A stretch of 64,000 nt of DNA from Octopus vulgaris. Its lineage: Eukaryota. The stretch is from positions 28,768,001 to 28,832,000 of the forward strand of contig OX597825.1 in the NCBI GenBank assembly GCA_951406725.2, given 5' to 3'. A program made the position numbers and the translations under genes. Positions 1-64,000 of this stretch are shown here, one piece after another (position 1 is the first letter of the stretch; each line of letters starts with the position of its first letter). The notes under the pieces are model-generated. The model saw nothing but the letters and a program-made list of their open reading frames with translations. It ran no database searches and was not told the DNA's origin.

Positions 1-53
1 AGAGAGAGAAGTGAGAGAGAGGATTAAAAGAAAGCAGGAGGGAAAGGAGACGT

Positions 54-117
<64 letters not shown>

Positions 118-258
118 GCAGAAGAGTGAGAAATTGAGGGAGAGAAGACGTTGATAGTTAGACTAAGGATAAGAGAGGGCTAGAAAAGGAAATTATATAT
201 TGAAAGTGGTTGCAAAGGGAACAATAGAGCGGATTGAGAGAGAGAGGGAGAGAGAGAA

Positions 259-297
<39 letters not shown>

Positions 298-460
298 AAT
301 AAAGGGTGAGGATGTAATGGAAGGGGTCGTAAGAGGAGTATACAGAGAATGAAATGGGGAGAGAGAGAGGGAGAATGACAGTTAGTGCTAGAGAGAGGGC
401 GAGAGAGAGAGAGAGACGGAAAGCTACAGGAAGAGACGGAGAGATTGAGAGAGAAGTAAT

Positions 461-504
<44 letters not shown>

Positions 505-700
505 AAGAAAGAGCAAGTGGTTATGGTAGATGGAAAGTAAGAGGAAAATAACCTGAAAATTCGAAGCGTGAAGGTGCGTGAGAGAAAGATGGATAGAAAA
601 AGCGTTGCCTAGAAACTAAAGAAAGAAAAACTAGGAAAGAGAGATAGATAGAGAAAGAGAGAGAGTGTCATAGTGGGAGAGTAGTAAGTGAATGAAGAGT
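1..700. repeat. Polypurine (AG)n/(AGAT)n microsatellite-rich tract
   Basis: (AGAT)n at ~57-117 and (AG)n runs at ~236-292 and ~464-499; very few pyrimidines on +. Confidence 0.95.
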
Positions 701-959
701 TTTCAAAATGGGTGAAAGCAGGGAAGCGAAATGTAAGAGAGGAGAAGTCGGGATGGAAAGTGCATGGATTGTGATATGATAGGCAAATTCTCATGAAATA
801 GAATCGATGGATTATCTCTCGACATTATTCTGAAATAAACTCAGAAATATTTAGAATTCAGCAGCAATTATGATAATGATATTTTGTTTTATTTTATTTT
901 AATTCAATTCTGTTTTATTTTATTGGTGGATGCTACTTTCCGTTAGAGTTTTGTTGTAG

Positions 960-2700
960 ATTAGCCCTTGGTGACGCCTGAACTAAGAACACCTACACTG
1001 GAAGCCATTTTAAATCTGAGTATACAGTATTAACGAATATATGGACTAATGTGTTCTTCCATTTTTCAGCTAAGACAGAGGGGGTTTTGGCTCCTATTTC
1101 TGCAAACCGACCTACACTGTTCAGGATCCCGGGATTACAGTTGACGAGAGAAGAGCAGGTTTATGGTATGTAGCGTTCCAGCCGTGACCAAACCATATCT
1201 TTCGTAAGCACAATGCATACTGAACGGTGACCCACATCGCTAAATGTGGTTTCCTAAAATGGAGAGGGCAATTTGAAAGGGATTTAGCAGCAATTTCAAT
1301 CATTAGAATGGTTTCGTTTCCATAGGTGCTGCTTTTGGGTTGTTATTGTTGCTACTGTTGCTGTCGTTGCAGGCTTTTGTTGTTCTTTTTGCTGGTATTG
1401 TCGTTTCTACTGTTGCTGCTATCGCTGCTGGTCTTCTTCTTCTTCTTCTTCTTCTTCTTCTTCTTCTTCTTCTTCTTCTTCTTCTTCTTCTTCTTCTTCT
1501 TCTTCTTCTTCTTCTTCTTCTTCTTCTTCTTCTTCTTCTTCTTCTTCTTCTTCCAATCAGGACTCACGCTATTAGCACCAAAGAATAATCTCTAATTCGA
1601 GCCTACTAACAATGCTTGCGGCAACTTAATGTGGCGGTAGGATGTGATGTGATGTGATGGTGATATTGCTGCTATATTTTGCAGATCAAATGACTATGTA
1701 GAAACTCCGCCGCTGGTTCTTAATTCTTTATACGGTTCTGTGTGCTGATATATTGTGCTATAAGTGCCGCAGTTAAGTAAACTTAGCTCAAACTTCTGAT
1801 TCGGCCCGTGTGGTGTTATTAATTTGGGTCCTGTCGGTCTTTGTTGAAGGAACTTATGATTAATGACGTTCCAGCGGTGAGATTTTGTATTTTATTCCTT
1901 TATCTTTCACCACAATTTTCAATGTGCTCTCCACTTTCAGAAAAACCTTTTTGCATGTGTAATTAAAGATTGATCTCCTGTGCATCTGAATAGAATCTCA
2001 CGCTCTCGTTGCTTTGCAGTTACTGTTGCTGTACTTGTTGCAGTTATTTATTTCCTCACTCGTTCCTGATAGAGCAGACACATCAGAGATGTTCCAACCG
2101 TGACCATCTTAAGTTATTTAATGGTGTGTCTCGGAATGCATTGTCCAAAGTCTTCTCTCTTTACTTAATATGGCAGTGAGATTTTAGAAAATTTTGCTGC
2201 TATTTCCAGCCGGTGAAAATGACCACTAAGAGGCGCCCTCGTTGTCTTGACATATTTGCCATGATGCGGGGCAGAAAAGATTGTAATTGCATTTAATTCA
2301 GTGGTACGGTGTTTTTGTTCGTTTTGCTATTTAGAACCCAAATCAGCCTTGACCAACACAAACCAATGAACAAAAGCATTCCGACCATGATCACACCAAC
2401 TTTATTTCCAGATATTTAGCACTAAATGCTAAATACCTATTATGTCTTTGTTTAAGGCAGCAAGGTCTGGTTTGGGGGAAATACTGCCAGCTATGTCTAC
2501 CAGTTCGAGCAAGCACGTATAGGTACAATCGTTGTTTGTTTCTTTGTTATTATTGTTGTTGTTGAGTTCCAAATCGATTCTGATCAGGGCATTTTAGCCA
2601 TGACCAACCTACTTTTGCTTCCTAATTGCAGAAAACCAACGTGTCCTTTAAAAAAAAAAAACGGAGGGTGTGATTCTGGGCGCAGCATTGCTGCATGGTT
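960..2700 (+). repeat. Cluster of degenerate copies of an old interspersed repeat
   Basis: Motif ttcca(g/a)ccgtgacc-like recurs at ~1176, ~1869, ~2092, ~2379, ~2592, usually followed by a gctgctatttc-like motif; further remnant near 3985-4040. Confidence 0.5.
1434..1553. repeat. (TTC)n microsatellite, about 40 units
   Basis: Direct reading; source of the poly-F/L/K ORFs. Confidence 0.98.
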
Positions 2701-3252
2701 AAGAAGTTCACTTCGCAATCTCGATTTCCTGAGTTCGTTTCCACTGCATGTCATTTTGCGTGACTTTTACCATAGTATCAACTCAACCCAAACCATGTGA
2801 GCGAAACTCAGTGAAGGAAACTGTATAGAAGCCTATTGAATGGATTATGCTTAGAATTCAAATACTCTGCTTCCTCGTACTCTGTGTTACACGGATTCTA
2901 CCGAAGGCGAACACTAAATGGGTGAAGGCTGCACTGGATTAACTGTTAAGCAAAATAAGCACGACTTAGAGCATCAACTGAAAGGAGCACCACAGAAATG
3001 GTAAATAGCTTACGACACAAAAGAAATCACCTTAAACTTACTGAAATAATATTCGAAGTGGTTTACATGATTGGAAATATAATTCCGAAGTGTTCATAGT
3101 GAGGATTTGATTAGAGGCATTGCAATTAAAAAGATAGAGAAATTTTTTCAAATACAAACAAATTGGAAGTATACAAAAATAAACATTATTTTCCATCTTA
3201 CTGTTAGCTTTATCTTATTTTGAAAAATAAACATTCACTTTATTGTTTCTTA

Positions 3253-3495
3253 TTCTTTTACTCTTTTACTCTTTTAATTGTTTCAGTCATGTGGCTGTGG
3301 TCATGCTGGAGCACCACCTTTAGTCGAGCAAATCGACCCTAGGACTTATTCTTTGTAAGTTTAGTACTTATTCTATCGGGTCTCTTTTGCCGAACTGCTA
3401 AGTTACGGGGACGTAAACACACCAGTATCGGTTGTCAAGAGATGTTGTGGGGGGGAGGGACAAACACAGACACACAAACATACACACATGCATTT

Positions 3496-3544
<49 letters not shown>

Positions 3545-3724
3545 TATACATACATACATACGACGGGCATCTTTCAGTTTTCGTCTACCCAATCCACTCA
3601 CAAGGCTTTGGTCGGCCCGAGGCTATAGTAGCAGACACTTGCCAAGCGTGCCACGCAGTGGGACTGAACCCAGAACCATGTGGTTTGTAAGCAAGCTACT
3701 TCCCACACAGCCACTCCTACGCCT
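3253..3724 (-). mobile_element. SINE family A (tRNA-like head, CORE-like block, internal TA/CA microsatellite, CR1-type tail)
   Basis: Minus strand starts aggcgtaggagtggctgtgtgg (A box) ... ggttcagtccc (B box) ... ttggcaagtg; ends ggtggtgctccagcatg..cag..tgactgaaac plus (aagagta)n; seven clear copies in window. Confidence 0.9.
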
Positions 3725-4954
3725 GTTTACATTTTATTGCTTACATTTTATTGTTTACATTTTGAATTTCATGTCTGACGGGGCACCAAAATCTTTTAAG
3801 TACTTTGGGCCTCCACGGGTCTTGATACAGTTCTGGATGAAGGGTACACATGAAAGAGGAAGACTCAGTAACTTCAAGGCCAATTCAATAAATAGTTTGT
3901 TCAATTGAGCAAACAGCTGGAATATGCAACATCAAAATCAACGGAGATCCACTTAATTTTATTTACTGTTAAATTTGAGGGAAATTTGGTTGCTATTTCT
4001 AGTACGTTGTCTGATCGGTTACAAGAACCCTCGCTGGCGACGTGGCATCGTATAGTGCGATGCGGTAAGGTGCGGTGTGGTGTTGTAGAATATATTATGG
4101 AACGATGTGTGGGTGCTGATTTGTGTCTAAGCTTAGATGGAGCATTCTCGACGGTGGACATCATAAAGCGATTCATCATGATTGGTTACAAAGCCTATGA
4201 TGTAAAGAGCGTCGATTAAAGCGAACCAAAATGAATTATAAATTACAGGAAACACGAATGAGATAAGTGCTATAAGCGAGCGTTTGACACGGTTCTCCGC
4301 CATATTAGTTCAACACAAATTTGTTTTTTCCACTCGTCTTTTTTTGCTTTGTGTTTTCTTTTTGTTATTTTGTTTGCCTATTTGGTTTCGTTTTTCAGCA
4401 TCAGAAGGCAGTTTTTATTTTTTAAATTTATTTCTGGCTTTTCATTTTTGTTTTGTTATTGCTTGTTTGCTTGTTTTTATTGCTATTTGCGCATACAGGT
4501 ACGTGTACATGTGAACATACACACATTCATCATACACACCGTATATTTGTATTTATTTATTTATTTATTTACTTATTTATCTATCATTCTTCTGCTTTAT
4601 TTCACGCTCCATTTCTTCCCCTCCTGTATTATATACTCACAAACATATAGACTCACGTATACATATATTCATCCATATTTACATATACTTACATTCGCAC
4701 GCACACTCACACACACACACGCACACACACATACAATTAATTATAGGCACATGAACAAAAGTTTACACATATTTGTATATACGCATACATGTTTTAGTTT
4801 ATATACGTGTATATAAGCCATAGGCACACATGCGTACATACATACATATATACATATATATATACATACATATGTACATAAATACACACATATATACATG
4901 CGTGCATGCATACACATTAACACACACACATATATACAGACACATACTTATGTA

Positions 4955-5044
<90 letters not shown>

Positions 5045-5455
5045 TGTGTGTGTGTGTGTTTGTGTGTATGTGATATGGTATAGTATAATGTAACATGATA
5101 TAAGAATGTAGTGTAATACTATATATATGTATATAATTATATATACACTGATATGTGTTTATCCAAAATACAAATAGACATATGGCCCTTTATGCAAATA
5201 TTTATGCTCGTGTATACGTGAATAGAAATGTGTGCATATATATGCATATGTTTGTACAAATACACGTATACATAGATACGTACAAACATACCTACATACA
5301 TGTATATATGTATGTATAAATAATGCGCCCACGCACCACCTCCCTAACTGTGTACGTCAGTTCAGCTCTAATGTTTAATGACGAATGACGTTATTTGCCA
5401 ACTAGATCAATCAATCTAGATTTGTTTCTTTCCTTCTATCTATCTATCTATCTAC

Positions 5456-5538
<83 letters not shown>

Positions 5539-6116
5539 GCGATCTATCTATCTATCTACTTATCTATCGATATCTCCTCCCATTTCACTCTCTTCTTTGG
5601 TGTCCAAATGCGTAAAAGGGGCTTTATCATACCACTGACAATCGTAATACCTCATTCTGAGATAACATTGAACATGGCAACCAAACTTCACACTGCAAGG
5701 TCCGCCATGCTTCTAATTATATATGCAGATGGCGCGAAATAGATGCTGTGAATGCAGTTACGTAAAAAGCTAGCTAATAGGAATTGGTAAATATTGGCAG
5801 AACAATTACCAAGGTATGAAGTCCATAGAAATAGTATATCATTTGTCGGAATTAAACGAGGATTAAAAAGAGACTGAAAAACAAGAAAATTTGCATGTAT
5901 TTTCCTTTGTTTTATTTACTTTTTTTTTTTGTTTTTTCACGCGTCAGTATGGTTTCTTATGATCTCATTCTCTTTCTTTCTGGTTCTGTTTATTATTTTC
6001 TGTCTGTTTTTACGCATGTATGTACTGGGATGCTGTGAGCATACCTATATACATCCATACACACACACAAACATGACCAGACACTTGCGCAAATGTATAT
6101 TTTATATATAGATACG

Positions 6117-6150
<34 letters not shown>

Positions 6151-6151
6151 T

Positions 6152-6478
6152 GAGACCTCCTTCGGTCATGACTGATCGAGGGATTGCAGCTAGAATGTTA
6201 CCCTCCCAAGTACACGTCCGGGCAAGGTTGTTAATGGAAGACCAGTAGTCGCCCATGCATACCGGCCTCCCCTCTCCACGCCACTAGTGTTATCCAAGGG
6301 AAAGGCAAGGGCCAATACAGCTTGGCACCTGTGACGTCGCAACTCATTTCTACAGCTGAGTGAACTGGAGCAAGAACAGATGTCTTGCTCAAGAACACAA
6401 TACGCAGCCCCGTCCGGGATTCAAACTCACAACCTCACGATCGTAAGCTCGACGCTCTAACCACTGAGCGATATGCTT
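6152..6478 (-). mobile_element. SINE family B (tRNA-derived head, gtgttcttgagcaag core, RTE-like tail)
   Basis: Minus strand gctcagtggttagagcgtcgagcttacgatcgtgaggttgtgagtttgaatccc; close copy at 41515-41851. Confidence 0.85.
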
Positions 6479-6525
6479 TTATACACGCACGCACACACAC
6501 ACACACATACATATATATACATACA

Positions 6526-6756
6526 AAGGCGGCGAGCTGGCAGAATCGTTAGCACACCGGCCGAAATGCTTAGCAGTATTGCATCTGTCGTTGCGTTCTG
6601 AGTTCAAATTCCGCCGAGGTCGACTTTGCCTTTCATCCTTTCGGGGTCGATAAATTAAGTACCAGATACGCACTGGGGTCGATGTAATCGACTTAATCCG
6701 TTTGTCTGTCCTTGTTTGTCCCCGCTATGTTTAGCCCCTCGTGGGCAATAAAGAAA
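6526..6756 (+). mobile_element. SINE family D
   Basis: aaggcggcgagctggcagaatcgttagc head, gagttcaaattcc B box, gcctttcatcctttcggggtcgataaa core (resembles Nin/Sauria-type central domains), tail gtgggcaataaagaaa; many copies. Confidence 0.85.
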
Positions 6757-6940
6757 CACATATATATATATACATACATACATTAATAAATACATGTATG
6801 TTTGTATGTATTCGTGTGCGTGTGTGTGTGCATCGGCTGGGAAACTGAGTTTTATTATTTTGTGTTTAGTAATGGCGATTAGATCAAAGTAGTATTTTGT
6901 TAGATATAAAGTTGTTTATCAAAAGCAACAATTATTATAA

Positions 6941-7114
6941 TACTCTTTTACTTGTTTCAGCCATTTTCGAGCCACCGCCTTTAGTCGAGCAAATCGATCC
7001 CAGGACTTATTCTATCGGTCTCTTTTGCCGAACTGCTAAGTTACGGGGTCGTAAACGCACCAGCATCGGTTGTCAAGCTAAGTTCGAGGAACGAACGCAG
7101 ACACACAAACATAC

Positions 7115-7176
<62 letters not shown>
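6941..7176 (-). mobile_element. SINE family A, 3' half (split by LINE insertion)
   Basis: Matches the tail half of 3253-3724; continues after the LINE at 9330-9529. Confidence 0.85.
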
Positions 7177-7177
<1 letters not shown>

Positions 7178-9324
7178 ACCGGCTCCCTAAAAAGAAAAAA
7201 ACACTCATCAGGCGCATCAAAAGACTCAACAAAAAAATCAACCAATTAAAATATTCCCACACGCAACATCCACATTCAACAACAATGAAAAGACTAGAGC
7301 TGGAAAAACTTCATCTGCAGACTAACATGAAAACCGCCATTGAAAATCAAAGAGCTGTGGAGGAACAATGGGTAATCAAAAACATCAAACAAAACCCAAA
7401 AGTGTTCTATTCTTATGCAAATAAGCATAGAACCACTGTCTCACCTATTGGGCCATTGATTGATGAAAACGGCATTCCCCAACACGATGCTAAAGAAATG
7501 GCAGAAATACTGCAGAAACAATATTGCTCTGTCTTCAGTGTTCCCACTGATATTGATGTGAGGGAAACGAACGAAGCTGACTCCCAACACAAAATCGCAG
7601 ACATAACCTTCACTGCCACCGACATCGTAGCAGCAATAAATGAGGTCAAACATTACTCTGCTGTAGGCCCTGATAGATTTCCCGCCAGTCTCCTGAAGGA
7701 ATGTAGATATCAACTTGCAGTCCCTCTGACCAACCTCTGGAGAAACTCGTTAGACGCAGGTTATATACCGAAAAAGTTTCTATCCCAGTCGGTCATCCCG
7801 GTTTTCAAACAGGGAAACAGATCCCTCGCAGTCAACTATCGCCCAATCTCACTCACCTCCCACATCATTAAAGTGTTTGAAAGAGTGTTAAGATCAAGGA
7901 TAGCTGACTTCCTGGAGACCCACAAACTCCTAAATTCAAATCAGCATGGCTTTCGCTGTGGCAGGGACTGTCTAACACAGCTCTTACACCACATTGAAGA
8001 TGTACTCAAAGCCTTGGGAACAGGTTCGAACTCTGACGTCATATACCTTGACTTCAGTAAAGCGTTCGACAGGGTAGACCATAACATCCTACTCTCAAAA
8101 TTGGCAAATGTTGGAATCCGTGGAAAAGTTCTACACTGGATTCAGTATTTCCTAGCGAATAGAACACAACATGTTGTAGTTGATGGAGTCCACTCAAACC
8201 CAGCAAAAGTCACCAGCGGTGTTCCCCAGGGAACTGTTTTGGGTCCGCTACTCTTCATAATTTATGTAAACGACCTTTCCAGTGTCGTACATCACTGCAA
8301 AGTGAAAATATTCGCTGATGACACTAAGCTCCAGCAAATCGTCAATGAAGAAGCAGACCGAACTCAACTCCAGTCTGACCTATATGCTGTGAGTCAATGG
8401 GCAGACAGAAACAAAATGCAACTGAATGAGGGAAAATTTGAGCTGATGCATTTTGGAAGAAATTCCTCACTAAAACAACCATACTCTCTTCCTTCAGGGG
8501 AACCGCTCACAGCCTCTAACAATATCAGAGACCTGGGTGTAATTGTTGATGACGATCTCAGTTGGAGTGCACACATCAACAAGAAGGTCGATACAGCTCG
8601 TAGGATGAGTTCCTGGATCTTAAGAACTTTCCGGTCCAGAGAACAAGGTGTCATCATACCACTTTTTTCATCCTTTGTACGGCCACACCTTGAATACTGC
8701 TGCCCACTGTGGTCTCCTCACACAAGACAAAACATCTCCAGAATTGAGTCACCCCAGAGGGCTCTCACTAAACAAATTGAAGGCATGGCTGCTCTCGACT
8801 ATTGGGATCGCCTTAAAGCCTTGAAACTTTACTCCTTCCAGCGTCGCCGTGAGCGGTACATCATTTGTACGATGTGGAAAATATACCGCCAACTTTGCCC
8901 AAACGACCTAAACATTAGCTTCAAGGTTCATCCGAGACTTGGACCACGGGCTATACGTCCCCTGCCAAATTCAAGATCACAACATACATGTACACTGCAA
9001 CATAATTTCTTTTCCTCAACAGGCCCTGCCCTATTTAACATTGTCCCGAGGGAGATCAAAGAGGAAAAGGATCCCATCAACTTCAAACAGAGTCTGGATA
9101 GATTCCTTCAAAGAATACCAGATAAGCCACCCATAATTGGATACAACTCACCCAACAAGAACTCACTACTTGAACAAAACTGGATACAACTCACCCAACA
9201 AGAACTCACTACTTGAACAAAACTTGACTTAAACAGGATTCGAATAATCCTATCAGGTGGTGCTATTAAGTTAGACATGGCCTGGACCAATCTCTGGTCG
9301 AAACATATCTAAGTTTTATCTAAG

Positions 9325-9329
<5 letters not shown>
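7177..9329 (+). mobile_element. 5'-truncated CR1-group (CR1/Zenon-like) LINE inserted in (TA)n
   Basis: Flanked by (TA)n on both sides; RT ORF; 3'UTR with ggtggtgc..catggcc, hairpin gacca-atctc-tggtc, gaaac and a tatctaagttt x2 tail. Confidence 0.92.
7285..9216 (+). CDS. LINE ORF2 fragment: reverse transcriptase plus C-terminal domain (no endonuclease)
   Basis: Motifs NYRPISLTSHIIKVFER, QHGFR, YLDFSKAFDRVDH, GVPQGTVLGPLLF, IFADDTKL, RDLGV, VRPHLEYC..WSP. Frame is open back to the junction at 7177, so the Met is internal. Confidence 0.95.
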   Translation: MKRLELEKLHLQTNMKTAIENQRAVEEQWVIKNIKQNPKVFYSYANKHRTTVSPIGPLIDENGIPQHDAKEMAEILQKQYCSVFSVPTDIDVRETNEADSQHKIADITFTATDIVAAINEVKHYSAVGPDRFPASLLKECRYQLAVPLTNLWRNSLDAGYIPKKFLSQSVIPVFKQGNRSLAVNYRPISLTSHIIKVFERVLRSRIADFLETHKLLNSNQHGFRCGRDCLTQLLHHIEDVLKALGTGSNSDVIYLDFSKAFDRVDHNILLSKLANVGIRGKVLHWIQYFLANRTQHVVVDGVHSNPAKVTSGVPQGTVLGPLLFIIYVNDLSSVVHHCKVKIFADDTKLQQIVNEEADRTQLQSDLYAVSQWADRNKMQLNEGKFELMHFGRNSSLKQPYSLPSGEPLTASNNIRDLGVIVDDDLSWSAHINKKVDTARRMSSWILRTFRSREQGVIIPLFSSFVRPHLEYCCPLWSPHTRQNISRIESPQRALTKQIEGMAALDYWDRLKALKLYSFQRRRERYIICTMWKIYRQLCPNDLNISFKVHPRLGPRAIRPLPNSRSQHTCTLQHNFFSSTGPALFNIVPREIKEEKDPINFKQSLDRFLQRIPDKPPIIGYNSPNKNSLLEQNWIQLTQQELTT

Positions 9330-9394
<65 letters not shown>

Positions 9395-9529
9395 CGACGG
9401 GCTTTCAGTTTCCGTCTACCAAACCCACTCACAAGACTTTGGTCAGCCCAAGGCTATAGTAGAAGACACTTGCCCAAGGTGGCACGCAGTGGGACTGAAC
9501 CCGGAACCATGTGGTTGGTAAGCAAGCTT
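9330..9529 (-). mobile_element. SINE family A, 5' half
   Basis: (TA)n then cgacgggctttcagtttccgtctacc...gggactgaacccggaaccatgtgg; completes the copy at 6941-7176. Confidence 0.85.
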
Positions 9530-9713
9530 AACAAAACCAACAGCAGTAATAACAGCTACCTAATACTTCTACAGTATTATGATTGCTGTTGTTATATATT
9601 TCTTTTGTTGTTGCTGAAGCTTTGGATGTACACAGCAAAATTAAACCTATATAGAGGTTAATAATACTATTATTTTGAAATTTTGGACTAAGGACAGCAA
9701 TTTTTGGGAGGGG

Positions 9714-9882
9714 TTAAGTCGATTACATCGACCCCAGTGCTCAGCTGGTAATTATTTTTATCGACTCTGAAAGAATGAAGGGTAAAAATCGACGTTGGAG
9801 AGATTTGAACTCAGAACGTTAAGACGGACGAAACGCCTCTAAACACTTTGTTCGGCATGCTAACGATTCTGCCATCTCGCCA
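9714..9882 (-). mobile_element. SINE family D, degenerate
   Basis: aagtcgattacatcgaccccagtg ... gctaacgattctgcca. Confidence 0.75.
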
Positions 9883-9890
9883 CATAAAGA

Positions 9891-9968
<78 letters not shown>

Positions 9969-9969
<1 letters not shown>

Positions 9970-10385
9970 GTTGGGCTACAGCAAATATTCTGCTCAATAA
10001 CACAGATTTGATTGTCAGTTGTTTGAGTTTAACCAGTTGAGCATGTCCCTTAGTGGCTGACGATATGTACATCTCTGATCATGGGCAGAAGTAGTGGGGG
10101 AGCATCATAGCAGTGTGTTGAAAGGAATTCTTCGAGGTTTGGATAATTCACCTTGGAAACGTGGGTGGTTCGTTCAAAATCCTTATTCAGGGACCTTTTG
10201 AGTGGGATGGGTTACTCGACCAGAAGAAAATTCTAACTGGGCCTCACCTGCAAGGTCATGTGGTGTTTATCTTGGTATGAGATTTCCATGTCGTGCACAT
10301 ATGGTTGTGATGCATGTGCCTGGTGTACCCTTATCAGACGGGTAGTCATGATGGGTATACTGAGCTTCGCATATTTGTACCATAG
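9969..10385 (+). mobile_element. Repeat family C ((AAT)n-associated non-coding retroelement), truncated
   Basis: Highly similar to 29040-29460 and 48590-48975; preceded by (AAT)n. Confidence 0.85.
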
Positions 10386-10636
10386 TATCTTGGCAGGGCG
10401 AGGAATCTTCTTTGTGGCATTTCGTCTGTTTTAATGTTCTGAATTCAAATTCCTCAAGGCCGACTTTGCCTTTCAGTCTTTCGGGATCGATAAAATAAGT
10501 ACCAGCTGAATACGGGAGAGGAGAAGGAGGATGGCGATGTAAGAGACTTATACCCCTCCTCCGAAATTACTGGCCTTGTTTCAAAATTTGAAACCAAAAT
10601 TATTAGTATTATTAGAATTAGTATTATATACAACGG

Positions 10637-10662
10637 TAGTAGTAGTAGCAGTAGTAGTAGTG

Positions 10663-10720
<58 letters not shown>

Positions 10721-10750
10721 CAGCAGCAGCAGTAGTAGTAGCAGTAGTAA

Positions 10751-10795
<45 letters not shown>

Positions 10796-10796
10796 A
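10637..10796. repeat. (TAG)n/(CAG)n microsatellite
   Basis: Direct reading. Confidence 0.95.
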
Positions 10797-11498
10797 AATG
10801 TATATGAAATTAAAGATAAATGGAAGCCACTGAATTCGTGATACCTTTTTCAGTTGTTTTGTTCTTTTCTTTTATTCAAAAAAAAAATATTTTTTTTTTA
10901 CACATTACTAAACAGGATCTTAATAGCGATTTTCCGGCCTAAAACAAATAATAAACTATTTGTGGAACGGTCATTCGTGTCCTATCACTTGTGTCTATAA
11001 TTAACATCCGACTTCTATCGCTAAGTAGCTTCTACATCAAATTCCTCTGACACGCATTGAATCACAAACATCGTGTGACACAAGCTTTTCAGAGAACATC
11101 TCAGTAGTCATTTACTATTCAAAACAAAAAAAGAAGAACAAAAGAAAAAGAAAAAGAAAACAAGCAAATCTCCCTCAAAATGTCACCTTCTGTCGTAAAC
11201 AAGGCTGGACAGACACACAGGATAATGCAGTCCCTTAGATGCACAAAGAGGAAATGTCATGGCTGGAATGTCTTGATCTCCTCTTTCAGGGCTTGTTTGA
11301 AGATAAATAACAAAACTGTGAGGGCAATTGATGAGATGCCGCACTGTAACTTATCACACAACCTGACAGAAGCGTTGAGTGAAATGGCAAAGTCAATATG
11401 GAATGTATTGGACGAGTAGATCAAGTGTCTGCGCTCAATTACAACGAGGGTTTAAAAACAAGAAAAAGAAAATCAAAAAAAAAAAATCAAACAAACGT

Positions 11499-11909
11499 AG
11501 GCGTAGGAGTGGCTGTGTGGTAAGTAGTTTGCTTACGAACCACATGGTTCCGGGTTTAGTCCCACTGCGTGGCACCTTGGGCAAGTATCTTCTACCATAG
11601 CCTCGGGCCGACCAAAGTCTTGTGAGTGGATTTCGCAGACGGAAACTGAAAGAAGCCCGTCGTATGTATATATACATGTGTATGTATGTGTATATGTTTG
11701 TGTGACTGTGTCTGTACCCCACCAACATCGCTTGACAACCGATGCTGGTGTGTTTACGCCCCCGTAACTTAGCGGTTCGGCAAAATAGACCGATAGAATA
11801 AGTACCAGGCTTACAAAGAATAAGTCCTGGAGTAGATTTACTCAACTAAAGGCGGTGCTTCAGCATGGCCGCAGTCACATGACTGAAACAAGTAACAGAA
11901 TAAAGAGTA
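11499..11909 (+). mobile_element. SINE family A, full length
   Basis: aggcgtaggagtggctgtgtggtaag ... ggcggtgcttcagcatggccgcagtcacatgactgaaacaagtaa. Confidence 0.92.
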
Positions 11910-13401
11910 AACAAACAATAAACTTATCCTATGGCAAGTATTGACCAATTAAACAAAGTCATCTCACGTTGTTGTTCTGCTCCACCGAATAAAAGCAAAA
12001 CGTAACTGTCCTGTCCATTTATGGTTGTTGACCACTGAATAATCTCTTGCGTTCGTTCGTTGTTTAAGATGGTAAAAATGTGTAAAAAATTGGGAAAAAT
12101 GTATCTGCCATTTTTATCAGGCCAAGCGACAATGTAGAATCTCTTTGTTGAATGTTGTGCTTGTATAGTGTGACTGGACTTCTGCACCGACTTCGTTATA
12201 CTTATTATGATAACCATAGCAAACTCTTGCTTTAGAATTGTATATGCCTTATAAGAGGAATAAATATTCTGACCTTGGGTTTTCTATGTTTTTTTTTCTA
12301 CGGCTGCATGATAATGGTAAGAAAGGTAATCAGTGTAAAACTTACCAAATATTGAGGAAGTATTAATGGACTTTGTCTCAATCATCTGTAGATGTCAAGG
12401 ATAAGACGGAACTCGAAACCACGTGACAATTTTACCCTTTCAAATAAAAAAAATACAAGTGAAGTACGGACTACATGTATGGGAAAACTTTAAGCAATAT
12501 CAAAATTCAAGGTGTTTAGTTCAGAGTTACTGGAGGTACTGCAGGTGAAGATGCTTATCTATTAATCAATTATGACATTCTAAGATCTATGAAGTGACGG
12601 GTTTCCATTTTATTTTTGCACTTATTTTATGCAGCCGTCGTATTTAAAAATGAAAGGTATTCGTTGTTGAATTTTCTCTAGCCCTCAGGGACATTTGTGA
12701 CCAAAGTTTATCTATCTACATTCCATTTTAAGCAATATTGTATAATTCTATGCATATATTGATTCAAGTATGTCAAGGAAATATATACGAAACAAGGCAT
12801 GTATTAAATACTACCTACACTAAATGAATTCTCATGTTTTCGTATCCTTAACTCAGATTTATTTAATCACTCAAATGTAGAAACCTTATCATCTCACAGT
12901 GTAGCATTCACTTGTGAGCAAGGTCCAGCAATGCAAAATTTTCTAAACTAAATCATTATTATCATTCCCACTTATCTTACGCCTGACAACTGTCTGCATC
13001 TTAGAACATCAGAAAAATTGCTTTGCGATATTTTTCTGGCCATTTAAGTTCTAGGTGCAAATCCTGTTGCAATCAACTTTATCCTTCCTCCTTTCAGGGT
13101 CGATAAAATATACTACCAGTCAAATACTGGGGACGATGGTATTGACTTACCTACTATCAACGAAATTGTTAAACAGGTACCAAAAATAAGAACTATCATA
13201 TCTACATAATTTAAGCTGGGGAGTTAACCGAATTATTTGAGCGTCGGAAAAAAAGGGTTAGCAGTATTGCTTTTGACTCATTATATTCTGCGTTCAACTT
13301 TGCATTTAACTTATGTGAGCTTGATAAACCACCGGTCAGATGTTGGATCAATGTAAAGTGTTAAACACCTCACCTCAAAATTTCTAAATTAAAAACTAAT
13401 A

Positions 13402-13641
13402 TACTCTTTTACTCTTTTACTTGTTTCAGTAATGTGACTGTGGCCATGCTGGAGTACCGCCTTTAGTCGAGCAAATCGACCCCAGGACTTATTCTTTGTA
13501 AGCCTAGTACTTATTCTATCGGTGTCTTTTGCAGAACCGCTAAGTTACGGGGGCGTAAACACACCAGCATCGGTTGTCAAACGATGGTGGAGGGACAAAC
13601 ACAGATACACAAACATATACACATACATATATTTATTTATA

Positions 13642-13688
<47 letters not shown>

Positions 13689-14150
13689 ATAAATATTAGG
13701 GAATAAATCCAAATTTACAGGAAAAATCAGATTTATGATTGAATCCAATTTTATAGTAAAATATAATATAATATTAATTAGAGACAAAACCACTATTATG
13801 CAAATCAAACAAAAAAAGACTTAATCCAATACATAAAATTTTTTATATAAATTAAATATAATTAAGATTAATCTTAATTATATTTAATTTATATAAAAAA
13901 TTTTATGTATTGGATTAAGTCTTTCTTTGTTTGATTTGCATAATAGTGGTTTTGTCTCTAATTAATATTATATATATATATATATATACATGTATACGAC
14001 GGGCTTCTTTCAGTTTCCGTTTACTAAATCCACTTACAAGGCTTTGGTCGGCCCGAGGCTATAGTAGCAGACACTTGCCCAAGGTTCAGTGGGACTGAAC
14101 TCGGAACCATGTGGTTGGTAAGCAAGCTACTTACCACACAGCCACTCCTA
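13402..14150 (-). mobile_element. SINE family A carrying a fold-back insert in its internal (TA)n
   Basis: Tail half 13402-13625 and head half 13995-14150 flank an unrelated AT-rich insert. Confidence 0.88.
13684..13973. mobile_element. Fold-back fragment, probable PLE 3' end
   Basis: 104-bp arms 13766-13869 / 13870-13973, one mismatch, no loop; the unpaired 13684-13740 reverse-complements to ...tttttcctgtaaatttggatttattccc, resembling 45746-45780 of an HHR-bearing element. Confidence 0.7.
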
Positions 14151-14458
14151 AAATTTGAGGGCGAAGGACTGACAGACTCGTTAGTGCATCTGACAAAATG
14201 CCTTGTGATATTTGTTCCGGCGTTTGTTACCTTCTGTGATCAAATCCCATCGAGGTCAATTGTACTTTCATCTCTCTGAGGTCCATAAAAATAAAGCTCC
14301 AGTAAAATAATGGAGTCAATTTCATACACTAACCCTGCCAGGCAACTATGTTAAAAACTGTTATTTCTAATTAAAGCATTATCGAGCATTTCCACTTATC
14401 CGCTTTTCTTCTTCTCCAAAGTTAATTCAAAATCATTTTAGTATTTCAGCGATCAGTA

Positions 14459-14662
14459 AAGGCAGCGAACTGGCAAACACATTAGCACTCTTGGTAAAAT
14501 ACTTTGCAGCATTTCGTCCGTCTTTTCGTTCTGAGTTAAAATTCCACCGTGGCGAGCTTTGCCTTTCGTCCTTTCGGGGTCGATAAAATAAGTACCACTT
14601 GAATACTGGGATCGACTTAACTCCTCCATCAAACCTGCTGGACTTGTGCTAAAATTTGAAAC
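14459..14662 (+). mobile_element. SINE family D, diverged
   Basis: aaggcagcgaactggcaaa ... gcctttcgtcctttcggggtcgataaaataagtacc. Confidence 0.8.
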
Positions 14663-16181
14663 ATAGGGAAAATCGAATGAAATTTTGATAGTCAGCATTA
14701 AAAAAGTCGTTATTGTAAAGCGGGTTTAAACAATATATTCAGGAGTACAAAATATTTATACTTCCATTGTCTTTCCTAAAAAGGGTTTTGTAATGAACAT
14801 TGTGCAGGAACAGTTTAGCATAGAAGACAGTTTGGAAACTCGACAAAGCAAAATTTTGTTTCAGTTTTCTCAGCAAATCTCTAGTAAATATATCGAATTC
14901 AGCAAATATGTTGAATCTTGTATCCTGTCGATATAAACTAATATAAAAGACGGTACACACTTTTGAACAGAATGTGTATAAGCGCAGTGTCAATGACATC
15001 ATTCGAAGCATAACCGCTATTGTTTGCGACGTAATTTGGGTTTTAAAGAACCACACAGCAAATTTTGTGAAATTTAGCTACCCAGGGTTTCCTGACTGGA
15101 ATATTAAATTTATTTCACCATTTTTCATGCTGGTAATAACAACAAGGCGCTTTAAACACAGTGTTTTGATGATTTAATTACAATTATGTTGAAAAAAAAC
15201 CCACAGTACTTTTGATACCCATGTGATCTCCGCTATTTCTAGCATACTGAACGACCACACAAAGAATGGTCAAATTTTGTTCAAAAGCGACAGATTAAGA
15301 TTGCGAGGAAATGATGAAAGAAATATGTACTCAATGCCTAGAAGTCCCTTTACTACGATGATTTCTTTCAGGGAAAATTCGGGAAAGGGAGGAATATTGC
15401 TCAAAATTGTAATTAAATCTCAAAATGTATGAGGAAACAAAATCGAGATGCGTGGATAATCGGCCCGCACCACATGTTTTTTTATTTTCTTTTTTCATCA
15501 AATTCCGGTATTATCCTAATCTACATAATCTGAAAGGTACTTGTATAAAATTTCATCTAGAAATATTAATTTCTCTGAAAGTTATGAGGAAACAAATCGG
15601 GGCGTGTAAATGATCTAAAACTCCACTCTCCAACCCAAAGCCAAAAACGTTTATCACAACAAATTTTTGATATAATCAGAAGTTGCACCATCTAAAATGT
15701 GTTTCTAGATGATTTCATTAAAAATATCTATTTTTCAGATGATTATGTGTAAACAAACTTGCGGGAGAGAACCCTGTAGTTATATCTAATCGTGGTAAGT
15801 AAATTAAAACCACTTTGTTTATTGAACTTTCTATTTCTTCATCAAACCTCCAAAAAATTATTCATGAATTCTGGAATCAACAGGATTTGGCTCACGCTGG
15901 ATTAAATTTATAATCCGTAGAAAGTAACATTGAAAATTTACAGGCAGACTGTGATTAAACATTAGTTTTGTCACTGAAATGCGTTCTTGAATTACTCAAT
16001 AATAAAAGAACGTTGTAAACCACATTTTGATAAAAAGAAAAAAAAACTTTAAAATGGGAATTTATAAAAAGACTTTACGCAGATTACACTTTAATAATTC
16101 CTTTCTTTTAGTAAAAGTTGCATAATCCAAACTAATAAGTAAGTGGCTAATATATTTATGTTCATGTGTGTGCATGTGCGC

Positions 16182-16228
<47 letters not shown>

Positions 16229-16269
16229 CGTGTGTGTGTATGTACATATGTAACCATACTGGTGCAAAA

Positions 16270-16823
16270 CTTGAATATCAAATCAAGAGTAAATTATAAT
16301 GTTCACAAACTATCAACCTGTCGCTCAGAATTCTTCAACTTCATTAAAACACTACAGGACATCCCCATGTGTGTATACCTTTGAATTCAGTTATCCCTAC
16401 CGAAAAAAAAAAATCGCACGGGTTCAAAGCAGGTGATCCGGCGGATCAACCGATCGGGGAACATATCCCTCAAAATCTCAAAATCCTCATCGCACGCCGG
16501 AAAGTGTGGGTTTTTGGCCCATCCTGTTGAAACCAAACATTGTCCCTATTCCCTTCGTCAAGTTCATTCCATTTGGGTTTCAGAAAAGTTTCTAGCATCA
16601 CACAATATCGATCAGAGTTCACAGTCACTGCAACATTGTCTTCTTCGAAGAAGTACAGATCCCAGACTCCGAATTCTGCTGCCGCAGAATTTCGAGTACG
16701 TGCGCGATCATGTCTACCAAGCCTAAAGTGCACTCAGAATGCTCTTCGTGTTGTTGTTACGGATTCGTTGTTCTTGATGAACGTTTCCACAATGAAAGCG
16801 TGATGCTCGCCTATCCAATCCAT
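16270..16823 (-). pseudogene. Internally deleted Tc1/mariner DDxD-type transposase remnant
   Basis: MDWIGEHHAFIVETFIKNNESVTTTRRAF N-terminus joined directly to YFFEE..VTVNSDRY..WFQQDG..H and LNPCDFF; stops and frameshifts. Confidence 0.85.
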
Positions 16824-17007
16824 GTTGAAACGAATTGAAACTAAACATCACAGATGGCACAAACTGAAACAAAATTGCGTTATATGTATATTTCGAAAAT
16901 AAAACACATTTTTCGTTGTTTACTCTATTTTACTTTTATTACCTACAAATGTATCAGATCATTTTTATTACCTACAAATGTATCAGATCATTATATATAT
17001 ATATATA

Positions 17008-17229
17008 TAACGGGAAGCTTTATGAAAATAAACAAAAGACGAAGGCAGGTGGAATACAAACAAACAATTGTATTAGTATGGCGCTCAGGAATATAAATAA
17101 AACAAGTCTTTTACGTTTCGAGCCTACGCTCTTCAACAGAAAGATACACAGAAAGAAACAAGGAGAGAAAACAAATGCGTGCAGAGGCTAGCGAATCAAC
17201 ATGGCGATCTGATTTCGGCCAGAAGTCAT
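17008..17229 (-). mobile_element. Short HHR-bearing PLE-like end fragment between (TA)n tracts
   Basis: Contains HHR 17107-17144; downstream ttcctgagcg..taatac..ttgt..ttccac is shared with 21880-22089. Confidence 0.7.
17107..17144 (-). ncRNA. Minimal type I hammerhead ribozyme motif (core variant CUGUUGA)
   Basis: tcttt-CTGTTGAA-gagc-gtag-gctc-GAAAC-GTA-aaaga: stems I and II perfect, palindromic ACGT stem III. Confidence 0.75.
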
Positions 17230-17253
17230 ATATATATATATATATATATATAT

Positions 17254-17660
17254 AGGCGCAGGAGTGGCTGTGTGGTAAGTAGCTTGCTAACCAACCACAT
17301 GGTTGCGGGTTCAGTCCCACTGCGTGGCATCTTGGGCAAGTGTCTTCTGCTATAGCCCCGGGCCGACCAATGCCTTGTGAGTGGATTTGGTAGACGGAAA
17401 CTGAAAGAAGCCTGTCGTATATATGTATATATATGTGTATGTGTGTGTATTTGTTTGTCCCCCTAGCATTGCTTGACAACCGATGCTGGTGTGTTTACGT
17501 CCCCGCCACTTAGCGGTTCGGCAAAAGAGACCGATAGAATAAGTACTGGGCTTACAAAGAATAAGTTCCGGGGTCGATTTGATCGACTAGAAGGCGGTGC
17601 TCCAGTATGGCCGCAGTCAAATGACTGAAACAAGTAAAAAGAGAAAAAGAAAAAGAGAAT
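17254..17660 (+). mobile_element. SINE family A, full length
   Basis: Near-identical to 27989-28410 in opposite orientation. Confidence 0.92.
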
Positions 17661-17666
17661 ATATGC

Positions 17667-17702
<36 letters not shown>

Positions 17703-18889
17703 CTATCCATCCTGTCATATTTTCGCGGGTACCTTCGTAGAAAACTTAAATGTAATGTTAGCTATCATCTGCATTAGTAATGTTAGTAAAAAAACGCAAA
17801 ATATATAGCAGCAAAAACATATCGACGCATTCAGGATTAAGTATAGTTAATATATCATAATGTATTGCGCGGTACATGTTTTTCTGTGGCGAACTATTAG
17901 CGGAGGTATATGGACATGAAAGTATCTTTATATGAAATTGTTTGTATAGGAGGGTATATGGAGATGAATCTATGTTTAGAGAACATCTTTCTGTTGTGTT
18001 TTGCTGTCAGTGTAAAGTATTTCATTTTAGCATACAATGTAGTGTCTGGGGCTTTCTTCTGTCTTATATTTTTAGTTTTTTCAGCTATAAAGACGTTTGC
18101 GCTTCCTGGATTCAGCAGTTATTGAGATATCAGAGACAATACTAAAATAAACAATCGGTCAATCAAGCAAACAAACGTGATAATAATAATAAAAAACAGA
18201 AAACTGAGGCACCTAATGTTTTCGTGGTCGGATATTGAATGTGTCGATTCACAAAACGAAAATAAGTAAATAAATAAAATAAAACATAGTACATAGCACT
18301 ATGAATCTATCATAATTCTAAAGCTAGTATGGATCTTTTAAACATATTATTCTATGTACTTAACATATACATTACAATGCTTGCTTCTCTGCAGAACCAC
18401 ACGTTCCAACTTCTGTTCGTAACATATTGGAGGAATGTTTAATGTTAGATTTGTGAGGATCAGGCGTTAATCGACACTGGTAAATGATATAGAAGAAAAA
18501 CTACTTATCGAGAAATAAACGCCATCTTCCAGTATGTCATCTTCTGTCCATTTATGCGTATTCACTGATATGGAAGAATATGGCACACATATTCACACAT
18601 ATTCGCGTTCTACACACACAGGCAGAAACACATAGACACAAGCACACACACACAGACACACACTCACACTTTGTATGTCTGTGGGATTCATATAGCTAGA
18701 TATGTCCTAGTTTAATGTAAGTAAGCGTGTAGGTACGCGTGTATGCTTGTGTGTATGCGCAAGCGTACACACAGTGTCTTTCTATTGAACAAAAATACTT
18801 AAAATATAAAAAAACGCAAACAAAATTGATATATTAATCACAAGAAGATTGTCGGGCTGTGTACGTATACTTGCGATCAAGCATATTAT

Positions 18890-19176
18890 ATGCGTGTATA
18901 TATATATATATACGCATATATAAAATATATATATATATATATATACATATATACATATATATACATATATATATGTTTGTATATATATATATATATATAT
19001 TTATTTATATATACATATATATATGTATATATATATATGTATATATGTATATATATATATATTTATATGCATATATATATATATATATACTATATATTAT
19101 ATATATACTATATATTATATATATACTATATATTATATATATACTATATATTTATATATATATATATACTATATAT

Positions 19177-19245
<69 letters not shown>
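18890..19245. repeat. Compound (TA)n / 18-bp tatatactatatattata / (TG)n tract
   Basis: Direct reading. Confidence 0.9.
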
Positions 19246-19482
19246 AGAGAGAGATGTAAGCATGTGTATACACACGCCCGCACACAGACACACATACACA
19301 TCTATAATCCTCTGAGCGTGTATAGTACGTGTACATATGGATTGGTCGAAGAAGGAGCAGTACAAGAGTGTCCATGAGACATTCTTTCAGAATCCTAACC
19401 GCTTTATGAAGTTGAGTACGAGGATCAACATCACTACTATTCTCATTTCCTTCTTTCGTTGTTGTTATCGCTACTGCTGCCG

Positions 19483-19520
<38 letters not shown>

Positions 19521-19704
19521 ATTTTTGCGGTGCCAATAAGAGTGGAATGGCTTTGCTATTCTTCTGATGAATCTTTTACTCTTCATTTATATTCTATTTT
19601 TTTTCTTCCTTTTTTTGTAGTTGTTTTCTTTCTGCTGTATTCTTATCCTAAACACACAAAAAGAAATTGACGTTCTTGAACATTAGTGAGAAAAATCAAT
19701 ACCA

Positions 19705-19706
<2 letters not shown>

Positions 19707-19757
<51 letters not shown>

Positions 19758-19780
19758 GTTATTATTATTATTAATATTAC

Positions 19781-19820
<40 letters not shown>

Positions 19821-19843
19821 GCTATTATTACTATTATTATTAC

Positions 19844-19910
<67 letters not shown>

Positions 19911-20005
19911 GTTATTATTATTATTATTACTATTATTATTATTATTATTATTATTACTATTGTTATTATTATTATTATTATTATTATTGTTATTATTATT
20001 ATTAT
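19707..20005. repeat. Long interrupted (ATT)n microsatellite
   Basis: About 300 bp; source of poly-I/N/L ORFs. Confidence 0.97.
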
Positions 20006-20573
20006 CGACATTATCGTTATTATTAGTATAAATGATAATGTTATTACTGATGTTGTTGTTGTTGTTGTTGCTACTGCTGCTGTTAAAACAAATTACTACG
20101 TCGATGGACGGAAACGTCAGTATGTAGACAATCATCTAGACGAGTTGAAATTGCGCTCCGATGATGATGACGATGACGACGACGACGACGATGATGATGT
20201 TGATGTTGATGATGATAACAACAAACAAATAACATAGAGTATAGAAATAGAAATATATTCCAAGAGAGAACGTAGAATCCATAGAAGATTATCTGGCATT
20301 GTCATATGTTGGTAGCCTCTTTTATTTAACACGTTCTGATAATCGACAGCTTTCTGTCACCGCTGTTTGACTCGTACCGAAAGTAGCTATCGGTACACAA
20401 AGGAGAATAATTAGCGATATTATTTTATATACTTCATAGTACACATACGCTTTCGTGTGTTCACATATACATACATGCATACATACACACACACACATAT
20501 ATATGCATATATACATACATACGTACATACTTTTATATATGCATATGCATATATATATATATATTCATATATA

Positions 20574-20617
<44 letters not shown>

Positions 20618-20654
20618 TATATATACATATATACATGTATATCTATATCTATCT

Positions 20655-20700
<46 letters not shown>

Positions 20701-20735
20701 TATCTATATCTATCTATAAATATATACATACTTAC

Positions 20736-20838
<103 letters not shown>

Positions 20839-20861
20839 TATTGATAGATAGCTAGATATAG

Positions 20862-20892
<31 letters not shown>

Positions 20893-21010
20893 CTATTGAG
20901 CGTACTAGCACAAACCTTACACGCGCTGCGGTATACCGTCGAGTTTACTGGATGTATAGGAAGAAGTGTTTTAATCTCTTCGTAAAGACATACATACATA
21001 CATACATACA

Positions 21011-21047
<37 letters not shown>

Positions 21048-21063
21048 ATTCATATACATGTAA

Positions 21064-21094
<31 letters not shown>

Positions 21095-21106
21095 TCTATC
21101 TATCTA

Positions 21107-21179
<73 letters not shown>

Positions 21180-21879
21180 GTGTATGTTTGCATGTATATA
21201 TGTGTGTATATATTTACAAAAATCTATCTGTAGCTATATGTATATGTATTTTCATATATGCATTTTTATGTCTATTTGCACAGAAGACTGTAGTATAAAA
21301 CCTACTTGTTTGCTTTTTCTGTCTTGCTTTGTTTTGTTTTGTATTTTCTTTTTCCTCCTCCCTGACGTATTTTTTTCCTTTGGCATCGTCATGGTTTTGT
21401 ATTTTAGCAATGTTTAAATTTAAGTAATGCTGAATAGACCCGTTATTAATATACGCTGGTTTACATAGGTCAGTCAAAAAAAATTAGGCTGGCGACTAAG
21501 CAGAAAGCATACAGTTCAGAGCTAAATACTCAGCTTTTAGTATTTTTATTTTTTCGGTATGTACATGTTTGTGTTTTTATCATTACTATTTACATAATAT
21601 CTCCCTGGATTTACAAGATGATTCATCACACTAACGCCAATAAATTAAGTGGCATTGCTCTAGGGACGTGGTAAAGAATTATCCATTCTATGTATTTTTG
21701 GAATTCAACGAATGGCTTGTATTATTTCCTTTCATTCATCGACGTCTCAATTTCGAATCGAGGCGACAGTAAGATACTTTTGTGAAATTCTATTCTCTCA
21801 TTTAAGGATTTGCACAAAATATGATTTTCAATTCCAGGAAATACATGGATAAGTGTGTCTGTGTGTATGTGTGTGCACG

Positions 21880-22089
21880 CACATGTGACCACGTCTGTAT
21901 CACTAGCGATTTTTTCCCCTGTCTTCCCTTCTCGGGATCTTTCCTTCTCCTATGTTTCCGACGAAGAGCTCCGCTCGAAACGTCAAACCCTCCTTCTTCC
22001 CTTCTTTCCTGAGCGTCCAATAATACTTTATTTGTTCCACGTCCTTGCGTTGTTGTTTTTTTGTTTTTGTTTTCTTGTTTGGATTAACT
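21880..22089 (+). mobile_element. Short HHR-bearing PLE-like end fragment ending in (TA)n
   Basis: Pyrimidine-rich leader, HHR, T-rich tail; homologous layout to 17008-17229. Confidence 0.7.
21954..21988 (+). ncRNA. Minimal type I hammerhead ribozyme motif (U4C)
   Basis: gttt-CCGACGAA-gagc-tcc-gctc-GAAAC-GTC-aaac. Confidence 0.75.
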
Positions 22090-22227
22090 ATATATATATA
22101 TATATATATACATATATAAAACGATAAACGTCGCCCTTTTCAAGCCTAGCCAAGCTCTTGGGCCCGGTTTCCAGGTTTCTGTGGCGTATGTGTTCCCTCC
22201 AGCTGGGCGGGACGCAAGTTCATCGCA

Positions 22228-22273
<46 letters not shown>

Positions 22274-22589
22274 GTATATATATACTAGTGTTACGACTTC
22301 TTCGCAACTCCGTAATCCTGTATCATATTCTGATGAGCTTTTGCTAGAAATGAAAAATCAATGTTGTTTTTTTATCTTTTTGCATTTGATCAAAAAAGTT
22401 CACCCATGACTAACTTTGAAATTTTTATACTCGGTTTCATTTGAGTGGATTTCCAAATGCTAGAGGTTGAATAATAAACAAAAAAAAAGGTGGGGAAATG
22501 ATTCTAAACGTTTAATCCATAACTTAAAAGAACTGTGTTCTGCATTCCAGAACAATGAATAGAAGGTAAGTCGTATAAAGTCAAATTAG

Positions 22590-24382
22590 TCAGTAGACGA
22601 GATGCGGCAAATCATTTGAGAGAATGAAATACACTTGCAGGTTGGCTCAGTTCTTGCATGTAGCGTGTTGTTCTTGCATGACCTTAATTGCTTGCTAACA
22701 GCATTGATTGCTTCTGCTGATGTTTTGTTTTGGTGGCTCTTGTTTCCAGTGATTTGTCAAGCATTTGAAAGCCGTCCTGTAGAGTAGATGGTTTGCGATA
22801 ACTCTGCATAATCTTGAGCTCTATACATTTGGTCACCAAACCAGTGGTCCGCTTAGTCATGTGAGATGAACTAGCAGGCCATCTGCAATTTTTCTCTCAC
22901 ATGTGACATGAGGAAAAATGGAAGAAGCGCTACGATTGCTTGCGAATTCCATCTGACATTACTGAAGCTCGGAATTTTCCGAAACTTGATGAAAGGTAGG
23001 TCTCCTTCTTCATGGAAAAACCTGAAGACACGGGTTAAGTGAAACAGAAACTTCATATCATCTCTCCAGCCGGCTTGATATTCAATGACATGAGTTCCAT
23101 TCTGGAAGGAGCCTTGGAGTTCTTCATAACTTGTCATGAGTTCTTTGACATAAAATATTCGATGTTGGGTAAATTGCTTGAGCCTGCTAGCTCCTCATCC
23201 ATAACAACGCGCAAGATTCTGCCCGAGTCTCGGTGTTGGCAGCTCACAAACTGTGGCTTGTCATTGCCTTTTCTCAAGAACATTGCAGTTAACCACTACC
23301 CCACTCTTCCATCCGGTATTCGCACATGTCGTAGCAGCAATAATCATTGAGATTGCGCCCCACAAGTGAAATTCGTCCTTCTGCAATGGTCTTAGCTTTG
23401 CTATCACTCAGCCTCAGAGCAACCGGCTCGATTTCACTTGTTTCATTCTTGATGACAACCGCTTGATATTCATTTTCGTCAATATGTTTACCATCGAAAT
23501 GCTGGCTCCATTTCTGATTGCGTAGCGTATCAATCAAGTGTTGCTCCATTTCACCAGCTTTCTTGAAGAGTGCCTTGTAGATGCCTCGCTGACTGGGGTA
23601 TCAATGTCCTCCTCTGACAACCGTTTGCAGATTTTTGCAGCTTTGTTGGTAGAGATGTTTTTTCAAGTTACAAGTCTCGTACCAATTGCAGATTTGTTGC
23701 GCCTCCTTGTGGAGGAATAAGTGCTATCAATATCAATATCATTTTGATCAACTCTCTCATCTCCACCATAATTGTACTCTTCAATGTTTTCTTCTTCAGA
23801 GTCACTGTCAGTATCCAGGACTGTTGGGTTTGATAAAGAATGGGAGCCTTTAGGGTCAGAGCATCTTCTCCTCTTGAAAGAACGGATAGTGTACTTGCTT
23901 GCAGCATTGCCTGTCGAATAGCACATTTTGCTTTGGAGTTGAATGGAGTACAGCTTCGATCATCAGCATTGATCCATCCACCGTGGACTTTCGTGATAGT
24001 GAACAGTTCTTCTAATGGCTGAATTTTTCCTTTTTTGGCGCATTTGTCACACAAATGACGCACATTTTCGAGCTTGGACCGTATAGTTTGCTCGGAAATA
24101 ATTAGAAAATTCAGTTTATCTCACCACAGTAGTGTCACCACTCTTGATAATTAAGCCACTCTCCTTTCTGCATTTACTTGATTTCCCAAGCAACTGGCAC
24201 CAAACAACAATCTGCTCCTTGAGTAACATGCATTCGGCTTTTGCTGGCAAGTGAGGCTTCTTCTACAGGTAATGACCTCTGCATGAATGGGACTGGAAGC
24301 GCACCAAATTTCTCATCGATTTCACTTTGTTCTTCTAAACAATGTCGAAGGTTTTCTTGAATTACATACCGCTAGCTGTCAT
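22590..24382 (-). pseudogene. Decayed Sola2-like DNA transposase
   Basis: Fragments in shifting frames: LNFLIISEQTIRSKL, HFDGKHIDENEYQAVVIKN, LWGAISMIIAATTCANTGWKSGVV, PQFVSCQHR..RILRVVMD, WRDDMKFL, SNVRWNSQAI; matches my recollection of the HxDGK/DTTxxNTG/CxHH pattern of Sola2. Confidence 0.7.
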
Positions 24383-24634
24383 GTAGGAGTCACGCTGAAA
24401 CCGAAACAACAACGGTGAAAGTGAAAGAAGAACTTAATTATTTGCTTCATGACTAAACATGATGACTCAGTAATAGAATCTAATCACCACTGAAGTCTTA
24501 TAAATGCTATCTATCTATTGAAAACCAAGCGTGAGTTAACTTTAGTTACTTGTTCATAAAGTCTCATCTAAATACGATCCAGGAAATTGCTTTTGAGGAA
24601 AAATTTAAAAATGATATCCCTAATATTATATATA

Positions 24635-25254
24635 CAGAGGGGTTTGACAAACTAATAGAAACACCTTAAAATTTCAAATAGATTTAGTTTAATATGGGGT
24701 AGGACCGTCTTTGGCAGTAATTACAGCTTGAATTCTATGAGCTATGTACTCGTACAAAGTTTGAATTGTTTCCAAAGGAATTTTGTCCATTCATCAGCTA
24801 AAACAGTCTCCAGTTTTTGTAGTAATGATGGTGGAGGATATCGACTCCCTACTTGTTTTTTTAAAATGCACCATAAACGTTCAATAATATTGAGATCTGT
24901 GGACTGTGGTGGCCAGATAAAATGTTCAACTTTACGAGAATGTTCCTCGTGCCATTCAGTAACAACTTTAGCTGTGTGAATTGGTGTATTATCATCTTGA
25001 AAGATTGCGTTTCCCTCCGGAAACAATTCCGCAACCCTAGAATGAATTTTATCAGATAAAATGCCCAAATAGTCTTGACTATTAATTCTGTCATGAAGGG
25101 AAACCATTGGGCCGGCAGATTTCCAAGATATAGACCCCAGATCATCACAGATCCTCCTCCATGTTTAACAGTTGGAGTTAGAAGGCAGTCTGTGTCAAAT
25201 GCTATTTTTGACTGTCTCCACACGTATACTCGGCCGGTGGTCGGAAATAAGATG
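24635..25254 (-). mobile_element. Tc1-like (DDxE) transposon 3' part with terminal repeat, cut by assembly gap
   Basis: PTVKHGGGSVMIWG, IFQDDNTPIHTAK, WPPQSTDLNIIERLW; terminus TA|cagaggggtttgacaaactaatagaaacacc. Confidence 0.9.
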
Positions 25255-25354
25255 NNNNNNNNNNNNNNNNNNNNNNNNNNNNNNNNNNNNNNNNNNNNNN
25301 NNNNNNNNNNNNNNNNNNNNNNNNNNNNNNNNNNNNNNNNNNNNNNNNNNNNNN
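25255..25354. other. Assembly gap (100 N)
   Basis: Direct reading. Confidence 1.
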
Positions 25355-26221
25355 TTAATGCAATACGATGCAATGGAAAATTTGGAAAAAAAAATGGCTG
25401 CCAAAGAAATTGTTGGTTGGACTGACGCCATTATATGTTTTGTGAATAGTAAATGTCGTCGTTCTATTTTCGCATGATAATATTACTTTATTATTGATGT
25501 TGTTGTGTTTCTATCTTTTGTGGTTTGTTTGTCTGTTTGTTTGTTTATTGTTAGTTGTGGTGGTGGTGTGCTGATCATGTTCGTGTTATTGTTGTCGTTG
25601 GTATTGGTAGTGGCGGTGTTCATAGCGTAGGGGGTAATGCTTGTGACGAAGGTAGTAGAGTGTGGTAGTAGAAGATATTGAAACAACTCGTGATGTTTCA
25701 GTGAATATTTCTCGTGTTTACAATAATGATGATAGTAAAGGTATAAGCGACAGCAGTAAAAGCGATGGCTTTAGTAGCATAGTGGTTGTGGAGATATTTA
25801 TTGTTGTGTTGGAAGATGTCGACGCCACGGCGTTTGATAAAACGACGGTGATATTTGCCAAGGTGACTATGCTGACAGTGTTGCTATTTTGATGGAACGG
25901 TAATGGCTTAGATGATAATAACTATAATTTATTTGCTACCTTATTTGTTTATTTGTTTGTTGATGGTCTTCTTTTTTTATATTATTATTATTTTTAATGT
26001 TTTGTAATTTTGTTTTATTCTCATCCCTATTTCCACATTATTATAACCCTTGATGTTGTATCCAGAGACATGCATAAATACATATGTTTATATATATGCA
26101 CACACACATACACACACACACATACACGCGCGCACACACAGAGATACACACGCCCGCACGCCCGCACATAAATATATAGACGTAGAACACACATATATAC
26201 ATACAAATATGGGTATATGTT

Positions 26222-26255
<34 letters not shown>

Positions 26256-26886
26256 CATATATATATAAATAACTGCAAATATACATACATATGACATATA
26301 TATATATATATATATATAAGCATGTACGCGCATCCACACACACACACACATACATACATACGTATATCCAATCATACACACATACATATATGAATATAAG
26401 TACGTTTCTGTATGTACACACACACACACATACAACATAATATAAATACGTTTGTGTGTCTACACACACACACATTCACATAAATATATATATATATATA
26501 TTACCTTCACACCCCTATTTCTAGATTGTTATAATCTCGGCTGTTTTCCTTTAAATGTACACACACATACACACACACACCCATACATATATACATAGAC
26601 ACGTGCACACACAGACGCGCATACACAGAGAAGGCGCACATAAATTCATATATACATATGATACACCTATATGTATATATGTTGTATAAATTTCTTCATT
26701 ATATATAACTATATGTGTATAATAGTAAGTGTGTTTGTGTACCTTTGTGTGTTCCTCTTATTACCTGGCTACTGGAATTGCTTTCTCTATATTACTGTCA
26801 CTTCGCGGTTTGTTATAATCAGGTTGATAAAATAAGTGTCAGACTTAAAAATATGAACGGTGGTCGATTTAGTCAGCATGGCCATA

Positions 26887-26998
<112 letters not shown>

Positions 26999-27988
26999 GA
27001 TATAGATATAGATATATATACTTATATATACATATATATAGATAGATAGATATGTGTGTGTGTGTGTGTGTACATATATATAGAGAGATAATTCGATATA
27101 AATTTGCATTTTCATATCACACACGGGGAAATATATCCCAAAGTGCAGATATTCCGAACCGCTTAATACTGCCAGAAAACAGTAAACAATTATGATGAAC
27201 ATTTATCCGATTGATATCGTTAACCCAGGCACCCTAGGAATATAATTTCCATGGTCAAAATATCAGCATATGACGCCCTCGAAAATTCATTGACTTACAA
27301 TCCGTTCTATTAGACTATGCTAGGGAATCATTAATGCGTGAGCTGTAAATCCGCTTTTAAGCGCTGTAAGAAAAAAGGAACAGTACTGCATTATCAGGTA
27401 ATACATGGAAGCTGGAGGATTACAATATTGTCAGGTTTAACGTCACCTTGTCTGCAATGCACTACAAGCATACTTTCAAGTCACTGCACGCTGTGCTCTG
27501 CTGAAAAGTACTACATACAAAGAGGAACGACAGAGAACTTTAACAAATTAACAAAATTGATTTGTAATCGCTGACATGAGAGTAGAATGTAACTAGTCAA
27601 ATTTCCTGTCGAAGCAGTTTAAAGTTAAACACCTAAACTAACCGAAAACGTACACTGCCAAAATGTTTCTTAGAATTACCAGATGCCAGCTAAATGAACA
27701 ATAAAACACTTTTTAAAAATAATCTTATTCATTTTCATCTGCTCGGTTATAACCTGTGCTTTAAGAGTGTAAATATGATTTTTAGAACCATTTGGCCTCT
27801 ACTTCTAGCGTGTTGGTGGGGTTTATCCACACCCTTCAATATAATTATATTGTATAATCATAAATTGATATAAATTGTAACCTTCATGTTTCTTTTTATT
27901 TCACTTTGGCCACTTGATAAACTCATTAAAGTGGTTTTATACTTAATTTTACATAATATATATGTGTATGTTCGTATACATACACATA

Positions 27989-28410
27989 TACTCTTTACTC
28001 TCTTTTACTCTTTTAATTCTTTCAGTCATTCGACTGCGGCCATGCTGGAGCACCGCCTTTAGTCGAGCAAATCGACCCCGGGACTTATTCTTTGTAAACC
28101 CAGTACTTATTCTATCGGTCTCTTTTGCCGAACCGCTAAGTGACGGGGACGTAAACACACCAGCATCGGTTGTCAAGCAATGCTAGGGGGACAAACATAG
28201 ACACACAAACACACACACACATACATATATATATATACATATATACGACAGGCTTCTTTCAGTTTCCGTCTACCAAATCCACTCACAAGACATTGGTCGG
28301 CCCGGGGCTATAGCAGAAGACACTTGCCCAAGATGCCACGCAGTGGGACTGAACCCGGAACCATGTAGTTGGTTAGCAAGCTACTTACCACACAGCCACT
28401 CCTGCGCCTA
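27989..28410 (-). mobile_element. SINE family A, full length
   Basis: Complete head, core and tail. Confidence 0.92.
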
Positions 28411-28433
28411 TATATATATATAACATACATATA

Positions 28434-28474
<41 letters not shown>

Positions 28475-28886
28475 CTTGGTTTCATGCTCTTACTTAATTG
28501 GGCTGGGGTCATTTCCAGTTAGTGGTCCCACTGTAGAATGCATACATAAGAATGGTTCACTGGTCATTCCTGTGCCAGAGGCCATGAGGCGGGTTTCCAA
28601 GATTTTATGGTATATATGATCTCCATCCCCTGGCCAACTGCAGGATTTCTCATCGGAGAAAAAGGAAGTCGTGTTCGTGAGGGTTTAAAAAGATTTTAAG
28701 TACTCGCACAGCACCGATCAAACGGTATTCCTGTGTCATTGAAAACATAAATTGGCCACTCCTCAGTACATACGAATTTCCTTCTGCATTAGCGTTCTAA
28801 TAGTACCGTGGGCATATAGCGTAGTAGTTGAGAGCGTGGGCTACTAACCCCAAGATTCCGAGTTCGATTCCAAGCAGTGACCTAAC

Positions 28887-28941
<55 letters not shown>

Positions 28942-28944
<3 letters not shown>

Positions 28945-29500
28945 GCCCTGATGCAGTACCAGGCAGTGGCTCTCATGGCTTCTGATCTTAACTGATTGGA
29001 AGTGTTATCATGTACATTGTTTTGTCTTGGTATAAAAGATGGGCTACAGCAAATATTCTGCTCAATACCTCAGATTTGCTTGTCAGTTGTTTGACCTTAA
29101 CCAGTTGAGCATGTCCCTTAGTGGCTGACGATATGTGCATCTCTGATCACGAGCAGAAGTAGTGGGGGAGCATCATAGCCATGTGTTGAGAGGGATTCTT
29201 TGGGGTTTGAATAGTTCACCTTTGGAAACACGGGTGGTTCTTTCAACATCCTTAAACAACCCTTATTCAGGGACCGTTTGAGCGGGATGGGTATACTCAA
29301 CCTGAAGAAAATTCTAACTGGGCCCCACCTGCAAGGTCATGTGCTGTTTATCTTGATACGAGATCACCATGTCGCGCACATATGGTTGTGATGCATGTGC
29401 CTGGTGTACCTTTATCAGACGGGTAGTCATGATGGGTATATTGGGCTTCGTATATTTTACCCCAGTGTCACTTTGATGGCATGAACTGCTCTCTCACTCA
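28942..29500 (+). mobile_element. Repeat family C, longest copy, in (AAT)n
   Basis: aatgccctgatgcagtacc ... ctgctctctcactc(aat)n. Confidence 0.88.
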
Positions 29501-29566
29501 ATAATAATAATAATAATAATATAACATCGAAAAAATACCTTAGGAATGAGAATCCAGGTTCTCCGA

Positions 29567-29612
29567 GACATCTGAAGAAGACTGGAGGGTATTTCAGCCA
29601 AAACGTTGTGTT
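29567..29612 (+). ncRNA. Type I hammerhead motif, mutated (G12A)
   Basis: gacat-CTGAAGAA-gactg-gagggtattt-cagcc-AAAAC-GTT-gtgtt. Confidence 0.7.
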
Positions 29613-29719
29613 GACAACAAACAAGATGAGGACAAATATCCGTTGAATATAAATAATGTACGTAATTCCTCAGCTTTTAAATGTAGAACTGAACGATGAT
29701 TATGTTATGAACTTCATTA

Positions 29720-29785
29720 GCTTACAGCTGTTTCTGTGAGAAGATGTGGCGGTTCCTAAATAACATCGTATAGCTTCATCGGAGC
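29720..29785 (-). ncRNA. Degenerate type I hammerhead motif
   Basis: gct-CCGATGAA-...gatg..catc...-GAAAC-AGCT-GTA-agc; stem II eroded. Confidence 0.5.
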
Positions 29786-29849
29786 GTCGAATATGAAATG
29801 CAAATTTGGAAATAGTATTATAGGTTATTAGTTATATATCACCAAAGTG

Positions 29850-29920
<71 letters not shown>

Positions 29921-30478
29921 TATAGCTGGATGGATGTGTATATATGTGTATATGTATGTATTTATAGATGCATATATGTATACATATACATATATGTTTG
30001 TGTGTGTATAGTAAAGGCGAGAGATAGATAAATTGATAGATACAAAAAGAGAGAGAGAAAGAGAAAAGAAAATAGAATATTTCTTCAAACTTTCGGCAGA
30101 GGAACCTAATACGTAATACAGATAACGACATAAATACCAGCACACATTAAAAAAAAAAAAAAACAGAAAAAAAAAATAATAAAACCCAGTAAACTATTTA
30201 TATCAATATACGAAACTACTTTCAATCGAGATATTCGTGAAGTGAAGTGCTTTTAGCTCCGATTATATTCATATATCCAGTGTATATATGCTGTGTTCAT
30301 AGGAGGATACATAAATACAAGACATACAATAACTGCATACATACGTGGATATATACATACATACATGCATATGGTATATGTAAATATATATATATATATA
30401 TATACATATATATACAGTATATGTTTGTATATGTATGTATTTATATATTCATATTTGCATATATACATACGCTTATTA

Positions 30479-30522
<44 letters not shown>

Positions 30523-31017
30523 CATTATTATTATTATTATTACATTGTATTATACTATATTATTATTACGCACATGTCGGTATAGAATTTCTGGTAGAGA
30601 GAACGCGAAATTATTATTCACTGCTAAATTTAGCTGAAATACCATTAGTCAAAGCGAGGATGATTTTTATATCTATGTTGTGTAATGTGGGCACAATTTG
30701 TTTATATCTTTTTCTTTGTTATTTCGTTGTTTTTTCCCTTTTTTTATTACTTAAAAACACTCTGGTCTTTAATCTTCTTATTTCTATTTTGTGTACACAC
30801 TCACGTTTATACTCCATACCTGCATGTACACAAAGACATTTTGCCACACCCTTATATGTCTGTGTGTGTGTATGTGTGTGTGCGCATGTGTGTGTGTGCG
30901 CATGTGTGTGTGTGTGTGTATGTATTTGTATGTGAGTGTGCATGCACGCGAGTATGTGTGGATGTGTATATAAATAGCTATTATATAGATAAAAAGATAG
31001 ACAGCTAAATAGATGTG

Positions 31018-31243
<226 letters not shown>

Positions 31244-33143
31244 TGTTTCTTTATTAGCCACAGAGGGCTCCACACAAACGGGACAAATTTCTAGGTAGAG
31301 CTTTTCTTTTTGGGGATAAAAAAAGGGGGTTTGGTTTTCGATAGATAGATAGACAGATAGTTAGATAGATAGACATGTGCATCCATCTATAGCCTGTTAT
31401 GCTCATATACGCATTCAGAAAATGTGTTTAACATATATATTGAAATTACAGGTTTAGAATAGGGTCCAGTGTAATCTCTCCTAAGCCAACTCTCCTAAAA
31501 ACTTTCAGGCCTTGTGGCTATAGTAAAAAGAGTTACTCTTTTCGAGTTTCTGCGCAAAAAGATCAAACACAACTGACTTCTTCCTTTTAGGACCGATATA
31601 TAAACGTACCAGTTCAGGGCTGTTGATCGACGAAGCTGTTGGGGCATCGTCGCAGAGACTTTGCAGTACCTGCTTCCGCTCTGTGCATTTTAACGGCAAC
31701 ACATGTGACAGTATTAATAACAAGTTGTATCGGCTTGGTTTCCCATTGTGTAATATCGGTAGCATGGAAAGAAGAAAACGGTATGACTGACCAACTACTA
31801 GTTCCACAAGAAATATTGCTCAGGTTGCATCTCAAAGAAATGTCCAGGCAAAGTTACTGGGAAGTCTACAACAGAGCTTGTTTTACATATATTAAGAAAG
31901 AGAACAAAACAACTGTATCATTTGCAGTGTGTTTGTTCCACCCCATTCAGATAACAGTTAAGTCAAACCTAGCCAACTTAGGGACTAACCTTTTGCTCAC
32001 TGTACGGGCGTGTGCCGAACGATTTCACTCTCTGTCCACTCTCGTGCTTGCTTGGCAGACGGCATCACCATGCCTGTAGAATCTATCACGAGCCAAAAAA
32101 TCCTCCAAACATCCGTGTATCACTGTCAGTCCAAGGATTAATAGAAATTATCAAGGAAACGTACGTGTCAATAGATAGACAACGAAGAAAATAGTGCAAT
32201 CCTTACAAAACTACGAAACAGCAAAATCAACGCCGGGGTCAACCGAGCCCAGCAATAAGCCTACTTACAAAATGAAATTTTGCTGTGATGGTCGCAATTT
32301 TAAATCTTAGTCCTGTTCACTCGGTCATGGAGAGAGTGGGATTAAAAACTAAGAACATCTAAGAAGACGTCTGAGTTTTTTTATTCTGTTCTATTTTTTC
32401 TATTTTTTTTCCATTTTAATTTCAGCTGTTTTTTTTTAATACTAGAAAATATAGAAAGCATTGGAAGATGGCTGAGATGATAAAAACGGCTCCACCGATG
32501 AAGACAGAGCATTATAGAATTATAATATCGAATTGTTCAAGACCAGCTGTTTTTAAGAACGTACTTTGATACTTAAAATACTTTAAGTATATAACAATTT
32601 TCTGTAGCCAGATGTAACGTTACGCCTTATGCACACACACACATACACACACACACACACATACACACGCAGACAGACAGAGGTGTGTGTATGGTTGTAT
32701 TTTATATTGATTCACTTTTTTCTTGTCAAGATGTAAATTTCAATAATTATCGATAACTATTGATAATTAGTATCAAATTACCAATAATTAGCAAATTTAT
32801 ATCAAATTATTGATATTAAGTTACATTTGAATTTTTCCTCTCTGACCATGAATAATTTAAACACAGCATCTATTTATTCATTTTATTTGTATTAGTTTTT
32901 TAAAAATTTTATTTTGATATTTAATATTAATATTTCGTTGGGTTTCTTTTGTTAAATACAATTTCACATTTCTTTCATTCTTCCTTTCTCTCCCTATCTC
33001 TCTCTCTTTCTCTCTTTCTCCCTTCCTTCCTCTCTCTCTCTCTCAATCTTACTCTCCGTATACGTAAGTCTGAGTACTTGTATGTATTTGCAAACGCACT
33101 CACACACATAGAAAGTGTGTGCGTATGTGTATGTGTGTGTGTA

Positions 33144-33176
<33 letters not shown>

Positions 33177-33803
33177 AAGGTAGATACATATAGATATATA
33201 TCGATAGATATGTGGCGTAGGCATAGCTGTATGGTAAAAATCTTGCTTCCCAACTACATACTTCCGGGTTCAGTCCCACTTCGTGGCATTATGGGCGGGT
33301 TTCTTCTATAACCTCGGGTCGATTATAAACCTTATGAATGGATTTGGCAGAAGGAAACTGAAAGATGCTCATCTCACACACACACACACACACACGCACA
33401 CACACAGAGAAACACATACATACTCATACACATACACACATATATGCATGCATGTATGTTTGTGTGTGTGCATGCGTTTATGTTGCGTTTGTCTCTTGCC
33501 ACTGGATGGAGTTCTTTTGTTTACATCATCGCTATGTCATTGCTCCTCGGGTAATGTCGTGTATGTTCTATAATTCCATGGCTGTACTTTAAGATATTAC
33601 AATGCATCACCTGAAAAGCTCATTTGTAATTCAATAGTTATGAATTAGAATTTTAAATACTGTTTAGCATTGGCTTCTGTGTTAAGTATTTGTGTATGTT
33701 CTTGAGGTGAATTATGAGTATGTGTGTGTGTGAGAGAGAGGTGCTTGTTTGTATGCGTTAGCGAGAGTGCGTTAAAACGGTCAAATGACATGTAGCTGTT
33801 TAT

Positions 33804-34034
33804 TATTTTTTTTATTGCCCACAAGGGACTAAACATAGAGGGGACAAACAAGGACAAAGGGATTAAGTCGATTACATCGACCCCAGTGCATAACTGGTAC
33901 TTAATTTATCGACCCCGAAAGGATGAAAGGCAAAGTCGACCTCGGCGGAATTTGAACTCAGAACGTAACGGCAGATGAAATAGGGCTAAGCATTTCGCCC
34001 AGCGTGCTAACGTTTCTGCCAGTTCGCCGCCTTT
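33804..34034 (-). mobile_element. SINE family D, full length, with 14-bp target-site duplication
   Basis: atgtagctgtttat at 33790-33803 and 34035-34048. Confidence 0.9.
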
Positions 34035-35928
34035 ATGTAGCTGTTTATGCAAGCAAATCTACCTTCACTTTGGATAAACCTCTGCACGGAACTGAGGTTT
34101 ATCCAAAGTGAAGGTCGCCGATTTGGACAGTACAGCTTGGTGCTCCAGCCAGAACGCAAGAAAAAAACAAAGCAAGAAATAAACAGAAGCCATAGACATC
34201 TCATTCAAGCTTCTGACACCTTCGCCAATCCACCGACCTGTATTGATGGATTTCTCTCAACCCTGAAAGAATGAAAAGCAAAGTAGCGTTGGCAGAATTC
34301 GCACTCTGAGTACAGAAAATCATAGCTTGTACCACGAGAGGTTCTATCCAGGACTTCAAGAACTTTGGCAATTCGATCTATTTTGCTTTTATGCATAATT
34401 ATTCTGAAACCATGTCTAGCAAATTTATTCTTAATACGTTCTGGAAAATGTGCTAGTTACCCTTTTGAGCCTCATTGAAGAACAACTTCTCCCATTTACG
34501 ATGACAGTTTGCTCAAAAGCCATTCGGTTTATTGATGCAGTGGATTCTGTGACATCGGTATCGACATTTTTTGTCTCATCGTTCAGAAATACCAGAACCT
34601 TTAAGCTTAAACAAACAACTGTGGCTTTGTGTATAACTTCAGCGAACAAAACCGTTTGCTGATCAGTGCTTGTATCGGCCAATAGGTCGAGTGTGTGTTA
34701 TGAATACACTGTCCTCTAAGTTGTTATCCAGGGGCGTACACCCCAACAGATAGCATATTTGGAGTTTGAATCTGCCAGAACGAATTAAGGATAAATACGA
34801 AAATCATCGCGATCGATCTCACTGTACACAGTGCAAATAATGGGTTTAGATTCCGAAACAGCTCTGCGATATTTTTAAGAGGAGGTCACTCTGATGCCAG
34901 AATTATACAACTTTCAAATGAATAAAAATATAATGAATAATTTTTATTTCTGTATACAATCGATAAGATAATGTTTATAGTATCTAAAATATAAGTCTGT
35001 AAAGTGCATTGAATTTGTTACAGGCTTTCTAATTCACGTTGTGTTGAGCATAAATGTCTATTTATCACACCACCGACAATCAAATACTATATAAATTCGT
35101 CTGGCCATTATAATTATCTCGTGTTTCTTTTTTCTTTTTCTTTTTTAGAATAGATAATTACTATGATTTCTCTCAGTAATAAGAAAGCTAGGCGGAGACT
35201 TATCCTGCGATGAGTGAACAATGAAGTGTGAAACAAGCCAAGACACTCACCTTGATTTTTGTACATAGATGATGCTAAGATGTATTTATATGTATTTAAA
35301 TTCCACATTGAAATACATTAAAGCCGCAATTTATTTTTAAATTTATCTTAAGCGTTTTTAAAATAATGCTGATCAATTTTTGGTCAGCTGAGCGAGATCA
35401 TCAAATTATTTAAACTAGCTGGTTTTTAAAGATAATTTTACGTAACGTATATTTGCTGGCGGCGTGATACAATTATGAATAATTATTTATGCTTAATCAT
35501 GGGTATATTAGAAAGCCTGAGACAGATTTAGAGCAGTCAGTGACTGAGCATTCCACAAGCAGGTGTGCTTTTGTCGTAATGTTCAAGCAAAGTCTGTGTG
35601 GCGCACAGAGTGATAAGGCTTTATCTTCGAATTGCAAGTAAAATCCATGTGACGAATTTTTAATTGAGTTGACAACTGCACAATTTCACTCACAAAGTAA
35701 GGGTTGATCCGAGGCCAAAGAAAATAATTTTTTTCAAGCCGCTACACAATGAGGATCGAACGAGAGATCAAGGAGTTCCGAAGCGAACTTATTAAGTATT
35801 CGACAATAATATGTTTATACAAATGTATATACACCCGCACACATACACACATATAGATATAAAATCATACATACAATCATAAATACATACATATATATAT
35901 ATATGTATGTATTTACACATTGATTTTG

Positions 35929-35965
<37 letters not shown>

Positions 35966-35971
35966 ATATAT

Positions 35972-36925
35972 ATATAAATTAATAAATTAATAAAATATAT
36001 GCATATATACATACATATATGTACGTACCTACCTCTACATGTATATATACATGCATATATGGGTACAGGACACCAAAAAAAAAAAAAAAACGTCGAACAC
36101 AATGAGTAACGAAAACATAAACACAAAACCAAGGAAATGGACATTTTTTTGACGGAGTTCAAGAAAGAAAAGACAGAAATAGGCGTCTCATCACATGACC
36201 GCGATGAGAGGGAGGAGGAGGAGTAAGAGAAGGGGAGAGAAAAGAAGAGAGAAAAGAGAGAAAAGAAGGGGAATGGTGGTAGAGAAAAAGAAAAGAATGA
36301 AGAATGAGAGAGAGAGGGAGAGAGAGAGAGACAGTAAGTGGAAGAAAAGGAAAGCCCAAATAATGAAGGCTGAGAAAGGCAGGGGTTCTTGAACTCCGTC
36401 AAGTAGAGACGTTAACCTGTTCTCTCTCGTGTCTCAAACAATAGCGTTCGTAAATATTTTTTATCTCGTTTGGCTTAACAGCCCTTCTTGTTTGTGCTAC
36501 TGTTATTCTCCGTGTCCTGTCTTTTACTGTTTGTATTTTTTGTACTGTCGTTACTATCCTGTTTTTGGTCCATTTTTACCCCTCCGCAAAAAAACCTCAA
36601 ATTTTATTTAATTTGATTTTCGCGGGAAGGAAAATTTCATCGAAGACATGTATCGCCTTGACCTTCAAACCGTGGAGTAGATGAAATTAAGGCGACTGAA
36701 GAAGGGGAATTTTCCTTGTTTTGTATGTCCTGTAACCTATTTTTTCGTTGTTTTTTAAAAAATGTCCATTTCCTTGGTTTTGTGTTTATGTTTTCGTTTC
36801 TCATTGTGTTCGACATTTTTTTGGTGTCCTGTACCCATATATGCATGTATATATACATGTAGAGGTAGGTACGTACATATATGTATGTATATATGCATAT
36901 ATTTTATTAATTTATTAATTTATTA
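35972..36925 (+). mobile_element. Rearranged PLE-like non-coding element with inverted copy of its 3' end
   Basis: About 175-bp inverted repeat (35974-36150 vs 36757-36923), inner 17-bp inverted repeat (36149-36165 vs 36386-36402), HHR-like motif; homologue at 52702-53260. Confidence 0.7.
36627..36717 (+). ncRNA. Type II-topology hammerhead-like motif with GAAG core
   Basis: aaggaaaatttcatc-GAAG-ACATGT-A-tcgccttga-loop-ttaaggcga-CTGAAGAA-ggggaattttcctt. Confidence 0.65.
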
Positions 36926-36963
36926 TATGACAGAACGCACGCATCCCTTTCTAAGTAAGATTG

Positions 36964-37013
<50 letters not shown>

Positions 37014-37837
37014 GGAAAGAGAGAAAGAGTAAGAGAGACGGATATAAACATGTACATTCATATAACATATAATAAGAGAGAGATACACATATATACACAC
37101 TTAAGTATACACATGCGTAACATACCTACATATACATATACATATACATATATACTTACAGAACAAATACTACAGACAGTGACGTTATTGTTGGAATCAT
37201 TGTTTCGTAATGCTTTTTTAAAAATAGTTTTGTTCTGCGATTCAACTTCAAGAAATTATGAAAATTAATTTTGCTGTTCTAAAATCTTCCAAGTGTACGA
37301 AACTTTATCGAAACGTTAATGAAACAAAGCATTAAGAAAAACAAACAAGACAATTTTAGCAATGCTGACTGCATATTAAAATAAATAATGATAAAATGAA
37401 AAGTAAATAAATTAATAAATAAACGAATCTACACCATGTTATTACAAAGAATTCAATCATTCTTTCTTCAGTTTTCCTTCTCTTGTGACGCCAAAAATCT
37501 TTTCATTCGTAATTCTTTCTACAAACATGATGTTCACCGCAAAAATAAATAGAATTACACGCACGCGGCCTCACATACATACACACGCGCACACACATAC
37601 ATATATGCTGTACGAAGATTAACTGATTATATAAAATAGTAACCAACGAGCAACTGACAAGAACCGAACATACTTTCAGCCAAAATTACATCGGTAATTA
37701 ACAAATTAAGGCGACGAATTGGCAGGAAAGTTAACATTGTCGGACAGAATTTTTTGTGTTAGTTATTTCAGTTCGCTGTGCTCTGAGTTCAAATCAGGCC
37801 AAGAGCGACTTTCCGAGTCGATAAAGTATCCATCGAG

Positions 37838-38255
37838 TACCTATTTCTTTATTACCCACAAGGGGCTAAACATAGAGGGAACAAACAAGGACAGACATAG
37901 GTATTAAGTCGATTACATCGACCCCAGTGCGTAACTGGTACTTAATTTATCGACCCCGAAAGGATGAAAGGTAAAGTCGACCTCGGCGGAATTTGAACTC
38001 ACAACGTAATGGCAGACGAATACCTATTTCTATTTCTTTATTACCCACAAGGGGCTAAACATAGAGGGGACAAACAAGGACAGACATAGGTATTAAGTTG
38101 ATTACATCGACCCCAGTGCGTAACTGGTACTTAATTTATCGTCCCCGAAAGGATGAAAGGTAAAGTCGACCTCGGCGGAATTTGAACGTAATGGCAGACG
38201 AAATACCGCTAAGCATTTCGCCCGACGTGCTAACGATTCTGCCAGCTCCCTGCCT
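37838..38255 (-). mobile_element. Head-to-tail dimer of SINE family D inside an older + strand D copy (37709-37840)
   Basis: About 185-bp unit repeated (37838-38020, 38021-38205), then the head to 38255. Confidence 0.88.
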
Positions 38256-38419
38256 CGGGATCGTTTCTTCTATTTCATGTGTCTCCAGAAGAAATTGGTT
38301 GTGAGCAGACCGAGACGTAGAAAGGGATGTGTTCTACATTAGTGAGATGTCCTAAATACACAATATGTCATGAATGGAACCAAAGAATATATTCATGGGT
38401 TGAAGGACCACGATAAGAT

Positions 38420-38730
38420 TGTTCCTTCTTCATTTGTTTGTTCCTTTCGAGCCATGCCTGGCTCATAAGAGCCGGGTTCCCGGTTTCCCGGTTTCCGTGG
38501 CGTATAGGTTCCCCACCTGGACGGGACTCCGGTCCGTCGCGGGTGAGCTTCAAGATGCAGGAGGAAAGAGTGAGAGAAAGTTGTGGCGAAAGAGTCAGCA
38601 GAAGTTCACCATTACCTTCTGTCGGAGTGGAGCTTAGCTCATAAACACACACATCGCCCGGTCTGAGATTTGAACCCGCGATCCCCCGACCGCGAGTCCG
38701 CTGTCTAACCACTAGGCCATGTGCCTCCAC
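38420..38730 (-). mobile_element. SINE family E with 13-bp target-site duplication
   Basis: Head gtggaggcacatggcctagtggttag..gcgggttcaaatctc; accacgataagat at 38407-38419 and 38731-38743. Confidence 0.88.
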
Positions 38731-39161
38731 ACCACGATAAGATGAAGCACAATGGAAATTTTTATTCATATCATTATTAGGGATGGTAAAAGCAGTGATG
38801 TGAAAGAATCATTAGCACGTCTGTTATAATGCCTTGTGTCATTACTTTTGGCTTTACGTCAAATGTAGTCGAAAACCCCATCATAAAAAAAATATTAAAT
38901 TTATTCACTTGTGCCTAAATAGCTAACTGTTATAAAGGTGGCGGCTTCGAAGAATCGATAGGCAATCAACAAAACGATTTGAGGGTTTTTTGTTCCAACC
39001 CATTATAGTCTAAATTCAAATTTTATCGTTGTCATCTTTGCCTTGCATCCACTTGTAAATCGATAAAATAGGGTAACAGTTAATCACCGGCGTCGATTTA
39101 ATAGATCTCCCCGCTTCCTAATATATCTGGATTTGTGCTTCTACTAAAAACTTATTAATAT

Positions 39162-39162
39162 G

Positions 39163-39227
<65 letters not shown>

Positions 39228-39286
39228 CATTATTATTATTATTATTATTATTATTGTTATTATTATTATTGTTATTGTTGTTGTTG

Positions 39287-39339
<53 letters not shown>

Positions 39340-39351
39340 ATTATTATTATT
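39162..39351. repeat. (ATT)n microsatellite
   Basis: Direct reading. Confidence 0.97.
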
Positions 39352-39650
39352 CGCTTGGCGTTTTTTAGAGACTGGGACGATTTTTTCTCTTATTTTCATT
39401 TTAAATTGAAACACCAAGCCGGAAATAATCACATCCAGTTACACCTGCCTGTTATTAAAAATATTTTTCTCATTCTTAGAAAAGTTTCATCAGAATTTAA
39501 TTAATTTTATTCCATTTATTAATTTTCTTTCATTTTCATTTAATTTATTCTTTGCTCTTATTTTTCTGAGTAATTCTTGATTTGCAACATAAAAGCGAAA
39601 CTTATACAAATATATGCATGCATACATGCATACATACATACATACATACA

Positions 39651-39683
<33 letters not shown>

Positions 39684-39716
39684 GTATGTATGTGTATATG
39701 TATATATAAGCATGTA

Positions 39717-39753
<37 letters not shown>

Positions 39754-39756
39754 CTT

Positions 39757-39821
<65 letters not shown>

Positions 39822-40019
39822 GGAGGGGAAAGAAATAGGAGAGAAAGCAGGTGAAGAGAAAATAGAGAGATACATATAGAGCTGGATGATAGAGAGAAAG
39901 TTTAAGATGTTAGTTTTCTTAATGTACTTCAATGCGTTGGAGACAGTCATGTCTTTGTATGGATCAGTACACGTGCAAACCTTTCGATATTTTTCTCACA
40001 AAGTTACCGAAAGTAAAAA

Positions 40020-40860
40020 GCAATATTGAAATGAATCTGGATTGCTAAGGTTGACAGATTATATTATCATGGAGAAATCTTGCAGGCGCCCGTTCAATTT
40101 TGTTTTTCTTTCGCAATTTAATATTCATGGTGGGCAAAGTTCTATATTCAAAAGACGTCATATACACAATTTTAAAGCAATCAACGAAACTCAAATATCT
40201 CCCTCCCGTATATTCAACACCATCAATTGCACAAACCATTATATTCTCACGTGGTATATTGTTTTCCTTGAAATCAATCTTAATTTCTTCAAAAATTGCT
40301 TCACCTATGGTACACGTTGAAAGCCTTCCAGCAAAAAGCAATTTGTCGTGGCTTGATTATCATCGAAAACCTTACACATTCCATTACAAGGACATCATTA
40401 TTCTTTAAAACATATTCATCGATTGGTAGGGCAAACTACTTCATTTACGAGATGTTTTTTTTCTTCTGCAATATCAGCAATTTCATTATTGCACCTCGAT
40501 AATGACCAGTTGCTGCAAGGGATAACCTTCGTAATTTCATGTGCAATCTGCTTCACGAGAGTTGAAATCACAATGGATACCGCAACAGAATTGAAGTTTC
40601 AACGCTATTATATACATTGCTAGCTTTCGCTATTTTCTTCGGGGGAAAAAATCAGAAGATGCAAGTAAACCATTGTTTACTTGAAATACTTCTTCCAAAA
40701 GTATTTGAATCAATGCTCGGAAACGTTTTCCAGTTTTTTTAAAAAACTATTGCAGTAATTTCTGCATCTTACTACATTTTAACACTAAATAATAGTCACG
40801 CATTGTCGTATATACGACAAGTTATCTTCTTAAAGTTCACTCGTGGTACAGTGAACCTGC
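40020..40860 (-). pseudogene. Decayed hAT (Charlie/Buster-like) transposase
   Basis: LSTCTIGEAIFEEIKIDFKENNIPRENIMVCAIDG..GRY..F, plus upstream remnants IAKA.., ITKVIP.., FALPIDE.., VRF; multiple disruptions. Confidence 0.75.
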
Positions 40861-41097
40861 AAATAAAATGTTCAAAAGCATGTTTATCAGTATTCCGTTA
40901 CTTATTGTTTTATGCCCTATCCTTGAATAATATGTAAGAACAAAAGTGAGAACAATGAATATCACCCACTCACTTCAATAAAACATATCAACATAGTATT
41001 TTTTTTTATCAAATAGGATTTCTAAGTGTATTTACATGATATTTTATGTATAACACAGATTTATAAACTGTTCTGTAAAAATTTATACCGGAGGTCT

Positions 41098-41131
<34 letters not shown>

Positions 41132-41306
41132 CATACATACATGTATACATACATATATATATATATACTTTTACTTTATTTTTACTTTATATATACTTTT
41201 ACTTTATTTTTACTTTATTTTTACTTTATTTTGATCAATTTACTCCACCACCTACACCACCAAACGGTATACACAGGTGCTTATAATTATCAAGTACTCA
41301 CCCCGA

Positions 41307-41405
<99 letters not shown>

Positions 41406-41514
41406 TACAGTTCTATATTTACGGGCATATGGCGGAGTGGTTAAGAGCGCGAGCTACTAACCCCAAGATTTCGAGTTCGATTCCAGACAGTGACCTGAAT
41501 AATAATAATAGTAA

Positions 41515-41851
41515 AAGACCCCCTTCGGTCATGAATGACCATGGGATTGCACCTAGAAAGTTATCCTTCTAGACACAAGTCCGGGCAAGGTTGTTTATGG
41601 AAGACCAGCAGTCGCCCATGCATACCAGCCTCCCCCTCTCCACACCACCAGTGTTATCCAAGGGAAAGACAAAGGTCGATACAGCTTGGGACAAGTGACG
41701 TCGCAACTCATTTCTACAGCTGAGTGAACTGGAGCAACGTGAAATAAAGTGCCTTGCTCAAGAACACAACACGCAGCCCGGTCCGGGATTCGAGCTCACA
41801 ACCTCCCGATCGTAAGCTCGACGCTCTAACCACTGAGCCATGCGCATTCAC
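41515..41851 (-). mobile_element. SINE family B
   Basis: Homologous to 6152-6478. Confidence 0.88.
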
Positions 41852-41861
41852 AATAATAATA

Positions 41862-41953
<92 letters not shown>

Positions 41954-42004
41954 AACATTGAAAAATACCTCAGGAATGAGAACCCAAGTTCGAAATTTCC
42001 TCAA

Positions 42005-42050
42005 GATACCTGATGAAGGATGGAGGGTATATCAGCCGAAAGGTTGTGTT
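42005..42050 (+). ncRNA. Type I hammerhead motif
   Basis: gatac-CTGATGAA-ggatg-gagggtatat-cagcc-GAAAG-GTT-gtgtt. Confidence 0.75.
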
Positions 42051-42075
42051 AACAACAAACAACTATATATATATA

Positions 42076-42497
42076 TGCGTTAGCTGAAGGAAGAAACAAC
42101 GTGCTTCCATGAAATTCTGCTTTCTGCTGGAGAAACCGGCGGGGGAAACTGTTGTTATGCTTCAAATAGCTTACAAGGCCACTGCCATCAGTAAAACAAG
42201 TTTACGAGTGGCTTTCATGCTTTAGGAATGACCACTTGTCGCTGAAATTCGTTCAGGGTGACCCTCGACCTCCCGAACAAATGAAAACATAATGAAATGA
42301 AGAAAGAAAAACGACGGAGGTGTTATAAGGCATCACTTCACAAGAGTTCCGGCACTGCTTCGAATAGTGGAAAATGTGTCAGGACCGATGCATTGCTTCA
42401 AATGGAGAATACTTTGAGGGTGATAAAATTGTAAACATATAAAACTAAGTGAATAAAATAACATTGCAAAATTTCGGTTCCGTTTGGGTATCCCACC

Positions 42498-42499
<2 letters not shown>
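42076..42499 (+). mobile_element. Internally deleted mariner element
   Basis: QRASMKFCFLLEKPAGETVVMLQIAYK..VYEW..RSG*PSTSRTNENI fused to C-terminal CIASNGEYFEGDK. Confidence 0.85.
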
Positions 42500-42523
<24 letters not shown>

Positions 42524-42528
<5 letters not shown>

Positions 42529-42729
42529 TTTATTATATAGAAGGAGCTTCTACAGGACTAGAACTGTTTCATTCAAGAGAAACCATCAGGAAGGCTTCCT
42601 GATGATTTCTCTTGCATGAAACAGTTCTAGTCCTGTAGAACTCCTTCTATATAATAAATTAATTTTACTCTGCTATGTATTGAGTACCTTATTTACTGTG
42701 GTTAACCCCGAATCAACTCGGGACCTACA
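42524..42729 (+). mobile_element. Fold-back PLE-like end fragment with mirrored hammerheads, in (TA)n
   Basis: About 69-bp arms 42524-42593 / 42595-42663 plus an unpaired 3' tail. Confidence 0.8.
42594..42644 (+). ncRNA. Type I hammerhead motif
   Basis: gcttc-CTGATGA-tttctcttgcat-GAA-ACAG-ttctagtc-CTGT-A-gaa(g)c; the mirror copy keeps gaagc and the ttc/gaa stem II. Confidence 0.75.
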
Positions 42730-42730
42730 T

Positions 42731-42825
<95 letters not shown>

Positions 42826-43019
42826 GTGTTAATATGACCATTTTTTTGCTGCTCATTTCCGACCTTATAAATTAGATTAAGTGCCAGCTGTGCTATTTCA
42901 AAGATTTTATCTTTAATGAATGCTTAAATTAGACGATTTATCCACTAAAAGATTTTTAGTAACATATTGTGTTCGCATATTTGTAAATGACGTACCCATG
43001 CTATCTAAATAATCAACAT

Positions 43020-44680
43020 ACCTAGTTAATTTAAAATCATCCAGAAGCGATTTGCTATGTTTGTGCAAACTTTGCAATCGTATTATAAAGTTATAATATC
43101 ACAAGTGATGTTAATATATATTTTATATAAAGTCTTTTGAATCTGGAACGTTGCCCGCCATTAACACTAAGTTGGAGAAAAAAGACAAAATTGAACAGAC
43201 GCCTGCAAGATTTCTCCATTATAATATAATGTCAACCTGAGGAATTCCAACTTATTTCAATATTGCTTTTCGTTTTCGGTAACTTAGTGAGAAAATGCCG
43301 AAAAGTTTTTACGTTTACTGATCCATACAAAAGTGGTCCTTCATCAGATTCGTACTGAGTGTTTGAGTTGTTTGTACGACTGGTTGAATAAAAAATTATC
43401 ACTGTGCCTATTGTAGTGCCCATAATAAGTGAAGAGGATAAAAAAAAGACCCATCGTACAGATAGCCATTATTGTATTGATAAGACACTCAAAACCATTT
43501 ACTACAGCTTGAGTTTCGCTTGTAGACATATATCAAACGATAAAACACTGCATCTGTTTCTATCCAAGTTGAACTCAACACCATTCAAAATGAAGTAGCT
43601 ATGATGAAATTACAATGACTTAAAGAGCTGCTGGAAATTGGCCAGGTTCCGAATATGAAAGAGAAGGGAGCAGGGAGCAGGGGTTTAGCACTTTGCGTAC
43701 AAAAGCGTTTAAACAATCCTCTGAAGGATTCAGAGTTGTCAAAGGATAAGGATGTGGTTATCAATTGAAATATTGCCATTTGCAGGAAAAAAGTGTAACT
43801 GAGCTATTGTAGAAAGTGACATTTTTATTTAGTAGTTTATTTTAAAGTGGATAGTCCTCTCTATTTTTGTTATGGCATTAAAAGACCTTTCACGGTTGTC
43901 TGAAAGGCAAGTTGCAAGTAAATGGCAGCTCTTTATTCTTATTATTACAAAACTTAAAGCCAGTTTTATTTCTTAATGTTAATTTAAAACCATCTATCAC
44001 CATTTATCGTTCATCGTATTTACAAGAACCTTTACATTGAGAATCGTTTTAATAAAATTGAATACAACGGTCACCAATGGAATCAATGTTTCTAGCCATG
44101 CTAGAAGAATATACGTAGCAGTGTTGTTTTATGTTTGTGCGATAGTTTTGTCATTACAGAACATTATAATAGAAGAGAGAGTCTGACTATCATATATTCT
44201 ATGACGAAACAGCATGCAATCAGTTCCGATTAGTTGATCCGAAAATAAAATTTTTACTACCTCCTTATCATTAACTTTGGTTTAATGAAGATATTTGTTA
44301 TGCTAGACTTAGATTTCTCTCTGAAATATTACCAGACAGAAAATTAAGTTATGCAAAAATGGAGGTTTTAGAAGGACCTCAAATCCAAGTGGAATTGAAC
44401 GAGAAACATTCTATGAAAAACTTACAACATTCAAGTTAAAAGCTTGACACGCTTCCAAAAAGGTTTCTGCTAACTTCTTGAAAAATTACAGGACTTCTTC
44501 CAAAATGGACTCGCGAAACTAATCGAAACTTTCAAAGTTATGAATGATCGAATGTCTCCAGGATAACATTCTATATATTCACATCTAGATACCCTTTCTG
44601 AAAATCTGGTTGCAGCTAGTGATAAAAAAAGAGAAATATAACCAAACAGGATATTAAATCTAAGGAAGCATCGTCACGTA
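43020..44680 (+). pseudogene. Decayed Chapaev3-like (CMC superfamily) transposase
   Basis: Ordered remnants PEAICYVCANF, VPII..THRTDSHYCI, LNNPLKDSELSKDK, LVDPK..LLPP.H..GLMK.FV, KLSYAK..GPQI, NFLKNYR, MS..H..SHLD..SENL.A.SD..QDI; family name from memory of these motifs. Confidence 0.75.
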
Positions 44681-45062
44681 TTTCGGAATAAAAACATAAT
44701 TGAAGATGACTGATGGGAGTCATTTCATAAAGATCCAGATTACATTTACAAGAAGTCACTTTTATTGCAGATATTTGAATAGTATATAAACATCTATACT
44801 TACATACACATGTAGTATATAATAAAAATACATAACACACACACATATATATAATGTGTGAGTGTGTGTATATGTGTGAGACAACCTAATATATTTTTAT
44901 ACTAACTCAGAAACCCTGGGATTATCCACATAATTGCTAGTTTATTGTGTATTTGTCATTTCACCTTGTGCTGTGTGAATACTTGATGTGGTTTTGGAAT
45001 CAGACTTTGACTGCCAGCTCTAGCATGGTGGTACCTTAGATACTCTTAATCATAATTATAAT

Positions 45063-45125
<63 letters not shown>

Positions 45126-45127
45126 AT

Positions 45128-45798
45128 AGAGGCAATTATGTAGATAAACAAATTAGACATATTAGATATTTTAAACATATTAAATATAATTGTTTGGGTA
45201 TGAAATACAAAATATGTATATATGTATACTTGGAAAACGAGAGAGAGAGAGCAAAGAGTGGAAACTTCCAGATGATGAATTTTTAAGTATACAGATATAG
45301 AGATATTAATAGGTCCAACATACAAATGACAGAGTAAATTAAAGTGATGTAAGAAAAGTGCTATAAGTCCAACAGCTGTTTCTTGAAAATCGGAAATTCA
45401 TAATAATATTGGTAGTTATTTTTAACCTGATGAGTGGCTATATTTATATCGAGGTGATTTTAATACTACTACAAATATTTTTACTATAATCATTTCTTAA
45501 ATATAGCCACGAAAGACGTGTCGTTATTCTACCAAATATATACGTTTTTATTTATTATTTTGCACATTACTTAATCATCGGTATATTATTTTCATCTTAT
45601 ATTTAATATTTCTATTATATGTAATTTTCTAGATGGTGTAATTAAATTTTTCATTTTACATTGATAAAAGGTGTTTTTATCTCCTAATTTATATATATAT
45701 ATGTATTATATTTTGTGAAATTTAATTTAGTATTTCTAAATTGAATTTTTCCCTGTAAGTTAGGAATAATATTCCCGTAAATTATTATAATTATTATA
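45128..45798 (+). mobile_element. PLE-like end region with hammerhead, preceded by an opposite-strand fragment
   Basis: Full HHR 45409-45535; half-HHR GAAACAGCTGTT on minus at 45371-45383; 3' end resembles 13684-13740. Confidence 0.6.
45409..45535 (+). ncRNA. Extended type I hammerhead ribozyme motif
   Basis: ttggtag..taac-CTGATGA-gtggctatattta-(51 nt)-taaatatagccac-GAAA-gacgtg-TC-gtta..ctaccaa; 13-bp perfect stem II, bipartite stem I. Confidence 0.85.
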
Positions 45799-45802
45799 TT
45801 AA

Positions 45803-45968
45803 GAGGAATGACCACTAAAGTGGACACCCTATATGGTAAATAAAGACGTCACATCGCCATTACCACGAAAAAATCTCAACAAAAACGCCAAAATGTAAAA
45901 ATGAGCAAGACAAATTTGTTTGTCCACTTTAGTGTCCGCTTTAGTGTCCGCTTTAGTGGTCATTCCTC
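45803..45968. mobile_element. 166-bp MITE, 25-bp TIRs, TTAA-flanked, GAG termini (Sola3-like)
   Basis: ttaa|gaggaatgaccactaaagtggacac ... gtgtccgctttagtggtcattcctc|ttaa; three 12-bp gtccRctttagt repeats at right end. Confidence 0.88.
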
Positions 45969-46222
45969 TTAATTTTGTATGTAATACAATTTTTGATCTT
46001 CGGATTTTCAAATATGCTAAGCCACTTGTTTTAATTGATTAACATCATTTTCTACCCTTATTTAATTTTCATTCAGATGCAGCACGGATTTTTGTCAGTG
46101 AACAGGTCGCGGATTTTAGCGACGAAAATATTTTGACAATTTAAACTTAAATGTTGAAGTGAATCGAACGGCTTTTGTGTGTTTCTTAAATGGCTTATAA
46201 ACACCTTCCACGCTGCAATTGT

Positions 46223-46334
<112 letters not shown>

Positions 46335-46617
46335 CATGTACATGAGCGTATGTGCGTGCATGTGTATGTATATGTGACTTAGTTCAGGTGGTTTTAAAGG
46401 AAGGTATAAGATATCGTACAGCAACTCAGCCCCTGTTATAGGTGCACCTGTAGCAGAAACAGCTGTAGATAAACTGAATGCGATCACGTGAATCCTGTTC
46501 TTTCAGCAATTAATTAATTAATATTACGCTCTTTAATTATCTTCTAGTTCATGGTGAATAATGATACATTGAGTTCATTATATGTATTTATATACATATG
46601 TATACTATATACATGTA

Positions 46618-46694
<77 letters not shown>

Positions 46695-47098
46695 ATGCGT
46701 GTTTGTTTTTCATTATCCTTATATTAATAACTAAGATGAATAAAAAAAATGTATTAATCTTGAAAATAGATTTTGATGGGAAAACACTGATGTCAGGTTC
46801 CAGATAAGCATAAAATTTTCTCTGACAAAACTACATTTGCTTTCCCCATGAGAATATAGTTTCATTTCGCTGCGTAATTAATGTTGTAGCAATGGCATCT
46901 TAGTTTTAGACGATAAATTTCTAAGAATGAAATAAATATTTAAATTTCTAATTCAATTATAACATTTAATTTCTATTCACCAACCATTTTACCTAAACAC
47001 CTACCCACCCATAGACGTACATATATGCGTATCTACCTACGTACCTACCTACACACACACACATATATGAACACACACACGTTCGCACTCACACACGT

Positions 47099-47142
<44 letters not shown>

Positions 47143-47297
47143 TTCTATTGAGTCAATTCGAGGATATCTTATCCTCATAAGGGATTAATATATACAAAAT
47201 TTCACTGTTTTTTTATAAAATGTATTTGTTTTCAGCTTTCACCTTGGAACTATGTCAATAAATTAATTTACATCTTTATCAACACTTCAGTTTCTCA

Positions 47298-47399
<102 letters not shown>

Positions 47400-47660
47400 A
47401 TATAAACCGTTGCTATTATGTTAAAAAGTGTCGTACGTTCAAATTTGACCAAATGCATATTAGTTTTCAATATTTAATTTTTGCTTGTACTAACCTGTTC
47501 TTTTGGTCAAACTATCGTATCTCCAGGAGGTTCAGATGTCAAGATATCAAAAATTCTCAAAGTTTAGTAGAACAGTTTTGTTATGGAATGGTAAAACTAT
47601 TTTTTCGTTTTCTGAGAAAAAGCTAGATTTTGGACTTACGTCACTTTTGCATAATAGCAA

Positions 47661-47724
<64 letters not shown>

Positions 47725-48146
47725 AATATATAGGGATAAAATATCAAGGCGGGTACCGTACGAGTACTCAGTTATAATCCGGGTTCTGACTGATCGCCTT
47801 GAGTTGTAAGGAGTACCTGTGATTAATTAAAGTAAGCAATCCCACTGTATTTTATTCGATGACTAAACACTTGACTCATTTGGCTGGATCATGAATATCT
47901 TACCGAGAATATATCCACGACAATTACAATGAATATAGATATTTCTACATAAGCATATTATTCTTTTCATATCCATGGTCAATTATACGGTATATTCAGT
48001 TTAATTTTGCCTCACATCAGTTGTGAAATTGCGTTGCATCTCCTCTGTTAGCATCGATAAACGAAAAATTCTATTGTCATTTGACATCTCTGATTGAGAC
48101 TTGTGTGCAGCTTCTATAAACTGTCGCAAAACCTAACTATAATAAA

Positions 48147-48197
<51 letters not shown>

Positions 48198-48202
48198 CAT
48201 AA

Positions 48203-48257
<55 letters not shown>

Positions 48258-48258
<1 letters not shown>

Positions 48259-48561
48259 TGTGGAGGTGCAATGGCCCAGTGGTTAGGGCAGCTGACTCGC
48301 GGTCGTAGGATCGCGGTTTCGATTCCCAAACCGGGCGTTGTGAGTGTTTGTTGAGCGAAAACACCTAAAGCTTCACGAGGCTCCGGCAGGAGGTGGTGGA
48401 GATCCCAGCTGTATCTTTCGCCACAACTTTCTCTCACTCTTTCTTCTTTTGGCCGGATCGCTTAGCCAGCGGGGTGACGTCATTTGAAGGCTAAAACAAT
48501 GCGAAACGCATTGTGATCAGCGATGTGTAGCAGCATCTGATAGCCTGGTCGGTCGCGGTGA
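48258..48561 (+). mobile_element. SINE family E variant (same head/core, different tail) in (AAT)n
   Basis: tgtggaggtgcaatggcccagtggttag..gtttcgattccc..ctttcgccacaactttctctcactcttt shared with 38420-38730. Confidence 0.85.
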
Positions 48562-48584
48562 TAATAATAATAATAATAATAATC

Positions 48585-49011
48585 TTTTATTAAATATTCA
48601 GCTCAATACCACAGATTTGCTTAACCTTAACGAGTTGAGCATGTCTCTTAGTGGCTGACGATATGAGCAGAAGTAGTGGAGGACCATTATAGCCATGTGT
48701 TGAGAGGAATTCTTTCGGGTTTGGATAATTCACCTTTGGAAACATGGGTGTTTTGTTCATCATTCTTAAACAACCCTTATTCAGGGACCTTTTGAATGGG
48801 ATGGGCTACTCGATCTGAAGAAAATTCTAACTGGGCCCCACCTGCAAGGTAATGTGCTGTTTATCTTGATATGAGATCACTATGTCGCATACGTATGGTT
48901 GTGATGCATGTATGTGGGTACCCTTATAAGAGGGGTAGTCATGCTGGGTGAACAGGGCTTCGTATATTTTACCACAGTGTCACTTTCATGACATGCACTG
49001 CTCTCTCACTC

Positions 49012-49012
<1 letters not shown>
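48585..49012 (+). mobile_element. Repeat family C, 5'-truncated
   Basis: Ends ctgctctctcactc(aat)n like the 28942-29500 copy. Confidence 0.85.
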
Positions 49013-49064
<52 letters not shown>

Positions 49065-49081
49065 TGATGATGATGATAATC

Positions 49082-49167
<86 letters not shown>

Positions 49168-49171
49168 AATA
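49012..49171. repeat. (AAT)n-(GAT)n compound microsatellite
   Basis: Direct reading. Confidence 0.97.
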
Positions 49172-49603
49172 AAGCAAGGCAGGGTAAAACAACCAATCTG
49201 CTAACGCAAAAATAGGCTAATGAACAGACACAGGTGAGAGGCTAAACCCTCGGCGTCAAATAAAATATATATATTACCAAACTGGGTGATAAAAGTTCTC
49301 ACCAAATCATCGAATAAGAGTGAAATTCGACTCGTGATATAGAAATATATTCTTCAATAAATCATGTACTCTGTAACATATACTCGTCCGACAATACTCA
49401 ACGTTGGTACACATTCAAACATGTATGCGCGCGCACACACACACGACTAACACAGGGTCATTTGTTGAAATATATCCTAGATAAAGTTCCGAATTAACCG
49501 GCTTGAATTGTATTATTATATTACACTAAAGATCTAATGAAAGCTTTTCTGCTCTATTTATTTCTCTCATCTATATTTATTGGTGAAGTGAAAATAATGA
49601 AAA

Positions 49604-49639
<36 letters not shown>

Positions 49640-49802
49640 GTTGTTGTTGTTGTTGTTTTTGTTGTTGTTTTTGCTTTTGATATCAGTATTATTATCACTG
49701 TTGTTTTTCTTATTATTATTAATAAAGAAAGTATAATTATGATGCTCGAATACAAATTTTAATCTCTCGTACAATATTTATACATGTGTATGTGCGTGTG
49801 CC

Positions 49803-49953
<151 letters not shown>

Positions 49954-50242
49954 GTATGTATTTATGTGTGTATGTATGTATATATATATATATATACAAA
50001 AATGTATGCATATATATCATCAATTTATTTTCTCTTTCATTCCTTCACTTTATATTTATTTTATTTTAATTCAATTATTTTATTATTTATATACTTCCTT
50101 TATCTATGTCTTATTTATCAAATTTTTATCTTGGAGGAAAGGAATCGATACTGTCGTTCGTACACTTATACACACACTCACACACACATACACACAAACA
50201 CACACACATATATATTCACATATATAGATATATATATCTGTG

Positions 50243-50283
<41 letters not shown>

Positions 50284-50303
50284 CTGTATGTATGTATGTA
50301 TGC

Positions 50304-50354
<51 letters not shown>

Positions 50355-50998
50355 GTATAATATATATATATCTATCTATCTATATCTATATATATATCCG
50401 TACACACACACATGCACACACAAACATATATACATGTTATCACATAGGCATAAGTAGAAAATAAGTATAAATATTTTTTCAAAATACACATATATCCCTT
50501 CATATAAAAAAATCTGTATATTCTAAAATGCATACTTGCATGGGTTTATACGTGTGAACACATGTCTACATAAATACTAGTGGAGTCTGTGTCTGTTGGT
50601 CTTGACGGCAGTGCCAAGAAAACTGTGAATTGTGGGCGGAGGGACAATTAATAAAAGCAAAATTATGTTGAAAAGACGTAATCAGAAACTGTGAAGTTTA
50701 ATTAATTCTTGAAAAAATACGAGAGGCATAAATAAGAGTGCCGATCGAGAAAACAGAACAACAACGGTTACAAGAGTTGATATATACACTGGGAGGAAAT
50801 GAAAGGTATTAGATAAAAAAATAATAATATACATACACACACACACACACACACACACATTTGTTGGGGTTGGGATGCGTGTGCATACAGACACATAATC
50901 CGAACATACACACACGTATGATTATACCAGTATGTCTCTGATTGTGTGTATTTATGTTTGAATGCGTTTGTAATATTTATGTATGTTTTTGCGCGTGC

Positions 50999-51076
<78 letters not shown>

Positions 51077-51128
51077 TGATATATATATATACATATACAT
51101 GTATATATATATATACATACATATATAT

Positions 51129-51174
<46 letters not shown>

Positions 51175-51314
51175 ATACATGCATACATAACATACGTGAA
51201 TATGTGTTTACATACCAAGACACACATTTACAAGTATATATACATAGTATATATATATCATGTATATATATATATATATATATGTATATGCAAGTATGTA
51301 TGTGTGAATGTGTT

Positions 51315-51373
<59 letters not shown>

Positions 51374-51897
51374 GAATTACATATATTTATGTATATACAT
51401 ATATATATATATATATGCATATATATAGGAGTTATATATGTTTATGTATATACATACATATATGTATATATATATACATATATGTATATATATATACATA
51501 TATGAATATATAACTCATACATAGATATATATCTATAGACACACACATATGCAGGCATACACTCATACACGCTCACACACACACACACACAGATTAATGC
51601 CATAAAACATAGGAATGAATAAAAAAGCCATAAGTGTAACGTATAATATGTTATAGATATAAAAAGTGTAAAAAAGAAAGAATAAAAGAAAGAGCATACC
51701 ATTAAACAGATAAATGGAAGACAATAAAGAAGGGTAAAGAGATGCTTTCCAGTCGACTAGGTCTGTCTGGATGTCTTAACAATATTGTTTTAAATAAAGT
51801 AAACTTTATTGGCTCGGCTGAAAATCTTGCTCTCACGTTTATTGCTACATGCATGGGTTTCTAGACGATGTTTTCAGATGCGTATATATATGTGTGC

Positions 51898-51909
<12 letters not shown>

Positions 51910-51965
<56 letters not shown>

Positions 51966-52061
51966 GGAGAAAGCGAGAGAGAGAGGAAGAAGAGAGTGAG
52001 AGAGGAAGAGGAGAGAGAGCGAAAGAAATGCATATATGTATAAAAGCAAATATTCATAGAG

Positions 52062-52099
<38 letters not shown>

Positions 52100-52188
52100 G
52101 GAGAAAGCAAGAGAGAGAGAAAGAAGAGAGTGAGAGAGGAAGAGAGCGAAAGAAATGCATATATATATAAAAGCAAATATTCATAGAG

Positions 52189-52236
<48 letters not shown>

Positions 52237-52329
52237 GGAGAAAGCAAGAGAGAGAGAGAAAGAAGAGAGTGAGAGAGGAAGAGAGAGTGAAAGAAATGCA
52301 TATATATATAAAAGCAAATATTCATAGAG

Positions 52330-52365
<36 letters not shown>

Positions 52366-52498
52366 GGAGAAAGCAAGAGAGATAGAAAGAAGAGAGTGAG
52401 AGTGGAAGAGGAGAGAGAGAGCGAAAGAGATGCATATATATATATAAGCAAATATTCATAGAGATGTGTGTATATATATATATATACATATATATATA
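51910..52498. repeat. Minisatellite: 4 units of about 130 bp, each with a variable (TA)n
   Basis: tacggagaaagc...gaaatgcatata..aagcaaatattcatagagatgtg starts at ~51963, 52097, 52233, 52362. Confidence 0.92.
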
Positions 52499-52500
52499 CT

Positions 52501-52699
52501 CGAGGAGGAGCTGAAAAATTCCTGGCTTTAAGGTTATCACGGAAGGCTCGGTTGGAGGTCCAACTCTCCGAGTTATTTTGCAGTGCTTAGAAAAACTAAA
52601 GGACCGCTGCAAGAAGTGTTTGAATCTGAGAGGTGATTATGTTCAATAAAATCATAAAGAACTGCAACTCCTCCTGTATTTTCTTTTACACAAAACCAT
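52501..52699 (+). mobile_element. Non-autonomous mariner derivative, right end truncated
   Basis: cgaggaggagctgaaaaattcctggcttt terminus; C-terminal remnant LEKLKDRCKKCLNLRGDYVQ*. Confidence 0.75.
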
Positions 52700-52701
52700 A
52701 T

Positions 52702-53260
52702 ATATAATGATAAATAATATGTTTATGTCTATATGGGTAAAGGACGTCACCAAGTGTGCAAACAACATGAAATATGTAAAAAACAGGACAAGTAAACACA
52801 GAGAAAAGACTCTTCATCAGTTGACGGCTGTCTATCTACTTCTCATTTCGATTCTTCAACGTCAATACGAGTCTTCAAAGACAGTTTATACCACAAATTC
52901 TAAAATAAAATTTAGGATTTATGGAGGGTCAAACAGAACAGTGGAGACATACAATGAACCGAACGAAAACAAACATGGAGGTCGTTAGACCAGAACGAGA
53001 AGAAAAGAATGAACGCTGGGAGAAATAGTTTCTTTGGAAAAGAGAAAAGCTAGGATAGAAATAAAACATTCAATCTTTTGAACGACCGTGCAGGAAAAGA
53101 AAGATGGACGCTTGCCATGTGTCAGCTACGAGGGGAGAAAGAGACAGATAGAAAATGGTGAAAGCGGGAGGGGTGAAAAGGGAACTAGAGATGGATGGAT
53201 GAAGGAAACAGTATAGAGAAGAGAGTTGCATCAAAGAGGTGAAGATAAACTTACTCGGGA
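52702..53260 (-). mobile_element. PLE-like non-coding element homologous to 36400-36925
   Basis: Shared blocks accctcc..aaattttattt..aatttg, HHR-like motif, tgtcctgt, ttggtg..tcct.tacccatata. Confidence 0.65.
52808..52883 (-). ncRNA. Type II-topology hammerhead-like motif with GAAG core
   Basis: tgtcttt-GAAG-ACTCGT-A-ttgacg-loop-cgtcaa-CTGATGAA-gagtc; stem II weak. Confidence 0.55.
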
Positions 53261-53280
53261 ATGGATGCATGGCGCTCAAT

Positions 53281-53316
<36 letters not shown>

Positions 53317-53335
53317 TATATATATATATATATAT

Positions 53336-53602
53336 GCAAAAAAGGGTGGAATATAATTAATTTAATAAAATTAATAAATTTCACCTTGTAGATTTATCGG
53401 TATGGAAAAGACCATATTTGGTAAGGGTTATAATAATTATAATTAAGGGTTAATTGCAACAAGTTGCTCAAAACCACATACCGAAAATATTAGAAATAGC
53501 AGCCAAAATTGATAGGAAATAGTGATCAGTTTTGGCTGCTATTTCTAATATTTTCGGTATGTGGTTTTGAGCAACTTGTTGCAATTAACCCTTAATTATA
53601 AT

Positions 53603-53609
<7 letters not shown>
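53336..53609. mobile_element. Fold-back fragment between (TA)n tracts
   Basis: 85-bp arms 53429-53513 / 53525-53609, one mismatch, 11-nt loop, plus about 90 bp of unpaired extension. Confidence 0.75.
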
Positions 53610-53667
<58 letters not shown>

Positions 53668-53668
<1 letters not shown>

Positions 53669-54132
53669 CTGTAACTAATCTGCACAATCTCTGATTACTC
53701 ACGGATGGTGATTCGAAGATTTCCCCTCACAGCTGCACGCACATTTGTGATGTTTTCCTCAATTTTGTTACTTTCGGGTCTCCAAGAACGACCGTCAATA
53801 TCGACATTTTGTCGGGCATCTTGGAAACTTCTGAAACACTCATACGCTTGTGTGCGGCTCATAAACTCCTCTCTATACACTTTCCGCAACTTTGTATAGG
53901 CCTCTGAGCAGGTATCGCTATAACAACATTCGCTGTCATGGTCAATGCTACGATCACACGCTACACACCTTCCTACCATGCACTGCTGTAAACAGCGGAA
54001 GTTAGCTAGAAGGTTAAAATTTAGAGCACATGTACAGCAGAGTTCAAGATTAATTTTGCTAAGTGGCTCCAATCTGTGTACTATAGCTTCGTTACTATGG
54101 CAACAGTCCGAATACTTACTGATCAGACCTCA
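53668..54132 (-). mobile_element. mariner 5' fragment with terminal repeat
   Basis: SEAYTKLRKVY..MSRTQAYECFRSFQDAR..GRSWRP..EENITNVRAAVRGNLRITIRE; terminus TA|tgaggtctgatcagtaagtattcggactg. Confidence 0.85.
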
Positions 54133-54698
54133 TATATACATGTATATGTATACACACACACACGCACACATATATATATATATACAAAAGCAGCATGGAT
54201 GTGACTTTTCAGTTGTGCAAGATTTTTACACTTTTGCACTGATGTGGAAACAACCATCGCTTCTTGCATCAAGGAATTTTTCATTGAGTGGTTTTCCTTT
54301 TGCAGTTACAGCCAGCCATTATATGCAACACACAATATAGATGTTAAAAATCAAGTTATTCTATGCCTCAAGCTTCCAGAGTGAGGAAATGCTTTGCAAA
54401 GAGCCAATCCCATTCTTTAAATAACATACTTTTGCCGACAAAAGTCTAGTTTACCTGATTGGATGCAAACGAAACTGCAGTTATTATAACAGAATTTCCC
54501 TTACCCTAGACAGATGTCTAAACAAAGTCTTAAGTTTTCTCACTCCCAGTTGTTAGATGTCTGTTGATTCTACTTACTTTATTTAATCTGTGAATGGTTT
54601 TATTTTTCGTCCAGCAGGTTGTTCGGCGAAAGACACCCTTCTTACAAAGTAGGCCAGCTAAAATGAATTTAGAAACATACATATAGCATCCAAAAGGA

Positions 54699-54788
54699 CA
54701 TCTTTTTCTTCTGATGATATGCTCATGTCGCATAAATGTAAATTTAATGTTTACTGAGTATTAATTGAAACAGCTGTAAGGGAAGATG
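54699..54788 (+). ncRNA. Type I hammerhead motif, stem II partly eroded
   Basis: catctttttctt-CTGATGA-tatgctca...tgagtattaatt-GAAAC-AGCT-GTA-agggaagatg; followed by an AT-rich tail and (TA)n. Confidence 0.65.
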
Positions 54789-55437
54789 AACTATTTGCTG
54801 TTAATAATAATAAACGATAAGCAACATCGTAATCTCCATTTTCTTCTTTTAAATGAATATGAACTATACATATATATATGTGGAACATAGGCGCAGTGTT
54901 TAGGTATAAGCAGAATTTAGGTTAGTTGAAATATGTGACAAGCATATTTCAACTAACCTAAATTCTGCTCATCTCTAAACACTGTTTTGCACCTATGATC
55001 CGTTAATTTGATCGGGAGATCTACTAGTGTAAATCAGTCAAAGTGGTGACTGAAATATTTATAAAGCTATAGCTTTATTAAGTTCATTCAGTGTTGTCTT
55101 TCCTAGGTACAGCTATTGCCAAGAGTAAAAAAAACCCAAAAAAAACTCGAAACATTGATGTCTGACATTTCCGAGAGATGTCAACACTGAACGAACTTTG
55201 TATTTTCACACCATTTTACCATTAGAGAGATTTTTTGTTCACGGTAACTGCAGTGTATTTGTCTTTACCAGTTGAAATATGAGACAAACATATTTCAACT
55301 AACCTAAATATATATATGTGTGTGTGTTTGTGTGTGTGTGTGTGCGTGTGTGGGCGTGCTTGTGTGTGTGTGATAGATACACACACATATATAGGCATAT
55401 ATATACATATATACACGTGCATATACATATATACACG

Positions 55438-55481
<44 letters not shown>

Positions 55482-55887
55482 CGTACAATTATATATATAT
55501 ATTCATTTATATGTACGTATACATACTTATATACATATACATATGTATATATATATATATTTATACATACATATACATATATACGCATATACACATACAT
55601 ATATACACACACTCACACACGTACACACATGCGCGCACACGCACGTACACACACACACACATACACATACGTATTTAGTGTTTTGTGTGGCTTTTCGAGT
55701 CATTTTAACAGTTATTTCTAGCATTTCCCTGTACTGATTTATATCGCTGTTTATTATTTTACATTTAGGTTTTAATAGCTCACGGGCCACCTATATTATA
55801 ATATATTTAATGTATTAGAGTATTCACTGTATTTATATTCAGATTCATGCATATATACATACATATACATACATACATATATATATA

Positions 55888-56641
55888 TTTTTTTTTCTTT
55901 CTAGTTTCAGCTCAGAGCTGCGGCCATGCTGATGCACCGCCGTTTTGTGCTACACTGTTATTACGACAAACCTCGTCTAATATGTGGCACTTGGTGAAGA
56001 ATAGAGTTTGATATAGCTACTCTCATTTGCACCTCTTGCCGTGAGGTAGGTTCATCTGGGACTCTTGACAGGAAGATGTCCAGCTTTGATTTAAAAACCG
56101 CTACATCTACTTTGTGCAAGTTCCTCAGACTCTTTGGGAGAATATTAAAAAGCTGTGGGCCCTTGAAACCCAGGCTGTTGCAGAAGCTGGTCCTGAAGCG
56201 TGATGGCATTGCTGGGATCTTTGGCACTATGCAGTGTCGTCCCGTTCTAGCATTGGTGTAGCTTACAATGCCAAAATTTGGCACAATTCCTTCCAGGATC
56301 TTCCAGACATATATTACTGCATACCTCTCCCGTCTTCTCTCCAGGGAGTAGAGTCTTAGCTGTTTCAACCTTTCCCAGTAGCTGAGCTGTTGCAAAGAGA
56401 TGATCTTCTTTGTGAATCTTCTCTGGATTGCTTCAAGGTCCGCTGTTAATTTTACACTGGTGGGTGACCATAGCTGTGAGCAGTAATCCAGGCGACTGAG
56501 GACGAATGTCCGCCAGAGGACCATCATGGTTTCCTTATCTCTGGTTCTGAATGTTCTTAGGATCCACCCAGCCAGTCGTCTGCACTTTGTCGCCATCCTG
56601 GTAATGTGCACTTGGAAAGAGGTATCATCACTCATGTCGAT
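55888..56641 (-). mobile_element. 5'-truncated CR1-group LINE 3' fragment in (TA)n
   Basis: WILRTFRTRD, VLSRLDYCSQLWSP, YWERLKQLRLYSLERRRERY, GPQLFNILP, FKSKLDIFLSRVPDEP: homologous to the C-terminus of 7285-9216; 3'UTR hairpin. Confidence 0.92.
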
Positions 56642-56884
56642 ATATATATACACATATACATATACACACATACAAATACTAACTGACGTACCTGGTAATT
56701 GTGAAGTCAGTTATGCAATCACATGAAATTAGTTACCCGATAGTGAGAATTCAAATGAGGTAGCCCCGAGAAGGGTTTTAATGCATTCTCAGAGTATATA
56801 GAACTTAGGAAATACTAATAAAATATGTAAACTAAAATCGTGAAGCATGTTACGTAAAATAAGCAACAGAATATCAAGTAATGT

Positions 56885-56957
56885 TGTAGTACGACTGTTT
56901 CAAGCGGCTCCATTTAATTAAAAAATCAATTTAAATTCAGTGACATCTTCAGCTGCA
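56885..56957 (-). ncRNA. Degenerate type I hammerhead motif
   Basis: tgcag-CTGAAGA-...-GAAAC-AGTC-GTA-ctaca; lies between direct-repeated blocks (56831/57526 and 56773/57609). Confidence 0.5.
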
Positions 56958-58947
56958 CAAATAAATACATAGAATTTTAAACATTAGGACACATGAATAT
57001 ACTTTTACTCAAATATTTTAACAGAGCAAGAAGATGGAAGAAATTCATGTTGTCGCAATTGTAACTAAGAATAGACTACACTTACAAGAATCGCATGAAG
57101 CCTTTTGGGTCATAGTATTATAAGGGATTGTAATTCCTTTCTAATCCATTTATCTCTTAATCAACTACTAAATCTAAGACTAGAAGACTGTCTATTTTTA
57201 ATAAAGGACAAGATTGAGTTGACAACTCATGGCTAGGTATGATCATAAATATCATCATATGTCTCCATTTTCCTCAGGGAGGAATGAACACATTAGGAGT
57301 AGTCACTTAAATATAAGCAACTGTCTATAAAAAGAAGCTGGGTAGGGGTAGGCTCTAAATCATGATGTTAATTACCAGTTAAGGGGACAAGACGCAGGAA
57401 ACCTAAGTTGTTAATACAAAGAAAATTTTATTTTGGGCACTGTGTGTAATTGTTTATAAACAATATTGTTATGCTGTATAGAAATAAAGTTAAATATGTT
57501 AAATATGTCGTAATAAGATATATATACTAAAATCGTGAAGCATGTTACGTAATATAAAGGCTAATCAGATATGAGATAATAACAATACAAAGTAATTAAC
57601 TCTGAAAAGGGCTTTTGTGCATTCTCAGAGAATATTTCCATCAGCAGCGCTAGTGTTTGTATATTCGTGAATAAGTCGCTAACCGGTGACAACACTCCGC
57701 ATGTTATGAATTTTGAAATATATCTCTCCAACACGTGAATTTGGTTACTTATCGTTCACATAAATCGTTGATGGAATGATCTCGATGTTCTAAAGTATAT
57801 CTATTACCTGTCTTACTGTCAATATGAAAGAGAGAAATCATATATGTTTGACATAATTGTGCTTTCATTTGCAAAAGGACTCTAAGGTTGTACCAGAAAC
57901 ACTGGAATGGTTGTGAAAATGTCTTAAACGCTTTGTTCAACTACATTAAAATATCATTGATCAGCTTGCCAATGAGAGTCTGTTTCATTGGTCGGGTAAC
58001 TATGGAAGTTTTACTCACTGTTTTGTTCTGGATCATCTTTGGTAAGGAGTAGGTCGACTAAAATATTCTTATTGGTGAATGACATCGACCAGTCTTTCTA
58101 ATTTTTAAAGGCCGCTTGACAAAATTTCTATCGCCTGCTAAGTATACTAAGATACTTCACATGCAACCCCCCCCCCCCAAAAAAAAAACTTAATATTCCT
58201 CTATTCCGGTTTGTACGAATATTGAATGATAAAATTTAAATAGCTTGCCATCAAGGTACTGTTTTATTTCTGATTCAAGTTTCTAGTTCTGAAAGATTAA
58301 CAACAAAAAAGTAAAAACAAATTTTCCAAGTATCAACAAAAAACTCTAGTTTTGGATAATGTTTATAGATAACTTTGCAACGATTTCTATTTGGCTGAGA
58401 ACAAAGTTCATCAGTCTCCGTGCCAGAAGTGCTTGATGAAATATGGAAAAGGTCATAGTATATAAAAATACTATGTATCAGTCTTAGTTTTCCCCTATGG
58501 CACTGGCCCTGGAACTATCTAAGAACAAATTTTATATCACTAAAGACCCGCCTCAAACAATCCGTATATAGTCCACAAAATCGTGGTTAATATGCTTATG
58601 TTTCTTGCACAATATCTTGCTTGAAACTGACAAACGTGATATATCATGATGTTATATCACGCAGCATCATTGATAATTTTTTATTGAGTAAAACGGAGTT
58701 GACGGAAGCTGGATGCAACCCTTTCGGATAGATTACTTATGTAATATAAATGTCATACTCTGCCTCGTTCCTTCTACACAAAAATTACGTTCAAGATGTT
58801 GGTATCTGTGGAATATTCAACCACTTGCGCGCTGGTACAATGAACAGAGAGTTCGATTGATTAAACAACTGGATCTTCATCCCTTAAACCGACGGAAGAA
58901 AACATTTTAGAACCAACCGGTTAGTGGAGACAGCAGATTAGAGATAA

Positions 58948-59358
58948 CTCTTTTACTCTTTTACTTGTTTCTGTCGTTTGACTGTGGCCATGCTGGAGCA
59001 CCACCTTTAGTCGAGCAAATCGACCCCAGCACTTATTTTTGTAAGCCTTAGTACTTATTCTATCGGTCTCTTTTGGCGAACCGCTACGGTACGGGGACGT
59101 AAACACACCAGCATCGGTTGTCAAGCGATGTTGGGAGGACAAACACAGACACACAAACACATACACACACACATACATATATATACATGTATACGACGGG
59201 CTTCTTTCAGTTTCCGTCTACCAAATCCACTCACAAGGCTTTGGTCGGCCCGTGGCTATAGTAGAAGACACTTGCCCAAGGTGCCGCGTAGTGGGACTGA
59301 ACACTGAACCATGTGGTCGGTAAGCAAGCTACTTACCACACAGCCACTCCAACGCCTA
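58948..59358 (-). mobile_element. SINE family A, full length
   Basis: Complete head, core and tail. Confidence 0.92.
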
Positions 59359-59797
59359 TGTATTTCTTGTCAATAAAAGCAAGCATATGCCAGTGAAATG
59401 ACACGAACCCACGATCTGTCAACTTGGCGAAATAATTTCCAGTTTGGCCTGCACACTAATGATTGGCAAATGTAATGTTGAGGTGAAAAAGTACAGACAA
59501 ACTCTGACTCACGGACGAAGTAAAAGCGTATCATCAAGCAACGAAGATTTCTAAAAAGAAAGAAAAAAAAGAAGCTAAAAACAAACTAGGAAAAAGAAAA
59601 TTTTTTATTCGTGTCTGATTGGTTTACCTAATTTAATTTAGATAAACCATAGCAAGCTTCCGGAAGACGAAAGAAAGGAAGTTAGTTATTTCCTGCTGAT
59701 GATTAGCAAGAATAATTCTATTATCTGTCGACTCCCACATTGTACGGAAGAAAACAAAATCGAAGCAAATTTTGGGTGTGCTTATTAGAATTATATT

Positions 59798-59829
<32 letters not shown>

Positions 59830-60084
59830 CGACTACGACTGCTACTGCTACTGCTACTACTACTACTACTACTACTACAATAGCAACAACACTGACATAT
59901 TTATGAATGTTATGGGACAATTAAATGCTAATGAAATGAGTTGTAAATAACTGCACCTATTGTCCTGTTTCAAGGACATTCATAGAATCGATGTCGATGA
60001 AAAATATATTGGTTTTTATTTTTGACATTTCGTTATATATATATATATGTCTATGTGTATGTGATAACATAGAGAGAAGGGGAC

Positions 60085-60129
<45 letters not shown>

Positions 60130-60759
60130 TGTGTGTGGGAGGGGTAGAAGTCATTTCCTTTGCTTACAGTTTCAAAGTGATGTGTTTAAGCTTCCGTTTT
60201 AAAGGTCAAAGTCCAGCTTGTAGTTTGCCATTCATCCTTAATATGAAAATCGAAGGACGGATAATAAATAAATGTTTAATAGTGATATACGTACACCCAC
60301 CTCGCTACACATTATGAATACACATAACAGGAAACATTAACTCACTTTAACCGGGTTTACAAACTGAATAGGGGCCATTAAATGAAATCATATCCTATCT
60401 TCCAAAATCACTTGATGAAAGGAATGCTTAATCTCTGAGTTTTGAACTATAACTCTAGCCCTAAAAATAGAAGAGGATGCTAGAAGACAGGGTGTGCTCA
60501 CTCGTTTTATACCGACAGCGTAATTTGTTGGTCTGGTGGGAACGCGATGACACATGAGAGTCGCGATCAGTGACATAAACCCGAAAATCATAAACTCATG
60601 GTTAGTCCTGACTTTGGGACACGCAATCCCCAAAATATATTTAGTGTCTACATACACTAGATAGGTAGAAAAAACAACTACCTTCTAAAAAATAATTTTA
60701 AAAATCCCTTAAGAGCGAATGTGTAGGCATATCATCAATAAAAAGAAGCATAACATTTA

Positions 60760-61130
60760 ATATTGGTTTCTAATTTTGGCACAAGGCCAGCAATATCGGG
60801 GGAGAAGATAAGTCGATTACATCGACCCTAGTAATCCACTGGAACTTATTTTATTGATCCCGAAAGAATGAAAGGCGGAATTTGAACTCTGAACGTATTG
60901 TCGGAAGAAATGCCACTAAGCATTTTGTCCGACGCGGTAACGATTACGCCAGCTCCTACCTGCAATGACATTTAATATTTCACAGTCGATCAAATTGCGT
61001 CGAGGTCGACTTTGCCTTTCATTCTTTCGGGGTCGATAAAATATGAACTAGCGAAGCACTGGGGTCGATGTAATCGACTTTCACTCCCAACTCCCGAAAT
61101 TGCAGGCCTGTTGCTAAAACTTGAAGACAA
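60760..61130. mobile_element. Two diverged SINE family D copies, head-to-head
   Basis: Minus copy ~60810-60955; plus copy ~61000-61125. Confidence 0.75.
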
Positions 61131-62700
61131 AATTTCATTTTCGAATGAGGGAAATAAAAATTTCGATTCATAGGAGCAACTCTATTGTCTGGCTGTCTCG
61201 AATGCAGCGATTTCAAGATTTACGATTTGGTGTATGAACATTCGTGGCCTCGTCAGGGTCTGAAATCAGGATTTGCACCTCACCCTTAGACCTCTTGGTT
61301 CCGTTAACGTAACCACCAGAATTACGAAGACATATAGGAGACGTATATTAGATTTCTGTCGGTTTGGGTCATGTAGTGTGGCTATGTTGATTAGGAAGGT
61401 GATGAATGATCTTTCTGAACAAAGATGGTAGATTGGTGATGATAGACGTGACTACAAGTTAGAAGAGTACCCTGAATCGCGAGATGGTAATGTTCCAACA
61501 CAAGAAAGACAACCAGACTTCATCTGCTGTCACGAGACTTTATTAGTATTTATGGGCGAGTAGAAAGTTTTCTTATGTGTATTTGTGTTTTTTTAGAAAG
61601 TTATCTTAGATGGAAGAAGTAGAGCCTCTAAACTATACACAGATAGGTCCAAATGCTTTACAGAAATCGACTGGACCATCCTTGTACACAAACATGAACT
61701 CAAGCAAATCCCAGTAGGTCGTCCTCGTGGTAGTTAGGGTCTTTCTTTAAGAACATTTTCGGATGAGTAGTGGTTGGTTATGCAGACTGCAAATGTTAGG
61801 ATCTATGCTGTCAGTACAATGGAGACACGTAGGGAGCAATGGCGTTACTAGAGGGTGGAATTTTATTTATGTTACAAGCTACATGGATGGGATTAGCGAG
61901 CTGGTGAAGCAGAAGCTGATGAGCAATATTATAAGCATCTAACTGGCGTGGACATGGAAAAGAAAATTGAGTTTAGTTGAAATAAATGGGTCTTGTATCA
62001 CAAAGAGTTATGGTATCCCGATTACATAATCTGTAAAAATTGTCAATTATTTTGTAAAAACCTTCGCTAAAATCGCTATGCATTCAATAGAGTAATAGGC
62101 CCGAAATAAACTAAGAAATATAATCTTGCTCGTGTCCTTGCTTAGAAGCCTTATGGAAGCCTTCCTTAGAAGCCAAGAAGAAATATCATCTTGTTCGTGT
62201 CATTCCCGGTTCGAACGATGGAGTCTTTCCGCTTATCTTCAACAAAACATTTTCAACTATTATTCCCACACCTTCTCTAGCAGATGCAAATTCCTATTTA
62301 AAAGTTTATTGCAAATTAGCTGTTAACTTTCAAATCCGCCTACTGCTTCGCTGTCTTTTTAGCCAGTCTACTTCATCTCATGTCCCCTAGAATCTCTGGC
62401 CTTGTACCAAAATTTACGCTGTGGATGCTAGAATCAGTAAAAAATGAACTAAAGAATTAGTTACCATCTTTTGTGGTATTTGTATGTACGTGTGAGCATA
62501 AAACCTTTGCTTTGATGAAAATAAGCGTGCCCCAGAAAACGCCTCAGAATAGCAGAGATTTTCTGTAAGAATTGTGCTACAAGTATGGATACAATTATTT
62601 TTTTTTAATTATAAAGACTTTTAAAATTACTATATCTTTGTACTAATTGGTTTTATTTAATTTTCCTATTGATTACTTATATAAATATAAATATAAATAA

Positions 62701-62800
<100 letters not shown>

Positions 62801-62861
62801 GTATATGTATATGTATATGAATGTATTTATATGTTTATATATATATGTATATATATATATG

Positions 62862-62898
<37 letters not shown>

Positions 62899-62899
62899 T

Positions 62900-62984
<85 letters not shown>

Positions 62985-63477
62985 CGTTTTACGATACTCG
63001 TATTTGAAGATGTTGGCACCATTCGTTGTTTATTCTCAATCATTAATTTTTTCGGCTTTATATTTCCTATTTGTTAATTTTATCATATTCTGTTGATTAT
63101 CTCTGTAATTAAAAGCAACTATTTACATTCAAATTAGGTAAATGTAAATGGAATATTCCTTTGATCTTTCTGTTCATTTTGTTGCTGTATTTCTGCTGTA
63201 CGTGTTTTATACCGGCTGCGTTGCTGGCTGTTGTTGTTATTGGTGTTGTTGTTGTTGTTGTTGTTCCTCGCCTTACTGCTGTTGTTATCGTTGTTGATGT
63301 TATGTAATTTCGGTTATTTTCTATATTAATGATAGGTTATTAGTCGTCCATCAATATCTACTTAACATGAATGTGCACGTGAATATATATTAAATATAAG
63401 TGCGTATGTTAGTGTATATATTTCTATGCTATTTTACTCGCCTATATCTATATGAAGTTAAGACTGTGTATGTATGC

Positions 63478-63547
<70 letters not shown>

Positions 63548-64000
63548 ATGAATATGTGTGTGGGGGGAAGGTAAGAGTGTGTGTGGGTAAAGGTAAGAGT
63601 GTGTGGGGGTGTATGTGTGCGCATATATATATTTGTGTATGTGTGTGTGCAAATATATGTATATGCAAACATGTCTTTACACACGCACACACACACACAT
63701 ATATATATACATGTATATAACAACGTGTATTTGTATGTGTATAAACACGTGTATTTGTATGCGTGTGTACGTGTGCGTATGTGTATGTGAGCATGTGCAT
63801 ATATGCGAATGTATGCGTTTGTGTGTGTGTGTGCGTGTGTGTGTGTGTGTGTGCGTGTGTGTATGTGTGTGTGTGTGTGTGTGCGTGCGTGTGTGTGAGA
63901 GAGCGTGCGTGTGCGTGAGTCAAGTTGTAAAAAGAACTAAAGAAATCAAATATGTAATTAGCGGTCTTCGAGAAAGCGATTACTGGTGTTTGAAATTGTT

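Follow-up and report, generated by a model that had tools for sequence, protein, structure and literature searches.

The repeat at the locus

The window, a 64,000-nucleotide stretch of the Octopus vulgaris genome, contains one copy of a high-copy, (TA)n-inserted, Penelope-like repeat of ~830 bp, which is non-autonomous and likely derived from a Naiad element. The main body of this copy, delimited by blastn against 29 loci, occupies positions 36386-36973 on the forward strand. The upstream part of the same unit is inverted here (36149-36385, reverse strand): it matches the sequence located directly 5' of the body in other loci, in the opposite orientation. Adjacent to it lies an inverted, 5'-truncated partial copy of the 3' end of the repeat (35968-36149, reverse strand, equivalent to 36757-36928, 93% identity over 182 bp), and the 3' end of the main body is bordered by a (TA)n target microsatellite (36966-37009), a flank that is also observed at loci L091-L094.

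Searches of the 2.8-Gb genome returned at least 3209 preliminary matches to this window copy and 3848 to a homologue of an older subfamily (52808-52930, reverse strand; hereafter copy 2), whose existence had been correctly predicted. The window copy is 93-95% identical to its 39 best other full-length copies over 36480-36840. Units occur in (TA)n either singly or as partial tandems. Whole tandem units measure 832-839 bp (loci L091-L093) and each carries one hammerhead-type motif, which is not of type I; no recognised ORF was found in the unit. One young subfamily is 98-99.6% identical between loci (L091, L092, L093, L108-L110), although the Naiad-like reverse transcriptase (RT) matches found, as candidate mobilisers, are all broken.

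Several observations concern individual copies. Loci L081/L082 and L096 are inverted head-to-head pairs with a breakpoint inside the ribozyme, near the stem I-stem II link, and truncation at the 5' end near the same link is seen in several further copies. A pattern match at locus L095 was dropped, as it does not fit the family present in the window. Among contigs of the sequencing runs searched, none ends at the predicted cut position. One contig of 859 nt (L092:4393-5228, run X1, presumed to be RNA) represents one unit in circular permutation that overlaps itself by 30 nt; a circular RNA and a genomic tandem would each produce this closed form.

The window contains other repeated sequences. 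Two decayed minimal hammerhead-like motifs of type I, at 29572 and 42010 (both forward strand), belong to another repeat, in agreement with the original prediction; they have CUGANGA, an extra A, a 5-bp stem II and an altered GAAAC. A near-perfect inverted repeat of ~120 bp with AT-rich ends, possibly a MITE, is located at 42536-42652. Three copies of a further dispersed repeat (10057, 29125-29302 and 48655-48815) include the words CTGACGA and CTGAAGA, with no evident hammerhead stems.

Layout of the RNA

The original prediction, a permuted hammerhead of type II, was based on letters that are all present: GAAG (36642-36645), CATGTA (36647-36652), TCGCCTTGA (36653-36661), TTAAGGCGA (36687-36695) and CTGAAGA (36696-36702). 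That a permuted hammerhead-type RNA resides in a repeat is also far beyond chance, since the genome contains 3713 matches to the pattern GAAAC..AGTAGAT..CTGANGA (block G, then block C) and 4 to the reversed control. The combination of an upstream stem II strand, the cut site and CTTCGAAAC gives 2163 genomic matches, with none in the control. The blocks are named according to Eckert et al. (2023, PMC10085705): S contains the cut site, G the GAAA and C the CUGANGA, each with its own helix strands.

Sequence and covariation together give the following order, from 5' to 3'. The 5' strand of helix X (36579-36583) pairs with 36703-36707, directly after A9. Hairpin Z (36584-36625) is inserted between X and stem II with zero unpaired bases. 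The 5' strand of stem II (36626-36630, with G10.1 at 36626) is located upstream of the cut site and pairs with 36662-36666. It is followed by the 5' strand of helix H (36633-36641), which pairs with 36680-36688 (9 bp in the window copy), and by the GAAG segment (36642-36646), placed by its position between helices as the strand of an internal loop separating H from stem III and facing AGUA (36676-36679). Block S (36647-36652) consists of the 3' strand of stem III (36647-36651) and H17 (A36652). Cleavage is predicted after 36652, where the revised fold agrees with the position originally proposed. The 5' strand of stem I and a short link to stem II together occupy 36653-36661 (TCGCCTTGA). Block G (36662-36674), which is mutated in this copy, comprises the 3' strand of stem II (36662-36666), G12-A15.1 (36667-36670) and the 5' strand of stem III. 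The AGUA loop strand and the 3' strand of H (36676-36688, the 'agtagat' motif) lead to an interrupted block C (36689-36707), with the 3' strand of stem I (36689-36695), CUGAAGA (36696-36702) and the 3' strand of X (36703-36707).

Helices X, Z, H and III are nested, and stems I and II cross them. Because X', Z and the stem II strand are contiguous and X begins directly after A9, the A9/G10.1 step accommodates two inserted helices and becomes a four-way junction. The block order in the repeat is S-G-C, a non-circular permutation. The features of type II (GSC), namely a GAAA 5' of the cut, an open stem II and the absence of a pseudoknot, were not found: the core is pseudoknotted, and the partner strand of stem II lies upstream of the cut.

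The proposed GAAG-AC core fared no better. In the 30 nearest copies, which were picked on similarity alone, unlike the motif-retrieved copies of the alignment described below, GAAGAC occurs 6 times and GAAGTC 18 times. The canonical GAAA, claimed to be absent, is located between the stem I strands, after a CCTTC segment, in 25 of these copies and in 13 of 14 aligned relatives of copy 2. The family thus has a plain GAAA (GAAAC or GAAAU) inside the supposed stem I loop, a finding that the original prediction itself had named as speaking against it. The 'GAAG' is instead likely to belong to the AGUA/GAA internal loop, presumably a bulged-G (loop E) motif, and not to G12-A14. The window copy has AAAC (36667-36670) where the family has GAAA, so that G12-A13-A14-A15.1 lies between stems II and III in the family and not in the window copy. 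G12 is the general base of the hammerhead, and the window copy, which lacks it, is likely inactive. Copy 2 has the same layout, an intact GAAA (52849-52846) and a predicted cut after 52866, with a decayed upstream stem II strand. Both window copies are likely inactive.

Other core positions are correctly placed in the family. CUGANGA follows stem I immediately on its 3' side; this word partly guided the choice of copies, and the nearest copies picked on similarity keep it too. In 45 aligned copies, H17 is A, C or U without exception, the U16.1-A15.1 pair is U-A in 44, and the G10.1-C11.1 pair that closes stem II with the upstream strand is G-C in 44. The 15.2/16.2 pair switches from C-G to U-A in 13 copies. 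Standard searches overlook the motif, as originally anticipated: Rfam reports no hammerhead for 36560-36800 at E values up to 10, and none among the best 150 of 266 matches over the whole window.

Comparative support for the fold

The alignment comprises 45 copies, hand-picked from ~100 listed, with truncated and near-duplicate copies left out. Many of these copies were retrieved through the motifs GAAAC, AGTAGA or CTGANGA, and the conservation of those words is therefore partly by construction. For the whole structure (X, Z, upstream stem II, H, III and I), 83.7% of the positions are paired, against 73.1% in shuffles and 39-51% in slid alignments, and the covariation score is 0.39, against 0.20 in the control. 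Double changes affect 20 pairs, a count that 108 of 500 shuffles equalled or exceeded and that is therefore not significant by itself.

Individual helices differ in the support they receive. Stem I, which was originally claimed to be covarying, is indeed paired in 93% of cells, and double changes compensate in four of its six pairs. Stem II formed with the upstream strand is 95% paired and Watson-Crick in all eight subfamilies. Three of its five pairs compensate, and within the family present in the window these three trace to a single lineage split, so that independent support for them comes from the by-eye reading of Naiad consensus sequences given below. Stem III is 82% paired over six columns, five of which have double changes. 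The base of Z is 94% paired (double changes in 3/4 pairs), and lower values are obtained for the outer Z helix (69%) and for H (72%), both reduced by subfamily-specific registers. Helix X is 83% paired over six columns; its inner four pairs are near-invariant, changes on both sides are seen in two columns, both distal, and the outermost pair is unpaired in 24 of 45 copies. At least two Watson-Crick pair types are found, by subfamily, in 3/5 pairs of each of stem I, stem II and stem III, as well as in 3/4 pairs of Z. A duplex of the H segments is predicted in all 45 copies, with energies from -0.7 to -10.6 kcal/mol and a register that varies by subfamily, and H is weak in some subfamilies.

A covariance model cannot represent crossing stems. 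When 12 copies were folded without crossing pairs, X and Z appeared in five (L075, L092, L052, L100 and copy 2), four of which also formed stem III, and the other seven adopted different folds. X is present in the nested minimum-energy fold of L075, L092, L052 and L100, although nested folds often do not coincide with the structure of minimum energy, and z-scores lie between -3.9 and +1.1. A descriptor of the complete architecture gives 59 matches in 1.34 Mb (both strands of motif-enriched loci) and none in shuffles; neither window copy passes it. Taken together, the proposed fold is very probably right.

Naiad retroelements and the origin of the repeat

A second family in the same genome, unrelated in sequence, has the same layout (437 matches, none in the control). 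It constitutes the 3' end of Naiad_Ovul/Obim, a tail with the same RNA layout in other letters, and is located ~1.5 kb downstream of Penelope-like element (PLE) RT motifs on the same strand (L166, L167, L182 and L202). RT motifs were seen upstream of this second family only.

Naiads have been described as lacking a canonical hammerhead, and only the flags 'HHR_core' or 'HHR_half_core' are assigned to them; eight families, Naiad_Ovul among them, carry the flag HHR_half_core in the available text (Craig 2021, PMC8557442). A by-eye survey of the supplement of that study covered 15 of 23 CTGACGA, 45 of 62 CTGATGA, 15 of 43 CTGAAGA and 15 of 25 CTGAGGA places in the available part of a text whose line breaks hide some. 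Within this scope, eight of the 54 Naiad consensus sequences show the full layout in their tails (Obim, Ovul, Amil, Aacu, Anas, 3_Chem, 2_Movir and Plae). They include, with differing helix letters, Naiad tails of Acropora (three), Clytia, Morbakka and Pomphorhynchus. The 3' end of Naiad_Esco has part of the layout, and no such motif was seen by eye in the listed 3' ends of Naiad_Adux and Naiad-1_Skow. Type CSG is the form seen in nematode Naiad tails, where the core is intact and block C uninterrupted; it was read in 1_Nbra, 2_Nbra, 3_Nbra, Hcon and two uncertainly named entries.

The repeat shows insertion features of the Naiad clade, with (TA)n targets, partial tandems and an inverted, 5'-truncated copy; inverted truncated partial copies have been described for Naiad and other PLE insertions (Craig 2021, PMC8557442). 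Unlike Naiads, the family present in the window has no ORF, and outside the core its sequence does not match the Naiad_Ovul-type tail. The search for an autonomous element with the tail of this family gave none, and the shared sequence stops within ~940 nt upstream of the motif. As no parental ORF of the Naiad kind, with an N-terminal GIY-YIG and RT, was found joined to it, a Naiad origin of this family is inferred from the layout and the insertion pattern. The genome contains 88 Naiad-like RT matches, with a longest open frame of 292 aa. In the 45 loci around such matches, two motifs are present, both of the Naiad_Ovul type, and two copies of the window family, in the orientation opposite to the RT.

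A very young PLE with a 775-aa frame (L111-L140, for example G000:C8:53368692 and 53372963), with a C-terminal GIY-YIG domain, ~100% identical copies and a 4271-bp tandem period, was considered as the parent and rejected: none of the tail sequence is common to the repeat and the 30 loci of this PLE. One of these loci (L139) has a copy of the repeat next to it, and in the four loci scanned CUGANGA is absent from the sense strand. It is possible that this PLE acts as a mobiliser in trans or carries another ribozyme. Five long frames near copies of the repeat were compared with Pfam, which gave no domain for three, GIY-YIG for one (the young PLE) and RVT_1 for one (an unrelated LINE).

Proposed mode of cleavage and alternatives

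The locus is probably best explained as a mutated copy of a likely Naiad-derived repeat whose RNA has its hammerhead blocks in non-circular order and a four-way junction beside the core; self-cleavage, likely in strand-swapped pairs, is predicted for intact copies. Such copies, among them those of the L075, L092, L052 and L159 types, are likely to be active. In most families, links of 0-2 nt connect stems I, II and H at their far ends. Helix H appears to continue stem III, which would point away from stem II. One unit would therefore form a rod (H and III) tipped by the loop that contains the cut site and GAAA, and its multiloop would hold the 5' strand of stem II and CUGANGA. A hand count of layers (stem II plus about four core layers plus stem III, minus H) leaves a gap of 5-13 layers in six families, which the rise of A-form RNA converts to ~14-36 Å. 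H would thus be too short for the tip to reach its own multiloop, and the tip of one unit would dock into the multiloop of a second. A monomer would have to melt H or bend sharply, whereas a dimer fits any lengths by symmetry; the preference for a dimer rests on these counted helix lengths.

The docking partners could be tandem copies on one transcript, and they would form an antiparallel dimer in which blocks S and G come from one unit and the remainder from the other. A dimer had been proposed originally, through a palindromic stem III. Dimerisation itself is plausible, but stem III has no palindromic AC/GU and is a helix of 4-6 bp across a pseudoknot. Cutting would release monomers of ~830 nt. 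These could close into circles, from which a PLE reverse transcriptase could write new copies into (TA)n sites.

Cleavage as a monomer is the alternative that deserves most attention, though it seems unlikely. H would melt, or the internal loop would work like a hinge, allowing stems I and II to form in cis, and H would be a brake that delays the cut. The strands freed by opening H (~14 nt each) could span the distance needed, and stems I and II of L075 (-5.2 and -6.5 kcal/mol) together outweigh the weaker H helices of younger subfamilies (-3.3 to -6.5 kcal/mol). Moreover, the type SGC RNAs of Eckert et al. (2023, PMC10085705) were cleaved from single-copy templates. In the same study, however, the helix that joins stems I and II, the equivalent of H, was required for cleavage. 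The maintenance of H with differing sequences in several phyla, with links of 0-2 nt to stem II, also argues that H is part of the active state.

It is improbable that the RNA is a plain type SGC hammerhead with an intact block C. In such an RNA, the G-rich strand after CUGANGA and an extra A would make stem II, and X, Z and the upstream strand would be an alternative or regulatory fold. This stem II is paired in 94% of cells, and an extra base at 9/10.1 is usual in the PLE hammerheads described. However, half of its four pairs are G-U, none has two Watson-Crick types across subfamilies, and its duplex is predicted at -2.8 kcal/mol, against -6.5 kcal/mol for stem II with the upstream strand. 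By eye, it is reduced to 2 bp in Naiad_Ovul and is absent from the Acropora Naiads in the tails covered by the survey. An uninterrupted block C, in which CUGANGA and stem II are no more than 1-2 nt apart, was thus not found: the upstream stem II is preferred, and weak pairing of the intact-block kind may occur in this family.

Still a little less probable is a non-catalytic structured relic, or a protein-binding signal, that keeps hammerhead-like words. Both window copies are decayed, and conserved letters in a replicating repeat may reflect descent alone; against this, all core positions are correctly placed relative to covarying stems, in sequence-unrelated families across phyla. The model of the original prediction, in which a type II hammerhead is built on a GAAG core and stem III is a palindrome, can virtually be discarded: its 14-bp stem II is the minimum-energy helix of the window copy, but across the 45 copies the 11-pair arm is 64% paired, with mismatches in 9 of 11 pairs in at least one of eight subfamilies, its stem III is 73% paired, GAAGAC is a minority form among the nearest copies and the canonical GAAA is located elsewhere in the motif.

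With respect to the strand-swapped hammerhead, we suggest tentatively, at somewhat less than even confidence, that a topology in which CUGANGA is opened by a four-way junction, outside the six block orders thought possible and active as a dimer only, is the standard ribozyme of many Naiads in a range that spans cnidarians and cephalopods, nematode Naiads having type CSG. If true, Naiads, said to be without hammerheads, would be the main natural home of non-circularly permuted RNAs. Their apparent lack of hammerheads would then be explained by searches blind to the knotted order: as the adjacency of CUGANGA and stem II is broken, ribozyme descriptors miss a class. The idea that PLE ribozymes cut tandem transcripts only would become testable.

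Relation to known hammerheads

The nearest known relatives are the hammerheads of types SGC and CSG, both of which cleave in vitro (Eckert 2023, PMC10085705). The repeat shares with them the S-G-C order (type SGC), a short link from the 5' strand of stem I to the 3' strand of stem II, a pseudoknotted core, all core nucleotides and an extra helix, with H as its counterpart, that connects stems I and II at their far ends. Unlike type SGC, block C is interrupted here: the 5' strand of stem II is located upstream of block S, and X and Z are inserted between A9 and G10.1, a step at which, in the available text of that study, a break was assumed to be impossible. The sources also differ. In that text, non-circular permutations come from environmental RNA or DNA assemblies and one doubtful bacterial case; the type SGC RNAs are of metatranscriptome origin, none being assigned to the genome of a known organism, and type CSG is represented by two metagenomic sequences. 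In contrast, thousands of copies are present here in an animal genome, where an abundant non-circular permutation can be tied to a named retroelement clade.

In the literature accessible to us, outside subscription papers and supplements that may hold more, no description of permuted hammerheads in Naiads or cephalopods was found. A preprint of 2026 that deals with animal retrozymes works exclusively with type I models in its available text (bioRxiv 10.64898/2026.07.22.740005), a 2026 paper names hammerhead variants with extra helices, without detail in the part available, and the available text of PMC10162972 contains nothing on extra helices. A link between rearranged hammerheads and frogs has no support in the available text of Eckert et al. 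(2023, PMC10085705).

Type I hammerheads of PLEs and retrozymes are more distant in structure and close in lifestyle. They usually have an extra base at 9/10.1 and often act as dimers (PMC4209133, PMC7229834, bioRxiv 10.64898/2026.07.22.740005), and circular RNAs are known from the literature to arise from tandem hammerhead repeats. Features that the repeat has in common with these systems are tandem units that are non-coding and carry a single hammerhead each, an RNA intermediate that is likely circular, likely mobilisation by PLEs, an activity as dimers that is frequent there and predicted here, and the extra 9/10.1 nucleotide. According to the same sources, their folds are nested, dimerise through a short palindromic stem III and belong to units of mostly 150-450 bp. 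The octopus repeat, in contrast, has a non-circular order, a long stem III, a predicted swap of stems I and II and a unit of ~830 bp, and the type I hammerhead in each tandem unit that characterises non-LTR retrozymes was not found. Its RNA is predicted to resemble the SGC/CSG class in its mode of working, but it departs from that class in the uninterrupted block C by which the class is defined.
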